Of a stretch of DNA of 64,000 nucleotides, positions 1 to 64,000 are shown piece by piece. The notes below the pieces were generated by a model, which ran no database searches, had not been told where the DNA came from, and saw nothing but the letters and a program-made list of their open reading frames with translations. Location of the stretch: the NCBI GenBank assembly GCA_036785375.1, contig JAWMAR010000341.1, positions 620,001 through 684,000 on the forward strand, in the 5' to 3' direction. The translations under genes were made by a program, and so were the position numbers. The stretch is from Leucoraja ocellata (Eukaryota). Positions within the stretch are counted from its first letter, which is position 1. Every line of letters starts with the position of its first letter.

Positions 1-662
1 CAGTTCCTTGTGACTCCACTTTAAAGAATGGTCAGTACCTATGGCGTGAAATCCTGCAACTGTTTTCTGCTTTACAATGCAGTTAACCCATTGAAGTGAT
101 TCACTGGAATCTTCTCTAACACTGCTGCTCTCCTGCAGGGACTGGGTGGTGTCTGGTGGGATTGTGCTGGGGCTGCTGGTTTTCCTCCAGCCTGATGCAT
201 AGAGGTTGCCATCTCCCAGGTGTTTCCCACTGATTTGGACACTGCAGCAAACATGTTTTTGGAAATATTGCACTCTGAGCTGTTTGACTAATCATGGATT
301 ATCCATTTGTCTAATGAGTCATTCACTTTGGTGCATGAAGACTTAATAACATGTAAAACAACCAGGTAGTGTTGTTGCCTACTCAGCTTTCAGAGATACT
401 AGAGGCTTCATCAAGTATCTCCCAACTCCTGAAGTCTTGCCATCATTCTCACCCATAAAAACAGCACCTCTGATAATGCAGCTACCATTGTGTCGTACTG
501 TTTGCCCAAAGTAAAAGATTCCAATCTCCAAATGAACTTGACCTTTAACATCTGGCCCTGAAGCGAGAGGGCGAGTGATTTAGGTTGTTTCTCTGCATTT
601 GGAGCCTACATTCCCTGGGAATGCCAGTGTTGATATGGTTGTCAATCTTTTCTTTGCCACAG

Positions 663-7714
<7,052 letters not shown>

Positions 7715-8749
7715 GCAGCTCCCAATTTCTGACTGAACAGAGAAGCTATTTGTATACTCCAGGTTTCTGGTAGTAGTTTATCTGTGAGCTGCTTCTGTTG
7801 AGTGAGGAGTGACTGTATGTAAATAGAGGGGAAATGGGCTTTGTTATGTGATCTGATTGATTTTATATTAAGGGTGCTGAAAATCCGTTTTAAAATAACA
7901 GCTGTGATTACTTTGTTCTGTGATGCTGCTATAGTTTGTCTACTCCTGGACTGTGGTCATTCTATCACTGCACAACGGATGTCACGTCCTGCAATATCAG
8001 TCTTTGATCTTTGACGCAAGGCGCATTTGGCTTCATCTGTATTCCCTTCCCGGGTTTCTGCTCCCAAGTTGGGAAAAAGTACATAGAAAGCTGGAAAACC
8101 ACTTGCCCATGCCTCCCACTGCATGCTCTTCCCTTTCTCCCATACTCCATAATCCTCACTCCACCTCTGGCCACTTGCTACGTACAAGTGTTTCTCCCCC
8201 GTATCAGCCACCTCTGGTTGATCTATTCCTTTCAGTACTAGAGGCAAGACAATGGGATCTGGGGCTTGCCCATGTTGCTGGTTGGAGAACTTGATCCTTG
8301 TTCCTCACATGGGCAAGGTCTAGACAACTGATGGCAACAAGAATCAATGACAGGTGCTGCAACGGAACTACTTTGTGTTTTTGATGTGGTAAGATCAACG
8401 GTTGCTCAATCCTCCTGGAACCAGCAACCGAGCTGAGTTCTTTCATAGACAAGTCAGCAAAATTATGTCAATGTAGTTAAACTACAAATTTAAGTGTTAC
8501 AGAATTCAAGTGGGTTTGTGAGAGGATTGAGATTGCCACTCAGTGGTTCTCCGATGCTATCCGATGGGAGGATTCAAGCTCATCTCCTTCAGTGGTAGAG
8601 GACAGGCTGCATTGAGTGGCCTCCATTTGTGTGTCTCCTCTACTCTGTCCCTGCTGGCGTCTTGCCGCTGGGTGACCACTGAGCACAGTCTAGCCCTAAG
8701 GATGCTTTAAACGGTTGTTCATTTTTACAAACACACCCAGTGAAGCTCA

Positions 8750-8876
8750 AAGGTAGACAAAAGTGCTGGTGAAACTCAGCGGGTGCAGCAGCATCTTTAG
8801 ATGCTGCTGCACCCGCTGAGTTTCTCCAGCACTTTTGTCTACCTTCGATTTTCCAGCATCTGCAGTTCCTTCTTAA
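8750..8876. repeat. Palindromic Penelope-tail hairpin between PMPCA and INPP5E
   Basis: Inverted arms; 15-bp TSD ACCCAGTG(A/T)AGCTCA at 8735-8749 and 8877-8891. Confidence 0.8.
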
Positions 8877-9891
8877 ACCCAGTGTAGCTCATTCTTGTCC
8901 TGTGTAAGTCTGTAGAGTCCCAGTTCTCCTCTGCTATTAACTCAAGAAAAAATTTGGCCGCACACTAATGACGTTTGAATTACAACTCTTGGAACCACTG
9001 GTTAATAGAACCAAGAGGTGTCCAAGCAGTGTATCCTCCAGTAAAAAAAACTGTGCTCAGTGACCACTCGAACAAGAAGCTGGCAGAGTGATGCTCAGAA
9101 CATACATGTAATGATATTGTTTAATAATCCTCCTAAATAAAAAAAGAAAAAGGGCTAAAATACCAGTCGGTTGTAGTCTTGTGTTCACTAATTTCTTTGG
9201 TGCCAGCTTTCCAGTAAAATAACCAAGGTTGTCATTTAAATTCAAGGCATCTCAGCAAGATTACAAAGGAATGAATCCTGGAAGATCTGCATTAGCGGGG
9301 TTAGTATTAGGGTTTGTTCTTGTTTCAGTTGGACTTTCGTTGGTGACTGGCTGCATTTGTTATCCATGAACTCAGGATATTGAGATGATATCACCTACAT
9401 TATATTCTCTTGCATGTATAAGGTTTGTGTTTAAATAGCCACTTAGAATACATCTAAATCACCATGCACACTAGTCTGCCTGGGTAGCCCAGCGTCGAGC
9501 AAGGCTTCAACAAGGAGAAACTTGGAAATAACATTTTAAACAACTTTTCAAGTTCCCACATTTAGTTCATAAAAATCTGGTGTATATCAAACATTGTCAA
9601 TGTGTTGTAAATACAAAAAGCCATAAAATATAAAACAAAGGTAATAATCATGGACTGATCTATGCACCGCTACCACTTATTACTGGGTTTCACGGTTCCC
9701 TTGCGCACGCTGTTCTTCATCCTTCGGCATTGCACCTGAAGGCAGCTCTGTGACTGTTGCATGGGCTTCCATCCTGTGCAAGGTCAGCCCTGTGCTCGGC
9801 ACCCTTTGCAATGGTGCTGCACTGTTGAGGCATCTCTCTGTTGCATTGCGACAGATTGTGCAGATTAAGAAAGGCTCCTGTTCTAGTTGTG

Positions 9892-10021
9892 TCAGGAGAC
9901 ACTGCAGATTGTGCTGTTCTTCTGGTTCAATGAACTACATTGACTCGCATTCCTGGGGAACCGTCTCTTTATTCCCTCGATGTAGATATCTCTGTCAAAC
10001 TGACCGGCACACAATGGGATG
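9892..10021 (-). CDS. INPP5E: INPP5E last coding exon ([20 protein letters not shown]...STICSVS*)
   Basis: cag|CATC; CaaX box then TGA. Confidence 0.96.
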
Positions 10022-13000
10022 CTGAAGGAGTAAAGCAGACAAGTTGAACATACTCTGAAATATTTCTGCTGCACATTTCCTAATATCCAATTTAGCTTAA
10101 TACAGAACCAGTGCAAGTTCTTTATTTTTGCCCCCATTTTGGATAGTTTCACACTATAGTCCTTAGACTCTGTGTTTATCAAGGACTCAGTACAGAAAGA
10201 TGTGTGGACGTTGAACAGAAAAGAGAGCTGTCCTACAGGACCAGAAAAACATTTAGCATGGCAGGGGAGCAGAAATAAAAACAATGTCTCACTTGTCTTT
10301 TCCGGGTCGAATCTTTACTTGACAGAAGCAGTAGACAGGTCTGTGGTCCGAGGTTTTGATAGAGCTGCAGGAGCCATACTTAACCACAAGAATGTCATCT
10401 TTATGCCGATTCTTGTAAATGATTCTGTCCTGGAAGATGAGGAGAATAAGTTGCCTTTTGTATTGATCCTCCCTCTGGTTCATTTGTAGTGATAGGAGCA
10501 GAATTAGGCCATTGGAAGGTAGACTGGAGATCCTTTCCTCACCCCCACCCACTGCTTGTTGTGTGTGCATGTTACAACCACATTCCCTACATTACAACTC
10601 TGACCGAGTTTCAAAGGGACACTTTTGCTGTGAAACACAATCCTTTCAGTTCTAGAGTTCAGACTTTAGAAGACTTATCGAAGCATCTGCAATTCCCTCA
10701 CAAACCCAAATGTTCATAAGTTCTACGGGCAGAAATGGGATTGAGAGGGACAGTTAGATCAGCCACGATTGAATGGCGTTGATAGGCAATCGTGGCTGAT
10801 CTATCTGTCCCTCTCAAGCCTATTCTACTGCCTTCTCCCCTTAACTTCTGACACCTTTTGAATTTTCTTGTTTTCAAACTTAGGTAGAGTTCCATTAAAA
10901 AACAAAAATGCTACCATCCTTTCAGACTTCTAATGCATAACAGCTGCATTAAAATGTCTTATCCTCCCTCTGGTTCATTTAATACAACTCTTAAACATGC
11001 CTCTTCTGGTTATTAACTATCCTCCCCAGTGGGAAGTATTCCTCATTTTATCCAAGCTTAAACTGTTGATTTATGAGAACCTCAGATCGATTACTTTTTA
11101 ATGTTTTCTGCTTCAAGAACAATTTTAGCTTTGTGCAGGGGCTCAGCTAATCAGAAGAATAAACGAGCGGGAAGACAGGTTAAAGAAGGGACAGCCACAG
11201 CCAAAGATTCTCACAGAAATAAAACAAACTCCTTCCACTGATTCCTTACCGTGTAAGAGGGAGTCCTTTTCTTGGAACTACTGTCGTATACATCACATCC
11301 AACGTCAAATTTGTAGGTGGGTGGAAAACATATTTCAGCTTCTTTGAAGCCTTTGAAAACAGACCCTGAGGAATAAGGAAAGATCAGTGAGCTTTAATGA
11401 TGTTATCAACTTGGTACATAGGATGTGAACTGAAAAGTGCTACTGTCACATCATCAGTGAGCACATTCCCTCACTGCATACACCACAGACGGGCGAGGTT
11501 CCAATTACTAATTGCTCTGAACTTTATACTGTAGTGAATTAGTGCCCATGGAACATATCACACTGAGTTTGTGCAAAGGAAACAAGTACTCTTAGAGAGT
11601 CAGTGCTCTGTCACCTGCACCCCATCAGGTCTAGATGCCTTAAAATCCACAGCCTAGATGGGCCCTCACCCTGCTGCCCACCCCAAGTTGATGGAAGGTT
11701 CACAATTCATCCTACCCTCCTGTAGTTTCCTGGTTAACTCGTCATAATGTAAAATGGAGCAGAGGTTTTCCTGGCTGTTGCTGTCCAGGAGCTCGTCGAT
11801 CACTGCTCGCTTCACATCCAGCCGAAAGTTGAAGTCACCAAACCAGAAAACATTGTCAAACCGAGAGGTCACATCATCTACAGGAATGGGGAAATCAAAA
11901 AGAGAAAACGCTTTACTCCTAGTTATATCAAATTATGAAACTGTCGCAGGCCATGTCAGCCTGGTTCAGTGGCAGCACACCAGATGTTCACTTCTGTACA
12001 CTGCAACGCTCACAGGACCTTGTTATTAATCTATCAAGCTGGACTCTGGCGGGAAGCTTCAAGGACAGGGAGGGCTTTAGATGTGAGGGGTGGACTGAGA
12101 AGGTAGGTCTTTTAGTTACAAAGTAACTTTCACATTGAAGCTTTTTATCTGCACTGGATCATGAGCTCATTATATAAGGTCATAAGTGATAGGAGCAGAA
12201 TTAGGCCCTTCAAGTCTACTCCACCATTCAATCCCTCCTAACCCCATTCTCCTGCCATATACCTATAACCTCTTGACACCCGTACTAATTAAGTTAATAA
12301 TATCCATTGTCTCTGCCTTAATAATATCCATTGATTTGGCCTCCACGGATTCACCACCCTCTGAAGAAAGACATTCCTCCTCATCTCCTTCCTAAAGGAA
12401 CGTCCTTGTAGGAGTCAGGCCCTGCGGCCCAACTACCATTAAGCACTAGAAAAATGGAATGTGCTGGCAGAACTCAGCAGGTCAGGCAGCATCTGTGGAT
12501 GAAATGGACAGGTGCCGTTTCAGGGGACCTCCGATCAGTCTGCTGAAACACATATCCATTCCCTCCACAGATGCTGCCTGACCTGAGTTCCTCCAGCACT
12601 TTTAGTTTTGTTGAAGATTCCGCACCTGCAGTTCTTTTAATATCAATTTATAACTAAGTTTACTCTAATGCCATTTTATTCTCCCCACACTTCTATCGAC
12701 TCTCCTCCAGACTTGGCACCCACCTAAATGTTAGAGGAGATTTATAGTGATCAATTGACTTACCAAACTGCACATTTTTGAGATGTGGATGGGAACTGGA
12801 ACACCCAGAGGAAACAACTTTCAAACTCCACATAGACAGCACTGTAGGTCAGGATTGAACCCAGGTCACCAAGGTTTGAAGCTGGAGCACTGCTAACTCC
12901 GCTGTTATGCCATCCCATTGTTCTATATAACATCTCCCACCAGATAACACCAGAACTGAGAGAGTATATACGTCAAGGAGGGCTCGACCCGAAACGTCAC

Positions 13001-16000
13001 CCATTCCTTCTCTCCAGAGATGCTGCCTGTCTTGCTGAGTTACTCCAGCATTTTGTGTCTACCTGTGATTTAAACCAGCATCTGCAGTTCTTTCCTACAC
13101 AAGAAAGATTAAATATTCTGCAGTGATCCAATCAACATTTTTCCCCCAATGATGATGGATCAATACGTCAGTCATGATAAACAAGTTTTTTAATCTATGG
13201 TGGTCATAAATACAAGATAGGATTAATATAACAAGCAAGGATCTCAGAAGAAACTTCTATCTGATAATGAATGTGGGACTTCTTACCAATTGAAATCGTT
13301 GAAATTAAAAAAAAAAATCTATTAAGGGGTACCTGGAAAGTATAAGCTTGAGTTTAGTTTATTGTCACAGGTACAGTAAAAAGCTTTTCTCGCGTGCTAA
13401 CCAGTCAGCGGAAAGACAATGCATGATTACAATAGAGCCATTCATACCATGAATAACTTTTAATGTAAGATAACGGCAGTAAAGTCTGATCAAAGACGGT
13501 ACGAAGGTCTCCAATGAGGTAGACAGTAGTTCAGGACTGCTCTCTAGTTGTGGTAGGATGGTTCAGTTGCCTGATAACAGCTGGGAAGAAACTGTCTGTG
13601 AATCTGGAATAAGTGGATTATGTTGCTGAAAGGGTGAGGAGAAGAGGGGAGAAGGCCATCTGTATGTTTGTTGGTTCGAGTGGTCAGTTTTGACACTATT
13701 TTGTACACAAGACCCAGCTGGCTTTATTGCTGCACTCGGCAAATTGCACATTCTTCAAAATACCAGTACTCACTTGGGTTAGATCTGTACTGATTGGTGT
13801 TGGGAATGATTCTTGGCAGTCCAAGGGATTCTATTGTTTTAGTGTAGTCCAGCATCCGCTCAAAAACCTTCCCTGACCCAGCTGAGGGAATAGAGATATA
13901 AATTCAAATGAGGATACATTTTACTGATACTTCCCCAGAACATCACCAAATCATACTTCACTTGCACCGTGTCACTGTCCCCTTGATTCAGAATACAGCA
14001 GCACTTTTAATACGTCAAATAGGTTTAAAACTGAAAATTGAATAACCATTGGGTAGCAGCCTTACCCAACAAGATTGAGATTTTTAGGCATATGGGATCA
14101 TAATCTAGGCAAATGCTTCCTAGCAACGCTAGACAAATGCCCACATAGCGGGCCCTCTGGATAGTCCGAGCTGTTGTCTTTTGGATGCTTTATTAAACAG
14201 ACCAATGCCTTCAAGCTGGGAAAATCAGTCCAAATTAATTGAATTCAAATGGGCACAGCACTAAGCATACCTAAAACTGAGGTGCCAACCCAGTGATATA
14301 ACATGCTGCAAAAACAGCAGTCATACACAGATCTCAAAACCAACAAAATAGATTGTAATCCTAGCACAGAGTTGTGAAAGGTGATGGGTCAATTAAATAG
14401 CTAAAAAGACAGTTCCAAGATGATCTTCATCCTCGACACGCGAATGCTAAAGACCAGGCTGAAGTATTAGCAAACGTGTTCAATAGGAAGTGCCAAGTGG
14501 CTGAATCAGCTCATCATATGACGAGAGACTATGGACAGGAAAGGTTGAGGGATATGGGCCAAACATGAGCAAATAGGACTAGCTTAGATGAGACATCTAG
14601 GCCAACATGGACGAGGTAGTCCAAAGGGCCAGTTCCCATGTCATCTGACTCTATGATTGATCCATGATCTAGAGTGCATCTTCCTATATCTGCAACTGAT
14701 TCTGCAAAACTTACAGGTGAAATGAGAAGTAATGAAGAGGAAGGATGTCCCAAAAAAAGTGAATGAGATCCCCACAGCTCCTTTCGTCTTGACCTGGGAG
14801 ATGATGCGAGTTGTCACAGATGCTTGTTCCACCTCTGAGGGAAGAACAAATAGACACATAACGTAAACCTTCAAATCTGATGATCCAGATATTCCAGCCC
14901 ACACAGAACCAGATCAGTTCTTAAATAGGTTGTCCCAACCTGCACAAGCAAAACAGCTTGACACCTGAGAATCTACACTGTATCTAACCAAAACTTTACC
15001 TCTCTTAGGAATGATCGATCGATTAAGAGGAGTGAGCTCTACTCTGTACATAACTGGTGCTATAGCTGATCTGAGTGTCTGAAGTAAGAGTACTCAAGCT
15101 TCTGGGCCTGGAGGTATGATTCAAGGTCAGAATAGAAAATGAGCGACAGTATTTAATGACATTTCTGAATGTTTGGCACGTTGATATATAAAGGCACACA
15201 TGCAGTGATGTTAAACTGTACAATGCTTGTCTGGCATCATGTGCAACATTCCACTGCACAGACAAGGCCTATCCCATCACTGAAGCAAGTCTCAGCTTGA
15301 GAGTTAAAGTCTGCTTCAGCTTAAAGGAGTTGACTCTATGTGGGCCATTTTCATTTTCCCCTGCCCTCAACCCTAGTTGCTGAAGTCCTCTGATGTCCCA
15401 TCATCTGCCCAACCTGTGCTCCCTTACCCGACCAAACAATGAATGACCTGTCTGATCATTCCACCAATCCTCCCACCCCAGGCCAAATTCTCTCCCTCTC
15501 CCACCCGGCACAATCCTTTTCAAGAGAGAGTTAGATTTAGCTCTTAGGGCTGAAGGAATCAAGGGATATGGGGAAAAAGCAGGTACGGGGTACTGATTTT
15601 AGATCAGCCATGGTCATATTGAATGGTGGTGCTGGCTCGAAGGGCTGAATGGCCTCCTCCCGCAGCTATGTTTCTATGTTCCCCTGACCTAGACCATGCA
15701 ATCTTCACTGCAATCTGCATGGGGTAAACAGAATGAAATAGATGTAATTCTTCAGGTCAAAGACCTTTCATCTGATTTTGTTTGTGCACAATCTGTTGAG
15801 TATTGTCAGCTTTTTCACATTTAATTCAGATTTTCAGAATTTCATATTTAATTCAGACCGGCATGGTGACACAGCGGTAGAGTTACTGCCTTACGGCGCC
15901 GGAGTCCTGGGTTCGATCCTGTCTGCACGGAGTTTGTATTTTCTCCCCATGACCGTGTGGGTTTACTCTGAGATCTTTGATTTCCTCCCACACTCCAAAG

Positions 16001-19000
16001 ACGTACAGATTTGTAGGTTGATTGGCTTGGTATAAATGTAAACCGTCCCTAGTGTGCGGCCGAAGGGCCTGTTTCCTAAACTTATCTCGAAGCTAATCGT
16101 AATTTTAAGCACCCATTGTACTCTGCTTTAAAATGTTGTTGACGAAGGAACTGTCTTTCAGTTCTCAGCACTCACCTGAACAGAACCAGATGAGGTCTCT
16201 CCTGATGAACACGGAGAGTTGCAGCACTCCGTGTGATGCTGAGCACAGCAATACAAAGTAAGGCCCCAAGATCATCTGCAGGCGGATCTCCCACTCTCTC
16301 CTTTGCAAAGGGGGGTGGGGGAAGGGGAGGGAATGAAATTAGGTCATTCAAGGCATGATCCTGGAAGGTGTCTGCTAAGACATTAAAAAAAAATACAGAA
16401 ACTTGGCTGTTAACACCACCCCTGGGTCTATCGGACGACCCACTCCAGAGACCCATTCTCTCTTGGAACACAATCCTGAGTTTGAACACCCTTTTCCATC
16501 CCATGATCAGAATCTGCCTAAATAGTTGGTCTCAGGCCATGGAGGGAGAGCAATTAACTAGTACCTTCAGGGTTGAAGGTAGTCTAGACAAGACAAAGAG
16601 AGCACCTGTGTTCAAGAAGGAACTGCAGATGCTGGAAGATCGAAGGTACACAAAAATGCTGGAGAAACTCAGCGGGTGCAGCAGCATCTATGGAGCGAAG
16701 GAAATAGGCGACGTTTCGGGCCGAAACCCTTCTTCAGACTGATGGGGGGTGGGGGGGAGAAGGAAGGAAAAAGGAAGGGGAGAAGGAAGGAAAAAGGGAG
16801 GAGGAGGAGTCCGAGGGCAGGGGGGTGGGAGGAGACAGCTCGAGGGTTAAGGAAGGGGAGGAGACAGCAAGGTCTAGCAAAACTGGGAGAATTTGAAACT
16901 GGAAAAATCAGAGCACCTGATTTGATGCTGCACCAGTGTGGGATGAGAGAAGTATATTATGGGACATTTTTTTTTTTTTTTTGGAGGGGTTTGGAGGCAA
17001 GGGGAGGGTACAAGAGGAACTGATTGAGAACCTGCAAGACACTGGATAATGTCGTGATATTCTGCTGCTATTACTTGTCTGGGATTCCTTCCTGAGTACC
17101 GATGACATACAGGTCATGTATTGATTGAGAGTCGGAGGGCAGCAGCAGATCTTCCAGTGAATCCGGAAACTCCTGGGAAAGAGTGGAAACAGCACCGGTT
17201 AGAACAGGCTTGCTTCCATCCACCGTGATCGGCGGGAAGAAGAAAAAGCTTTCGTTAGCACAGTGCAATGATTTTACCTTCAGACATCCCAAACGTACTT
17301 TGCAGGGAGTTAAATATTATTTTACTTAGATTCATCCAGCATGGAAACAAGCCCTTCTGCCCACATTGCCCATGCTGACTAAAACGGCCAATCCAAACTG
17401 GTCCCATTTGCAGCCAGCTGCCCTATATCCCTTTAAATCTTTAAGAAGGAACTGCAGATGCTGGAAAATCGAAGGTAGACAAAAGTGCTGGAGAAACTCA
17501 GCGGTTGCAGCAGCATCTATGGAGCGAAGGAAACAGGCAACGTTTCAGGCCGAAACCTTGCTTGTTTCCTTCACTCCATAGATGCTGCTGCATCCGCTGA
17601 GTTTCTCCAGCACTTTTGTCTACCTCCCTATAAATCTTTCCTATCTAAACCTTTCCTAGTGCTTATTTTATTATTTAATGTGTGCATGTGCTCTTCATCT
17701 GGTAGAGGTGGCACTGAAATGCATTCAGGACCAGATCTCCAACTGGTTTACTTATTCCTGATTGTAACAGGCAGCTGTGACCAAGTGTCTCGGCTCTTAA
17801 CACATGGCAATTTAAATGGCTTGTCCACGTAAAGCAGAGAGATCACACTGGGCGTACCAAACCTAAACATAAAAGAGGCCAGGTGACTTGGTATTGATGC
17901 TAGTCTATATTCAAACTGAAAATTCCTCTTCATGGAGGTTTTGTCTTTGCTCTGTTTCCTATGGTTAGCTGCTCACCTTCTTGCCTTGCGTGTTCCAGGT
18001 GGCAATATACACTTGTATCATTTTGTTAGGAAAATAACGCTGCAATTCACTGGCTCCCAAAAGTGATCCGCCGGCCAGGAGATTACTGTCCATGTAACTC
18101 CTGTCGAGACACAGAGGCAGATGTTACAGTGCAGGCATGGTATAACAGTCACTAGAACTCGCTATGTTCTTAGCTAACAGTCTTTTCTGCACACCATTTG
18201 CCCTGCCATATCATTATCTTCATCTACCTTACACTTTGATCCCAGAGCAGTGCAGTCTATCAGTTGCATCGTGCCTTTCTTCTGCTGCTGTGTATAAAGC
18301 CCAAACAGAAAAAGGCACGGAGGCGACGGAAGAAAAGCTCTACGTTGTGGCGGACCCGGAACTCGTTGAGGTGAGGGCGGAGGGGAGTGAAGGAGAGGCC
18401 TCTGGTGAGGACAGACCATTCCGTATCAGAAAGCGTATCAGGGGCGTCAGGGGAGGATAGTGAAGACACGACAAGGGTGGGGGTTGGGGTCAGAGGAGGG
18501 CGGGAGCGAGATCTGTTGGGGGGGGGGGGGGGAGATGGTGGGTTTTCAGAGAGGAGCGGGGCATGTGGGTGGGGTGTAGTCGTGGTAACCTGGTTAAAAA
18601 GGGGGGAAGAGGAAGACCCCATCACTACTGAGGTTCCCTGTAGGAGGGGGAGGGGGGGGGGGGAGCAATAGGGCCCAGCAAAGTCAGACCACGTGGTGCT
18701 GGAGTCTGCATTGTGGAGGCTGTGAGCCTGGTGCTGAGCCTGGAACTCTGGCGAGGCCCGCTGGTGGGCGGCCTCAGTGGCCCCGGGCAGACGGTGAGAG
18801 TCGGCAGCCGCGGCAGTTTCGGTGGTCCGGGCCTGGGTTCGGCCGGGAAGGCGGTGAAGGTCAGAGAGGCGGTGGATGTTGGTGCCGCTCCTTGTGGTGG
18901 CAATCTCGGCCTCGTGGTTGTCGGCCAGTCCAGCGGTGGAGCCCCAGGCTTGCGGGCGGTCGAGTCGAGGAGTGTCGGTGGAGGGAGTGGTCTGGAGGCG

Positions 19001-22000
19001 GGCAAGCGTGATCCTTGGCAGAGTCGAGGTTAGCGAGGAAGCGTTTGTTTTAGGCGTGGATCAGCCATTGAGTGAAGTACAGTTGGGGTCCATTGCAGTT
19101 GTGGGTGAGTGAGGCTCGGAGCAGCGGGAGAGTCAGAGCGAGGGCCTGCATCAGCAAAGTCACTTTCAGTACCTGGATCAAAAAAACCCTGGTTTGTGCA
19201 GACATGATTCTACTTCCTCATAACTATATTATTTTGATCAGGACAAGCCTATAGGCCTTCTATGGTTTGGAGGGGGGAGGGGGGGGGGGGGGGGTGCAGA
19301 GGGTGGAATGGGCCGATGAGAGTAGGGGCCCTGATGGTGATTAAGGAGTCCCACAGGACTCATTGGGACATGATGAGCCAGTCTTAAAGCAAGGAAGTAA
19401 TGCTGAGGCTTGTAAGGTGCTGGTGAAGCCACATTTGGAATATTGTGAGCCGTTTTGGACGCCATAATTGAAGAAGGATGTGCTGGCGTTGAGGTGTTTA
19501 ACATAGAAAGTATGTGTAGGAGTAGGCCATTCGGCCCTTCGATCCAACATCGCCATTCAATATGATCATGCCTGATCATCCCCAATCAACAACCCATGCC
19601 TGCCTTATCCCCATATCCTTTGATTCCACTAGCCCCTAGAGCTCTATTTAATTCTCTCTTAAGTTCATCCAGTGACTTGGCCTCCACTGCCCTCTGTGGC
19701 AGAGAATTCCACATATTCACAACTCTGGGTGAATAAGTTTTTTCTCACCTCAGTCTTAAATGGCCTCCCGTTTATTCTAAGACTGCGGCTCCTGGTTCTG
19801 GATTCGCCCAAAATTGGGAACACTTTTTCCTGCATCTCGCTTGTCCAGTCCTTTTATAATTTTATATGTTTCTATAAGATCCCCCTCATCCTTCTAAAGT
19901 CCAGTGAATACATGCCTAGTATTTTCAATCTTTCCTCATATGACAGTCCTGCCATCGCAGGGATCAATCAGCTGCACTGCCTCAATCACAAGGATGTCCT
20001 TCCTCAAATTAGGAGACCAAAACTGTACACAATACTCCAGATGTGGCCTTACCAGAGCCCTATACAACAGCAGAAGAACCTCTTTACTCCATTACTGAAA
20101 TCCTCTGGTTATGAAGGCCAACATTCCATTAGCTTTCTTCACTGCCTGCTGTACCTGCACGCCAACTTTCACTGCACCTCCCCCAGACCTAACCCCATTG
20201 AGATAATAATCTGCCCCCTTGTTTTTGCTGCCAAAATGGATAACCTCACATTTATCTATATTATACTGCATCTGCCCACTCACTCAACCTGTCCAGATCA
20301 CCCTGCAACCTCCTAACATCATCCTCTTCACAGTGCCACCCAGCTTTGTGTCATGTTCACACTCCACCCAGCTTTGTGTCCAAACATCCAGTGAATTGGC
20401 CTCCACTGCCTGTGGCAGAGAATTCCACAGATTCATAACTCTCTGGGTGAAAACGTTTTTTCCTCATCTCAGTCCTAAATAGCCTACTCCTTATTCATAA
20501 ATTGTAACCCCTGGTTCTGGACTCCCCCAACATCGGGACCATTTTTCCTGCATCTGCCCTGTCCAATCCTCTTAAGAATTTTATATGTTTCTATAAGATC
20601 CCCTCTCACCCTTCTAAATTCCAGCAAATACAAGCCCAGTCAACTCATTCTTTCATCATATGTCAGTCCCCCCAAATATTTGTTTAGTTTTAGTTTAAAG
20701 ATACAGCATGGAAACAAGCCCTTTGGCTCACCGAGTCTGCACCGACCAATGATCACCCATACACTATTTCTATACGATCCCAGTTTTGCTTCCTACACAC
20801 TTGGGGGCAATTTACAGAAGCCAATTAATCTACAAACATGCATGTCTTTGGCATGTGGGATGAAACCGGAGCACCTGGAGAAAACACAAGGTCACAGGGA
20901 AAACATACAAATTGTATACAGACTACACCCGTAGTCAGGATCAAACCCGTTTCTCTGGCGCTGTAAGGCAACAGCTCTACCGCTGATCCACTGTGCCAAG
21001 ATGGTCCAGAGGAGTTTTACGAGAATGACCCAGGAGATGATTGGATTAACATGTGAGGAGTTTTTGATGTTTCCGGGCCTGTACTCAATGGAGTTTTGAA
21101 GGATGAGGGGAGGGGTCTTATTGAAACCTACTGGATAATGAAAGGCCCAGAGTGGACGTGGAAAGGATGTTTCCAGTAATGGGAGAGTTGAGAGACACAG
21201 CCTGAGAAGAAAAAGACGTGCCTTCACAATGGAGACGAGGAAGAATTTCTTTAGCCAGAGATTCATTGCCACAGATGGCTATGAAGGCCAAGACATTGGC
21301 TATTTAAGAAGCAGAGATTGATTGAGAGATAAATGAGGATATTGCCAGGATGGAGAGTAGATGCAATATTTTACCCATATTAGGGGAATCAACAACCAGA
21401 GGACATAGGTTGAAGGGAAGAGGGGAAAGATTTAATAGGAATCTGAGGGGCAACATTTTCCACACACGACGGTGGTGGGTGTATGGAATGAGCTGCTGAA
21501 AGAGGTAGTTGAGGCAGAAACGATACCAACATTTAAAAGACATTTGGACAGGTATGTGCAGAGAAACGTTTAAGGGGATTTGGGCCAAAAGCAAGCAGGA
21601 GGACTAGTGCAGATGTGACATCTTGTGCAGATGTGGTCTAAAGGGCCTGTTTCCATGTTGTATGACTCTATGAATGCGTTTGAGAGGGAAAAATAGATGA
21701 GCCATGATTGAATGGTGGAGTAGACTCGATGGGCCAAATGGCTAAATTTTGCTCCTATGTCTTATGGTCAAAGGACAGAGCACCAGCAAAATTGTAGAAT
21801 GAAATTACACTATAAACGGAAGTCCAGAAGTAAACTGAATGCACAGTTAACCAAGAAATATTAATGCCAATTTATAGACAGCAAACTCCCACCATGAGCA
21901 CCTTATCTTAGAGAGTAAACATTGCTGACAACACTGGGGAGAACTTCCCTCTTCCTGACAACAGTTTCCTCTGGGTTTTTTACGCCCATCTCCCAAGATA

Positions 22001-23057
22001 AACCATGCATGCGCCAGTCTAACTATGCTATAACGATAAAATGGCGTAGCAGTGTTGCAGTCCTCTGCCCAGGTGGATAAACCTAGGTCTTGGGAACTCA
22101 AGTCGCTGCAGCGTGACGCAAGCCTCCAAGGTGAGAATGTAACCAATTAAGCTAAAGTGGACACCTTGAATTCTGCAGACAATTAGCAGGGGATTTAATG
22201 CAAAATAATTTGCAAACTTGCCCACCTTAGTTGTGGAGATATTCGTACCTGCTCCGAAGATCCTCTGAAAGGATGGGAACCATGACACTGCTTGAAGAAG
22301 TCATGGAAATAGAGGATTGACTGTCCTCAGTGCCTTGAGATGGGCTAAGAAAATGGTTTTGCTGGTGTGACTGCACCTTCCCAGCTGCTTGAATGTAATC
22401 CACATAATCCAGGTCGATGCGATTACTGGTCCTTAGTGCTGACGACTCTATATTTACAGCAATGGGAGGGAGCAGCTTGGTGTGCACCACTGGGGGCAGC
22501 TTCCTCCTGCCCGATGGCACTGGTTTATCAATGGCAGGTCCTTTGGGCTCCAGGTGGGGAGGGCTGTTCCAGAACTCTGTCATGCTGCCGGCTGATCTGC
22601 GGATCTCACAATCTCGCAGGCTGCTGCTGCTGCTGCTGCTGCTGCTACCCCGAGACAAGAGCTTCTGGGAAGCCGCTGCAGACCTCCTCTTGAGACCCAG
22701 CAAGGGGGAGCCCGAGAAATCTCCGTAGTGGGAGCCGCACGATGAGTCGGTATCGACTGGTTCCGAAGAGCTCTCCTGGCTGCTCCTGACCTTTGCTCTC
22801 CGGTTGACCTTCATGCTCTCCAGCGAGTGCAGGCGGAGCAGCCGGCTCTGCCGCGGAGGCTTCGGTTTCACCGGTGGTCGTGGGATTAAAGGCACCTCCA
22901 GTCCTTGCACCCCATGGCCCAACTCTTCCGAAGGGTATATCGCAGTGTCACCAAGGAATGGGGTGGATCCCTCCATGTCCTCTGGACAAACTCTGCTGTC
23001 CAACTCAGCGATCAGGTTTGAGGTGCCGTGCACCAGCAGTTCCATCTGGTCACTCAT
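9892..23057 (-). CDS. INPP5E: Inositol polyphosphate 5-phosphatase E, 642 aa; complement join(22249..23057,17977..18100,17075..17172,16176..16300,14715..14834,13774..13881,11716..11877,11250..11365,10293..10429,9892..10021)
   Basis: 5-phosphatase motifs [30 protein letters not shown]; C-terminal CaaX CSVS*; exon lengths sum to 1929 nt in frame; GT-AG throughout. Confidence 0.97.
10293..10429 (-). CDS. INPP5E: INPP5E exon ([14 protein letters not shown]...[19 protein letters not shown])
   Basis: cag|..|gtgag; 137 bp. Confidence 0.96.
11250..11365 (-). CDS. INPP5E: INPP5E exon ([38 protein letters not shown])
   Basis: cag|..|gtaag; 116 bp. Confidence 0.96.
11716..11877 (-). CDS. INPP5E: INPP5E exon ([19 protein letters not shown]...)
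   Basis: tag|..|gtagg; 162 bp; catalytic motif 1. Confidence 0.96.
12450..12640. repeat. Older palindromic Penelope-tail element
   Basis: gaactcagcaggtcaggcagcatctgtgg ... ccacagatgctgcctgacctgagttc. Confidence 0.6.
13774..13881 (-). CDS. INPP5E: INPP5E exon ([35 protein letters not shown])
   Basis: cag|..|gtgag; 108 bp. Confidence 0.95.
14715..14834 (-). CDS. INPP5E: INPP5E exon ([40 protein letters not shown])
   Basis: cag|..|gtaag; 120 bp. Confidence 0.95.
15857..16085 (+). mobile_element. HE1/V-SINE-like SINE
   Basis: Same architecture as 4345-4650, with internal deletions. Confidence 0.75.
16176..16300 (-). CDS. INPP5E: INPP5E exon ([13 protein letters not shown]...[11 protein letters not shown])
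   Basis: aag|..|gtgag; 125 bp. Confidence 0.95.
16609..16909 (-). mobile_element. Penelope pLTR-derived insertion with hammerhead core
   Basis: 10-bp TSD AGAGCACCTG (16599-16608, 16910-16919); core CTGAAGA-A-GGGT-TTCG-GCCC-GAAAC-GTC at 16737-16709. Confidence 0.75.
17075..17172 (-). CDS. INPP5E: INPP5E exon ([12 protein letters not shown]...[13 protein letters not shown])
   Basis: cag|..|gtaat; 98 bp. Confidence 0.95.
17443..17625. repeat. Palindromic Penelope-tail hairpin
   Basis: Inverted arms; TSD CCCT(T/A)TAAATCTTT at 17429-17442 and 17626-17639. Confidence 0.8.
17977..18100 (-). CDS. INPP5E: INPP5E exon ([41 protein letters not shown])
   Basis: cag|..|gtgag; 124 bp. Confidence 0.95.
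18290..19150 (-). mobile_element. Penelope-like element N-terminal ORF fragment
   Basis: [22 protein letters not shown]...[11 protein letters not shown], typical of the pre-RT region of vertebrate PLEs; GC-rich; no RT follows. Confidence 0.7.
19500..20670 (-). mobile_element. CR1-clade LINE 3' fragments (two overlapping copies)
   Basis: Minus-strand RT C-terminus ([24 protein letters not shown]) and tail gaagggccgaatggcctactcct. Confidence 0.85.
20680..21000 (-). mobile_element. HE1/V-SINE-like SINE
   Basis: Reverse complement of the 4345-4650 family. Confidence 0.75.
21002..21770 (+). mobile_element. CR1-clade LINE 3' fragments (continuation of 19375-19494)
   Basis: gtccagaggagttttacgagaatga...; CR1 3' tails. 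Confidence 0.75.
22249..23057 (-). CDS. INPP5E: INPP5E first coding exon (Pro/Ser-rich N-terminus)
   Basis: First in-frame ATG at 23057; ends ...[15 protein letters not shown]|gtacg; start codon choice inferred. Confidence 0.88.
22621..22646 (-). repeat. (AGC)n trinucleotide run encoding poly-Ser in INPP5E
   Basis: ctgctgctg... about 8 units on + strand; SSSSSSSSS in the protein. Confidence 0.85.
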
Positions 23058-23305
23058 TCTCACATAACAGTGAGACTTTCTAGCAAGCAAAGTGTGTGCA
23101 GTTGGGAACCACCTAATGTTAATGCCTCTCCCAGATTAGAAAAACACTTAGAGGTGCTCTGTTCCCACCGTCTGTGATCCTCTGTGCAGACTGCCACATC
23201 CTATGATATGTGTGGAGGGACCAGGCGAAATCAACAGCTTAAACAGGTGCAGTAGTGGAGTCCTGATTGGTTTCCAGAGGTTCCAGGGACGCCACACAAC
23301 AGCAC
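23058..23305 (-). other. INPP5E: Probable 5' UTR part of the first INPP5E coding exon
   Basis: Pyrimidine tract plus acceptor (gttctgtttgttttacgttag|GTGCTG) ending at 23306 on the minus strand. Confidence 0.5.
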
Positions 23306-25479
23306 CTAACGTAAAACAAACAGAACTGAGGACATTTGGAATGGATGGTATTACATTTATTTATGTAATGTCTTTAAAAAAAGACCTTCTAACTCAGAAG
23401 TGAGAGCATTGAACCCCAACTTCCATTTTGGTGATGGGTAAAGGATCCCAGGACATTTCGCAGAGGGAACACATGCCCATTGCTTGTGCAAATAAACGTG
23501 AAGAATGGGCATTAGATCAATAATGTAGATTTGATTGAGAGAAATTTTAATCTTTGTAAGTATAAAAATCAGAAACCGAGTCAAGAATGGACAAAAGATC
23601 TAGCAAGCAGATTCAGTTAAATCTCCCAAAAGCGACCTTGGCGGATGAAACTCAGTGTTCTGTCACCAGTTGGTGCTGGTCGTGTGTAATACTGTGCTCC
23701 ACCTTCTGTTGCCATCCACTGGGAGAGTGTAACCAAGGGCTTCCCTCCTCTCACCTCACCAAATGGCCCAACCCACGGTCTCACTGTACAAGTGTGCGTA
23801 GTAGTGCCACTTCCAACTCCCAGACGCACCTTTCTCGCGTCAGTCCAGCATCGCCGGAGTAGACATGAATGAATGATTTCATGAGGAGGCGCCCATCCGG
23901 GTGGGTTATTATGCATTGCCATGAAAGTCACCAGTGTGCCCTGTTTCTCGGGTGAACCGTTTCAGGATCTGTTGAGGAAAAAAACAACTAGAAAGTGTGC
24001 AGAGCAAAGTGACTGGGGGCGAGGGACTTCAATGTGAAAACATGAAAGAACCTGGAAATGATCACCTTGGCACAAAGGAGGGAAAAGACTGTTGAAAAAG
24101 AGGTGTTCAAAATCATGAAGGGGTTTAACAGGGCAAATAAGGAGGAGCAACTTCCATTGGTAGGAGAGTTATGAGTCAGAAAGTTGAAGAGGGGACTCAG
24201 TTATCATCTGCTGGCACTGCCTGTAAGCCTGGTGGTAGCACATTCAGATGGATACTTGTGGGGAACAATTTGCAGGGCATGGCAGAGCAGAGGGCTGAAT
24301 CGCTTCCTTCCTTGCTATCATTAGAATTTTTAGAAAAAAACATTTATAGATAAAACTGCCATTTACACAGGACTTTTCACAATATCCACATTCCATATGC
24401 ACGTTTTATTTCCAATTTCAGGTAACTCACAGCCCCTGTGTCCTGTTCTCTCTTCCCATCCACCCTGATCCTTTCACGCACATCTGGTCCTTCCCAGCTC
24501 CCTATTACTCCATTTATTTCCCATCCTCCACACCCACTCCATCTGACAATCACCCACACACCCTCCCACCCTGCATAATGAAAGATGAAAATAGTTGACC
24601 AAAAGCTTGCTCTAAAATCTGAATGCAGAGAGATTTGGAAAGGAACTTCCAGAACTCGGGGTTAGGAACATGGAAAGCCCATTGTGGAGCATATAAAACT
24701 GGGGACATGCATAAACTGGGTAACAGAGGTAATATCAGAGCTTCAGTCAGATCTCATATCCTCAAGTCTCTCTATCTTGAGTTGCTTAAGAGGCGAGAGG
24801 CACTTTTTTGGCATATGCTTTTGCCTTCAGGCTTGGTGCAACATTTAATATATTCTTGTACATGGGAAAGAATGAGTCACTGAAAGCATTTGAAGACTAA
24901 ATAATTCTGTAACAACTGTGTCCCCGGGAACCAGATTTGATCAACAAACACAGTAGTATTGAGTGATAAGGAGCTGGTATGAGTTGGGGTATAGGCACCC
25001 AAGTTTTGGATGAGCTGAGGGTGGATGATTAGAGCCTAACCAGGAGACAGACTTAGACCCTTTTCAGTTCTATACGCCTCAGGGCTACATCAGCTTAGCG
25101 ATTTATCGTCAAGAAATCAGGCTTGGTCCTATTTACCTGTGACCACCTCAAACCCCCCCTCACCTGCATCTACCCGAGACCTCCCTTAACCTGCATCCAC
25201 AACAGACCTCCCTCACCTGTATCTACTTCTGACCCCTTCTTACCTGTATCTACCGCAGATCTCCCCCTTATTCACCTCAAATTCCATCTCACCCGCCACA
25301 TTCCTGACGCTGTCCCGCCCCCGCCTCTTTTCCAGCTTTCTCTTCCCTACTACATTCAGTCTGAAGAGGGGTCCCGACCCGAAAAGTCGCCTATGTCTCA
25401 GTCAGTCTGTCTGCCTATCCCCACACCACAGACGCTGCCTGACCTAGTGCTTGACTCCAGCTCTCTCTCCTGCGGCTGG

Positions 25480-25950
25480 CTGGTGTCATGTCCCCCGCGG
25501 AGGGAGGCTGGCCTCAACCCCGGGAGAAGTGCGTCGCCTTGCCGCAGTAGCTGAGGGAGTGAGGGAGGGAGGGTTGGGAGCAGCCGGAGAGGGGGAGCGG
25601 GACTCGACCGACGGGTAAACACTTTAATCCGCGCTTCCCACCCCACCTACCTCCCTCACTCACTCACTCACACGCCGGCCCAGCTCCCCGCGCTGCCTGC
25701 CTCCCTCACACACACACACGCCGGCCCCGCTCCCCCACCTACCTCACTCACACACACGCCGGCCCCGCTCCCCGCGCTGCCTCTCCGCTCCCGACAGTCG
25801 GAGCCATGAAACAAGCGGCGGCCCCTAGCAACACGGTGCGGCGCGGGGCATGGCGGGCACGTGGAGGACCGGCCCGGAGGACAGCGGCGCTCGGTGGCTG
25901 CGCGGTGCATTTCGGGATGCTGGAGGACCCAGGGCAGCCCAGGGCGGTCA
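25480..25950 (-). promoter_or_regulatory. CpG island; probable INPP5E promoter and non-coding first exon
   Basis: Locally very GC/CpG-rich, about 2.5 kb upstream of the INPP5E ATG; minus-strand donor-like GAG|GTAGGT at ~25651 and ~25743. Confidence 0.7.
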
Positions 25951-26059
25951 TCTGTTATTGTTGAGGTTTATTATTGCCCTGTGTACAGTGAGAATCTGGA
26001 GCAAAGAGCTCCTCTATAATCTTTGATCTGGAGTGTGAAGAGGGGGCTCCACCCGAAAC

Positions 26060-26835
26060 ATTCCTTCCCACTATTGGCCACATCTTCCTCCTCCCCCCCC
26101 CCCCTCCACCTCCAGTTTAAATTCCATTTGGAATATTTTGGAGGACCAAGAAACAAGAACCCTTTCTGCTTGCCGCAGAGACCGTTCCCTCCGCAACTCC
26201 CTGGTCAACTCGTCCCTTCCCACCTAAACCACCCCCTCCCCAGGTACTTTCCCCTGCAACCGCAGGAGATGCACCGCCTGTCCCTTTACCTCCCCCCTCG
26301 ACTCCATCCAGGGATCCCCACTGTCTTTCCAGGTGAGGCAGAGGTTCACTTGCACCTCCTCCAACCTCATCTGCTGTATCCGCTGTTCCAGGTGTCAACT
26401 TCTTCTGTACATCGGCACTGGGCGATCGTTTCGCTGAACAACTCCACTCAGTCCACCTTAACCTACCTGATATCCCGGTTGCTCAGCACTTCAACTCCCC
26501 CTCCCAATCTGACCTTTCTGTCCTGTCCTCCATTGTCAGAGTGAAGCCCAGCACAAATTGGAGGAACAGCACCTCATATTTTGCTTGGGTAGCTTACACG
26601 CCAACGGTATGAACATTGACTTGTCTAACTTCAAATAGCCCTAGCTTTCCCTCTCTCTCCATCCCCTCCCCCTTCCCAGTTCTCCCACCAGACTTACTGT
26701 CCGACTACATTCTATCTGTCTTCCCCACTCCCCTGGCATCAGGTCTTCAGCAGGGTCTCGACCCAAACCGTCACCCATTCCTTCTCTCCAGAGATGCTGC
26801 CTGTCCCGCTGAGTTACTCCAGCATTTTGTGTCCT
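26060..26835 (+). mobile_element. Penelope-like retroelement 3' fragment: Cys linker, GIY-YIG endonuclease remnant and pLTR tail
   Basis: Frameshifted translation PCNRRRCTACP...TCTSSNLICCIRCSRC..LYIG / LGDRFAEQ...HFNSPS / EEQHLIFCLGSL..NGMN*; then degenerate hammerhead and gatgctgcc...gagttactccagca tail. Confidence 0.85.
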
Positions 26836-27194
26836 TGTCTACAGCAAGAAGCCTTGTTTTGTATGCTATCCAATTAGATCAGATAATACTCTACATAAAT
26901 ACAATCAAGCCTAACTCAAGTACAATAGGTATAGCAAAGGGGAAGATAGTTATAGTTCTCAGGATTGTAGCACAACAGTTCCAGCGAAAATGTCCAATGT
27001 CCACTACTTCATAAAGATGAATCGGACAGTAAATTAGGGTACGTATTTGAGCACTCCATTAAGGTTCATTGCACCAGTGTGTCTCCTGCCCATTCGAATA
27101 CAGGAACCCTTCACAAAGCCTTGCCATTTGATCAGCTGAGAAGGTTGTTGGCTGCAACCTTCACCTTTCCCTCCCCCAACCCCCCCCCCCCCCC

Positions 27195-27570
27195 CCTTGA
27201 CAAACTGTACACTGCAATTGCCAGGAAGCGAGCGGGTACAGTCATCTCTGACCTCTCTCACCCTGGCCACAAACTCTTTGAAGCACTTCCCTCTGGCAGG
27301 CGACTCCAGAGTGTCAAAGCCGCCACAGCCAGACATAAAAACAGCTTTTTTCCCCCACGAGCAGTAGCTCTACTCAATAACCAAAAGTCCATAAACTCCT
27401 TTTGCTCTGGTATTTTATCATTCACATGTTTAAACTATAATGTTTTATTCTTAATGTTTTATGTTTTATTCTTAATGGTTTACTCTATGTCGTCTTGTTA
27501 CTTGCGAGCGGAGCACCAAGGCAAATTTCTTGTATGTGTACATACTTAGCCAATAAACTTATTAATTCAC
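27195..27570 (+). mobile_element. Rex1/Babar- or L2-type LINE 3' end
   Basis: SDLSHPGHKLFEALPSGRRLQSVKAATARHKNSFFP then 3' tail ccaataaac. Confidence 0.7.
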
Positions 27571-28658
27571 ACAAAATAGCATTGCACGAGGTCAAGATTG
27601 AGCCTGGGCCTCTGACTCAGTGAGGCAATGTCTAATTAACATTGATCTGAATTGTTACTGCCTTGGTTTAATGTTTGAAAAGAGCACCATCTGTGCTGCC
27701 CTTCTCATATGTATGCACCTTCTCTTAGAGCCTTTACATCATCTAACTCCTTATCATCACCAGCATCTAGATCCAACAGAGGGTGATTTTTTTTAGTGTA
27801 TATTAGTTTGTTGCCATTTCTTCATTCAGGAGCTGTTTGGAACTAGACATTTATATGTCAAAAAGGTCTCAATTTTGAATCCCTCCCTCAGACATTCCTG
27901 AACAAGACATTTATTTGAACTGTAGTTTCTCGTAGTCAAATCCTCTGGTTGTAGTAAATTTCCCTTGAATTCTCTCCAGGGCTTTGCACTGTTAATAGAT
28001 TGCAACTAATAGGAGGTCTGCATCTTACGTTGTGCTTTTGTACTGCTGTTCCAAGGGCAGCTGGGTTTACATGGGGAAGCTCGATGGAAGTGCAGTCACT
28101 GTCTTACAACAAAATGCAGTCCCAGCAAATGGTTAAAAGTGTTCCAGAACGCAAAATATTTTATTTCATTTTACAGTGTGCATCCTTAAAACATAAGAAA
28201 ATAAACTCCTTAGGCAAGAAAGCCTCCGAATTTGAAATACTGTGCAGTCTTCACAAGAGAAATTAATTCTTTGGAATCAAAAAGTAGCGACATTGGGATA
28301 CAGTTAAAGACAGTGGGTCTGGGGGTTAGAATGGAGGCAAGAGGGTAAAGGGGGGGGGGGGTGGGGGGAGGAAAGAAAATCACATTGAAGGGCATTAGAT
28401 CAGCTGATTTCATTCTGTACATTACGATTCCAAAATTGCACTGTATTTTCATGGTGATTTTGTATGTTGCTGCCTAACATACAAATTTGCATATCACCTT
28501 CGGAATACTGTTGAATTTGAGGGACTTTCAGTTTGAGGCCACTGCCCCCAACTCCCTTCAAGTAGTTAGACATTTCTAACCACTTCCTGCCATGTCTGTC
28601 ACGCCATTTTCCAGAATAAGAGAGAGAGCGAGAGAACTTCTATATTACATCTCTAAAA

Positions 28659-28664
28659 TTTATT
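28659..28664 (-). terminator. Probable SEC16A polyadenylation signal AATAAA
   Basis: AATAAA on the minus strand about 610 nt after the stop, at the end of an AU-rich UTR-like stretch. Confidence 0.6.
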
Positions 28665-29275
28665 CACACAGTACTCCAGATATTTCAAAGTATTAATGTA
28701 CAACAGGTGGATCTGGCTATACAGTACTCTTTTACAACAGCCTTATATATTACCTAAATACAAATGGTCAGAGTCAATCTTTTAATTATTTCTATCTGTT
28801 AACCCTCCCTCGGAAATCCCCCCTCCAAAGAAAAACTTCAAGTACATTTTTGCTGTTTTGAAACAAATGCTACCGCCAACCTAAAATTTTGAGCCGGGCT
28901 CTTCTGGGTGTGCCATTATCTGCTTACGCCATTTAGACTTCACGGTAGACATTCTCACATTTACAGTCACATTCAAAGGGGACGCGTTTCTTTTTAAATC
29001 GCAATGCAATGTGACTGCAAGCCCTCCACATACAGCACCTCCCAATGTCTAGAAAAAACATTGTATTTTATACAGGGTCATATTCAATCCTTAGGCACCT
29101 CTCAACGAGGTTTGCAGCTCAAAAATTGTCCTGTCTTGGAGCCCTTACAATCTAATGTTTTTAAACGTACATCGGTCTGATTTAATCAACTGTATTTGCC
29201 CAGAACACATCACCTGCACCCATCCCTATTAAGGGTTTACAATATTATTTATTCCAGGGTTCGTTTTAGATTTCT

Positions 29276-29344
29276 TTATTTTAACGTTGGATATTTTCTT
29301 TGCCCGAACCGTCCTGATCGAGAAGCTGTAGTGCTGGCTGTGGG
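29276..29344 (-). CDS. SEC16A: SEC16A last coding exon ([22 protein letters not shown])
   Basis: cag|CCC; TAA at 29278-29276; resembles the vertebrate C-terminus GRIGQRK. Confidence 0.92.
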   Translation of the reverse strand, partial: PTASTTASRSGRFGQRKYPTLK

Positions 29345-32300
29345 CTGGAAATCAGAGGTCAAATTATCAGTTAGTAACAGAAGCATAGAAATGGATTATG
29401 CTGTTAAACAGTTCTGTCAAGTGCAGCTTTTCCAGGGCAGATACATCACTGATCCAAAGCAGAATACACTTCCTTACTGACCCATCAAATACTGCTAAGC
29501 AAGTTCTTCTTTCGTTTGACCTCTCCCACACTGTACCAAATAACCCAGGGCAAGTGCAGCTTGGGTTAGATAAAGGTACATTTTGGAAGACTTAATACAG
29601 TGGCTTGCAATAGTTTTCATGCCCCTTGAACTTTTCCACATTTTGTCACGTTACAACCACAAACGTAAATTATTTTATTGGGATTTTATGTGATAGACAT
29701 AAATATTGACATAAAATCCCAATAAAATACATTTACGTTTGTGGTTGTAACGTGACAAAATGTGGAAAAGTTCAAGGGGTATGAATACTTTTGCAAGCCA
29801 CTGTAAATGCATTTTGGACTGCATGCGCAGAAATCCCAGAAGATAAAACATAGCAAAGGAACGGGCCCCCTTTGGCCCACAGTGTCTGCGCCAACCATGA
29901 TGCCTGCAGGCAATCCATTTCCAACACTTCAATATGCCTGTCTAAAGGTCTTGTCAGTTAAATAAGAGTCGTAAGACCCAGTATAATTACATTTGTTGAA
30001 ACTTGGAAGAGTAGATTGCCACTTCAGCTCTGCCTAAAGGTAGTTAGGCAACACTAAATACAGTGTGTGCACAGTCCAGGAGTGTTGTGACAACACTAGA
30101 GAGGAGAAAGGTTTTCATCAGATGTGGCAAAGTCTGGAGAATTTTAATTGCAGGGCTGGACTGGCTAGGTCTTTTCATTGGAACACGAGGCAGAGCAATG
30201 ATTTAGAGTCAAAGTCAGTCCCATTTGCCCACGTTTGGCTGATATCCCTCTAAGCCCTACTGAGGCGGATAAGATCATGAAAGACCTGGAAAGGATAGAT
30301 AGAGGGAAAGCAGCAGGGGGCAACAACACATGGTAATCGTTTAACTATTAAAAAAACAACAGGGTTTTTCCTCTCCACATCTCACTCCCACCTGGAATAT
30401 GGCATTCCTTGAAACACAGAATACTTTTAAAATATAGTTCATGAGTTGTGGCTGAAAAATGTGAAAGGGCTGGATGGCTTTTTTGGCCATGATGGGGTGA
30501 TGGCTTCCTTCGTAGTAACTTCTACAATTCAAAGCACAGCTCTCTTGGAATTGAACATTAAATATTGGCAATGGAATATTTTACAGGTCTAAAACACATG
30601 CTCATCGTTGTACCAACATTACCAAGATTTAAACCATAGTCTAAAGCAGAACTAATATTAAATATCAAACTACTTACTTGGGCAAACTGAGCAGGGTTGT
30701 AAAATTGAACAGTTCCTTGTGCAGAGCCTCCTTCTGCAGGAGGAGGGACCTGCAAAACAGATCAACATTAAACAGGTTGCATCATGGCAAAGAAAGGCAT
30801 TATTACAGCATTTCGCACAGCCTCTACACCATGAAGTGGTGTACACCATAGAGCCATTCTTCTGCAGTTGTATAGGGCTCTGGTAAGACCACATCTGGAG
30901 TATTGCAAACAGTTTTGGTCTAATTTGAGGAAGGACACCCTTGTGATTGAGGCAGTGCAGCGTAGGTTCACGAGATTGATCCCTGGGATGGTAGGACTGT
31001 CATGAGGAAAGATTGAAAAGACTAGGCTTGTATTCACTGGAGTTTAGAAGGAATGTGGAATTCCCTGCCACAGAGGGACGTGGAGGCCAAATCACTGGAT
31101 GGATTTAAGAGAGAGTTAGATAGAACTCTCGAGGCAGGTGGAATCAAGGGATATGGGGAGAAGGTAGGCACGGGTTATTGATAGGGGACGATCAGCCATG
31201 ATCGCAATGAATGGAGGTGCTGGCTCGAAGGGCCGAATGGCCTCCTCCTGCACCTATTATAACCAATTAAGTTTCTTTTGAAGTGTAGTCACTGCTGTAT
31301 TGGCCAGCATGCCGCGGATTGTAATGGTACTAACAGATGGGAAGAAGCATTACAGTGGGTTACACTCATCCAACAAAACCGCCATGGGTTCAAGAACCAT
31401 TTGAGACACAAGCTTGTAATCTATGGCAGTTCTCTGTGCAGGGCTGGAGGATTACAAAGCCAAAAATACTATCTATTGGATCAGATCTTAGAGGTCAAAC
31501 CACCGGGTCAAATCAGGTGTCATAAAAGGTACAAGTGTTATGTGAAAAGTTCAGTGTGCTGGCCAGTGCTCATTTATCAGTCAACATGAGCAGCTTATCC
31601 GGAAACGATCTCCCTACTGTCTATGTGTGTTCAAAAACAAACTTCACTGATAAAACCCAAATCTCAAAAATCTTTGTCCCCAAACAATATGGAGGGCACT
31701 GTATGGGATGAGCAGGTGATAGTTGGGGCAAATACTGTAAAAATATTTTAAAAGACATTTGGACAGGTGCATGGATAGAAAAGGTTTTAGGGGGATATGG
31801 GCCAAACACAGCCTGGTGGGCCAAGCATAGATGGAGCATCTTGGTCAGCATTAGCACTTTGGGCTGAAGGGCCAGTTTCCATCCTGTATGACTATGACCT
31901 GAAGTACTCGGGCTCAGTGAACCAATATTTGGAATTTAGAAAAAGGGAAAGCCATCCATACGGAAAATTGGTTGCCATCTTGTTTTTCTTCCTTCAATCT
32001 GTACATAGAGCTGAGCAGCATGGAAATGGGTCCTTTTGCCTGCCTTGCCCATGCTGACCAAGTTGCCATATGGGACTAGTCACATTTGCATGTATGGCTC
32101 TCTGAACCTTTCCTATCCATGTATCTGTAAAATTGTATTTTAAAAGTAATTGTATCCATAGCTTCTCCTGGCAGCTTATTCCAGATATAGACTACCCTCC
32201 GAGTGAAAGCGTTGGCCCCAAGGGCCCTCTTAAATTTTACCCCTCTTACCTGAAGCCTATGCCCTCTGGTTTTAGAAACCTCTATCCTGGGAAAAAGGCT

Positions 32301-35300
32301 GTGAGCATTCACCTTATTCATGGCCCTCATGATCTTATCCATTTTAATAAGGTCATCCTTTCCATTTTCTGTTACTGAAGGCATGTACTAGTTTAGGTTT
32401 ATTGTACAGTGAACAGTTTTGATTTGAATGCTATCCAAACAGCTCAGATATACAAACAAGTCACGTACAACAGTTAAAGCAAAGAGGAAGATACAGAGCG
32501 CAGAATATAGTTCAGGTTTGTAGTGCATCAGTTGAACAGTTTCATGGTTGGGTGTGTATAAGATTCCTCTAGATTTCATTATCTTTATTTCAGGGGAAAC
32601 ATCTACACTGAATATTATAATGTTGGTCCTCAACCTTTATGGATGTGCAGAGCTGAGCAGATATAGGAGTGATTCACAGAGACAAGTTATGTACTGGCTT
32701 CAATCACCCAAAGGTTGGCAGAACTGGGTGAACACAGAAAAGACTTCAGTTGTAAGGAGAAAGGAGACAACTTTCAGATAAGACAATTATCGAGCCTAAA
32801 TCACCCTGCTGGTACTGCACAACACCACAAGACAAGGTTTGCACTTTCACAGCCACAAGAAGACATCTGGTTCAGTAGGAGCCTGTACCAGTGAGACAAA
32901 GTATCCAAAACATAGAGGGGGGGGGGGGGGGTCACACAACATATTAATGGTAATGGAACACAAATAATGAATTTATCAAGATCTTAATCATTATGAAAGG
33001 TTGCCCAGATTGAGAAGACCAAAATCTGTATTTTTTAAATAATCAGCAATAAATCCAATAGACAATTTAGTACCTGGGCCTGTAAATTAGCCTCAGAGTT
33101 CATCTGCTCCATGGACTGTGGAATCTCTGCTGGACCTCCTTCAGGAGGCAGAGGCCCCTCTCCTGCAAAAATGGCAAACAGGGGCATTAATTTAGTTCTG
33201 CAAGCACAGTGGCCTAGATAGTTTGAAGAGTGGTTTAAACCACAATGCCAGGGTGGCAACAAAACAAACATCTGAATATTAGTAGCCGAGTAAGAAAGTA
33301 GAAGCAATGAACCCATGCATGGACCCTTATACGTCAGAGGACTTTTGACAATTAATAAACACTCTCCAAGCTATTCTACTTCTCAATAGTGGGTATAGGC
33401 AGTATGATCAAATTAGAGTAAATATGGGGTTCAAGATGATTATCCTGTGCAGCAGAGCTAGACAGGGCTGAGGGAAAAATATGAAATGTAGGTATTAGTC
33501 AAATGGGTGCAAAATATACCCTGGGAATCTTATTGTAAAGTAGGCAAGTTGTCATGTCATGGACCAATACTTAACTCTCAACAAACTGATTTATTATTTT
33601 TTTGTTTCTGGAATTGTTTTGCTACATTTAATGCAAGAAACACTGCAACCAAACAATAACCAACTTATTTTATTTGCTGTAAATCGCAGACCTGTCCAAG
33701 GTCATGAAAAGATGCAAGCATTTATTGGGAAACCCCAGTATTTCTGAGCTGCAAAGATAGAACCAAAATATCCAAGCAGTAACAAGAATACAACATAGAA
33801 TGTATCATACCTGGTACCGGCACGAAGAAGTTGGTGGGGATAGGCATTGGTGCGAGGGGGGCAAAGAGGTCTACCGGAGGTGGGAGACCCCCATTTGCTC
33901 GGGGTCCACTGGGATTGAGTACATCCACATAACGAGCTTTTGTACCTATTGTTGGGGAGGGAGAGAGGGAAGAAAGGAGAAAATTCATTGAGCAGTGCTC
34001 AAATAGAGATACTTCTCTGAATACAATGGGAACATTTTCTAAATGGCAAGAAATCCAGATCTGTAGAAGCACATCATTTAAACTTTAGGGATTCACATAA
34101 AATATGAAAAACCAGTGTCCAGGAAATGAAATTGAAATAAACTGGCTAATAGAAAGCAAAGTGAGAGGGAAATCATCCACGATAATATTGAACTGCCGAA
34201 TTAAGTCTTTTGTTTTTAATTTACTAAAGAGGCTCCAAGGGTCACTGAACCAAAATATCAACAGGACAGGCAGCATTGTGCAGAGAAACAGCTGAATTTC
34301 TCCAATGTTATGTTCTTATGATGGAATTTACTGTTAGAGGAAGTGTTGTTCTGTTGTACAGAAAGAGAGCAGCACAAGAGGTATAACAGAATTAGAGCAA
34401 GGTCATTGTAGGAGGCAAAATATATAATAGTGAAAATCTACATCCCAAATCTCTAAAATGCAGAGTGCCTTCGCGTTGTTTGGAGTCTTTCAAGTCTGAG
34501 ATGAATGTTGGTTGTTGACTATTGAGAATCCAGGAATATAGAGAAAAAGATGGGCAAATGAATTTGAACCACAGATCAAACCAAATCTAACTGAAAGGCC
34601 TTCTCTTCCTCCTGTCTTCCAAAAGAACAGTGACCAAGTGTTCATTGTTAGCCCGAGGGCAACCACGGGTTTGGACGTTGGCAGTACATGTATACTGAAC
34701 CACTGACACTATGATACCATCAGTGGAATTAAGACAGTGTCAAAAAGTCACAATTCTACATAAATGTGGGTTGAGAGTATTTCTGCTATTTAAATGTGAA
34801 AGATCCCTTGGCAGAGAATTCTCCTGTATCCCTTTCTCCCCTTTAGGAGCAGCATACCTACCAGTGCTGCTGTCTTAGTTGTCTTAGTCAGGTTGGACCC
34901 CGACCTCCACTGTTGTCTGTGTGGCATTTGCACACTCTTCCCGAGACCAAGTGGTTTTTCCCCCGAGGGTGCTTCAGTTTCCTCCCAGTTTAAAAATGTG
35001 CAGATTGTTAGGTTAATTGGAGCTGTAAATTTCCCACCCCCCCAGTGAGTAGCTGATGGTACAATCTGGGGTGTTGATGGGAAAGCGAGGAGAGTAACAT
35101 GGTAGGGTAGGATTAGCCTAAATTGGTGTTTGATGGGCAATGTAGACTCAGACAGTTTCTTTCTGTGCTGTCTCTACCCACCCTGTCCAAACACAAACCC
35201 CTCATCAGGGGCTCCATTTAGACAAAAGTGCCTGCCAGATTTCTTGCATAGCATCAACAAATACACTTCAAAAGTACTTCATTGGTTAAGAATGTTAGGC

Positions 35301-38300
35301 ATCTGAACAGTATATTTTGTGCAGAAATGAGAGTTAACTAATTCAGTTTGCCCAAGACAGTGGAAAAGAGTTCCTCACCCAAAATCTCACCTGCTTTCCT
35401 GGAGAATCTGTTGACAGATGGATGGCCACCGAAGGACATTGGATTTGAACCCGAGGGAAGGCCAGCCATGGGTAGGCTTGGCGGCGGTGGGAGAGGTTTG
35501 CTCTGCAAAAATAAAAGTAACAAAGTGTTAATTATTAGCAACCTCCAACTCGCTTCAAACTCCAAGTGTGGGAAATGTTGGTTAAATTAGTTCTCCCATT
35601 CTAGGCTGTGCCATATGATTCAACAAATTCCCGACTCCTCTGGGAGCGGATCGGGCATCAGATGTCAGAACCTGAAGCCCTGCCCCCGATACTGCACCGA
35701 TGGACTTTGGCAGGTCACCGCCATCAAAGGTCTTTTTCAACCGTGTCCAACAAATCTTAGGACAGATCGCCCTCGAGTAAATAAACTCTGCAGTTTGTGG
35801 ATAGTGATCGTCAGCAGGATCGACGCTTTCCATATCCTGCACTCAACTACCATCATTAAATGGCAACAAGAGCAGGACCCTGCTTGATTTTCCATTTCCA
35901 CACTATTTCCTCCCGCAGTGAGAATATTAAAAACTAAATGGCCTGTCCCACTTGGCCATCATTTGCGCGTCACGCAGATGGCGAGCGAAGATTTTGTACA
36001 TCACAAAATCCTGCGACGCCGCGCGTCACTGCCTATGTCATCACGCACCATGCGCGCATCACGTGCGTGTCACGACAAGCGCTTTGTGACGCGTAAATTA
36101 TGTCGCGTAAATTACTCGCAAGTGAAGGCCAAGTGGGACAGGCCGTTAAGATTCCTCGGATCATTCATTCATGACACCATCTACATGGTTTGAATATCCA
36201 TTCACATCACACCATGAGCTGTGGTAATTCAATTTAAACGGGTATCATAAAGCCCATCTAGATTACTGACAACTGCAGGGAAGATTCCTTGCCATCCTTG
36301 CCAGCTGTGGACATATAATTTCAATCCAACACTATTGTGGTTGAAGGAAAGAACTGCAGTTGCTGGTTTAAATCGAAGGTAGACACAAAATGCTGGAGTA
36401 ACTCACTGGGACAGGCATCATCTCTGGAGAGAAGGAATGGCAACAAGAGCAGGACCCAGCTTGATTTTCCATTTCCCTGGCCCATTGACAGAGTCAAGTG
36501 CAAGATCCACTCTCATTCCTCACCCATTCCTTCTCTCCGGAGATGCTGCCTGTCCCGGTGAGTTACTCCAGCATTTTGTGTCTACCTTCGATTTAAACCA
36601 GCATCTGCAGTTCTTTCCTACACACCATCATGGTTGATTTCTACTTACCTGCTGAAGCTACCATTGAATAAAACTATGAGCAGCATTGCAAGGCAGCAGC
36701 AATGCCCACATCACAAAATGGAATAAAGGTACTCGGCAGAGTCATTTCTGCACGCTTACCTCTTCCTCTGGTTCATTCATGTTCACCCATCGCTGCCTCT
36801 TCTCATCCCACACAATCTAGGCATAAGACAGGAGGCAAATAGTTCAGATCTCATGCCCCAACCCAAAGGCTCACTGTAGTACAGGGTAAACAACCCCCCC
36901 TTGTGTATGTGACACCCAGCAGACATGTTTAGGTGTGGAGAATTCTGCTCAAATACACATGTCCTTGCCCAACTGACAAACATTCGAAGCAAAAAGGAAG
37001 TTTTGAGGAAGAACGTAAAACTACAATCGACACCATCAAGTAAAAATGATTCAGCAAGTCAAATACCAGTCGAGTGTTCCCTCAGAGAGACCACTCCCAT
37101 CCACAAGACCATCTTCTAAGGCCGTCTTTCTCTCAAGTTAGAAGATGACTTGCTTTCACTGAGGAAGAGAGGCTACTTGTGCGCCATTTCTTATATCTTG
37201 CGATAGACATTGCAAACCAGGTGGCTAGCAGTCTTGAGGGTGAAATCTCGGCCCCATGGCAGGGATGCCCATGATGATAGGAGACAGATGCACAGACTTG
37301 GCAAACCTACAGTCAGACGGACACATACCAAGTACACACTGGTGCACTCTGGCCATCCACTGAATGCTTATTAACAAACTCTTTCACACATTCCTTTCCT
37401 CAATTCCCCTCCATCTCTCTTCTTCCCTGTCCCCCCCCCCCACCAATCATCTCCGTCTGCCTCTTTGGGTGCCTTGGTCTCCCCACTCATTGATCCTCGT
37501 CCCTCTCTGCTGGACAACCGACTCCCCTTTTCTGCCCCGCTCAATTCTCACATACTCGCTCTGTCTCTACCGTTCCCCGCTCCGCCTGGGTCCTTCCTAT
37601 AGACAATTGCCCTTCCCACACACCCAATGTCAATCCCAAAAAATGCACCACACAAAGCCTGCTGCTTAGCCCACAGTATCATGACCTTTTCTTGAGGACC
37701 TCAGAAGAATCGCCATCATCCATCTATCTCCCCCCCCCCCCCCCCTCACCACTTCACTGCCTGGACAAGCACTCACCGATTTATTTTTGTCATCTGGTAA
37801 ATGGGCTTCATTCTTCTTGCTGGACCGTAACCAGCTTAGCCACCCACCCTGAGGCACAGAGAAAAACCAAAATGAGTGTCTTTTTAAAAGGAATTTATTT
37901 TTAATTCCCTGCCTAAGGAGGAGGGAGAGGCAGCAGTCTCACCAACTGTGTCAAGTAAACATGCCTGTATTTTCGTCACCACCTTAGCCGGCATGGGTCA
38001 ACCTACTTTCAAATTAATTAGAAAAGATTACTGCCCAACTTTACAGCCAGCAGGACCAGAACCGTATACCAATATACCAATGCAGCAACAGTTGATACCA
38101 CAACACCTGCCACCTCTGTCCCCGAACAAGTGTTCAATTCTTAGACTCAATGAACACCCACACCAGCAGATCATTTTGAGACAGGTACACAATTAGAATG
38201 CTATTGAACTCTTGTCCTCAAAGCAAACACATTGTGGATTTAGTTCATCCAAAGAAGTGTAGCAAAGGGAAGTGGAAAACAAATGCAATTCGTGTACGGG

Positions 38301-41300
38301 TCATGAAGTTTGCGCTTAAGGAGGGAAGGCAAGGAGAAGAAACACTACTCCATTTTGCTGTACCCCATTAGGAACTTTTGATTGATTTCCAGGTTCCTGA
38401 AATCAAAAATGCTCCATTCCCAGAAACAATTCACTGCAACCTACAATTAAAAGAAAGGCCCGAAGACAGAATAGAGAGTAGACCATCTTAATAGTATTCA
38501 TATTCATAGATAATATAATTCCTATTGCCAACTGAATGTAATACTAAGAAAGGGTGCCATGCATGGCAGGGAGCAACACTCCATCCTCCTGGGCGGATTC
38601 CCTCGGTTACAGCAAGCTCGCAGCTGCCCCTCTCCCTGCAACCCCCCCCCCCCCCCCCCACCCACACCCACCACCACCACCACGGGACATGTAGCCGTGA
38701 AGACAAACACGATGCAACAAACAAATAAATAGAATACCATCTCAATGCTCCCATTCTGACCTGGAAGTAAAGGCCCTTTGTTGGTGGTGACCATCTGCCT
38801 CATTGTTGCCACCTCTCCAGTCAAAGATTAGTTGCATTTGCATCCTCTACATTTTCAGAACATAAGTTGTGCAAACAAACAAATTCCAAGCTTCCCTCTG
38901 GATACCGACTAGTAGAAATAGTTTATCCTTTATTCGTTCCATTAAAATCATCAACATTTTCTTCTCGGGAACAACGTGCAATTCCTCAATGGCTGCTGCA
39001 AGAACTGTAGGGCATCGAGGCCGCTGTGACCACTGCAATGCCAACCTTGCCACTTCCAACCCACGGAAACAAACTGTTGGGGATATTCTGGAGGATGTGG
39101 AGAAATATGTGTTTTAGGTCAATGACTGCAGCTGATGCAGAAAAAGTGTCAAGAGTGGATTAGGGGCAGAGAGGTCGAAGGTCTGTGCCTATTTGGAGAT
39201 CAAGGGTGTCTAGGTGACAATGCTTTCTAGACCAACGACTAGTTTGTCGTAGTTTGTCTTTCTCCCTACATTACAATCGGTCTGAAGGGTCCTGACCTGA
39301 AACATCACATCCACATCCTCCAGAGATGCTGCCTGATCCCTTGAGTTACTCCAGCATTGTGTCATTTTTTAAATCAGAGATGCTGCCTGTTCTGTTGGGT
39401 TACTCCAGCATAGTGTATTCTTTTGCCAAAGTATATAGCTGACTCAATAGTCTTTTTACCTTTCCTTTTTTGCCCACTGGTTGCTCCCGTTTCGGTTCCT
39501 TCTTGCCCTCCTGATTGTTGCTGGCAACAACCTCTGGCTGGGGTGGAAGTGTCGGCTGGTTCGCCGCCGATCGATGCCTCTCCCGGCCCATGCTGTGATT
39601 GGATGACTCGGAGGTAGTTCTCGAGCGTCTCCCGTATGGCTGAAACAAGACAGACCCGTGTCAAAGCAGCAGACGCCGTGGGGAAAAACACGAGGCAGCC
39701 CTCACCCAGATAGAAACCCAGCACTGTGCTCCTGCCTTCTAAACCAGAAACAATCCACAACTCAGCTGGCAAACCAGGAGGCATCTCAGTTTGAATGCGA
39801 GCCAGACTAATGCTTCAATCATCTGTCTCCGTCCATCTTCAACTCACTCCGTTGCACTTCACAACGGGAATTGTTCTCCTATATCCTTGAGAAAGTCCTG
39901 GGGGTTGTGTGAAAACTACTGGAATGTGATTGATAGATGTTTGCTGAGGAAAGGCAGGGCATTACAGAGCACTCAATCAACAAGCAGCTTCTTTTGTACG
40001 GAGGTATTAACCAAAATGGCCAACTTTGGAGTTTTGTATTACTGTTTTCCCCGTCTAGTGTCTAGATTTAGTATAGACAGCTTGCTCTCTCTAGGATGAG
40101 ACAAAAACTCCTTTATCATCATATCACATGTCTATAAGTGTGTGCATGGTTTTTAAGAAATGCTGCGAGATGGGGCAGGATAAATCCTGCATGCATTTGA
40201 TCAAGGATACTGGACTGAAATGCGTTTAGATTACATGCCAAAAATTTAGCATCAATTTAATCTTCAAAAACACCACGCTTGCTGGTGTGGGCAATGAAAT
40301 CATCCAGTTTGTCAAGAATCTGCTGCTTAGTCAGAGTTGGACAATTATTAAAAAGGTTACAACCAGCCCTGTTCATACCTGCCTCACTCAGCTTTAAAGT
40401 AAAGAATTGTAGCTTTCACCTCAGATCTCATTAAATATTTAGTGATGCTTCCCAGAGAATGAGAAGCAGTGGGTCTGTAGAGGGCCGTCAACCCGAAACA
40501 TCACAGATCCATGTTGTCCAGAGATGCTGCCTGACCTGCTGAGTTACTCCTGCTCTTTGCTAATTCCATCTGAGGGAATGTAAGATAAAGGTCAAAGAAG
40601 ACAGGTGTACCAAAGTTATTAAGGTGCTGTACCACCGCATGGCATGGAAACTAGCACCGTCCCAGACTCGTTCACTTAGCAGAGGGATTAGCCCACTTCT
40701 GGCTGTATATCAATCAATGTGCCAAAATTACTGGCATGCCAAACTGGCCTTGAAATCAAGATCCACGAGCAACGATTCGTCAGCTAAGGAAGTGGCTTCA
40801 ACAGCTAAGGATTGTGAATTCGTCACCCGAGGAAGAATGATTGTGGCTGCAAGTGTTGAAGGATAGATGGAAGAGAACGCTCGCACGTACGCAGAAGAAC
40901 GTACGCACAAGGCAGAGCACAAGAGAGTGCCGAGGCAGAGAGAACCTTCACCAAGCACGCACCAGTCTGAGATGGGAATAGAAGCACCAAGAACCGTAAC
41001 ACCGAGAGTCAGGAATTGCGTACCATGTGCAAAGATGACTGAGACGCTGACCTTGATCTTCTTCCCGGGGCCTGCTTCAGACACAAACGTTCAGCGGTGT
41101 TAACCACTACAAGGACATTGAAATAAGCTTACCTTCACATTTAGGTCCCCTCACATGATGACTAGGGCTGCAACTTATGGGGACAGGACATAGCTAATGA
41201 TCTTGGAGGACATTGTGCATTCCACAGTTAAAGACTTGCTGAGTTTCTTGCATGATAAATGGCCATTAGAAACGGTACAGCACTGGCTGTGGGCTAAATC

Positions 41301-44300
41301 TCAGAGCCTATAGGACATGGGGAGCAGAAGTCTATTTAGCCCACGTTCTTTGCTGAAATTTATGCTCCACTTGAGCCACTTTCTGCCTTTCCTCAATTTT
41401 ACAGTGCAACTTGTTTTTCCTCCTCCCTCCTAAATGCAGTTTCTACTACTCCTTACAGTAACAAATTCTACATTCACACCACCCAAAGTTTTAATAAACA
41501 TGGCCCTGGAGATAGCAGATGTACACGGTTGTCATCTTCAAAAGATTCACCGACTTTTCAACAGTTCCCATGAATGGAAAGTGGCAAATATGTCACCACT
41601 CTTCAAAAATCAAAGGACGAAAGCAAGAGAGAAAATGAGGCACAACAAAGTCCGACATTAATAAAAGGAAGTTGCAATAGGAAAATCAGAAAAGAAGAAC
41701 AGCAGCGAGTAGGCAGAGACTAATAATAGGACCGACTACAGGACCCAATAGAACACGTCCACATGGTCCCCCCTCATCTCGTGTGTAACCAGACATCAAC
41801 TACTGGGAGAATTTAGCAAAAAACAACAATTTAAAATAGTGCAATGCTTTTTTTTTTTTTTTCCAGTAAGATAGATTATGCTAACAAACTGAATGGCTCC
41901 AAAGTCATGGGATCTAGGGCACACTACACACACAGTACTATATCATAAACTGCCAGCTTTGATTATTCTTCCCTAGACTCCAAGGATAATAGCACTATAC
42001 ATGCATTCAAGATCAGCAAGCAAACTGTCAACACAATGCTAGGAAAAGGAGCAAATAAGGTGGTCTTCTACACGGAGAATAGGGGAGAGTTTCACAATGT
42101 TCAATGCCACACCTGCAACAGTACAGGATAAGACCAGCACATTTACCCAGTAACATTTGAAATGAATGATTATTTGGAGATTAGAACCTAGCTGCCTTAC
42201 CATTTTGGCCATTTGATCATAGAAATCCTGCTGCCCGGCTTCCCCAAAGCTGTGTCTTTTTGGCGATATTTGGTGATTGATGGAATTCATGTCTGGAGAT
42301 CCTGAGAAAGGGGACACAGGAAGATGGAAGTTTTGTCATGCCATCAAGATTTGATTTCTCCGATAACCATAGAAATAATTGCAAGAGACCATTTGCTCTC
42401 AGAACTCTTAATTAATCCTTAATTAATCCTAAATTGAAAAATCTCAAAAAGCAAATTCGTTGCTAATGGTCGAGTTAACATCCATCCGCCAACAGGATTT
42501 TAAAATTTTGTCATCAGGTACGGACAGCATTTATTACCAGTCCTTAACCTGCCACTGGAAATTATGTATCAACCACATTGATGAGTGTGGAAGCATAAAT
42601 AGTAAGGATAGAAGACTTGCTTCCCTGAAGGACATCTGTGAATCAAACGTTGTTTTAAAAAAAGTTTTCACTGACCACGAGACTAGTTTTTTCAAATAAA
42701 AATCCAAATCTATTGCTTGCATTGAAAATTCCCCATCTTGGCAGCACCTTGGCATAGCTGCTGCTCCGCAGTGCCAGAAACACAGGCTGGCTGACCTGAC
42801 CTCAAATGCTGTCTGTGTGGAGTTTGTATGTTCTCCCTGTGACCACATGGAGGTACTACAGTTTGTCAATTCACTGGCCTCCAAATTGCCTCTAATGTGC
42901 AAGGAGTGGATCAGAAAGTGGAATAACACACAACTAGTGTGAACGGGTGATCGATGGTTAGTGTGGACTCTGTGGGCCGATGGGCCCGTTTCCATGCTGT
43001 ACCGCTAAATTCTCAGCAGCAGAGGTAGAAGAACTCGTTGCTTGTCCAAACTTGCTATTTTTAGACAATTAAATCATTAAAGTTTTGCCGGGGTGATGTT
43101 GCCCACATAAATTGGATGAAGCATTTCATTAGACAAACACAATTGCATTTCAATAAATATTTACATGTTGTGAAAGCGGCTACAAATACACCTTGTACCC
43201 CGAGTACTGTCAAGTTAATGAGTTCCCAACGCAGTTTAGATGCCCTATTACAATACTAGTACCCCCACCCATATATCTGCCGCTTTGCACTAACCTGCAT
43301 TGACGTGAACCTGTTCTTGCACAGTCGGCAGAGGCTCTACCGAGGGTCCAGGCGGAGGCCCGGACAATCCTGGAGAGAAGGGGCCTTTCAACAGATCGCA
43401 AGGTTGCCTGAAAGCAGAGTTGGGCGATTGTCCTGGAAAGCCAGGTGAACTATGAGTGGGCGAATACAGCGGAACGGGGCCATCAGTTACAGACTGTGAG
43501 GGTGGGGCTGCCATCAACCTCCCATCCAGTACCGCGTGAGGAGCTACAAGAAAAACAAAGCAAATAGGAGCAAACACAGGAAAAGGCAAAGATGATCCAA
43601 TGTGGAAGCTGTAACAAAAGGAACAGGGGCCCATCATTCTAGTTTATTCTTCATGACTTCATTCCCCGCCTCGATTACACAAACAGTAATAAACTCGTTG
43701 AGATGGAAAGATAGATCAGCCATGATTGAATGACGAAGTAGACTTGATGGGCCCCAATTCTGCTCCTATAATTTATGAAACTTTGCTGAACAAAAATCCA
43801 TAATCTCAGTTCTGATTTATTAATTATTAACACCATTTCGGGGGAGACAAGTTAAAATGTTCATGAGTGTGGAAAATCTTACACATTATCACACCCAAGG
43901 AATCTCTCCGAAGCTGGGGGTCATCAATTCAATTTCAATGATCACAAGCTATTTAGATGCGAGGCAATCAACATATATTCTCACTGAGAGAAATTCCTTG
44001 AGGCTCGGTGAGGGTCAGGCGATGAATGACATGGCCAAGCCCGATTGTCCTTTCAGGTGACAACAATGTTATTGCTGTCTACACTGTGAAGACTGTAGAC
44101 TTCACACCACTGAAGTCTGTGGTCTCTCAAGGAGGCAGCTCCAGGATTGTGGAGCAACAACGAAACAGTGCCATATAATAATGCAACTTTCGAGGGAAAG
44201 TTAAGGTGAACATGCTAACCACTGCAATTTGCAAGCGAATTAAATAGTATAAGATGCATTTAAATAGGACGACAGAACGATAAGAGATGCTGAAAGTGCA

Positions 44301-47300
44301 AGGTGAATGAAGCAAGTAGCAACTTTTATTCAGCTTTGATACCAGTACAAAGGGGTTCAATGTAATTTTGTAGGTGAAACGTAGAAAAATATGGGCCATG
44401 TTTTGTACTTTTCAGATACCTGCTGGCATGAGCTGAACTCCAGGCACTTCTGTCGATCCTGCATCTGGTACAAAAGATGTCATCAGTGGGTTCTCCATTC
44501 TTGTGACCTCCTCCTGGGAGCCAGTGGGAAGCTCTTCAGCGTGGTGCGCCTGGTCGTACTCTGAACTAGGGGTGCTGGAGCAGAATGGCTGTGGAGTGGC
44601 TCTGCCTGACCCACACACAAAGCCACCATCCTGGAGAAAGAGCAAAAAGGTAGAGATCTGGTGAGCGGAAAGATCAGGGAACTAGGAAAAAAAAAAAAAA
44701 GGTGGCAGCAGTGCCCAAAGATCGAATCTCACCTTTATCTGGATTTCAATTTGTCTGAGCTGTTGAATCCAATCTGGCTCCATTTGCAACTCCTGGTCAG
44801 ATCTTTCCTTCGACTGAGGGTCAGAGAATCGCAGCTGAGAGGAAATCTTTTGGAGCACAATGAGACCAAAAAGTGATGGGAGAAGGGGGAAGAGAAAAGA
44901 AAGAGTATTAATATAAACAAATTAATATAATTAATAAATCCTGTTATATCACTGCTCTTGGTTTTTACCAGTGGCAACCGCTCATCTCAAATGACCTCCC
45001 ATTGAACTGATTTGCTGAGTTTCATTTCCAATCATGTGTAAACTGGAGTCACCCGTAGTCTGTAGCTGCTTTTTACTTCATGGGTATTAAACTTTAAAGT
45101 GGAGGGGCAAAGTTTAAAGGAGTGGTGCAGGGCAAGATTTTGCAGAGATGGAGTTGATGGTATCTGTCCGGTAGGTTGAGATGCCTGCAGCGTCAGTCAG
45201 TAGCATATGAAAGGGCAGTGATCACTGCTGCTTGTAATTACATGGACTTCGCAGAAAATGGTCATTCAGCTCAGAAGGGTCACCAGGCTGTTTATCCTTT
45301 TCACGCTATTCCCATCTTTCTGCATGTCACCAGACTGGCATAATCTTGCATTCATTTCTCTAGTTTTATATATTTTCCCCTTAAATGCATCCTATTTTTT
45401 TTGGACATTTTCACTTCTCTGCGGTAAAGTTCCACTCAAATGTTTCATTGTGTTTATCTTACATTCATGGCCCTTTGGCTTCTGGCAGAGACATGTTTTT
45501 GAAAAACATATTTACATTCTACAGTCAATTATCCTACCTGAATGAGCTGTCCCAATAAGACGTGTGAATAATAGGCTGGATTCCTGAGGATGGTTCTTGA
45601 AATGACTTCACAATAGTGAAAAGCTTGTGCCGCCAAGCCCATCTCAGCCAGTCGACATGCGTAAATGAATTTAAACACCTAAGAGGTTGAAACAAAGTTC
45701 ACCTTACTAAAGCAAGTAGTCAAACCACGACAAATTGTCATTTTCAAGTTACAAGGGGCTTTGTATGGGGGGGGGGGGGGGGGGATTTTGGGAAGAGCGT
45801 AAACATAACTTCAAGTTTCTCATACCTGAAAGTTGGGTAGAAAGCATGTTTGGCTGCCCAATGCCTGTGCGTACTCGTACGCCTCTGTGCGCTGGATGGC
45901 TTCATTTGAAGCAAATTTCAGAAATGACCAACTGAAAGTAAAATCAAATTTTTCAGAACATAATCTGAAAACTGCCGTTTGATGTAGTCATTATTAAATT
46001 ACTCCTGTTTTTGGTTCTGCCACATCCCAGACTGAAAATTGAACGCCAAGCAAATGTCCATCCTTATTAGGACCAGTTAATATCCCACACAAAAGCATGC
46101 TCAAGATCCTAGCCCACTGCTGGATCTGGAGTGGAGTGTTGTGCACTAGTGCTGCAGCCACTCTATAAGGTCGCCACTGGGAAAGATTGCTCCTTTTTGT
46201 AAAATAAATTAAATTAAAGCCGTGTCCTCACATCGGACTATTCTGAGGAACAGCAAGGGGGCTCTTTTCCAGATCAATGTTTTTCATTCAACCACCCGAG
46301 ATGATTACATTTTGGTTCTTGCTCTGACTATTTAGCTGCCATGTTCATTGACTTGATGGCTCAGACATGTAGGAGAAGCACCACATAGATACTTGAAGCT
46401 CATCTGCAATAACGCGCCAGCAAACCAGGATTACAATCACAGAACTGTACTGTATTTATTACCGCGAAGAGCGGACAAGTTGAAAAGACATCTAATACTC
46501 GTGGCCTAGTCATTTCACAGCCAAGTGAAAGAGCAATGTGTTGAAACTACGATTATACGCAGGGCATACGACCAACTGTCTAACAAAGCCTCGCCAAGTC
46601 CCACTGGGAGATCCAGCTCTCCTCAGGTGGCTTCTCTTGTCAGCATGACAAAGCTATTCTCCATATCAGAAATCTTACACATGCCAAAAATACCAGGTTT
46701 CAGATTTGATTTCACACTTGCAGCCCAGATATGGCACATCTTGTTGCATTTTTTTCTCCGAATTAGAGAACCGCTGATTTGCTGCACGCAGTTAAACACA
46801 ATCTGGGCAAACAAATCCTGTGTAATACTGTAGGAGTTTCAACTGTGGAAGACGCAGGTTTTTGTGGCAAGGGGTGGACAAGAAATGACCACCCCCCTCA
46901 CCCCTTGCTGGAATTGCAGAAGGAAATTGCCCCAGGGGTTCCCGCCTAACATTTATCAAAATGTCACCAAAACATATCCTCTCATTCATTTTTTTTCCTT
47001 ATGATTTGCTATGCATAAGATGGCTAGTACATTTATAAGAGAACACCCCAGTCTGGGATTTCAAGGAGTTAAAGTTAATGAGTTGCTTCTTACCTGGCTA
47101 GTAAATACAAGACATTACACCAGCTCACCTGTGATTTGAACCAATCAGAACGAGTTTTGTAGATTTTCTAGTGTATACTCCAAATCCAACCTGTGCCATC
47201 AGGTAACAGAAATGAGAAGCATCTAATAATCCCTTGACAGCTACAAGGAAAGAGGACAACAAATGTTAACATTGTCTTCATACCTTCATTCAGCCCCTGA

Positions 47301-50300
47301 AACCTACTTTGCCATTTCATGAGAATACGCTCAACCCACATTTCCCCACAATATAAAGTGCTGGAAGAACTCAGTGAGTTGGACAACATCTGTGGAGGGA
47401 ACGGATAGGCGACGTTTCGTCCATGAACCCTTCTTCAGAATCTGAAGACTCTCGATCCAAAACATCATTTATCTGTTCCTTCCACAGATGCTGACTGGCC
47501 CGTCGACTTCCTCCAGTACTTTGTGTTTTGCTCAAGTTTCCAGCATGTGTGGTTCTTTGTCGCGATTTAGCCACCTTAATTCCACAAACCTCCATGACAC
47601 CCAAACCACAGATAAATCTCATGAAGATTACAATTACCTCCCCCACCAACCTCACTACATTTTTTGAAGATACCAGATTTCTCTACACATTGTACGAAAA
47701 TGGATTCAATGTACTAAATGGATTGAAGTATTTTTGCACTCTTCAAATAAACATTATTAGACTTGTTTACAAGCATGGAAGGACTATTGGGATAGTTTTC
47801 ACTCGTTGGCTAGCTTAACTCTTTGACTTTACGTATCACCATCAAAAGGGTTGAAAAACATCACTTTTTAGGAAGCAATTAAAAGATGGCTCACATGGAA
47901 AAAGGAGAAAATGGTGGAGGGGGAATTAAGCATCATTATTTTCAGATACTCCTAGAACTGGAACATACCAAGCGTATCTCCCATGGTGGTGATGGTTCTT
48001 CTGTCCAAGTCTGGTCCGTTGGAAAGGTTGGACAGCACCATGGCAAGGTGGGGCCGCCAGTCTCCCCACTTCTCTTCTCCACAACACTGAAAGGTGAAAA
48101 ATAAGCACGAGACAGGCATGTTACAGGCTAGAAATGTCTTAACGTTACTGAGATTCCTGATCTATGAACAACTGTACTGCACTACAGTGGGTTGGCAATC
48201 AAGACTTGGGAAGTGCGTGGAGTATGGAAAGCCGATAATATTTTCTTCAATAGGCAGTTCTTAGTACTGCTCAATGATAAAATATTTCACTTTTCATTGT
48301 GCCATTTCATTGAAAGCAGTGTCAGTATGTCCGATTGGGTTCTCCGGGATCTCCGGTTTCCTCCCACACCTCAAAGATGTAACGGTTTGTAAATTAATTG
48401 GCTTGGTATAATTGTATATTGTCCCTAGTGTGTGTAGGATAATGCAAGTGTGCGGGGATCGCTGTTCGGTGCAGACTTGGTGGGCCGTAGGGCCTGTTTC
48501 CGCGTTGTATCTCACAACTAAACGCAACTTACTTTCTCCAGAGATAAGTGTTGGATGAGTCAGTGCTGATAGTTTAAAAAATAAAAAAATCGATTGAAAA
48601 GTAGAAATCAGACTCACCGTTGCTGCAGCTGGCATGCGGCCTGACATCAACTGGTACACTGTCTGCAGAGGATCATTGATGGGTAGGCTATTGGCAAACC
48701 TACAAAGAACAAAGCTTAACTTATTAGACACTATATTATATTGGGTAGGATTTCCCAAGGATAAAACATCAGGGCATATCAAGATGACAGAAGGCAAGGT
48801 GCAATTTATTTCCAGCTCCCGTGTTCTGAAGGACAGCGCAGGGTCAATTGAGGACAATTCTGTTCCATCATTCCTTAAGCCAGAACAGTTGCGATATACC
48901 ATGCATCAGCCCAAGACTTCACCCCAGATAAGGACTGTTAATAGACCACTCATCTTCGCGGGTAACCATTGAGCCCAACCCATGACCAGAGATCTGGATA
49001 GCATTCTAGAGCATAAACACATAGTGGATTCTGCCACTTCACTGCTAAATACTTTGTCAAATGCCCAGGAATCCACTTGGCCAGGCAAAGTCTATTCATA
49101 CGTTCAGATTTTGCTGATGTTGCTTTAGTAAATGATTCACTTATGAGAATGGTGTGAAATTAAGGTCCTTGAGGTTTTGTTCAAATACATAATTGACCAA
49201 TATTATTAGTCATCTAGCAACTTTTCCAGTAGTCTAAAACTCGACATGGTATTGCAAACGTGATCTACCCAAATTTAGCTTTACTACTGCTTTGTAATTC
49301 TAATCGTGCACCAAAGATACATGGGAATTTTGGACAATATTGAACGGAGACCCTACCTGGTCATGACCTTTGCATGCGTCCGATTGTCCATTTTGCTGGC
49401 CAGTAAGAGAGCGTGACCCCACAGACCATGCTTCATTGCAGATTCCAGGGCATCCTGCAAACACATCTCGGTCAACAAGGAATACATGTCACATTGCCCA
49501 ACCTACCCTCCCCCCCCCCTCCAACATTCCCATTGGAACCAGTGCCAGCCCATCAAGGAGATTTGAAGATCTGATAAATTACCTTCTTGCGGCCAAAGAG
49601 GAGCAATTCCCGGAAACGCTCGGTGTCCTTGCTGGTACACTCGGTCACAATGTTGTCAAGGAAGCTGTCAGTAAGGAGAGAGGCACAGGACTCATCCTCT
49701 GCACGCGGAACCAGGTCGTTGTTGAAGTCAATCAGATTGGCTTCATTTGGCGATTTGCCAGGAAGCCAGACGGATCGATGTTCCCGCAGCAGGAGCTCAG
49801 CAATGTCTGTACCAATCACTGTCTGCAATGCACAATGATGCCAAGAAACACTTTCATTTACAATCCCAACAAAATGCAAACAGAAAACTTGCTTTAAGCT
49901 TTGATCTTTGTGGTACTCAATGGTTATGGAACTGCAGCCAGTGGGCATTCAATATCATCAACTCCCTAGAAGTAAGAGGGAAATGGAAATAAAATGTACA
50001 CATAGCATGTTCCCAAACTCAGCACATTCCTATTGGCAATTTACAAACAAATAAATGCAGTACATAGAATCCTGCACACACGAGATTTCATGCACTGTAT
50101 TAATTATTGGATAAAATAATATTTCAGAGATGTTGGCTAAGGCATAAATATTAATCTGCCACACTAGGAAGTCTCGAAGTACATGTTAATTTCTGCAGAT
50201 GGATGTGAGAATTACCAGGAAACATTTCACCCTCGTCTATTGTTGTACAGTCTATGCATACCGCTGCCATCCCTTGTATATAATCAGTGCATGCACAGAA

Positions 50301-53300
50301 AGAAATGAAATCTTAGGCCTACCCAGTTAAGAGGATCACATCACAGTGGAGGCATTAAATGCAAACCAGGCAATCGTTTATCAAGCATAAAGCAACCAAT
50401 GCAAGTGAGATTACGTGGCTTCAATTCCAGAAAACTCATAAAATGCAGACTCACCCCATTTTGCCTACATAGCAGGACAATCAGGTCCCATAACAAGTTG
50501 GCCGACTCCTTGTCCAGTAGCTCTTCATTTCTTAAGCACTCTGTGGCCTTGTTTTGGGAAAAGGTGATGACATCAACTTTATGAGTCTCTTCCCTGAAAC
50601 AAAATCAGATTGAACCTTCAACCTTTAAACTTCACTCAGCACAGCAATTATTTAATCAGGAGCAGTGCAGGAAGTTTAAGGAGTACAGTTAAATAGGCAA
50701 CCTTGAGATGTGGATTGCGTAAAAGTGGAGGCAAATCAACATTGTGTACAAAGCCAGACAAAAATGCTGGAGAAACTCAGCGGGTGAGGCAGCATCTATG
50801 GAGCGAAGGAAATAGGCAACGTTTCGGGACGAAACGTTGCCTATTTCCTTCGCTCCATAGATGCTGCCTCACCCGCTGAGTTTCTCCAGCATTTTTGTCT
50901 ACCTTTCGATTTTCCAGCATCTGCAATTCCTTCTTAAACATTGCGTAAAGCTAACGCTTTCAGATTATTAGGATGTACTCTGATATCTTGTCCAGAGACT
51001 TGTATTGGGTTCTAGTTTTTCATTACATGTGTGAAAAACTAGGATAAAAGGTACAAAGTCGTGTTAAAAAGATTTTATAGATGGAAGTTAGAAGACCCAG
51101 CAAATTATGCAATAGGAATTGAGAGGAAGTGGTAAATCTCTAAAACAATGCATCAAATATAAAAACATTATTACAAATGATAACCATTGTTATATATCTT
51201 AGAAGGACTAGGGGGTGGGGGGGGGGGGGGTGGGGGGAAATGTGGAAATGTGGCCGTTCTGAAAAAGGCGAAAGTTTGTTTCAGTTACTGGGCCGGGAGC
51301 ATGGCACTGCCAAATCCCAACTGAGGACACTGCGGTGGTGGCTTGAAGGGCCGAATGGCCTCCTCCTGCACCTATTTTCTATGTTTCTAAACACCTCAGC
51401 AGTGCTACATTAGCTTTGTTAAAGAGACATGCAAATCCATCATTCTGATGCTAATCTTTAACAACTCATACAGAGACGACTCTACAGTATTGTGGCTTGT
51501 ATTTAAGTTTAGACAGTTGATGGTGATCTAATCAAACTAATTAAAATGATTAAGGAATTTTCTTCCCTGTAGTTACCCTGTTTAGGGGGGGGGGGAAATC
51601 ATAACACAAGTTTAATATTAGGGTTAGCCCATTTAGAAGCCAATTTCAAAAAGCACTTCGCACTAATTCTACAAATGGTTTGAATTATTAGGTAACATTA
51701 TGAAAAGGACATTTGGAAGTAGGGCAAGAGCAACTGTGAAGCTTAAGGCTAAGACTAAGGTAGGACTTCTAGGCAAGGTGGACAGGAAAAAAGACTGGAA
51801 AGATAACTCTATGATCAAACTACAAAATTAAATTAATGTCACAAGTGTTAATCCTAAATAAAGGATGTTATTCATGCATTTGTAATTTTTTTTATAATAA
51901 AAAAATAATTTCAAATCTTCATTTTAAGTGAAACAATACAAACTTTTAATCATATTGTGTCTCTTCCATACCTCAAAATAGTTTACTTCTGGGACTCGGG
52001 TCATTATGAAGACCTGCTAATTATACACAGACAAATTGACCAACTGTCAATTGCTGGTCCTGTGTCAGAACCAGTGTACAACCAAAATCTCTCTGGGAGG
52101 TGTGGAGTCAAGGAACTTACTTTGCTAATGGCCCTGGGAAGCTCCTCAACTCCTCCTGTTCAGGCATGTGCTGCAACATGGTCTGGAAGCAGAACAATAC
52201 AAGTCAGCGATGTAATCTAAGATAGTGAATACTCCAGACAGATCAGCTACAATCAACAAGTATTCATTTTCGTCTCCCTCCTCAGATGCTGCACAATTTG
52301 TTGAATAGCTCGAACATTCTCCGTTTCAAGTTCAGACCCCCAGACTCAACAAATCCTTCTGTTTTACAGCCAGCACAATGATGTAATATTAACACACATG
52401 CTGGATGATCCAGAGGTATGAGCAGTAATGAAACAATCAGGCCAAAACAAAAGATATTATGAATGTTAGAAGAGTAGTCCTGATCCCTGCTACGTATAAT
52501 CTATTGTACCTCCAGGCTGTGTATTTCAACCAGAGCTGGCTGGCCTTCTGAAGGCAGGTTGCTCAACACTTTCAGCAACTGCCCTCCAGGGCTAAACCGG
52601 ACACAAAGATGAGGAACTGTAAATTTCTCTGGGGTCACAGGTCTTGGAGGAGCTGGTGGGGAAAAAAAAGTTTTAATGCAAAGGATTGGCTCAAGCAAAC
52701 TTTGGCTCATCTGTAGAAATCCCCATTTACAGCCCCTGACATCCCAACGGTATAGTAGCCTATAACTTACTCCCAGATATGTCATTAACCCTACACCAAT
52801 CCCAGGTTTTCCACCATTTCACATAAAATTCCTTCAGTTTCGCTCCATACATTAACTTTGAGATTTCAGTTCGACATACCATGTCCCTGCTTGTCATTTT
52901 ATGTGACTGTACGTATAGATTTGTTAAACAAGATTAAGTGTGGATGAACATACCTGTCTCCACAGGCTGCCAGCCTGTTTCTGCTGGGTATCCATATTGA
53001 TAATCAGAATAGTTAGGTTGGACAGTGTTTTCTGAGTATTGCCCATATGTGTAATCGGCAGCGATGGTTGGCTGGCTCGGTTGTTCGAAAGGGACAGCCA
53101 AATCCTGTTGACTCCTGTAAACCTGGCTCTACAGAGGATAAAGTCCAGTTAGAGGGCGAGGGATCATTTGCTTATTTTACAGACATGCATTGTTTTATTT
53201 TCATGCAATCCCACTGTAAGGTCTCCTGTCCAGAAACATAATGGAAACAAGATGTGCAAACACATCGTGCTGCAACTCTGTCATCCTGCCAAAGTACGTG

Positions 53301-56300
53301 GCAATGCAATCACTAGAAGGATCACTTACAGCAAAACAGTGAAGGCACGGAAAATAACAATAATAATAATAAATAACAGGAGGTATATATAACAAAAACT
53401 TATTTTAAGATTAAAAATTATTTTCATTAAAATAAGTGATGATCAACAAATGCACAAGAACCCTTGGAGATGGAGAGAGAAATAGACATTGTCAAGCACA
53501 GCCTGCATCTGGATTCATTATCAATGGGGAAAATTAAAAAAAAAAATGTAGTGCAGAAGACAAAAATCAACACATCTCAAACGTGAAACCCTCATGACAG
53601 CACTTGACGCAGCAAGAAGATATGCTGTCTCACAGTGTCAGAGACCCGGTTCGATCCTGACCCCCTGCTGCTGTCTGTTTGAAGTTTGCACGTTCTCCCT
53701 GTAATCGAGTGTGCTTCCTCCGGGTGCACCGATTTCCTCCCACATCCCAAAGGCGTGTAGGTTTGTAGATTAATCAGCCTCTAAAATTTCCCCTAGCACG
53801 TAGGGAGTATATGTGAAAGTGGTATAACAGAACTACTGTGAATGGGTGATCAAGTGTTGGCATGGACTGTGTGGGCCAAAGGGCCTGCTTCTTATGCTGT
53901 ATATTTCAATCAAAGATGAACAGCTGTATTTGAAGCTACAGCAATCCCACTGCGATTTGTAACGGGTGGCCACTTCCACAGGGCAGGAGCCCCGCACTAC
54001 CTGCTTGAACCATGCTACTCACCTGCTGGGACTGGGAGCTGAAGCTGCTGCGCCGACTCCTCACACTGTGGGAGCTCAGCGCACTGTGAGCAGAATGTTC
54101 GCTGTGCGTACTGCGCCGATCAAATTCGTCAGGGTATGGGTCTCGTCGACTGCTTTCATCAAAACTACTGTCATATCGAGGGTCATACTGCCAGAGCTCT
54201 TCATAGCCATTCCGCCTAGTAAACAAAATGCATTTGGATTAATGTCTTACTCAAAGGAAGATGATCTGTAAGGAAACCATTGCCATTGTCTATCACTGCA
54301 CTCCAAGTTTCAGTGACTGGACAAGCACAAGTGTAATTCCTGATTTATGCCCATTTTATTGACAGGACCTGGACTAGATCATGGCTTAGACAAAGAAAAG
54401 CAACAGAAATTAAGGTCAACAGGTGATGTCGGCACTGTTAACCACATGAACTAATTATAATTATGGGAAGGGGAAGTGAAATTGTTTAGTCATAATAACC
54501 CAGGCATTCATGAAGTGGGGCAGGCGTAATCTTAGCTCTTTCTCCAGAGAAACGCAGGTTACCCCGAGACAGGAATGTACCCAGGCACAAGACTAAAGGG
54601 GCTGTCCCACTGCGGCGACCTAATTGTCAAGTTTAGGAGAGTTTGAAAAAGTCATGTTGAAGACCTCCTTCGACTATGTAGAAGACTAGCTTCGACCAGC
54701 TTTGGGAAAATTGGACAACGAATAGTGGAGAGTGAAGCCTACCTCCTTTGATCTCCTTCGACTATGTTGAAGACTATCTACGACTACCTTCGATTATCTA
54801 CGAATAACATGCCGACCTACTACAAACTACTTTGACTAAACCTACAAGTAAAAAAAAAATATCCACGGTGACTTTTTTTCCTCGCGAGCATTTTTCAGCA
54901 TGTTGAAAAATACGCTGCGACCTAGCTGAGGCCTCGAGTACGCGGGGACTACTCTCGAGCATGAAGGAGAGTTACAAAGACCTCCTAGGACCTTGTGTCA
55001 ACCATGCTATGAGTACGAGTCGAGGGCAAACTCTTCTAAACTCGCCAATAAGGTCACCGCAGTGGGACAGCCCCTTAACCTGGTGCACATTGCACCCCAC
55101 ATTGAAATGGGGGCACGTGGATGGGGTTTTGGGAATGAAACTCCAATGTAACCCGGGATCTGCTCTTAACACAAAGTCAGTATCAATAAGAGACAAGACT
55201 AAAGGCAAAAACTAAAAAAAAAATCGGCCACATTTTTTCTAAAGTACGACTCTCCATATACCCCAATTCCCTTATCAGAGAGGTACAATTAATTACAGGC
55301 TCCAAAGTTACTCAAATCCTCATAGCTAAATACAGGCAGTTCCCAAAGCCTATTCAGAGCTGCTGCACCTACAAGCCAGACATGTACATTTTCTGCAGTA
55401 AGCCTGTATCCCTCTGCAAGCACTTGGATAATTCTTTCATTCTATTGAATAATGATCCCAGCACTCCCCATAATTAAAGTAATGGAACATAAACTGCACT
55501 CAGTCATAAAATGAAATATTATGTTATTGCTAACCTGAACAATGCTAAATGCCAAATTGAAGTAGGGATCCCACTGCCCCTCATGTTTTGGAGTATTTTG
55601 GAAATTCCCTTAGTACCTCACATGCTATTCACAGCTGGAAAAAGCCCCACAAATTGAACCAAAATACAGAAACTTCAAAAGGAACATAAATCTGTTTTAC
55701 AGATTTAGTTTAGTGATACAGCACGGAAACAGGCCTCCCGGCCCATCGAGTCCGCGCCGGCCAGCGATCACCTGTACACTAGTTCTATCCTATACACCAG
55801 CTCCACTAAATCAACTAACAATGGGAGAAGAGGAGCAGAGCAATCTCATATTCACCTGTCTCCATATGGCTCCCGGTAGTAAGGTTCCCGTGCTTGATAA
55901 GATCCATAATACCAGTATGGACGATCATAATCTCTATAGTCTCTGTATCTGGGATCGTAGGCAGCCAGGTCATACCTCTCCCACTGAGCTGGGTCTGACA
56001 AGAAAATACTTTAATAACATAAAGCGTAAAACACAAAGGCACATCAAGCACAGTTTGAGAATTCATAATTTTGAAACACATCACCAGCTTAGTATGCCTC
56101 AAAATGCTTTACAACCATTGACTACTTTTCACTGTGTTAACTGCTACTATAGAGGAAACATGACTGTCAATTTGCCCAGCACAATCTCCCACAAATAACC
56201 AGATATTATTTTTGTTTAAATTTGATCAAGAAATAAATAATGGGCAGGAGATCGTGGGAAAGCACCAATCTTCTTGAATAGTATTCTTAGCATAAGACTG

Positions 56301-59300
56301 TGAGGAGAGTCATTATTATAAATCAGAGTAAAAAAAACCTGAAACATCAAAAACATGCTTAGTTACCAGCAAGCAGCAAGATAAGAAGTCAGCTAGTGCT
56401 GTATAAAAACTGGCAAGCAGCACTCTAATCACCAAATTAAGGTCACTTTGGGGCATCTGTTAAAACTGTGGTATATTAGGCAATTCAACAAACAAGAGTC
56501 CTGTTTGTCTCACTGAGGCAATAAAATAACTTGCAGAAACAGATTGTGATTCGACTGGGTGACATTGAATCAGGTGGAATAATTTAACAGTAAATGGAGA
56601 CAGCTAATGGGATAAACACTAGTGTGGGTCTAATGATTCAAACACCTCAGCTTTATTAGCAACATTCTACAAATGTAAAATGCCACATACAGTAGTCAAC
56701 CCAGGTTAAATATTAGCAAGTTTCGGTTACAAATTCCTTTTCTGGTTTTGGGCATAATGGCAAAGTCAGCACTTCCTGGTACAAAGTCAGCATTTATTGC
56801 CACAACACTGAGCAGATGCTTCAGAATCAACTACACTGTGCATACACCAGACTATCAACAAAGGCACATTCCTGCCACTAAAGTAATAGGAATGAAGTTG
56901 ACATATTTTCACCTTTTTCATAGAATATAAAACATTTGGATTCTTTTTTTCCCCCCAATATTCATATGTTCTCACTGCCATCAGGAATTCAAGTAATATT
57001 CTTGGTGAGTCCAAAATGTTGGTCTGGTAACATAACCAATATACTATAATCACTAGGTACACAAAAATGCTGGAGAAACTCAGCGGGTGCAGCAACATCT
57101 ATGGAGCGAAGGAAATGGGCAACGTTTCGGGCCAAAACCCTTCTTCAGACCCTATAATCACTGGTAGCTCAGGTTATCGCACAAGCTCAGTCTGAAGAGG
57201 AAGGAATATCCTCCCACCTTAGTGATGTGGTGACAACCTTATGTAACTGGTCCTGTTAGGCTAACTAGACCGTTTCTACACTATGCAATCCAATACACTC
57301 TTTATTAGGCCTGATGCACTAACAGATAGACCTGCATAATATATTACATTGCATTTGGACCAAAGAATAGCCAATTAGCCCAACAGGACCACCTACTCCA
57401 CTCTAGCCTCATACCAGAATTGCATGGACCAACATAGTCCTTTATTCCCTCCTTCCTCATTTATAGGGTACAATCAAACTATTTCTTCTGAATTCCCCTT
57501 TGAATTTCTTGACAGTACTGAGATGATACTGATGGTACTGAAGAACTGTCCTTCAAAAGGCCTTGTGGCACTTAAGCAATCTGGTCTCGTGGCTTAGGCT
57601 GACATCATATCGTTCAACCCACCAGATCTTTCTAAGGGACAGGATCCAGTTGATTATAATATTCCCAAAAGAAATACAGATAATTTTCAAAATCTAGGTT
57701 TAACCATGTCACAACATGGTACACAGCCAAAAACAACTTTCTGCAGGTTTACATTATCAGCCATCTTACTTCACTGACTTCCCCACTAACAACATAGGCT
57801 CTCCCACAAAATAGAAAAGGGGTCTTTTCTTACCTCTATACTGATATTGACCATTATAATAATCTGCATAGTAACCAGCATAAGCCTCTCGTCCACTTCT
57901 TCCACTGTAGGGGTCTTCAGTGTATCCTTGCCTGAGAAGATTAGCAAACGGAGGGAAAATGTTATCGAAAGTTTTTATGCACAGCCTGTCCACTGAGGAT
58001 TCACATAAGGGCAGCAGAAACAACTGCTCCCGACAACAGCTTGCTGAGACATTGATCTCATTCATTGCCGCAGCATCACACAGATCAACAAATGGAGGGG
58101 TAGACACGGGGTAAAACCAATTGTCCAGAATTAAACTGGAATTTAAAAAAAGTGAAATTAAGGGTACCTAACAGAATGAGAGCAGATGCATAACATAGGT
58201 GGGGGAGGGCAGTAGCAAGAAACAATATCCAATCAATTTGACGAAGGGACTTTGACCTGAAACGTTACCCATTTCTCCTCCCTCTCTACTTGGCTACGCA
58301 GTCATGGGTGTACAGGGAGTAGAGCAAAGGAATGAGTACACAACCCTGAGGGGCACTGGCATGAAGGATCAGGATGAAGGAAATGTTTAACTGACTGAGG
58401 TCTGCCAGTCAGAAAGTCCAGTAGGCAGTTGCTGATGGATGCTCCAAGGCAAACCTACAGAAATTTGGAGATGAGTTATTCAGCCATTACAATGTTGTGG
58501 GATATCTGTAATCAATGAATCGCATAATGTCATAGGCGTTCTTATTATCAAGCTGATCTAAGGCTGAATGCAATGCCAGAGAGATGGCATTCTCCATCGG
58601 CCTATTTTACATGCAAATTGCAAGTGGACTAGATTGCTCAGAAGACTGACACAGATGTGAACCATTACCAGTCTTCCAAAGCACTTCACTAAGGTCAATG
58701 CTAGAGCGAAGGGAAGTAGTCATCGAGTCAGGTCACTTTATTTTTCTTGGGGAATGGAATGATGGTGGTTTCCTTGAAGCAGATGGAACTGAAAATTATT
58801 AAGTGATAGGTTGAAGATGATGGTGGCCGGTTGATTGGCGCATTATTTCAAAACCCACCCAGGGACTCCATCCAGGCCAGCTGCTTTCCAGACGTACATG
58901 GCAAGTCATAAATGCACACAGAACAAAGAATAGTACAGCCCAGCACCAGGCCCTTCAGCCCACATGCCTGTGCAAAACACAATACCAAGAGCCTCTGACT
59001 TGTTTTGAAATTCTCCCTTGATATCATTGCAAAGATCAAGTTTGGCCAACTTGCAGCGTAGGGTCATCCTCTGGAGAGCCTGGGACCTGGCCTTTAGCAG
59101 AGAGCAAATCTCCCTATTCATCCAAGGTTTCTGGTTAAAATGGACCGTCGTTGACTTTACTGATGTGCAGAGAAGGAATGCCAGGTTTGGGGAGCGCAAT
59201 AATTAATGACTATTCAGTGATTTGGAAATGATCCCAACTGCCTGCTCATCCTTCTAGGTAGTGGAGACCATGGCTAGTCAAGGTAACGAAAGTAACCGGC

Positions 59301-62300
59301 ATGGGTATCAGATAAACCTGCAGGGGTAGGAGATTGCAACCTTCACGTGGTCCACCCCGTTTCGACTAATGCAATCAACCCGACGTGCACAAACAAAAGA
59401 TCAAGTCAAGAGAGTTTATTGTCACGTGTCCCAGATAGAACAATAAAATTCTTGCTTGCTGCAGCACAAAAGAGTATTGTAAGCATAAATACAGATCAGT
59501 TAAATGTGTCTATATAGCATAGACCATATATATACACACACACACACATAGATAAACAGATAAAATGGAATAGGCTGTTATAGTTCATCGTTTGTTTGAT
59601 GGCAAGTTTAATAGCCTGATGGTTGTGGGGAAGAAGCTGTTCCTGAACCTGGATGTACCAGATTTCAGGCCGAATAGAATAGACCAAGTTGACCTACAAC
59701 TTTAGGCTGTGCACGCCAAACGCAAGAAGAAGAAGAAGAAGATAAACCTGCGGTGGGCTCAGTTACAATGTCCCACATTGGTCAATACATCATTTGGTTG
59801 TCAAGATTCATAATCAATGAGGCGAGGAAAGATCAGATTTTTAGGGAAGGGGCAAAACAAAGAAGCAGATTAAAACATTCTAAAACAATCCTAAAGAAAT
59901 CTAATAGATGCATCAACTGAAAAGCTGTCATTAGCTACTAAGAATAATAAACAGGCTCCCTGTTATGAAGTGACAATGAACATACCTAGAGGATGGTCTG
60001 TCAGAAGATTGACTTGTTCTGGAGCTGGGTCGACTGGTCCTTTCCCTCTCTTGGTCCTTGGAACCTGCATTATTAGCATCGTACCTGGCATACTGGGCGT
60101 TGTAACGCCGGTATGGATCACCCTGAAGAACAAGCACAATTTAAAACTTGGGTTCTGGCAACAGATCAAAGCTAACAAAATAAAACAAGTTTCAATTGGT
60201 TGATTCCCGACAAAACCTTCGACCAACATCAACAAAACATATAATGACAGCATCTCGAGTGCTCTGGCAGAACTTGCTTTGTGCAATTTACTGACCTGCT
60301 TCATCATAGCATGCCCATATTTTAAGTCCCGCCGTACAGGTGCCTAAAGGCACAATGGGCAGCATGTAAATCAAGTTCCCTCTATTAGCCCCGTTCATCT
60401 CAATCTCGATCCTCTATTCTATAGGCCTCAGAAATCAACACGGTGAGCATTTCTGACTATGCTTTGATCGATGAGTGGTCGTAGCTTCTCCAGCTCTTCT
60501 AACTGCCCAGCCTTGAAGCAGCTTCTTGAATCTCCCAAAAGCTCCCTCAATTCTCATTTGCGATGCTCCAGTTTCATGAAGCTTTTTCAACACCTCTTCA
60601 TAAGTACCAGTGCCAAATTTAATATGATCCCCAGTGCTCCGCGAAGCTTGTGCTGGGTGCAGCAGAAGAGTGGATGGAGTCAGAGGATAAGAGGCTACAG
60701 GGGTGAATAAAATAAAACATAAACATGCCCCCAACCTAGCCACCACCTCCCTTGATTATGAGCAATTTATATAACTGCCGAATAAAGTGATAACGATAAC
60801 GGTAAAAAAAAAAAGGCAAGCGTTCAGTTACCTGATAATATGGATGGTTGCCTCTGGAACTCATTGGTGGATAAGGCAACTGTTGACCAACTCTGGGATC
60901 CACAGGTGGGTAGGATGGGTAAGGCACTGCATATGCCTGCTGAGGATCCGTGCCGTAATCCTGATACAGGTACGGATATGGATAGCTGTAGCCCACCTGC
61001 GGCAGCCCCTGAGGATACGGCTGCTGCAGTGGCACCTCCTGATGCGAGGGCAGCTGGGAGGCTGCTGCTGCTGCTGCTGTTGTTACAGGAACCTGAGCCA
61101 CTGATTGCTGCTGTGTGGCAGGCTGGGCAGAAGCCAACTCTGGGTACCCATAGCCCACAGGTGCGCCATGACTGCTGGCCAGCACCGAGCCTGGCTGATG
61201 CTGGTCAGAGTCATGAGCCGTGGGTGGGAGGGGCGGGGGTACTGCCTGTTGCCCCGTCATTGTGGCCATCGGCTGCTGCTGCTGTTGGACATCTTTGGTG
61301 ACCTGCAGATAGAAACCTGGTTTGTCATTAATGCTGAGCCCTGCCACGTACGTCTGGCAAGGAGGAAGGTGCTGTGTGGTATTATTAAGTGGCAGGGAAG
61401 CAGGTTGATTAGCATTGGCGATGGACTGATTCGGTGGAGAGCGACGCAAGGTGAAATCAAGCAGCTCACAGTTGGCAGATGACTCAGGCTGATGAAAACC
61501 TGGATTTCTTACATCGTCTTTACTGATGTCACTGCGTGGCTGAAGAGCGGAGGTCGGGGCAATTATGGTTGCGCCAGGTACTCGGTTAGAGGGGGGGCTG
61601 GCAGCAGGGGTGCTCGTGTCCCTTGTTGGTGGTCCTCCACCTGCAAACCTCAGGTCGAGGTGACCGTCTGCAGCCAGATTGAGTGGTGTCTGGGCAGGTG
61701 GCGATCCGAGCGCAGTGGCAAGGCCAGCAGCTGGCGGTGCAGGGCTCGCAAAGGAAACGCTTTGGCCGTCGCCTCGATCTCGCAGAGGCTGGTCGGGGCT
61801 GGACTTTGGAGCAGAGGAACTGGTCTGCAGAGGCCGAGCGAGTAGCACAGGTGGGTTTGGCGCAGCCAGAGATGGCATCAGCAGTGTGGCGTAGCTGGAA
61901 CTTGCCTGGCCTTTGAGGGCTACACCTTTAGGTGCTTGGGGAGGATTCTCCATGTTGCCCACGAGCACTGGGTAGCTCGCTTCCTTGCTGCCATCTTGCG
62001 GAGGTGGGCCAACCTCAGCACAGGGTTCCTTGGCTGCTGTGGGCACAGCTGGAGCAGCTAGCGCCAGCACAATCCCGGCAGTGAAGTTCGGCAGCTCGTT
62101 CTGTGCCCACAGGGTGGCAGCTGGGCTCTCCGCTTTTGCACGGGCGCCGTGCATTCTCAAAGGTGTTCTCTTCTCTGACATCTCTGGCATGGGTGGCAAC
62201 ATACTTTCAGGAGCCGCTGGGCCTGCATACAGGTTTGAGCGAGTGTGCGGGATTGTGATGTTTTCCAAGTTGTCGGGTGGTTGTTCTAGGTTGCCTGGGG

Positions 62301-64000
62301 AGATATCTGATGCAGCTTGCTGCTGCCCCACAGTGCTGACTGCGGCCTGGCCCAGCTCCATCACCAGGCTTGCTTGATCCACTTCCGCACCCTTGACTGC
62401 GAACTGCCCGTGTGGCCTCACGGGCTCAAACGAGCTGTTGGCGCTGGCTTGGAAGGTGGCCATCGGCTTTGGAGATGTGGGATTGGTGGGATGCGGCAAC
62501 TGGCTGTAATACATAGTCCGCCCAGCGCTCTCCACCTCCCTGCCCGGATAGGAGGGGTCCTGACCGAGCGGGGAAGTGTCTATCTGCTCAAAGAAGCAGG
62601 AGACAGCATCGGTCGGTGGCTTCCCGCTCTCCTGCTGGATGAAAGTGTTCGGCGGAAGTTGGGAGCGCCGCAGACTTGAGCCGCTGCTGTGACTGGTGCT
62701 GCTGTGGTTCGAGGAGATGCTGTCCGATCGCAGAGGGTGAGGTGTCACGTCCGGGGTCTCCTGATTCACAGGTGGTCCGCCTGCTGTTCCAATGTTTTTG
62801 GTGACATGCTGTCCCTGGTTTGCCAAGCCAGGCATGGGCTGGAATCCCAGAGAGATCCTTTCAGGTTCACTGGGCAACACTTCTTGGTTCGGTGCAAATT
62901 CAGAATTCTCGTCATTTTCCAGTGTCAGCCCATCCCCGCCACGCTGAGGCATAGTGGGATCCTTGATCTCAGCAGGGCCTCCAGAACCCTGGATGTAAAC
63001 ACCGTACGGGGCAGGTGGTGGGGGAAGGAAGCCCTGGGCTTCAACACCAGAGGCCCGACCCACTGCCTGTAGCCCTGACTCAGGAGGGGGCAATCCACTG
63101 AAGAACAGACCTTGACTTGGCTGAAAGGCATCTCCAGTCGCAACATCGGCTCCACACTGAAAGTTTCTTGCCAGGGTTTCTTTATTCTCTGCCTCGCCCC
63201 CTTTGAAAAACATAGAAACAGTACCTGGGTCAGAGTCTGGAGGGTGGCCTGACTGTGGGGGGAGACTGTCGGGTCTGGTAGATTGTTGAGGACATGGTTC
63301 TCGTGGGAAACTGTGTGCCCAGTCCTCTGGGTGGGCCAAGCCAGCGCCTGAGAAATTTTGTTGGTGCTGGGATGGGTGGAAGGGAGGTGGCCGACCACTG
63401 TCCTTGCGCTCTCCTCCAGCAAACTGGGCAAAAGACTCTGGCGGTGGATGCTGCTGCTGGCAGAAGCTGCCAGGTGCCGGGTTTTGGTGAGCTGGAAAAG
63501 GTGGCAGCTGGGCTGGAGAGTAGTAACTGCCGAAGCCCTGAGTCTGGGGGTCACTGGGTTGAAAGTAGTTTTGGACGGAGGGAGGCCGACTGCCGTGACT
63601 CGCCACCCACTGGGAGGAGGTGCTTGGCTGGAGCTGTGGTGGGAAAGCCGGTGCGCCAGGAGGAAAAGGAAGCGGTTCTTGCCCGTGGGAGTTCCTTGCT
63701 TGGGAAGGGGCGGCGCCGTGACGTGGCCCAAACTCGCCGCCTTCTGGCCCTAGCCCCGTGTGAAAGTACGAGGGCTCGGGGGGTAGGCCCTGCCCGGCGT
63801 CAGGAGGGGACGCGGGGAAGAACTGGCCATCACCAAAGCGTGGCATCGGGGCAAGAGGCGCCGCCGGTGCACCACATGGTTCTGACCGCTCGCCCGGTGC
63901 GGTGGGCTGCCCGGGAAATGACCCCTGTGGGTTGTGCAAAGTGTCTGCGGGCCACCGAGGTGGAGCGTGGCTCCCGTCTTGCTGACTCAACAAAGGTGGA
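29276..64000 (-). CDS. SEC16A: Protein transport protein Sec16A (ER exit-site scaffold), 29 exons in window, 5' end beyond window edge
   Basis: Long Pro/Gln-rich exon with GNLEQPPDN and [14 protein letters not shown]; Arg/Tyr-rich ERES-localisation region; central conserved domain ([40 protein letters not shown]); C-terminal [11 protein letters not shown] and RYVDVLNP; phases consistent. Confidence 0.96.
29598..29803. mobile_element. Tc1/mariner MITE (two ~95-bp TIRs, almost no spacer)
   Basis: TA|CAGTGGCTTGCAA...TTGCAAGCCACTG|TA. Confidence 0.88.
30678..30749 (-). CDS. SEC16A: SEC16A exon ([24 protein letters not shown])
   Basis: cag|..|gtaag; 72 bp. Confidence 0.92.
30860..31260 (+). mobile_element. 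CR1-clade LINE 3' fragment
   Basis: [13 protein letters not shown]-type coding plus tail gaagggccgaatggcctcctcctgcaccta. Confidence 0.8.
32000..32370 (-). mobile_element. CR1-clade LINE 3' fragment
   Basis: KTRGHRL..RG..FKR.....[12 protein letters not shown]. Confidence 0.8.
33074..33162 (-). CDS. SEC16A: SEC16A exon ([12 protein letters not shown]...ANLQAQ)
   Basis: cag|..|gtact; 89 bp. Confidence 0.85.
33811..33945 (-). CDS. SEC16A: SEC16A exon ([11 protein letters not shown]...[20 protein letters not shown])
   Basis: tag|..|gtatg; 135 bp. Confidence 0.94.
35391..35502 (-). CDS. SEC16A: SEC16A exon (SKPLPPPPS...VNRFSRKA)
   Basis: cag|..|gtgag; 112 bp. Confidence 0.92.
35938..36146. mobile_element. 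PIF/Harbinger-type MITE
   Basis: TIR ATGGCCTGTCCCACTTGGCC / GGCCAAGTGGGACAGGCCGT; TAA TSD; CpG-rich interior. Confidence 0.8.
36343..36623. repeat. Palindromic Penelope-tail element with unrelated spacer
   Basis: ~95-bp inverted arms (gaaggaaagaactgcag...agagaaggaatgg). Confidence 0.75.
36760..36816 (-). CDS. SEC16A: SEC16A exon ([19 protein letters not shown])
   Basis: tag|..|gtaag; 57 bp. Confidence 0.94.
37777..37848 (-). CDS. SEC16A: SEC16A exon ([24 protein letters not shown])
   Basis: cag|..|gtgag; 72 bp. Confidence 0.93.
39460..39639 (-). CDS. SEC16A: SEC16A exon ([16 protein letters not shown]...VGKKGK)
   Basis: cag|..|gtaaa; 180 bp. Confidence 0.9.
41024..41071 (-). CDS. SEC16A: SEC16A 48-nt microexon ([16 protein letters not shown]), probably cassette
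   Basis: aagcag|GCC...ATG|gtacg; symmetric phase 0; motif resembles start of next exon. Confidence 0.75.
42201..42301 (-). CDS. SEC16A: SEC16A exon ([33 protein letters not shown])
   Basis: cag|..|gtaag; 101 bp. Confidence 0.88.
42750..43010 (+). mobile_element. HE1/V-SINE-like SINE (diverged)
   Basis: gtggagtttgtatgttctccctgtgacc...gggccgatgggcccgtttccatgctgt. Confidence 0.65.
43295..43543 (-). CDS. SEC16A: SEC16A exon (PHAVLDGRL...VQEQVHVNA)
   Basis: tag|..|gttag; 249 bp, phase 1-1. Confidence 0.85.
44420..44630 (-). CDS. SEC16A: SEC16A exon ([24 protein letters not shown]...GVQLMPA)
   Basis: cag|..|gtatc; 211 bp. Confidence 0.9.
44733..44846 (-). CDS. SEC16A: SEC16A exon ([14 protein letters not shown]...QIK)
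   Basis: aag|..|gtgag; 114 bp. Confidence 0.92.
45538..45678 (-). CDS. SEC16A: SEC16A exon ([24 protein letters not shown]...QLIQ)
   Basis: tag|..|gtagg; 141 bp. Confidence 0.95.
45826..45931 (-). CDS. SEC16A: SEC16A exon ([25 protein letters not shown]...PNFQ)
   Basis: cag|..|gtatg; 106 bp. Confidence 0.95.
47129..47240 (-). CDS. SEC16A: SEC16A exon ([36 protein letters not shown])
   Basis: tag|..|gtgag; 112 bp. Confidence 0.95.
47355..47555. repeat. Older palindromic Penelope-tail element with two back-to-back hammerhead remnants
   Basis: ttcttcagaa|tctgaagac centre; diverged arms. Confidence 0.6.
47969..48086 (-). CDS. SEC16A: SEC16A exon ([21 protein letters not shown]...TMGDTL)
   Basis: cag|..|gtatg; 118 bp. 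Confidence 0.95.
48335..48525 (+). mobile_element. HE1/V-SINE-like SINE, 5'-truncated
   Basis: ccggtttcctcccacacctcaaagatgt...gggcctgtttcc. Confidence 0.7.
48618..48699 (-). CDS. SEC16A: SEC16A exon ([27 protein letters not shown])
   Basis: tag|..|gtgag; 82 bp. Confidence 0.95.
49357..49454 (-). CDS. SEC16A: SEC16A exon ([32 protein letters not shown])
   Basis: cag|..|gtagg; 98 bp. Confidence 0.95.
49583..49822 (-). CDS. SEC16A: SEC16A exon ([12 protein letters not shown]...[13 protein letters not shown])
   Basis: cag|..|gtaat; 240 bp. Confidence 0.95.
50455..50593 (-). CDS. SEC16A: SEC16A exon ([15 protein letters not shown]...[14 protein letters not shown])
   Basis: cag|..|gtgag; 139 bp. 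Confidence 0.94.
50749..50936. repeat. Palindromic Penelope-tail hairpin
   Basis: Near-perfect ~70-bp arms; TSD-like AACATTG(T/C)GTA at 50738-50748 and 50937-50947. Confidence 0.8.
52121..52182 (-). CDS. SEC16A: SEC16A exon ([20 protein letters not shown])
   Basis: cag|..|gtaag; 62 bp. Confidence 0.92.
52510..52652 (-). CDS. SEC16A: SEC16A exon ([14 protein letters not shown]...[15 protein letters not shown])
   Basis: cag|..|gtaca; 143 bp. Confidence 0.93.
52954..53128 (-). CDS. SEC16A: SEC16A exon ([10 protein letters not shown]...TGWQPVET)
   Basis: tag|..|gtatg; 175 bp. Confidence 0.9.
53600..53910 (+). mobile_element. HE1/V-SINE-like SINE
   Basis: gagacccggttcgatcctgac...gggccaaagggcctg. 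Confidence 0.72.
54023..54215 (-). CDS. SEC16A: SEC16A exon ([15 protein letters not shown]...[12 protein letters not shown]...[11 protein letters not shown])
   Basis: tag|..|gtgag; 193 bp. Confidence 0.92.
54597..55075. mobile_element. PIF/Harbinger-type MITE
   Basis: ~50-bp TIR starting AGGGGCTGTCCCACTGCGG; TAA TSD; internal CTTCGACTA subrepeats. Confidence 0.82.
55856..55994 (-). CDS. SEC16A: SEC16A exon ([29 protein letters not shown]...PYGD)
   Basis: cag|..|gtgaa; 139 bp; phase fits. Confidence 0.9.
57055..57151 (-). mobile_element. 97-bp Penelope pLTR-derived insertion with hammerhead core
   Basis: 11-bp TSD CTATAATCACT (57044-57054, 57152-57162). Confidence 0.75.
57834..57931 (-). 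CDS. SEC16A: SEC16A exon ([32 protein letters not shown])
   Basis: cag|..|gtaag; 98 bp. Confidence 0.9.
58285..58880 (-). mobile_element. Degenerate Rex1-type reverse transcriptase fragment
   Basis: Minus-strand remnants resembling GAPQGCVL, DPLQFA and VMKCFE motifs. Confidence 0.6.
59323..59376 (+). ncRNA. Minimal HDV/CPEB3-like self-cleaving ribozyme motif
   Basis: P1 GGGGTAG/CCACCCC (one A-C mismatch), P2 GATTGCA/TGCAATC, P3 ACC/GGT, L3 TTCACGT, GT, stub P4, J4/2 CTAA, all in HDV nested double-pseudoknot order. Confidence 0.8.
59404..59671 (-). mobile_element. Rex1/L2-type LINE 3' fragment nested in the ribozyme retroposon
   Basis: Minus strand reads ...[16 protein letters not shown]-like end and tail gtgacaataaac; similar tail at 13330-13610. 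Confidence 0.55.
59986..60122 (-). CDS. SEC16A: SEC16A exon ([11 protein letters not shown]...[15 protein letters not shown])
   Basis: cag|..|gtatg; 137 bp. Confidence 0.92.
60832..64000 (-). CDS. SEC16A: SEC16A large N-terminal exon (truncated by window edge)
   Basis: >1050 open codons to the edge; donor TATCAG|gtaac at 60832. Confidence 0.95.

What the first reader, a model, noticed from the sequence alone, without database searches (positions are those of the whole stretch)
59323..59376. Minimal HDV/CPEB3-type ribozyme at the exact 5' end of a short retroposon
Seen in sequence: 54 nt parse without gaps as an HDV-like fold. P1 GGGGUAG(59323-29)/CCACCCC(59352-58, one A-C mismatch); J1/2 GA; P2 GAUUGCA(59332-38)/UGCAAUC(59370-76); P3 ACC/GGU; L3 UUCACGU; GU after P1; a 5-nt P4 stub; J4/2 CUAA with the putative catalytic C at 59366. 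Established: HDV-like ribozymes cleave 5' of P1 G1 and process the 5' ends of R2 and L1Tc/Ingi retrotransposons. From memory, the mammalian CPEB3 ribozyme has the same L3 (UUCACGU) and a single-pair P1.1 (GU); this needs checking. G1 sits 1 nt after the left TSD, as expected if self-cleavage defined the RNA 5' end. Inference: a ribozyme-headed SINE family in an elasmobranch, possibly undescribed and possibly related to the origin of the CPEB3 ribozyme. It is antisense to SEC16A, so it would not cut that pre-mRNA.
Basis: partly seen in the sequence, partly recalled or inferred. Interest (0 to 1): 0.92.

Follow-up and report, generated by a model that had tools for sequence, protein, structure and literature searches.

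The report
Ribozyme-headed Vingi retroposon, CPEB3 ribozyme relative
The flagged 54 bases are the probable self-cutting RNA head of a very common short jumping gene, and sister jumping genes in the same genome carry heads nearly identical to the mammalian CPEB3 'memory' ribozyme, which suggests that ribozyme is a tamed piece of such an element.

Summary
The 54-nt HDV-like parse is real. It heads a ~135-nt non-autonomous retroposon (14,384 core matches) made of the two ends of a single-ORF APE-RT LINE without RNase H, i.e. Vingi-like. Most copies repair the window's P1 mismatch and have the G1·U wobble; the left target duplication abuts G1 in 24 of 33. It lacks P4 and does not hit Rfam. But Rfam's CPEB3 model hits this genome over its cut-off at 56 of 59 scored places. 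The 13 I read fall in three further head families; two are tied to Vingi-like coding sequence, the third weakly. One copy matches the CPEB3 consensus at 43 of its first 46 positions. Across five families 12 of 18 pairs change on both sides. A covarying 5'-3' UTR helix also appears. Cleavage is untested, and no mammalian locus was examined. Ten literature searches found no Vingi ribozyme and no CPEB3-Vingi link, but three key papers were unavailable. The scan holds no look-alike, only a fungal LINE of the same kind.

The parts
59310..59321 (+). left target-site duplication (12 nt)
   Evidence: identical to 59740-59751
59323..59376 (+). HDV-like ribozyme fold without P4; predicted cut 5' of 59323; 5' end of the element
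   Evidence: parse; family column counts; cross-family pair counts
59342..59348 (+). L3 loop, same heptamer as in the Rfam CPEB3 consensus; C59344 pairs with G59359 (P1.1)
   Evidence: consensus line; pair kept in 13 of 15 rows
59361..59365 (+). 5-nt linker in place of P4
   Evidence: alignment A2: the other four families have a P4 hairpin here
59366..59369 (+). J4/2 with the putative catalytic C (59366), aligned with CPEB3 C57
   Evidence: C in 47 of 49 copies; second base U 35, G 10, A 4
59377..59403 (+). rest of the LINE-derived 5' part, with an octamer (59384-59391) complementary to the 3' UTR
   Evidence: shared with autonomous LINE 5' ends; pairing test
59404..59678 (-). nested ~275-nt insert of an unrelated repeat, read as a truncated LINE 3' end in opposite orientation (Rex1/Babar-like label is from recall); specific to this copy
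   Evidence: absent from other copies; reads and contigs skip 59403-59678
59679..59739 (+). 3' part: short junction, last codons and stop (59703-05) of the LINE ORF, 3' UTR with the complementary octamer (59708-59715), (AAG)n tail from 59724
   Evidence: matches the 3' ends of 19 of 30 LINE loci; ORF end
59740..59751 (+). right target-site duplication
59986..60122 (-). exon of the host gene (AG before, GT after), showing that the element lies antisense in an intron; gene name not confirmed
   Evidence: sequence

Best explanation
The 54 nt are the 5'-terminal HDV-like self-cleaving ribozyme of a Vingi-like LINE family (family A), carried here by its ~135-nt non-autonomous derivative. Mechanism: a source copy is transcribed by read-through from a host promoter (inferred); the nested double pseudoknot folds and the J4/2 cytosine with Mg2+ cuts 5' of G1, freeing an RNA that starts at the element's first base (inferred from the established HDV/CPEB3/L1Tc mechanism; not assayed); the 3' end is taken in trans by the LINE's APE-RT protein for target-primed reverse transcription, giving full-length copies whose left duplication abuts G1 (structure shown, steps inferred). 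A short helix between the bases behind the ribozyme and the 3' UTR may hold the two ends together, which would explain why the derivative keeps just these two ends (inferred). The head is a clade-level Vingi feature, and the mammalian CPEB3 ribozyme is a homologue of such heads. The window copy itself is most likely a dead passenger: P1 mismatch, nested insert, antisense to its host gene.
For: Family: 14,384 matches to a 22-nt core with at most 1 mismatch, reversed control 0. 5' end: left duplication abuts G1 in 24 of 33 copies with a duplication (38 tested; 19 of 27 after I merge look-alike pairs by eye); 16 of 19 loci picked by the tail alone have a clean head starting within 2 nt of G1. Partner: head and tail both shared with a ~3.1-kb LINE; its RT and APE group at 100/99 with ~1000-aa APE-RT proteins, 0 of 39 of which hit RNase H, while 3 of 4 outgroup ORFs scanned do. 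Structure: the three commonest variants within the family keep the fold (A32G 13, U36C 14, U45G 10 of 49); across five families 92.2% of 268 cells pair (shuffles 69.9%, slid registers 38-51%), 12 of 18 pairs change on both sides. Families A-D share the 7-2-7-3-7-3-7-GU spacing of CPEB3. A full-length family B element has a CPEB3-model head (64.2 bits) with its duplication abutting G1. A fifth family in metagenome contigs has the same L3, GU and C-U-A-A ahead of its APE ORF. Precedent: NARTc, RIME, SIDER and R2 SIDEs; minimal ribozymes lacking P4 exist.
Against: No cleavage data. In the one raw poly(A) RNA run (another organism; about 6% read; 1,557 reads laid) no place showed a pile-up of starts, reads lay in both directions, and 134 reads ran on upstream of 59323, i.e. 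uncut read-through or antisense copies. Family A misses all 4,227 Rfam models. Column conservation is inflated because copies were picked by likeness to the window; no compensatory change occurs among family A copies. The pair counts rest on five related families and on a structure read from them; the measure 'further pair types' was not above shuffles (259 of 500). A precise 5' end is also what an internal promoter gives. One intact clade member with 494 nt upstream (L143) shows no such head. No named Vingi reference could be compared.
Confidence: 0.83

Rival explanations
1. The head is an internal RNA polymerase II promoter (like Pr77 of L1Tc); in family A the ribozyme has decayed after losing P4 and the fold is a relic of an ancestor that cleaved.
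For: P4 is replaced by 5 nt; no RNA start pile-up and 134 reads run upstream of G1; Pr77 is both promoter and ribozyme and some trypanosomatid copies are inactive.
Against: Subfamily variants all keep P1 pairing or switch J4/2 to the CPEB3 form; P2 and P3 differ from sister families by two-sided changes; P4-less ribozymes are known; the base before G1 is T in 32 of 50 and G in 8 of 50, not the extra G I would expect from capped templates (expectation from recall).
Confidence: 0.13
2. The likeness of families B-D to CPEB3 is convergence on the HDV fold, or Vingi took its head from a CPEB3 intron, so CPEB3 did not come from a retroposon.
For: HDV-type cores can converge (R2 and HDV share 21 of 27 core positions); no mammalian flank, empty site or duplication was examined; the CPEB search scored only part of the candidates.
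Against: Identity covers helices that covary freely between families: L087 43 of the first 46 and 55 of 67 positions, L082 34 of the first 40 with 18 in a row (counted by eye); majority of five independent family D insertions 59 of 67, the differences being four loop positions, one compensatory P2 pair, one L3 and one J1/2 base (by eye). Heads sit on three divergent protein lineages at the exact 5' end; CPEB3 is described only in mammals. None of the 59 scored model hits is both on the strand of and within 2 Mb of any of the 7 CPEB ZZ-domain matches; the nearest is antisense, 286 kb away, and a family B copy.
Confidence: 0.12
3. The 54-nt parse is chance pairing in a repeat head.
For: Loose descriptor hits occur at 0.4 per 64 kb; nested-fold z near 0; no Rfam hit.
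Against: Same spacing, L3, GU and J4/2 as heads that pass the CPEB3 cut-off on related LINEs; two-sided changes in 12 of 18 pairs; start coincides with the predicted cut.
Confidence: 0.02

Closest known systems
L1Tc/ingi-clade HDV-like ribozyme (Pr77, L1TcRz) and its short derivatives NARTc, RIME, SIDER (PMC4035085, passages; PMC8256844, passages)
   Same: HDV-like fold in the first bases of an APE-type LINE of the Ingi/Vingi group, kept by short internally deleted derivatives
   Different: Trypanosomatid, 77 nt with P4; here an animal Vingi-like element, 54 nt without P4; activity shown there, untested here
Bipartite non-autonomous Vingi elements, e.g. Vingi-1_EE derivatives (PMC5786205, passages and section 23)
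   Same: Only the 5' and 3' ends of a Vingi LINE, no small-RNA head
   Different: [quoted passage not shown]
Mammalian CPEB3 ribozyme (Rfam RF00622; PMC8233481 first sixth of the text and word search; 10.1101/2022.09.22.508989 and PMC9901934, passages)
   Same: 7-2-7-3-7-3-7 spacing, L3 heptamer, G1·U wobble with a U/C variant at position 36, C22-G37 plus U-U P1.1, C-N-A-A; families B-D pass the model's cut-off
   Different: Single-copy intronic, sense, conserved element with P4; family A has other helix sequences, no P4 and no hit to the model
Minimal HDV-like and theta ribozymes (PMC10879173, passages)
   Same: P4 absent, about the same size
   Different: Nearly 99% are in phages by that paper's search; here a high-copy eukaryotic retroposon head
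R2 ribozyme and R2 SIDEs (PMC6765202, passages)
   Same: 5' processing from a co-transcript; non-autonomous deleted forms
   Different: R2 is an rDNA-specific RLE element with a much longer ribozyme region

Membership tests
HDV-like ribozymes | Nested double pseudoknot P1/P2/P3/P1.1 | tested here: met
   P1.1 is one C-G pair plus a possible U-U, as in CPEB3
HDV-like ribozymes | G1 in a G·U or G-C pair at the cut site; catalytic C followed by an A in J4/2 | tested here: met
   G1 43 of 49, position 36 U or C 48 of 49, C 47 of 49, A 49 of 49
HDV-like ribozymes | P4 helix (dispensable in minimal forms) | tested here: not met
   5-nt linker only; fits the minimal subclass
HDV-like ribozymes | Site-specific, Mg2+- and C-dependent self-cleavage | not testable with these tools
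   needs an in vitro assay; cannot show it
Rfam RF00622 CPEB3_ribozyme | Score over the 35-bit gathering cut-off, family A (the finding) | tested here: not met
   no hit at E up to 10 in the window stretch or in L003, L045
Rfam RF00622 CPEB3_ribozyme | Score over the cut-off, sister families B, C, D | tested here: met
   13 of 13 fetched places score 37.7-64.7 bits; 56 of 59 scored in the genome, 0 of 14 control genomes
Rfam RF00622 CPEB3_ribozyme | Location in intron 2 of CPEB3 | tested here: inconclusive
   no sense-strand hit near a CPEB ZZ exon among the 59 scored of 181,149 first-look candidates
Vingi clade of non-LTR retrotransposons | Compact single ORF with APE then RT | tested here: met
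   ORF pieces run from just behind the head to the stop before the tail; intact homologues ~1000 aa; definition from PMC13708176
Vingi clade of non-LTR retrotransposons | No RNase H domain (unlike Ingi) | tested here: met
   0 of 39; outgroup ORFs L101, L170, L212 have it
Vingi clade of non-LTR retrotransposons | Groups with named Vingi families in an RT tree | not testable with these tools
   no named Vingi sequence available; the tree shows only one RNase H-less clade, 100/99, midpoint-rooted, long outgroup branches
Classical SINE (tRNA, 7SL, 5S head) | Small-RNA-derived head | tested here: not met
   the head is the LINE's own 5' end; no such Rfam hit
Bipartite non-autonomous LINE | 5' end plus 3' end of one LINE, tail, target duplication | tested here: met

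The most novel reading that the evidence does not exclude
Vingi retrotransposons start with a CPEB3-type self-cleaving ribozyme and pair their 5' and 3' UTRs; the mammalian CPEB3 ribozyme is the exapted 5' end of a Vingi copy that landed in sense in intron 2 of CPEB3 before marsupials and placentals split; and family A shows that the head can shrink to an active 54-nt P4-less form and spread to over ten thousand copies. None of this was found in the literature searched.
Probability: 0.6. Interest if true: 0.92.

Novelty: new variant of a known kind. Interest (0 to 1): 0.85.

Why it matters
It offers a concrete, testable source for the CPEB3 ribozyme, whose origin the papers read leave open (PMC8233481 has no occurrence of 'origin', 'transpos' or 'retro'; PMC7761336 only suggests domestication of small ribozymes in general). 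It would weaken the idea that the HDV ribozyme came from the CPEB3 gene (cited), since CPEB3-type ribozymes would be carried by many animal retroposons. It adds Vingi to the ribozyme-bearing LINE clades and bears on the question, left open in PMC5786205, of why only a few clades make bipartite derivatives. It supplies natural covariation for the CPEB3 fold and a eukaryotic P4-less example. Vingi-1_Acar is used as an RNA gene-insertion tool with its native UTRs; a self-cutting head and an end-to-end helix would matter for such designs. The human genome holds a Vingi fossil, X12_LINE, so the clade was active in our lineage.

Tried and rejected
Rfam scan of the window stretch and of family A and E loci: no ribozyme hit; of 13 metagenome loci: none. 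Second loose descriptor hit at window 62838-62960: rejected as chance; the model built from A2 finds only 59323-59376 in the window. RTE origin, first suspected from the (AAG)n tail (recall): rejected once the partner ORF was found. Nested-fold energies: uninformative. Viral contigs: no match to a CPEB3-type pattern or to the protein alignment. Metagenome scan with P0001: nothing. Prokaryote genome contigs: 45 loci, mostly fragments or distant elements; none of the 7 searched with the model had a head. Of 125 outside loci 17 had an N-terminal APE hit; heads or head remnants were seen only in family E. Downstream of three family D heads no coding match (0 of 120 proteins; L095-L097); L085 0 of 120, L084 1 of 120. 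5'-3' pairing in family D: not above shuffles. Sequencing-run search: no RNA holder listed. Host gene name: Pfam, PDB and Atlas gave nothing. Sequence search of papers with a 13-nt motif: 0. Kojima 2011, Ruminski 2011 and Webb and Luptak 2011 were not held; no supplements were read; Ruminski's lists of elements may already include a Vingi filed under Ingi.

Full report
1. The observation. The parse stands base for base, flanked by a 12-nt duplication at 59310-21 and 59740-51 with one extra base before G1. A loose HDV descriptor is not selective (2 hits in the window, 12 in 30 shuffles), but the compact form occurs only here and in 0 of 30 shuffles (the size limits were set after seeing the finding). 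Rfam gives no ribozyme hit on this stretch at E up to 10, and nested folding is unremarkable.

2. The element. The window lies in a 3.44-Gb genome. A 22-nt core of the head matches 14,384 places with at most one mismatch, the reversed control none; look-alike pairs of loci suggest that some places are assembled twice, so the true number may be lower. Other copies are 126-148 nt from G1 to the right duplication (32 copies; the window copy is 417). The window copy is longer because a ~275-nt piece of another repeat sits at about 59404-59678. Of 81 loci, 59 had a head; I dropped 3 that repeat a place, 6 truncated heads and 1 with a gap, leaving 49 (34 distinct). In these G6 is found 44 times, so the window's mismatch is mostly repaired as predicted; position 36 is U 34 and C 14 times; the putative catalytic C 47 times. 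The common variants (A32G 13, U36C 14, U45G 10) keep P1 paired or give the J4/2 of CPEB3. These copies were picked by likeness, so conservation is overstated. Of 38 copies with a tail, 33 had a duplication; it abuts G1 in 24 and lies 1-3 nt away in 9. Among 19 loci picked by the tail alone, 16 have a clean full head. Contigs of three runs from three organism labels run from the unique flanks into the element, so the insertion is shared with related organisms.

3. The partner. One head continued into a decayed APE-RT reading frame. Of 30 loci of this LINE, 9 matched the head and 19 the tail of the short element; the short element is LINE 5' end (~80 nt), a ~13-nt junction, and LINE 3' end with the stop codon and (AAG)n. 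Its homologues are ~1000-aa proteins with APE and RT; 0 of 39 scanned hit RNase H and 14 of 39 a zinc-finger model, while 3 of 4 outgroup ORFs carry RNase H. This fits the definition of Vingi in PMC13708176 (passages). The tree puts families A, B and the protein of family E in one clade of 23 rows at 100/99 (31 rows, one dropped by the tool, midpoint root, long outgroup branches). No named Vingi could be included, so the name rests on these features.

4. The CPEB3 link. Rfam's CPEB3 model was run on the whole genome: 56 of 59 scored places passed the 35-bit cut-off, best 64.7, with 0 of 14 control genomes over it (only 59 of 181,149 first-look candidates were scored). I read 13 places. Family B (4): L083 is followed by the APE start (86 of 120 proteins hit) and, with L224, forms a ~3.15-kb element with an (AAG)n tail and a duplication abutting G1; 48 first-look candidates, most 96-99% alike. 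Family C (2): link to an APE start is weak (1 of 120). Family D (7, five independent): L087 is a duplication-flanked bipartite element whose 3' part matches the clade's C-terminus (4 of 120 directly; 49 of 120 through L223); three other D heads are followed by unrelated sequence. Counted by eye on the printed alignments, L087 equals the Rfam consensus at 43 of the first 46 and 55 of 67 ribozyme positions, L082 at 34 of the first 40, and the majority of the five D insertions at 59 of 67, differing by four loop bases, one compensatory P2 pair, one L3 and one J1/2 base. A fifth family (E) in metagenome contigs has the same L3, GU and J4/2 ahead of its APE frame, with a 6-bp P1. Family A shares only 20-32 of 50 core columns with B-D: it is a diverged, P4-less sister, not the closest CPEB3 relative.

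5. Structure support. On 15 heads of five families, 92.2% of 268 cells pair against 69.9% in shuffles and 38-51% in slid registers; 12 of 18 pairs change on both sides (P1 3 of 7, P2 6 of 7, P3 3 of 3); P1.1 never varies except by decay. Cautions: five related families, a structure read from them, and one of five measures not above shuffles.

6. A second conserved feature. The bases just behind the ribozyme are complementary to the 3' UTR, with different sequences in each family: 8 bp in A (shuffle frequency 0.006), 9 bp in B (0.0002; ends 3 kb apart), 10 bp plus a second helix in E (1 and 5 of 3,000 for two 3' ends, 158 of 3,000 for a third by longest run), not significant in D (0.25-0.27); cross-family combinations reach 3-6 bp. 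I noticed the pairs by eye and chose the windows afterwards, so the frequencies are generous. In family A the two octamers are intact in 26 and 27 of 35 parsed copies (47 examined).

7. How it most likely works. Shown: fold, position, partner, duplications. Inferred from established HDV-family chemistry (C57 of CPEB3 and C75 of HDV as general acid, Mg2+ at the scissile phosphate) and from R2 and L1Tc: read-through transcripts are cut 5' of G1, and the freed RNA is copied by the LINE protein in trans. The RNA data do not show this: in one poly(A) run of a related organism the family is read in both directions as a passenger, with G at 59328 in 173 of 186 reads and U at 59358 in 297 of 324, no pile-up of starts, and 134 reads running upstream of G1. 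The window copy has a mismatch in P1, the helix most sensitive to change in CPEB3, and lies antisense to a minus-strand exon, so it is unlikely to cut its host pre-mRNA. One intact clade member (L143) has no detectable head, so the ribozyme may not be universal in the clade.

8. What is known. Ribozyme-headed LINEs and their deleted derivatives are known (L1Tc/NARTc, ingi/RIME, R2/SIDE), and bipartite Vingi derivatives are known, but PMC5786205 (section 23) lists six ribozyme-bearing clades without Vingi. Ten searches of the held library gave no paper joining Vingi to a ribozyme or CPEB3 to a named retroposon; 'Vingi' with 'ribozyme' gave 6 papers, of which I read passages of two and only the listing of four. 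I read passages, not whole texts, of 15 papers and no supplements; Kojima 2011, Ruminski 2011 and Webb and Luptak 2011 were not held, and Repbase, Dfam and patents could not be searched, so prior description cannot be excluded. The scan's own notes hold no look-alike and one finding of the same kind in a fungal LINE.

9. Verdict. Observation confirmed. It works like the 5'-processing ribozymes of L1Tc and R2 (0.83); it is a new, P4-less variant on a Vingi-like bipartite retroposon. Homology of the CPEB3 ribozyme to Vingi heads is strongly supported by sequence (my estimate 0.88); its origin by exaptation of a Vingi insertion is an inference (about 0.78) that awaits the mammalian locus.

Noticed in passing
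G000, 56 places listed (e.g. L082-L094): Three further retroposon head families pass the Rfam CPEB3 cut-off; automatic annotation would call them CPEB3 ribozymes.
   Followed up: yes
window 59384-59391 and 59708-59715; L083 with L224; L191 with L151: Complementarity between the segment behind the ribozyme and the 3' UTR, with different sequences in families A, B and E.
   Followed up: partly
family A 5' junctions: The base before G1 is T in 32 of 50 copies, and 7 of the 9 short spacers between duplication and G1 end in T; may reflect untemplated additions or microhomology at second-strand priming.
   Followed up: no
G000:C1:19261560-19279232 and 19408538-19431509: Two mirror-image runs of family A cores spaced about 2 kb apart: the element seems caught in a larger tandem repeat.
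   Followed up: no
L143:300-495: Intact clade member whose upstream region has no HDV-type head by model or descriptor; a G-rich hairpin-like stretch lies just before the start codon.
   Followed up: partly
L091 (G000:C211:1769974-1770052, minus): A truncated family B head lies 286 kb upstream of, and antisense to, a CPEB ZZ-domain exon on the same contig; probably coincidence.
   Followed up: partly
L082:1-75; L088 with G000:C128:414342-414419: 3' ends of the same families lie inverted just upstream of heads, as in 5'-inverted insertions.
   Followed up: no
L098-L142: Eukaryotic LINE reading frames occur in contigs of prokaryote genome bins, likely host or eukaryote contamination of those bins.
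   Followed up: no
window 62838-62960: A second loose HDV-like parse inside coding sequence; at chance level.
   Followed up: yes

Follow-up and report, generated by a model that had tools for sequence, protein, structure and literature searches.

A short, internally deleted LINE derivative with a predicted minimal HDV-like ribozyme head, dispersed in some ten thousand copies through a skate genome

An intron of the skate gene SEC16A carries, on the strand opposite to the gene (a placement made by eye from the flanking exons), a compact sequence that ends in an (AAG)n tail, is bordered by a short duplication and is interrupted by a piece of another retrotransposon. What kind of element is this, where does its head come from, and what moved it? 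A sequence-only reading of the 64-kb stretch of Leucoraja ocellata DNA in which it lies (hereafter the window) had proposed a ~150-nt retroposon with a ribozyme head, a 3' stem recognised by the reverse transcriptase (RT) of a partner LINE, and an autonomous form of that partner elsewhere in the genome. The outer anatomy held up on inspection (Table 1): the duplicated 12-mer has just two exact copies in the 64 kb, one at each end of the element (four matches at ≤1 mismatch, against 0.41 expected), the AAG tail stands directly ahead of its second copy, and the two 8-mers said to be complementary are indeed reverse complements. The nested fragment placed at ~59404-59671 is present and is a LINE 3' end, with its edges now refined to 59401-59670; the left half of the interrupted element runs to 59403/4, the insert to 59670, seven junction letters follow (59671-77), and the right half begins at 59678. 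With the insert removed, 59323-59739 is a compact unit as claimed, of ~143 nt rather than ~150.

Table 1. Features of the window copy, the host gene and the head-only inversions of the partner LINE (positions are those of the window, except in the last row)
Feature	Position	Strand	Remarks
5' copy of target-site duplication (TSD)	59310..59321	+	12 bp, exact match to 59740-59751
Predicted 54-nt HDV-like ribozyme without P4	59323..59376	+	descriptor match; family 5' junctions at G1
Ribozyme P1	59323-29/59352-58		G6A mismatch at 59328 in window copy
Ribozyme P2	59332-38/59370-76		
Ribozyme P3	59339-41/59349-51		
Ribozyme L3	59342-48		
Ribozyme P1.1 pair	C59344-G59359		
Catalytic C	59366		
Remainder of LINE-derived 5' part	59377..59403	+	match to LINE 5' end
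5' arm of proposed stem	59384-59391	+	inside LINE-derived 5' part
Nested later insertion, 3' end of a LINE presumed Rex1/Babar-like	59401..59670	-	short-repeat tail, 4-letter overlap with target
Linker	59678..59688	+	partial duplicate of head end plus a few further letters; from alignment and folds
LINE-derived 3' part	59689..59723	+	last ORF codons, stop codon 59703-05, ~18-nt 3' UTR
3' arm of proposed stem	59708-15	+	in ~18-nt 3' UTR
(AAG)n tail	59724..59739	+	five AAG units and one A, running into TSD
3' copy of TSD	59740..59751	+	12 bp, exact
SEC16A large exon	60736..63999	-	best named match 91% identical, skate SEC16A
SEC16A exons	59987-60124, 60736-63999, ~57800-57950	-	
Head-only inversions in LINE copies (~75 nt)	L084:4303-4369, L110:2429-2497, L114:2095-2156, L133:1493-1561		

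The nested piece is the 5'-truncated, minus-strand 3' end of a LINE with at least 5,610 first-look candidates in the genome. Longer copies of this LINE code for an RT with 50-58% identity to a different LINE ORF of the same genome, and from its C-terminal motifs we take the LINE to be Rex1/Babar. Joints that skip the insert are present in both DNA and RNA runs. The window copy is thus an inert one that landed antisense in the SEC16A intron and was later split by the Rex1-like fragment. Upstream of it lies an older repeat (58600-58890; 72-78% identity, 831 first-look candidates).

We searched the 3.44-Gb assembly with two short motifs. A 20-nt head motif gave 14,902 matches at ≤1 mismatch (reversed control, 1) and a 21-nt tail motif 15,589 (reversed control, 0). 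These counts omit diverged copies but take in assembly duplicates, which were 14 of the 70 sampled loci. For the head sample, 70 of 100 listed places were fetched, all of them exact matches on a single contig, C1, with most members of two tandem arrays passed over; dropping the 14 duplicates left 56 independent loci. Full contiguous head-and-tail units make up 48 of these, the others being shorter or interrupted (4), of another kind (3) or a LINE 5' end (1); by eye, four of the seven shorter, interrupted or other loci also carry both ends. The tail sample (30 fetched, 5 duplicates dropped) yielded the short element at 24 of 25 independent loci and a LINE end at the remaining one. A TSD was detected in 39 of the 48 full units, with a length of 9-17 bp and a mode of 12 (11-13 bp in 28 of 39), and the 5' junction falls at G1 or G2 in 32 of the 39 (23 and 9, respectively, an assignment made ambiguous by G matches). 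Tails comprise 2-8 AAG units, and the TSD starts with the tail-like letters AG, GA or AA in 24 of 35 insertions, as expected from microhomology priming; we found no strong target-site consensus. We conclude that the element was amplified as a unit, with TSDs and without an ORF. Directly 5' of G1, 28 of 35 insertions have a C or a T. Copies ~2 kb apart form two mirror-image tandem arrays (G000:C1:19261562-19279232 and 19408538-19431507); contig C1 has large inverted duplications, which may be assembly artefacts.

The joint between head and tail also occurs in DNA of three related organisms and in one RNA run, together with deletion variants that have longer 5' parts. Such variants exist within the skate assembly as well (L012, L118, L019/L023 and L021, with further joints in other runs), either 77-130 nt long or with a longer 5' part, which implies that deletion happened repeatedly at about the same two breakpoints. 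The sequence-only reading had looked to an empty orthologous site with a single TSD copy. Neither a second copy nor an empty version of the locus was found in the assembly, and no flank-to-flank joint was among the matches listed for the three related organisms; contigs of all three enter the element from both flanks, so the filled site appears to be shared. Support at these junctions is at least 31 letters on both sides at both junctions in X12 alone and at the 3' junction in X9, and 23-28 letters otherwise.

The head owes nothing visible to a small RNA gene, as had been claimed: a tRNA scan found none, and tRNA, 5S and SRP gave no Rfam match at gathering or at E≤10. Its source is a LINE. At locus L013 the head match runs on into coding sequence, and at L031 it is followed by an APE domain, an RT, a CCHC-like (Cys/His-rich) end and the same tail, within a flanking duplication. 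Other copies give this LINE a length of ~3.07 kb and a single ORF that stops ~18 nt before the tail, and it has its first ~80 nt and last ~45 nt in common with the short element. The autonomous partner that had been predicted, a long element with the shared tail and both APE and RT, is therefore present in this genome. Exo_endo_phos matched above the Pfam cut-off and a partial RVT_1 below it; RNase H gave no Pfam match in four post-RT fragments of family A, and there is no room for one ahead of the stop. About 90 of 150 scored RT matches belong to the partner family (71-93% amino acid identity); the remainder, at ~55%, come from a second family. No intact partner ORF was found among the fetched loci, where all copies are broken or decayed. 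The linker was absent from the LINE 3' ends sampled; in folds, its letters complete a hairpin between 59686-91 and 59697-702. Non-CpG divergence is 1.5-5% within the short subfamilies and 4.5% among the LINE pieces, which indicates similar ages. Because the ends are shared and the ages similar, we infer that the LINE protein mobilised the short element in trans. The second family (B, 55% amino acid identity) was considered as a partner and rejected on account of its different (TAAA)n end. Loci L100-L106 represent a second, younger Vingi-like LINE family with copies 95-98% alike, ORF stretches of up to 645 aa and a (TAAA)n tail.

The element is therefore not a SINE proper, with Pol III transcription and a tRNA, 5S or 7SL head; it is a short internally deleted LINE derivative (SIDE) of the known RIME/NARTc/Vingi-N type, and the bipartite build, HDV-like head, (AAG)n tail and ~12-bp TSD agree with its earlier comparison to Ingi/Vingi derivatives. 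That two independent repeats came to lie by chance around the Rex fragment would account for the interrupted look of the window copy, and is refuted for practical purposes by the contiguous units that dominate both unbiased samples, by head and tail being contiguous at 27 of 28 non-self loci among the first genome matches, and by the head-tail joints in DNA of three other organisms and in RNA. Which clade the partner belongs to bears less on the mechanism. In the accessible parts of the literature, the definition of Vingi is a compact LINE with a single ORF and, unlike Ingi, no RNase H (PMC13708176), and Vingi makes internal-deletion derivatives (PMC5786205). The partner has a compact single ORF, APE followed by RT (in broken copies) and no RNase H, and we consider it probably a Vingi. 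It is unlikely that the partner is instead an RTE-clade LINE, a change that would leave the mechanism as it is: RTE elements, too, have a single ORF, may bear an HDV ribozyme and give rise to bipartite derivatives (PMC5786205, in the part available), and there was no named Vingi protein among the partner homologues found, but the length of ~3.07 kb fits Vingi-2_Gav (3128 bp), and the head skeleton is the same as that of the Vingi-2_Gav 5' end. The C-terminal Cys/His knuckle and very short 3' UTR, which are traits of Ingi/Vingi, fit as well. A PDB search with the partner returned distant RTs only. A protein of the eel Synaphobranchus kaupii (P0010) is 69% identical over 66% of the partner RT fragment, above most matches, and horizontal transfer is possible. 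Human MER6 is not Vingi-derived; it is listed as Mariner.

The head fits a double pseudoknot of HDV type, with a loop of 5-6 nt in the place of P4. A descriptor built from published features (PMC6326823, as far as its text was available), and written after the sequence was seen, had a single match in the 64 kb of the window and matched 35 of 48 family copies and none of 2000 shuffles. The nested double pseudoknot of P1 (7 bp, G1-Y), P2, P3 and P1.1 is present, with one P1 mismatch in the window copy that is rare in the family, as are U20 and G25 in L3 and the catalytic C in the C-N-A-A J4/2 (feature list from the same paper). For the intact copy L127, Rfam at E≤10 yields just two matches, both to HDV families, in the right place and on the right strand, at scores below gathering (21.7 against 50 bits and 14.4 against 44 bits) with models that include P4; an Rfam E-value scan of the window copy returned no HDV match, only chance matches, and at the gathering threshold it had no match at all. 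Where subfamilies differ within the ribozyme, the substitutions are tolerable ones: in J1/2, at a pair that goes from U-A to U-G, at the cut site, where G-C replaces G-U, and at the base that flips out after the catalytic C (role as given in the available text of PMC6326823). Positions 12-31 were fixed by the head sampling; tail-selected copies show, by eye, only scattered decay there. Within-genome covariation of the head is not above shuffles, as expected for neutrally decaying copies, and the head folded alone gives z of 0 to -0.5, since pseudoknots are not modelled. The ribozyme head proposed for this element is backed by a predicted fold, by the descriptor match and by 5' junctions at G1 or G2, and would be one of the smallest predicted HDV-type self-cleaving RNAs. 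One poly(A) RNA run (X22; 6% of the run, RNA strand uncertain) contained no pile-up of read starts at G1 and 218 reads that cross the cut site into the flanks; its first-mate strand excess is alike for all repeats in the stretch, and we draw no conclusion on orientation from it.

The claim that the complementary 8-mers form a 3' stem serving as an RT recognition signal finds no support in that form. The arms are complementary, and the stem is predicted in the 3' half of all four copies folded (z of -1.6 to -3.8). It is not local: the 5' arm derives from the LINE 5' end, and in the LINE the arms lie ~3 kb apart. Arm covariation is no higher than in shuffles, with no compensatory change in support. 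The stem has 11 bp in the oldest and commonest subfamily and 8 bp in the younger subfamilies and the LINE, and we reject the idea that it lengthened over time, since the 11-bp form is that of the oldest subfamily. Insertions of the LINE itself offer a further view of the 5' end. Copies often have an inverted 5' end (3 of 17 RT-selected loci), and in four independent insertions the head alone is inverted, the inversion ending at nt ~72-80 with 0.3-2.7 kb missing behind it; a duplication surrounds the whole inverted insertion in L114 (14 bp) and L084 (8 bp). The endpoint coincides with the end of the 5' part of the short element, and the segment after the ribozyme, including its A-rich stretch, corresponds to the place where these inversions were primed. 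This suggests that the RNA's 5' end was kept at the target. Further 5'-inverted, twin-priming-like LINE insertions with large internal gaps were seen at L059/L061/L080, L062, L065/L066, L067/L069 and L098.

Two alternatives concern what the ends do. The head might be mainly an internal promoter or a protein-binding site with an HDV-shaped fold that does not cut efficiently, so that the 5' end marks a transcription start at G1. Trypanosome elements provide a precedent, in that a single stretch of 77 nt serves them as promoter and ribozyme alike, and not every well-folded SIDER copy is active (PMC4035085, in part); besides the missing pile-up of RNA starts at G1, the head lacks P4, has a P1.1 of a single pair and, by eye, has a G37 in the loop that could pair with the catalytic C. 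We regard this as improbable: every subfamily and the LINE itself retain all the catalytic features, activity is known for ribozymes without P4 (PMC6326823, PMC10879173), fast cleavage does not require the second P1.1 pair to be canonical (PMC13635239), and P1.1 tolerates a U-U pair (PMC13635239, PMC4836649; all four papers in the parts available). The second alternative is closer. Both arms are built on the palindrome GTGCAC and are therefore equally a repeated motif, so that, unpaired, they could be direct repeats bound at each end by the LINE protein or a host factor. The lack of compensatory change above shuffles is in line with this, as are the 8 bp, against 11 in the oldest subfamily, to which the match is limited in the LINE and younger subfamilies, and a longest-stem test that reached p<0.01 in two of four copies only. 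Such binding is quite possible, if short of probable, given that the stem is the predicted fold in four of four copies, that the major subfamily stretches it to 11 perfect pairs, and that four LINE insertions were primed just behind the 5' arm, as though this end had been kept close to the target. We lean towards the stem being a pairing of the two RNA ends.

We propose that a LINE derivative of internal-deletion type, probably Vingi, with a P4-less HDV-like head, spreads by trans-mobilisation, and we put the probability of this overall account at roughly 80%. Transcription would be driven by a promoter of the host or by an internal one for Pol II; the ribozyme would cut just 5' of G1 and so give the RNA a precise 5' end; the LINE APE-RT protein would bind the RNA ends in trans and nick the target; priming would use a match of 1-3 letters between the target and the (AAG)n tail; and copying of the RNA to G1 would leave a duplication of ~12 bp.

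Each component has known relatives, compared here with the accessible parts of the papers cited. Closest in build are the hedgehog Vingi-1_EE derivatives (PMC5786205, PMC4494074), which likewise join the 5' and 3' ends of a compact single-ORF RNase H-less LINE, have no RNA-gene head and far outnumber their parent. Trypanosomatid NARTc, RIME and SIDER with the Pr77 hallmark (PMC4035085) also combine the first ~77-80 nt of a LINE, including an HDV-like ribozyme, with its 3' end, but their parent is an Ingi with RNase H and their ribozyme has a P4 helix. R2 SIDEs and R2/R1 SIDEs of Drosophila (PMC3414825) share the ribozyme head, LINE 3' end, precise 5' junctions and mobilisation in trans (presumed for the skate element); the Drosophila elements are site-specific in rDNA, ~500 nt long and few, whereas the skate element is dispersed, ~140 nt long and present in ~10^4 copies. 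Minimal P4-less HDV-like or theta ribozymes (PMC10879173; Riccitelli 2014 via PMC6326823) have the same double pseudoknot with a short loop for P4, but nearly 99% of the matches to them are in Caudoviricetes phages, often beside tRNAs, unlike the skate form at the 5' end of a vertebrate retroposon; with no tRNA and that context, its predicted cleavage site does not lie beside a phage tRNA, as that of a theta ribozyme does. The class of element is itself known. What is new is a predicted P4-less ribozyme en masse in a vertebrate, the head-only 5' inversions and the link between Vingi 5' ends and CPEB3 described below, all of which would surprise specialists. The literature searched contained nothing that connects Vingi with ribozymes, no Vingi family from a skate and no twin priming in Vingi, although part of this may be published or deposited. 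By trimming the LINE template to ~140 nt, the element would mark which cis signals are needed by a Vingi-type protein; development of Vingi for RNA-only gene insertion is under way (PMC13708176, in part). Should the head cut, P4-less HDV ribozymes would gain a natural job, left open for minimal HDV ribozymes in the available text of PMC10879173, and thousands of potential cut sites would lie in skate transcripts.

The comparisons that follow were made by eye with sequences from parts of published supplements. Against the elephant CPEB3 ribozyme (PMC8233481), the skate head has the same numbering to position 38 and an identical L3 (7/7), and all 17 P1-P3 pairs are kept, 10 through changes on both sides and none broken. 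In the major subfamily both L3 and J4/2 are identical to those of the mammalian ribozyme, and P1.1 is one G-C plus a U-U (PMC8233481, PMC4836649); CPEB3 differs in its 7-bp P4, in being single-copy and conserved, and in stems that diverge by compensatory changes. Shared constraints could account for part of this likeness, and part is general to the class, as the R2 primer in PMC3414825 has the same P3. The 5' end of the gharial Vingi-2_Gav (PMC5786205) agrees with the mammalian CPEB3 ribozyme (PMC8233481) at 38 of 40 positions, and nt 61-127 of the alligator SINE2-1_AMi are likewise near-identical to it. The sequence likeness suggests that CPEB3 is a domesticated Vingi 5' end, which is not stated in the available parts of PMC5786205 or PMC8233481. 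Tentatively, Vingi 5' ends may make up an HDV-like ribozyme lineage with, among its members, an active P4-less form of 54 nt at ~10^4 skate sites, a eukaryotic role for minimal ribozymes, with CPEB3 as the lineage's domesticated offshoot and with both RNA ends held together at the target, which would explain the make-up of the short element and the head-only inversions primed at nt ~72-80. In 2021 the CPEB3 ribozyme was described as not found outside mammals (PMC8233481, in part), and Vingi 5' ends are thereby pointed to as its missing outgroup.
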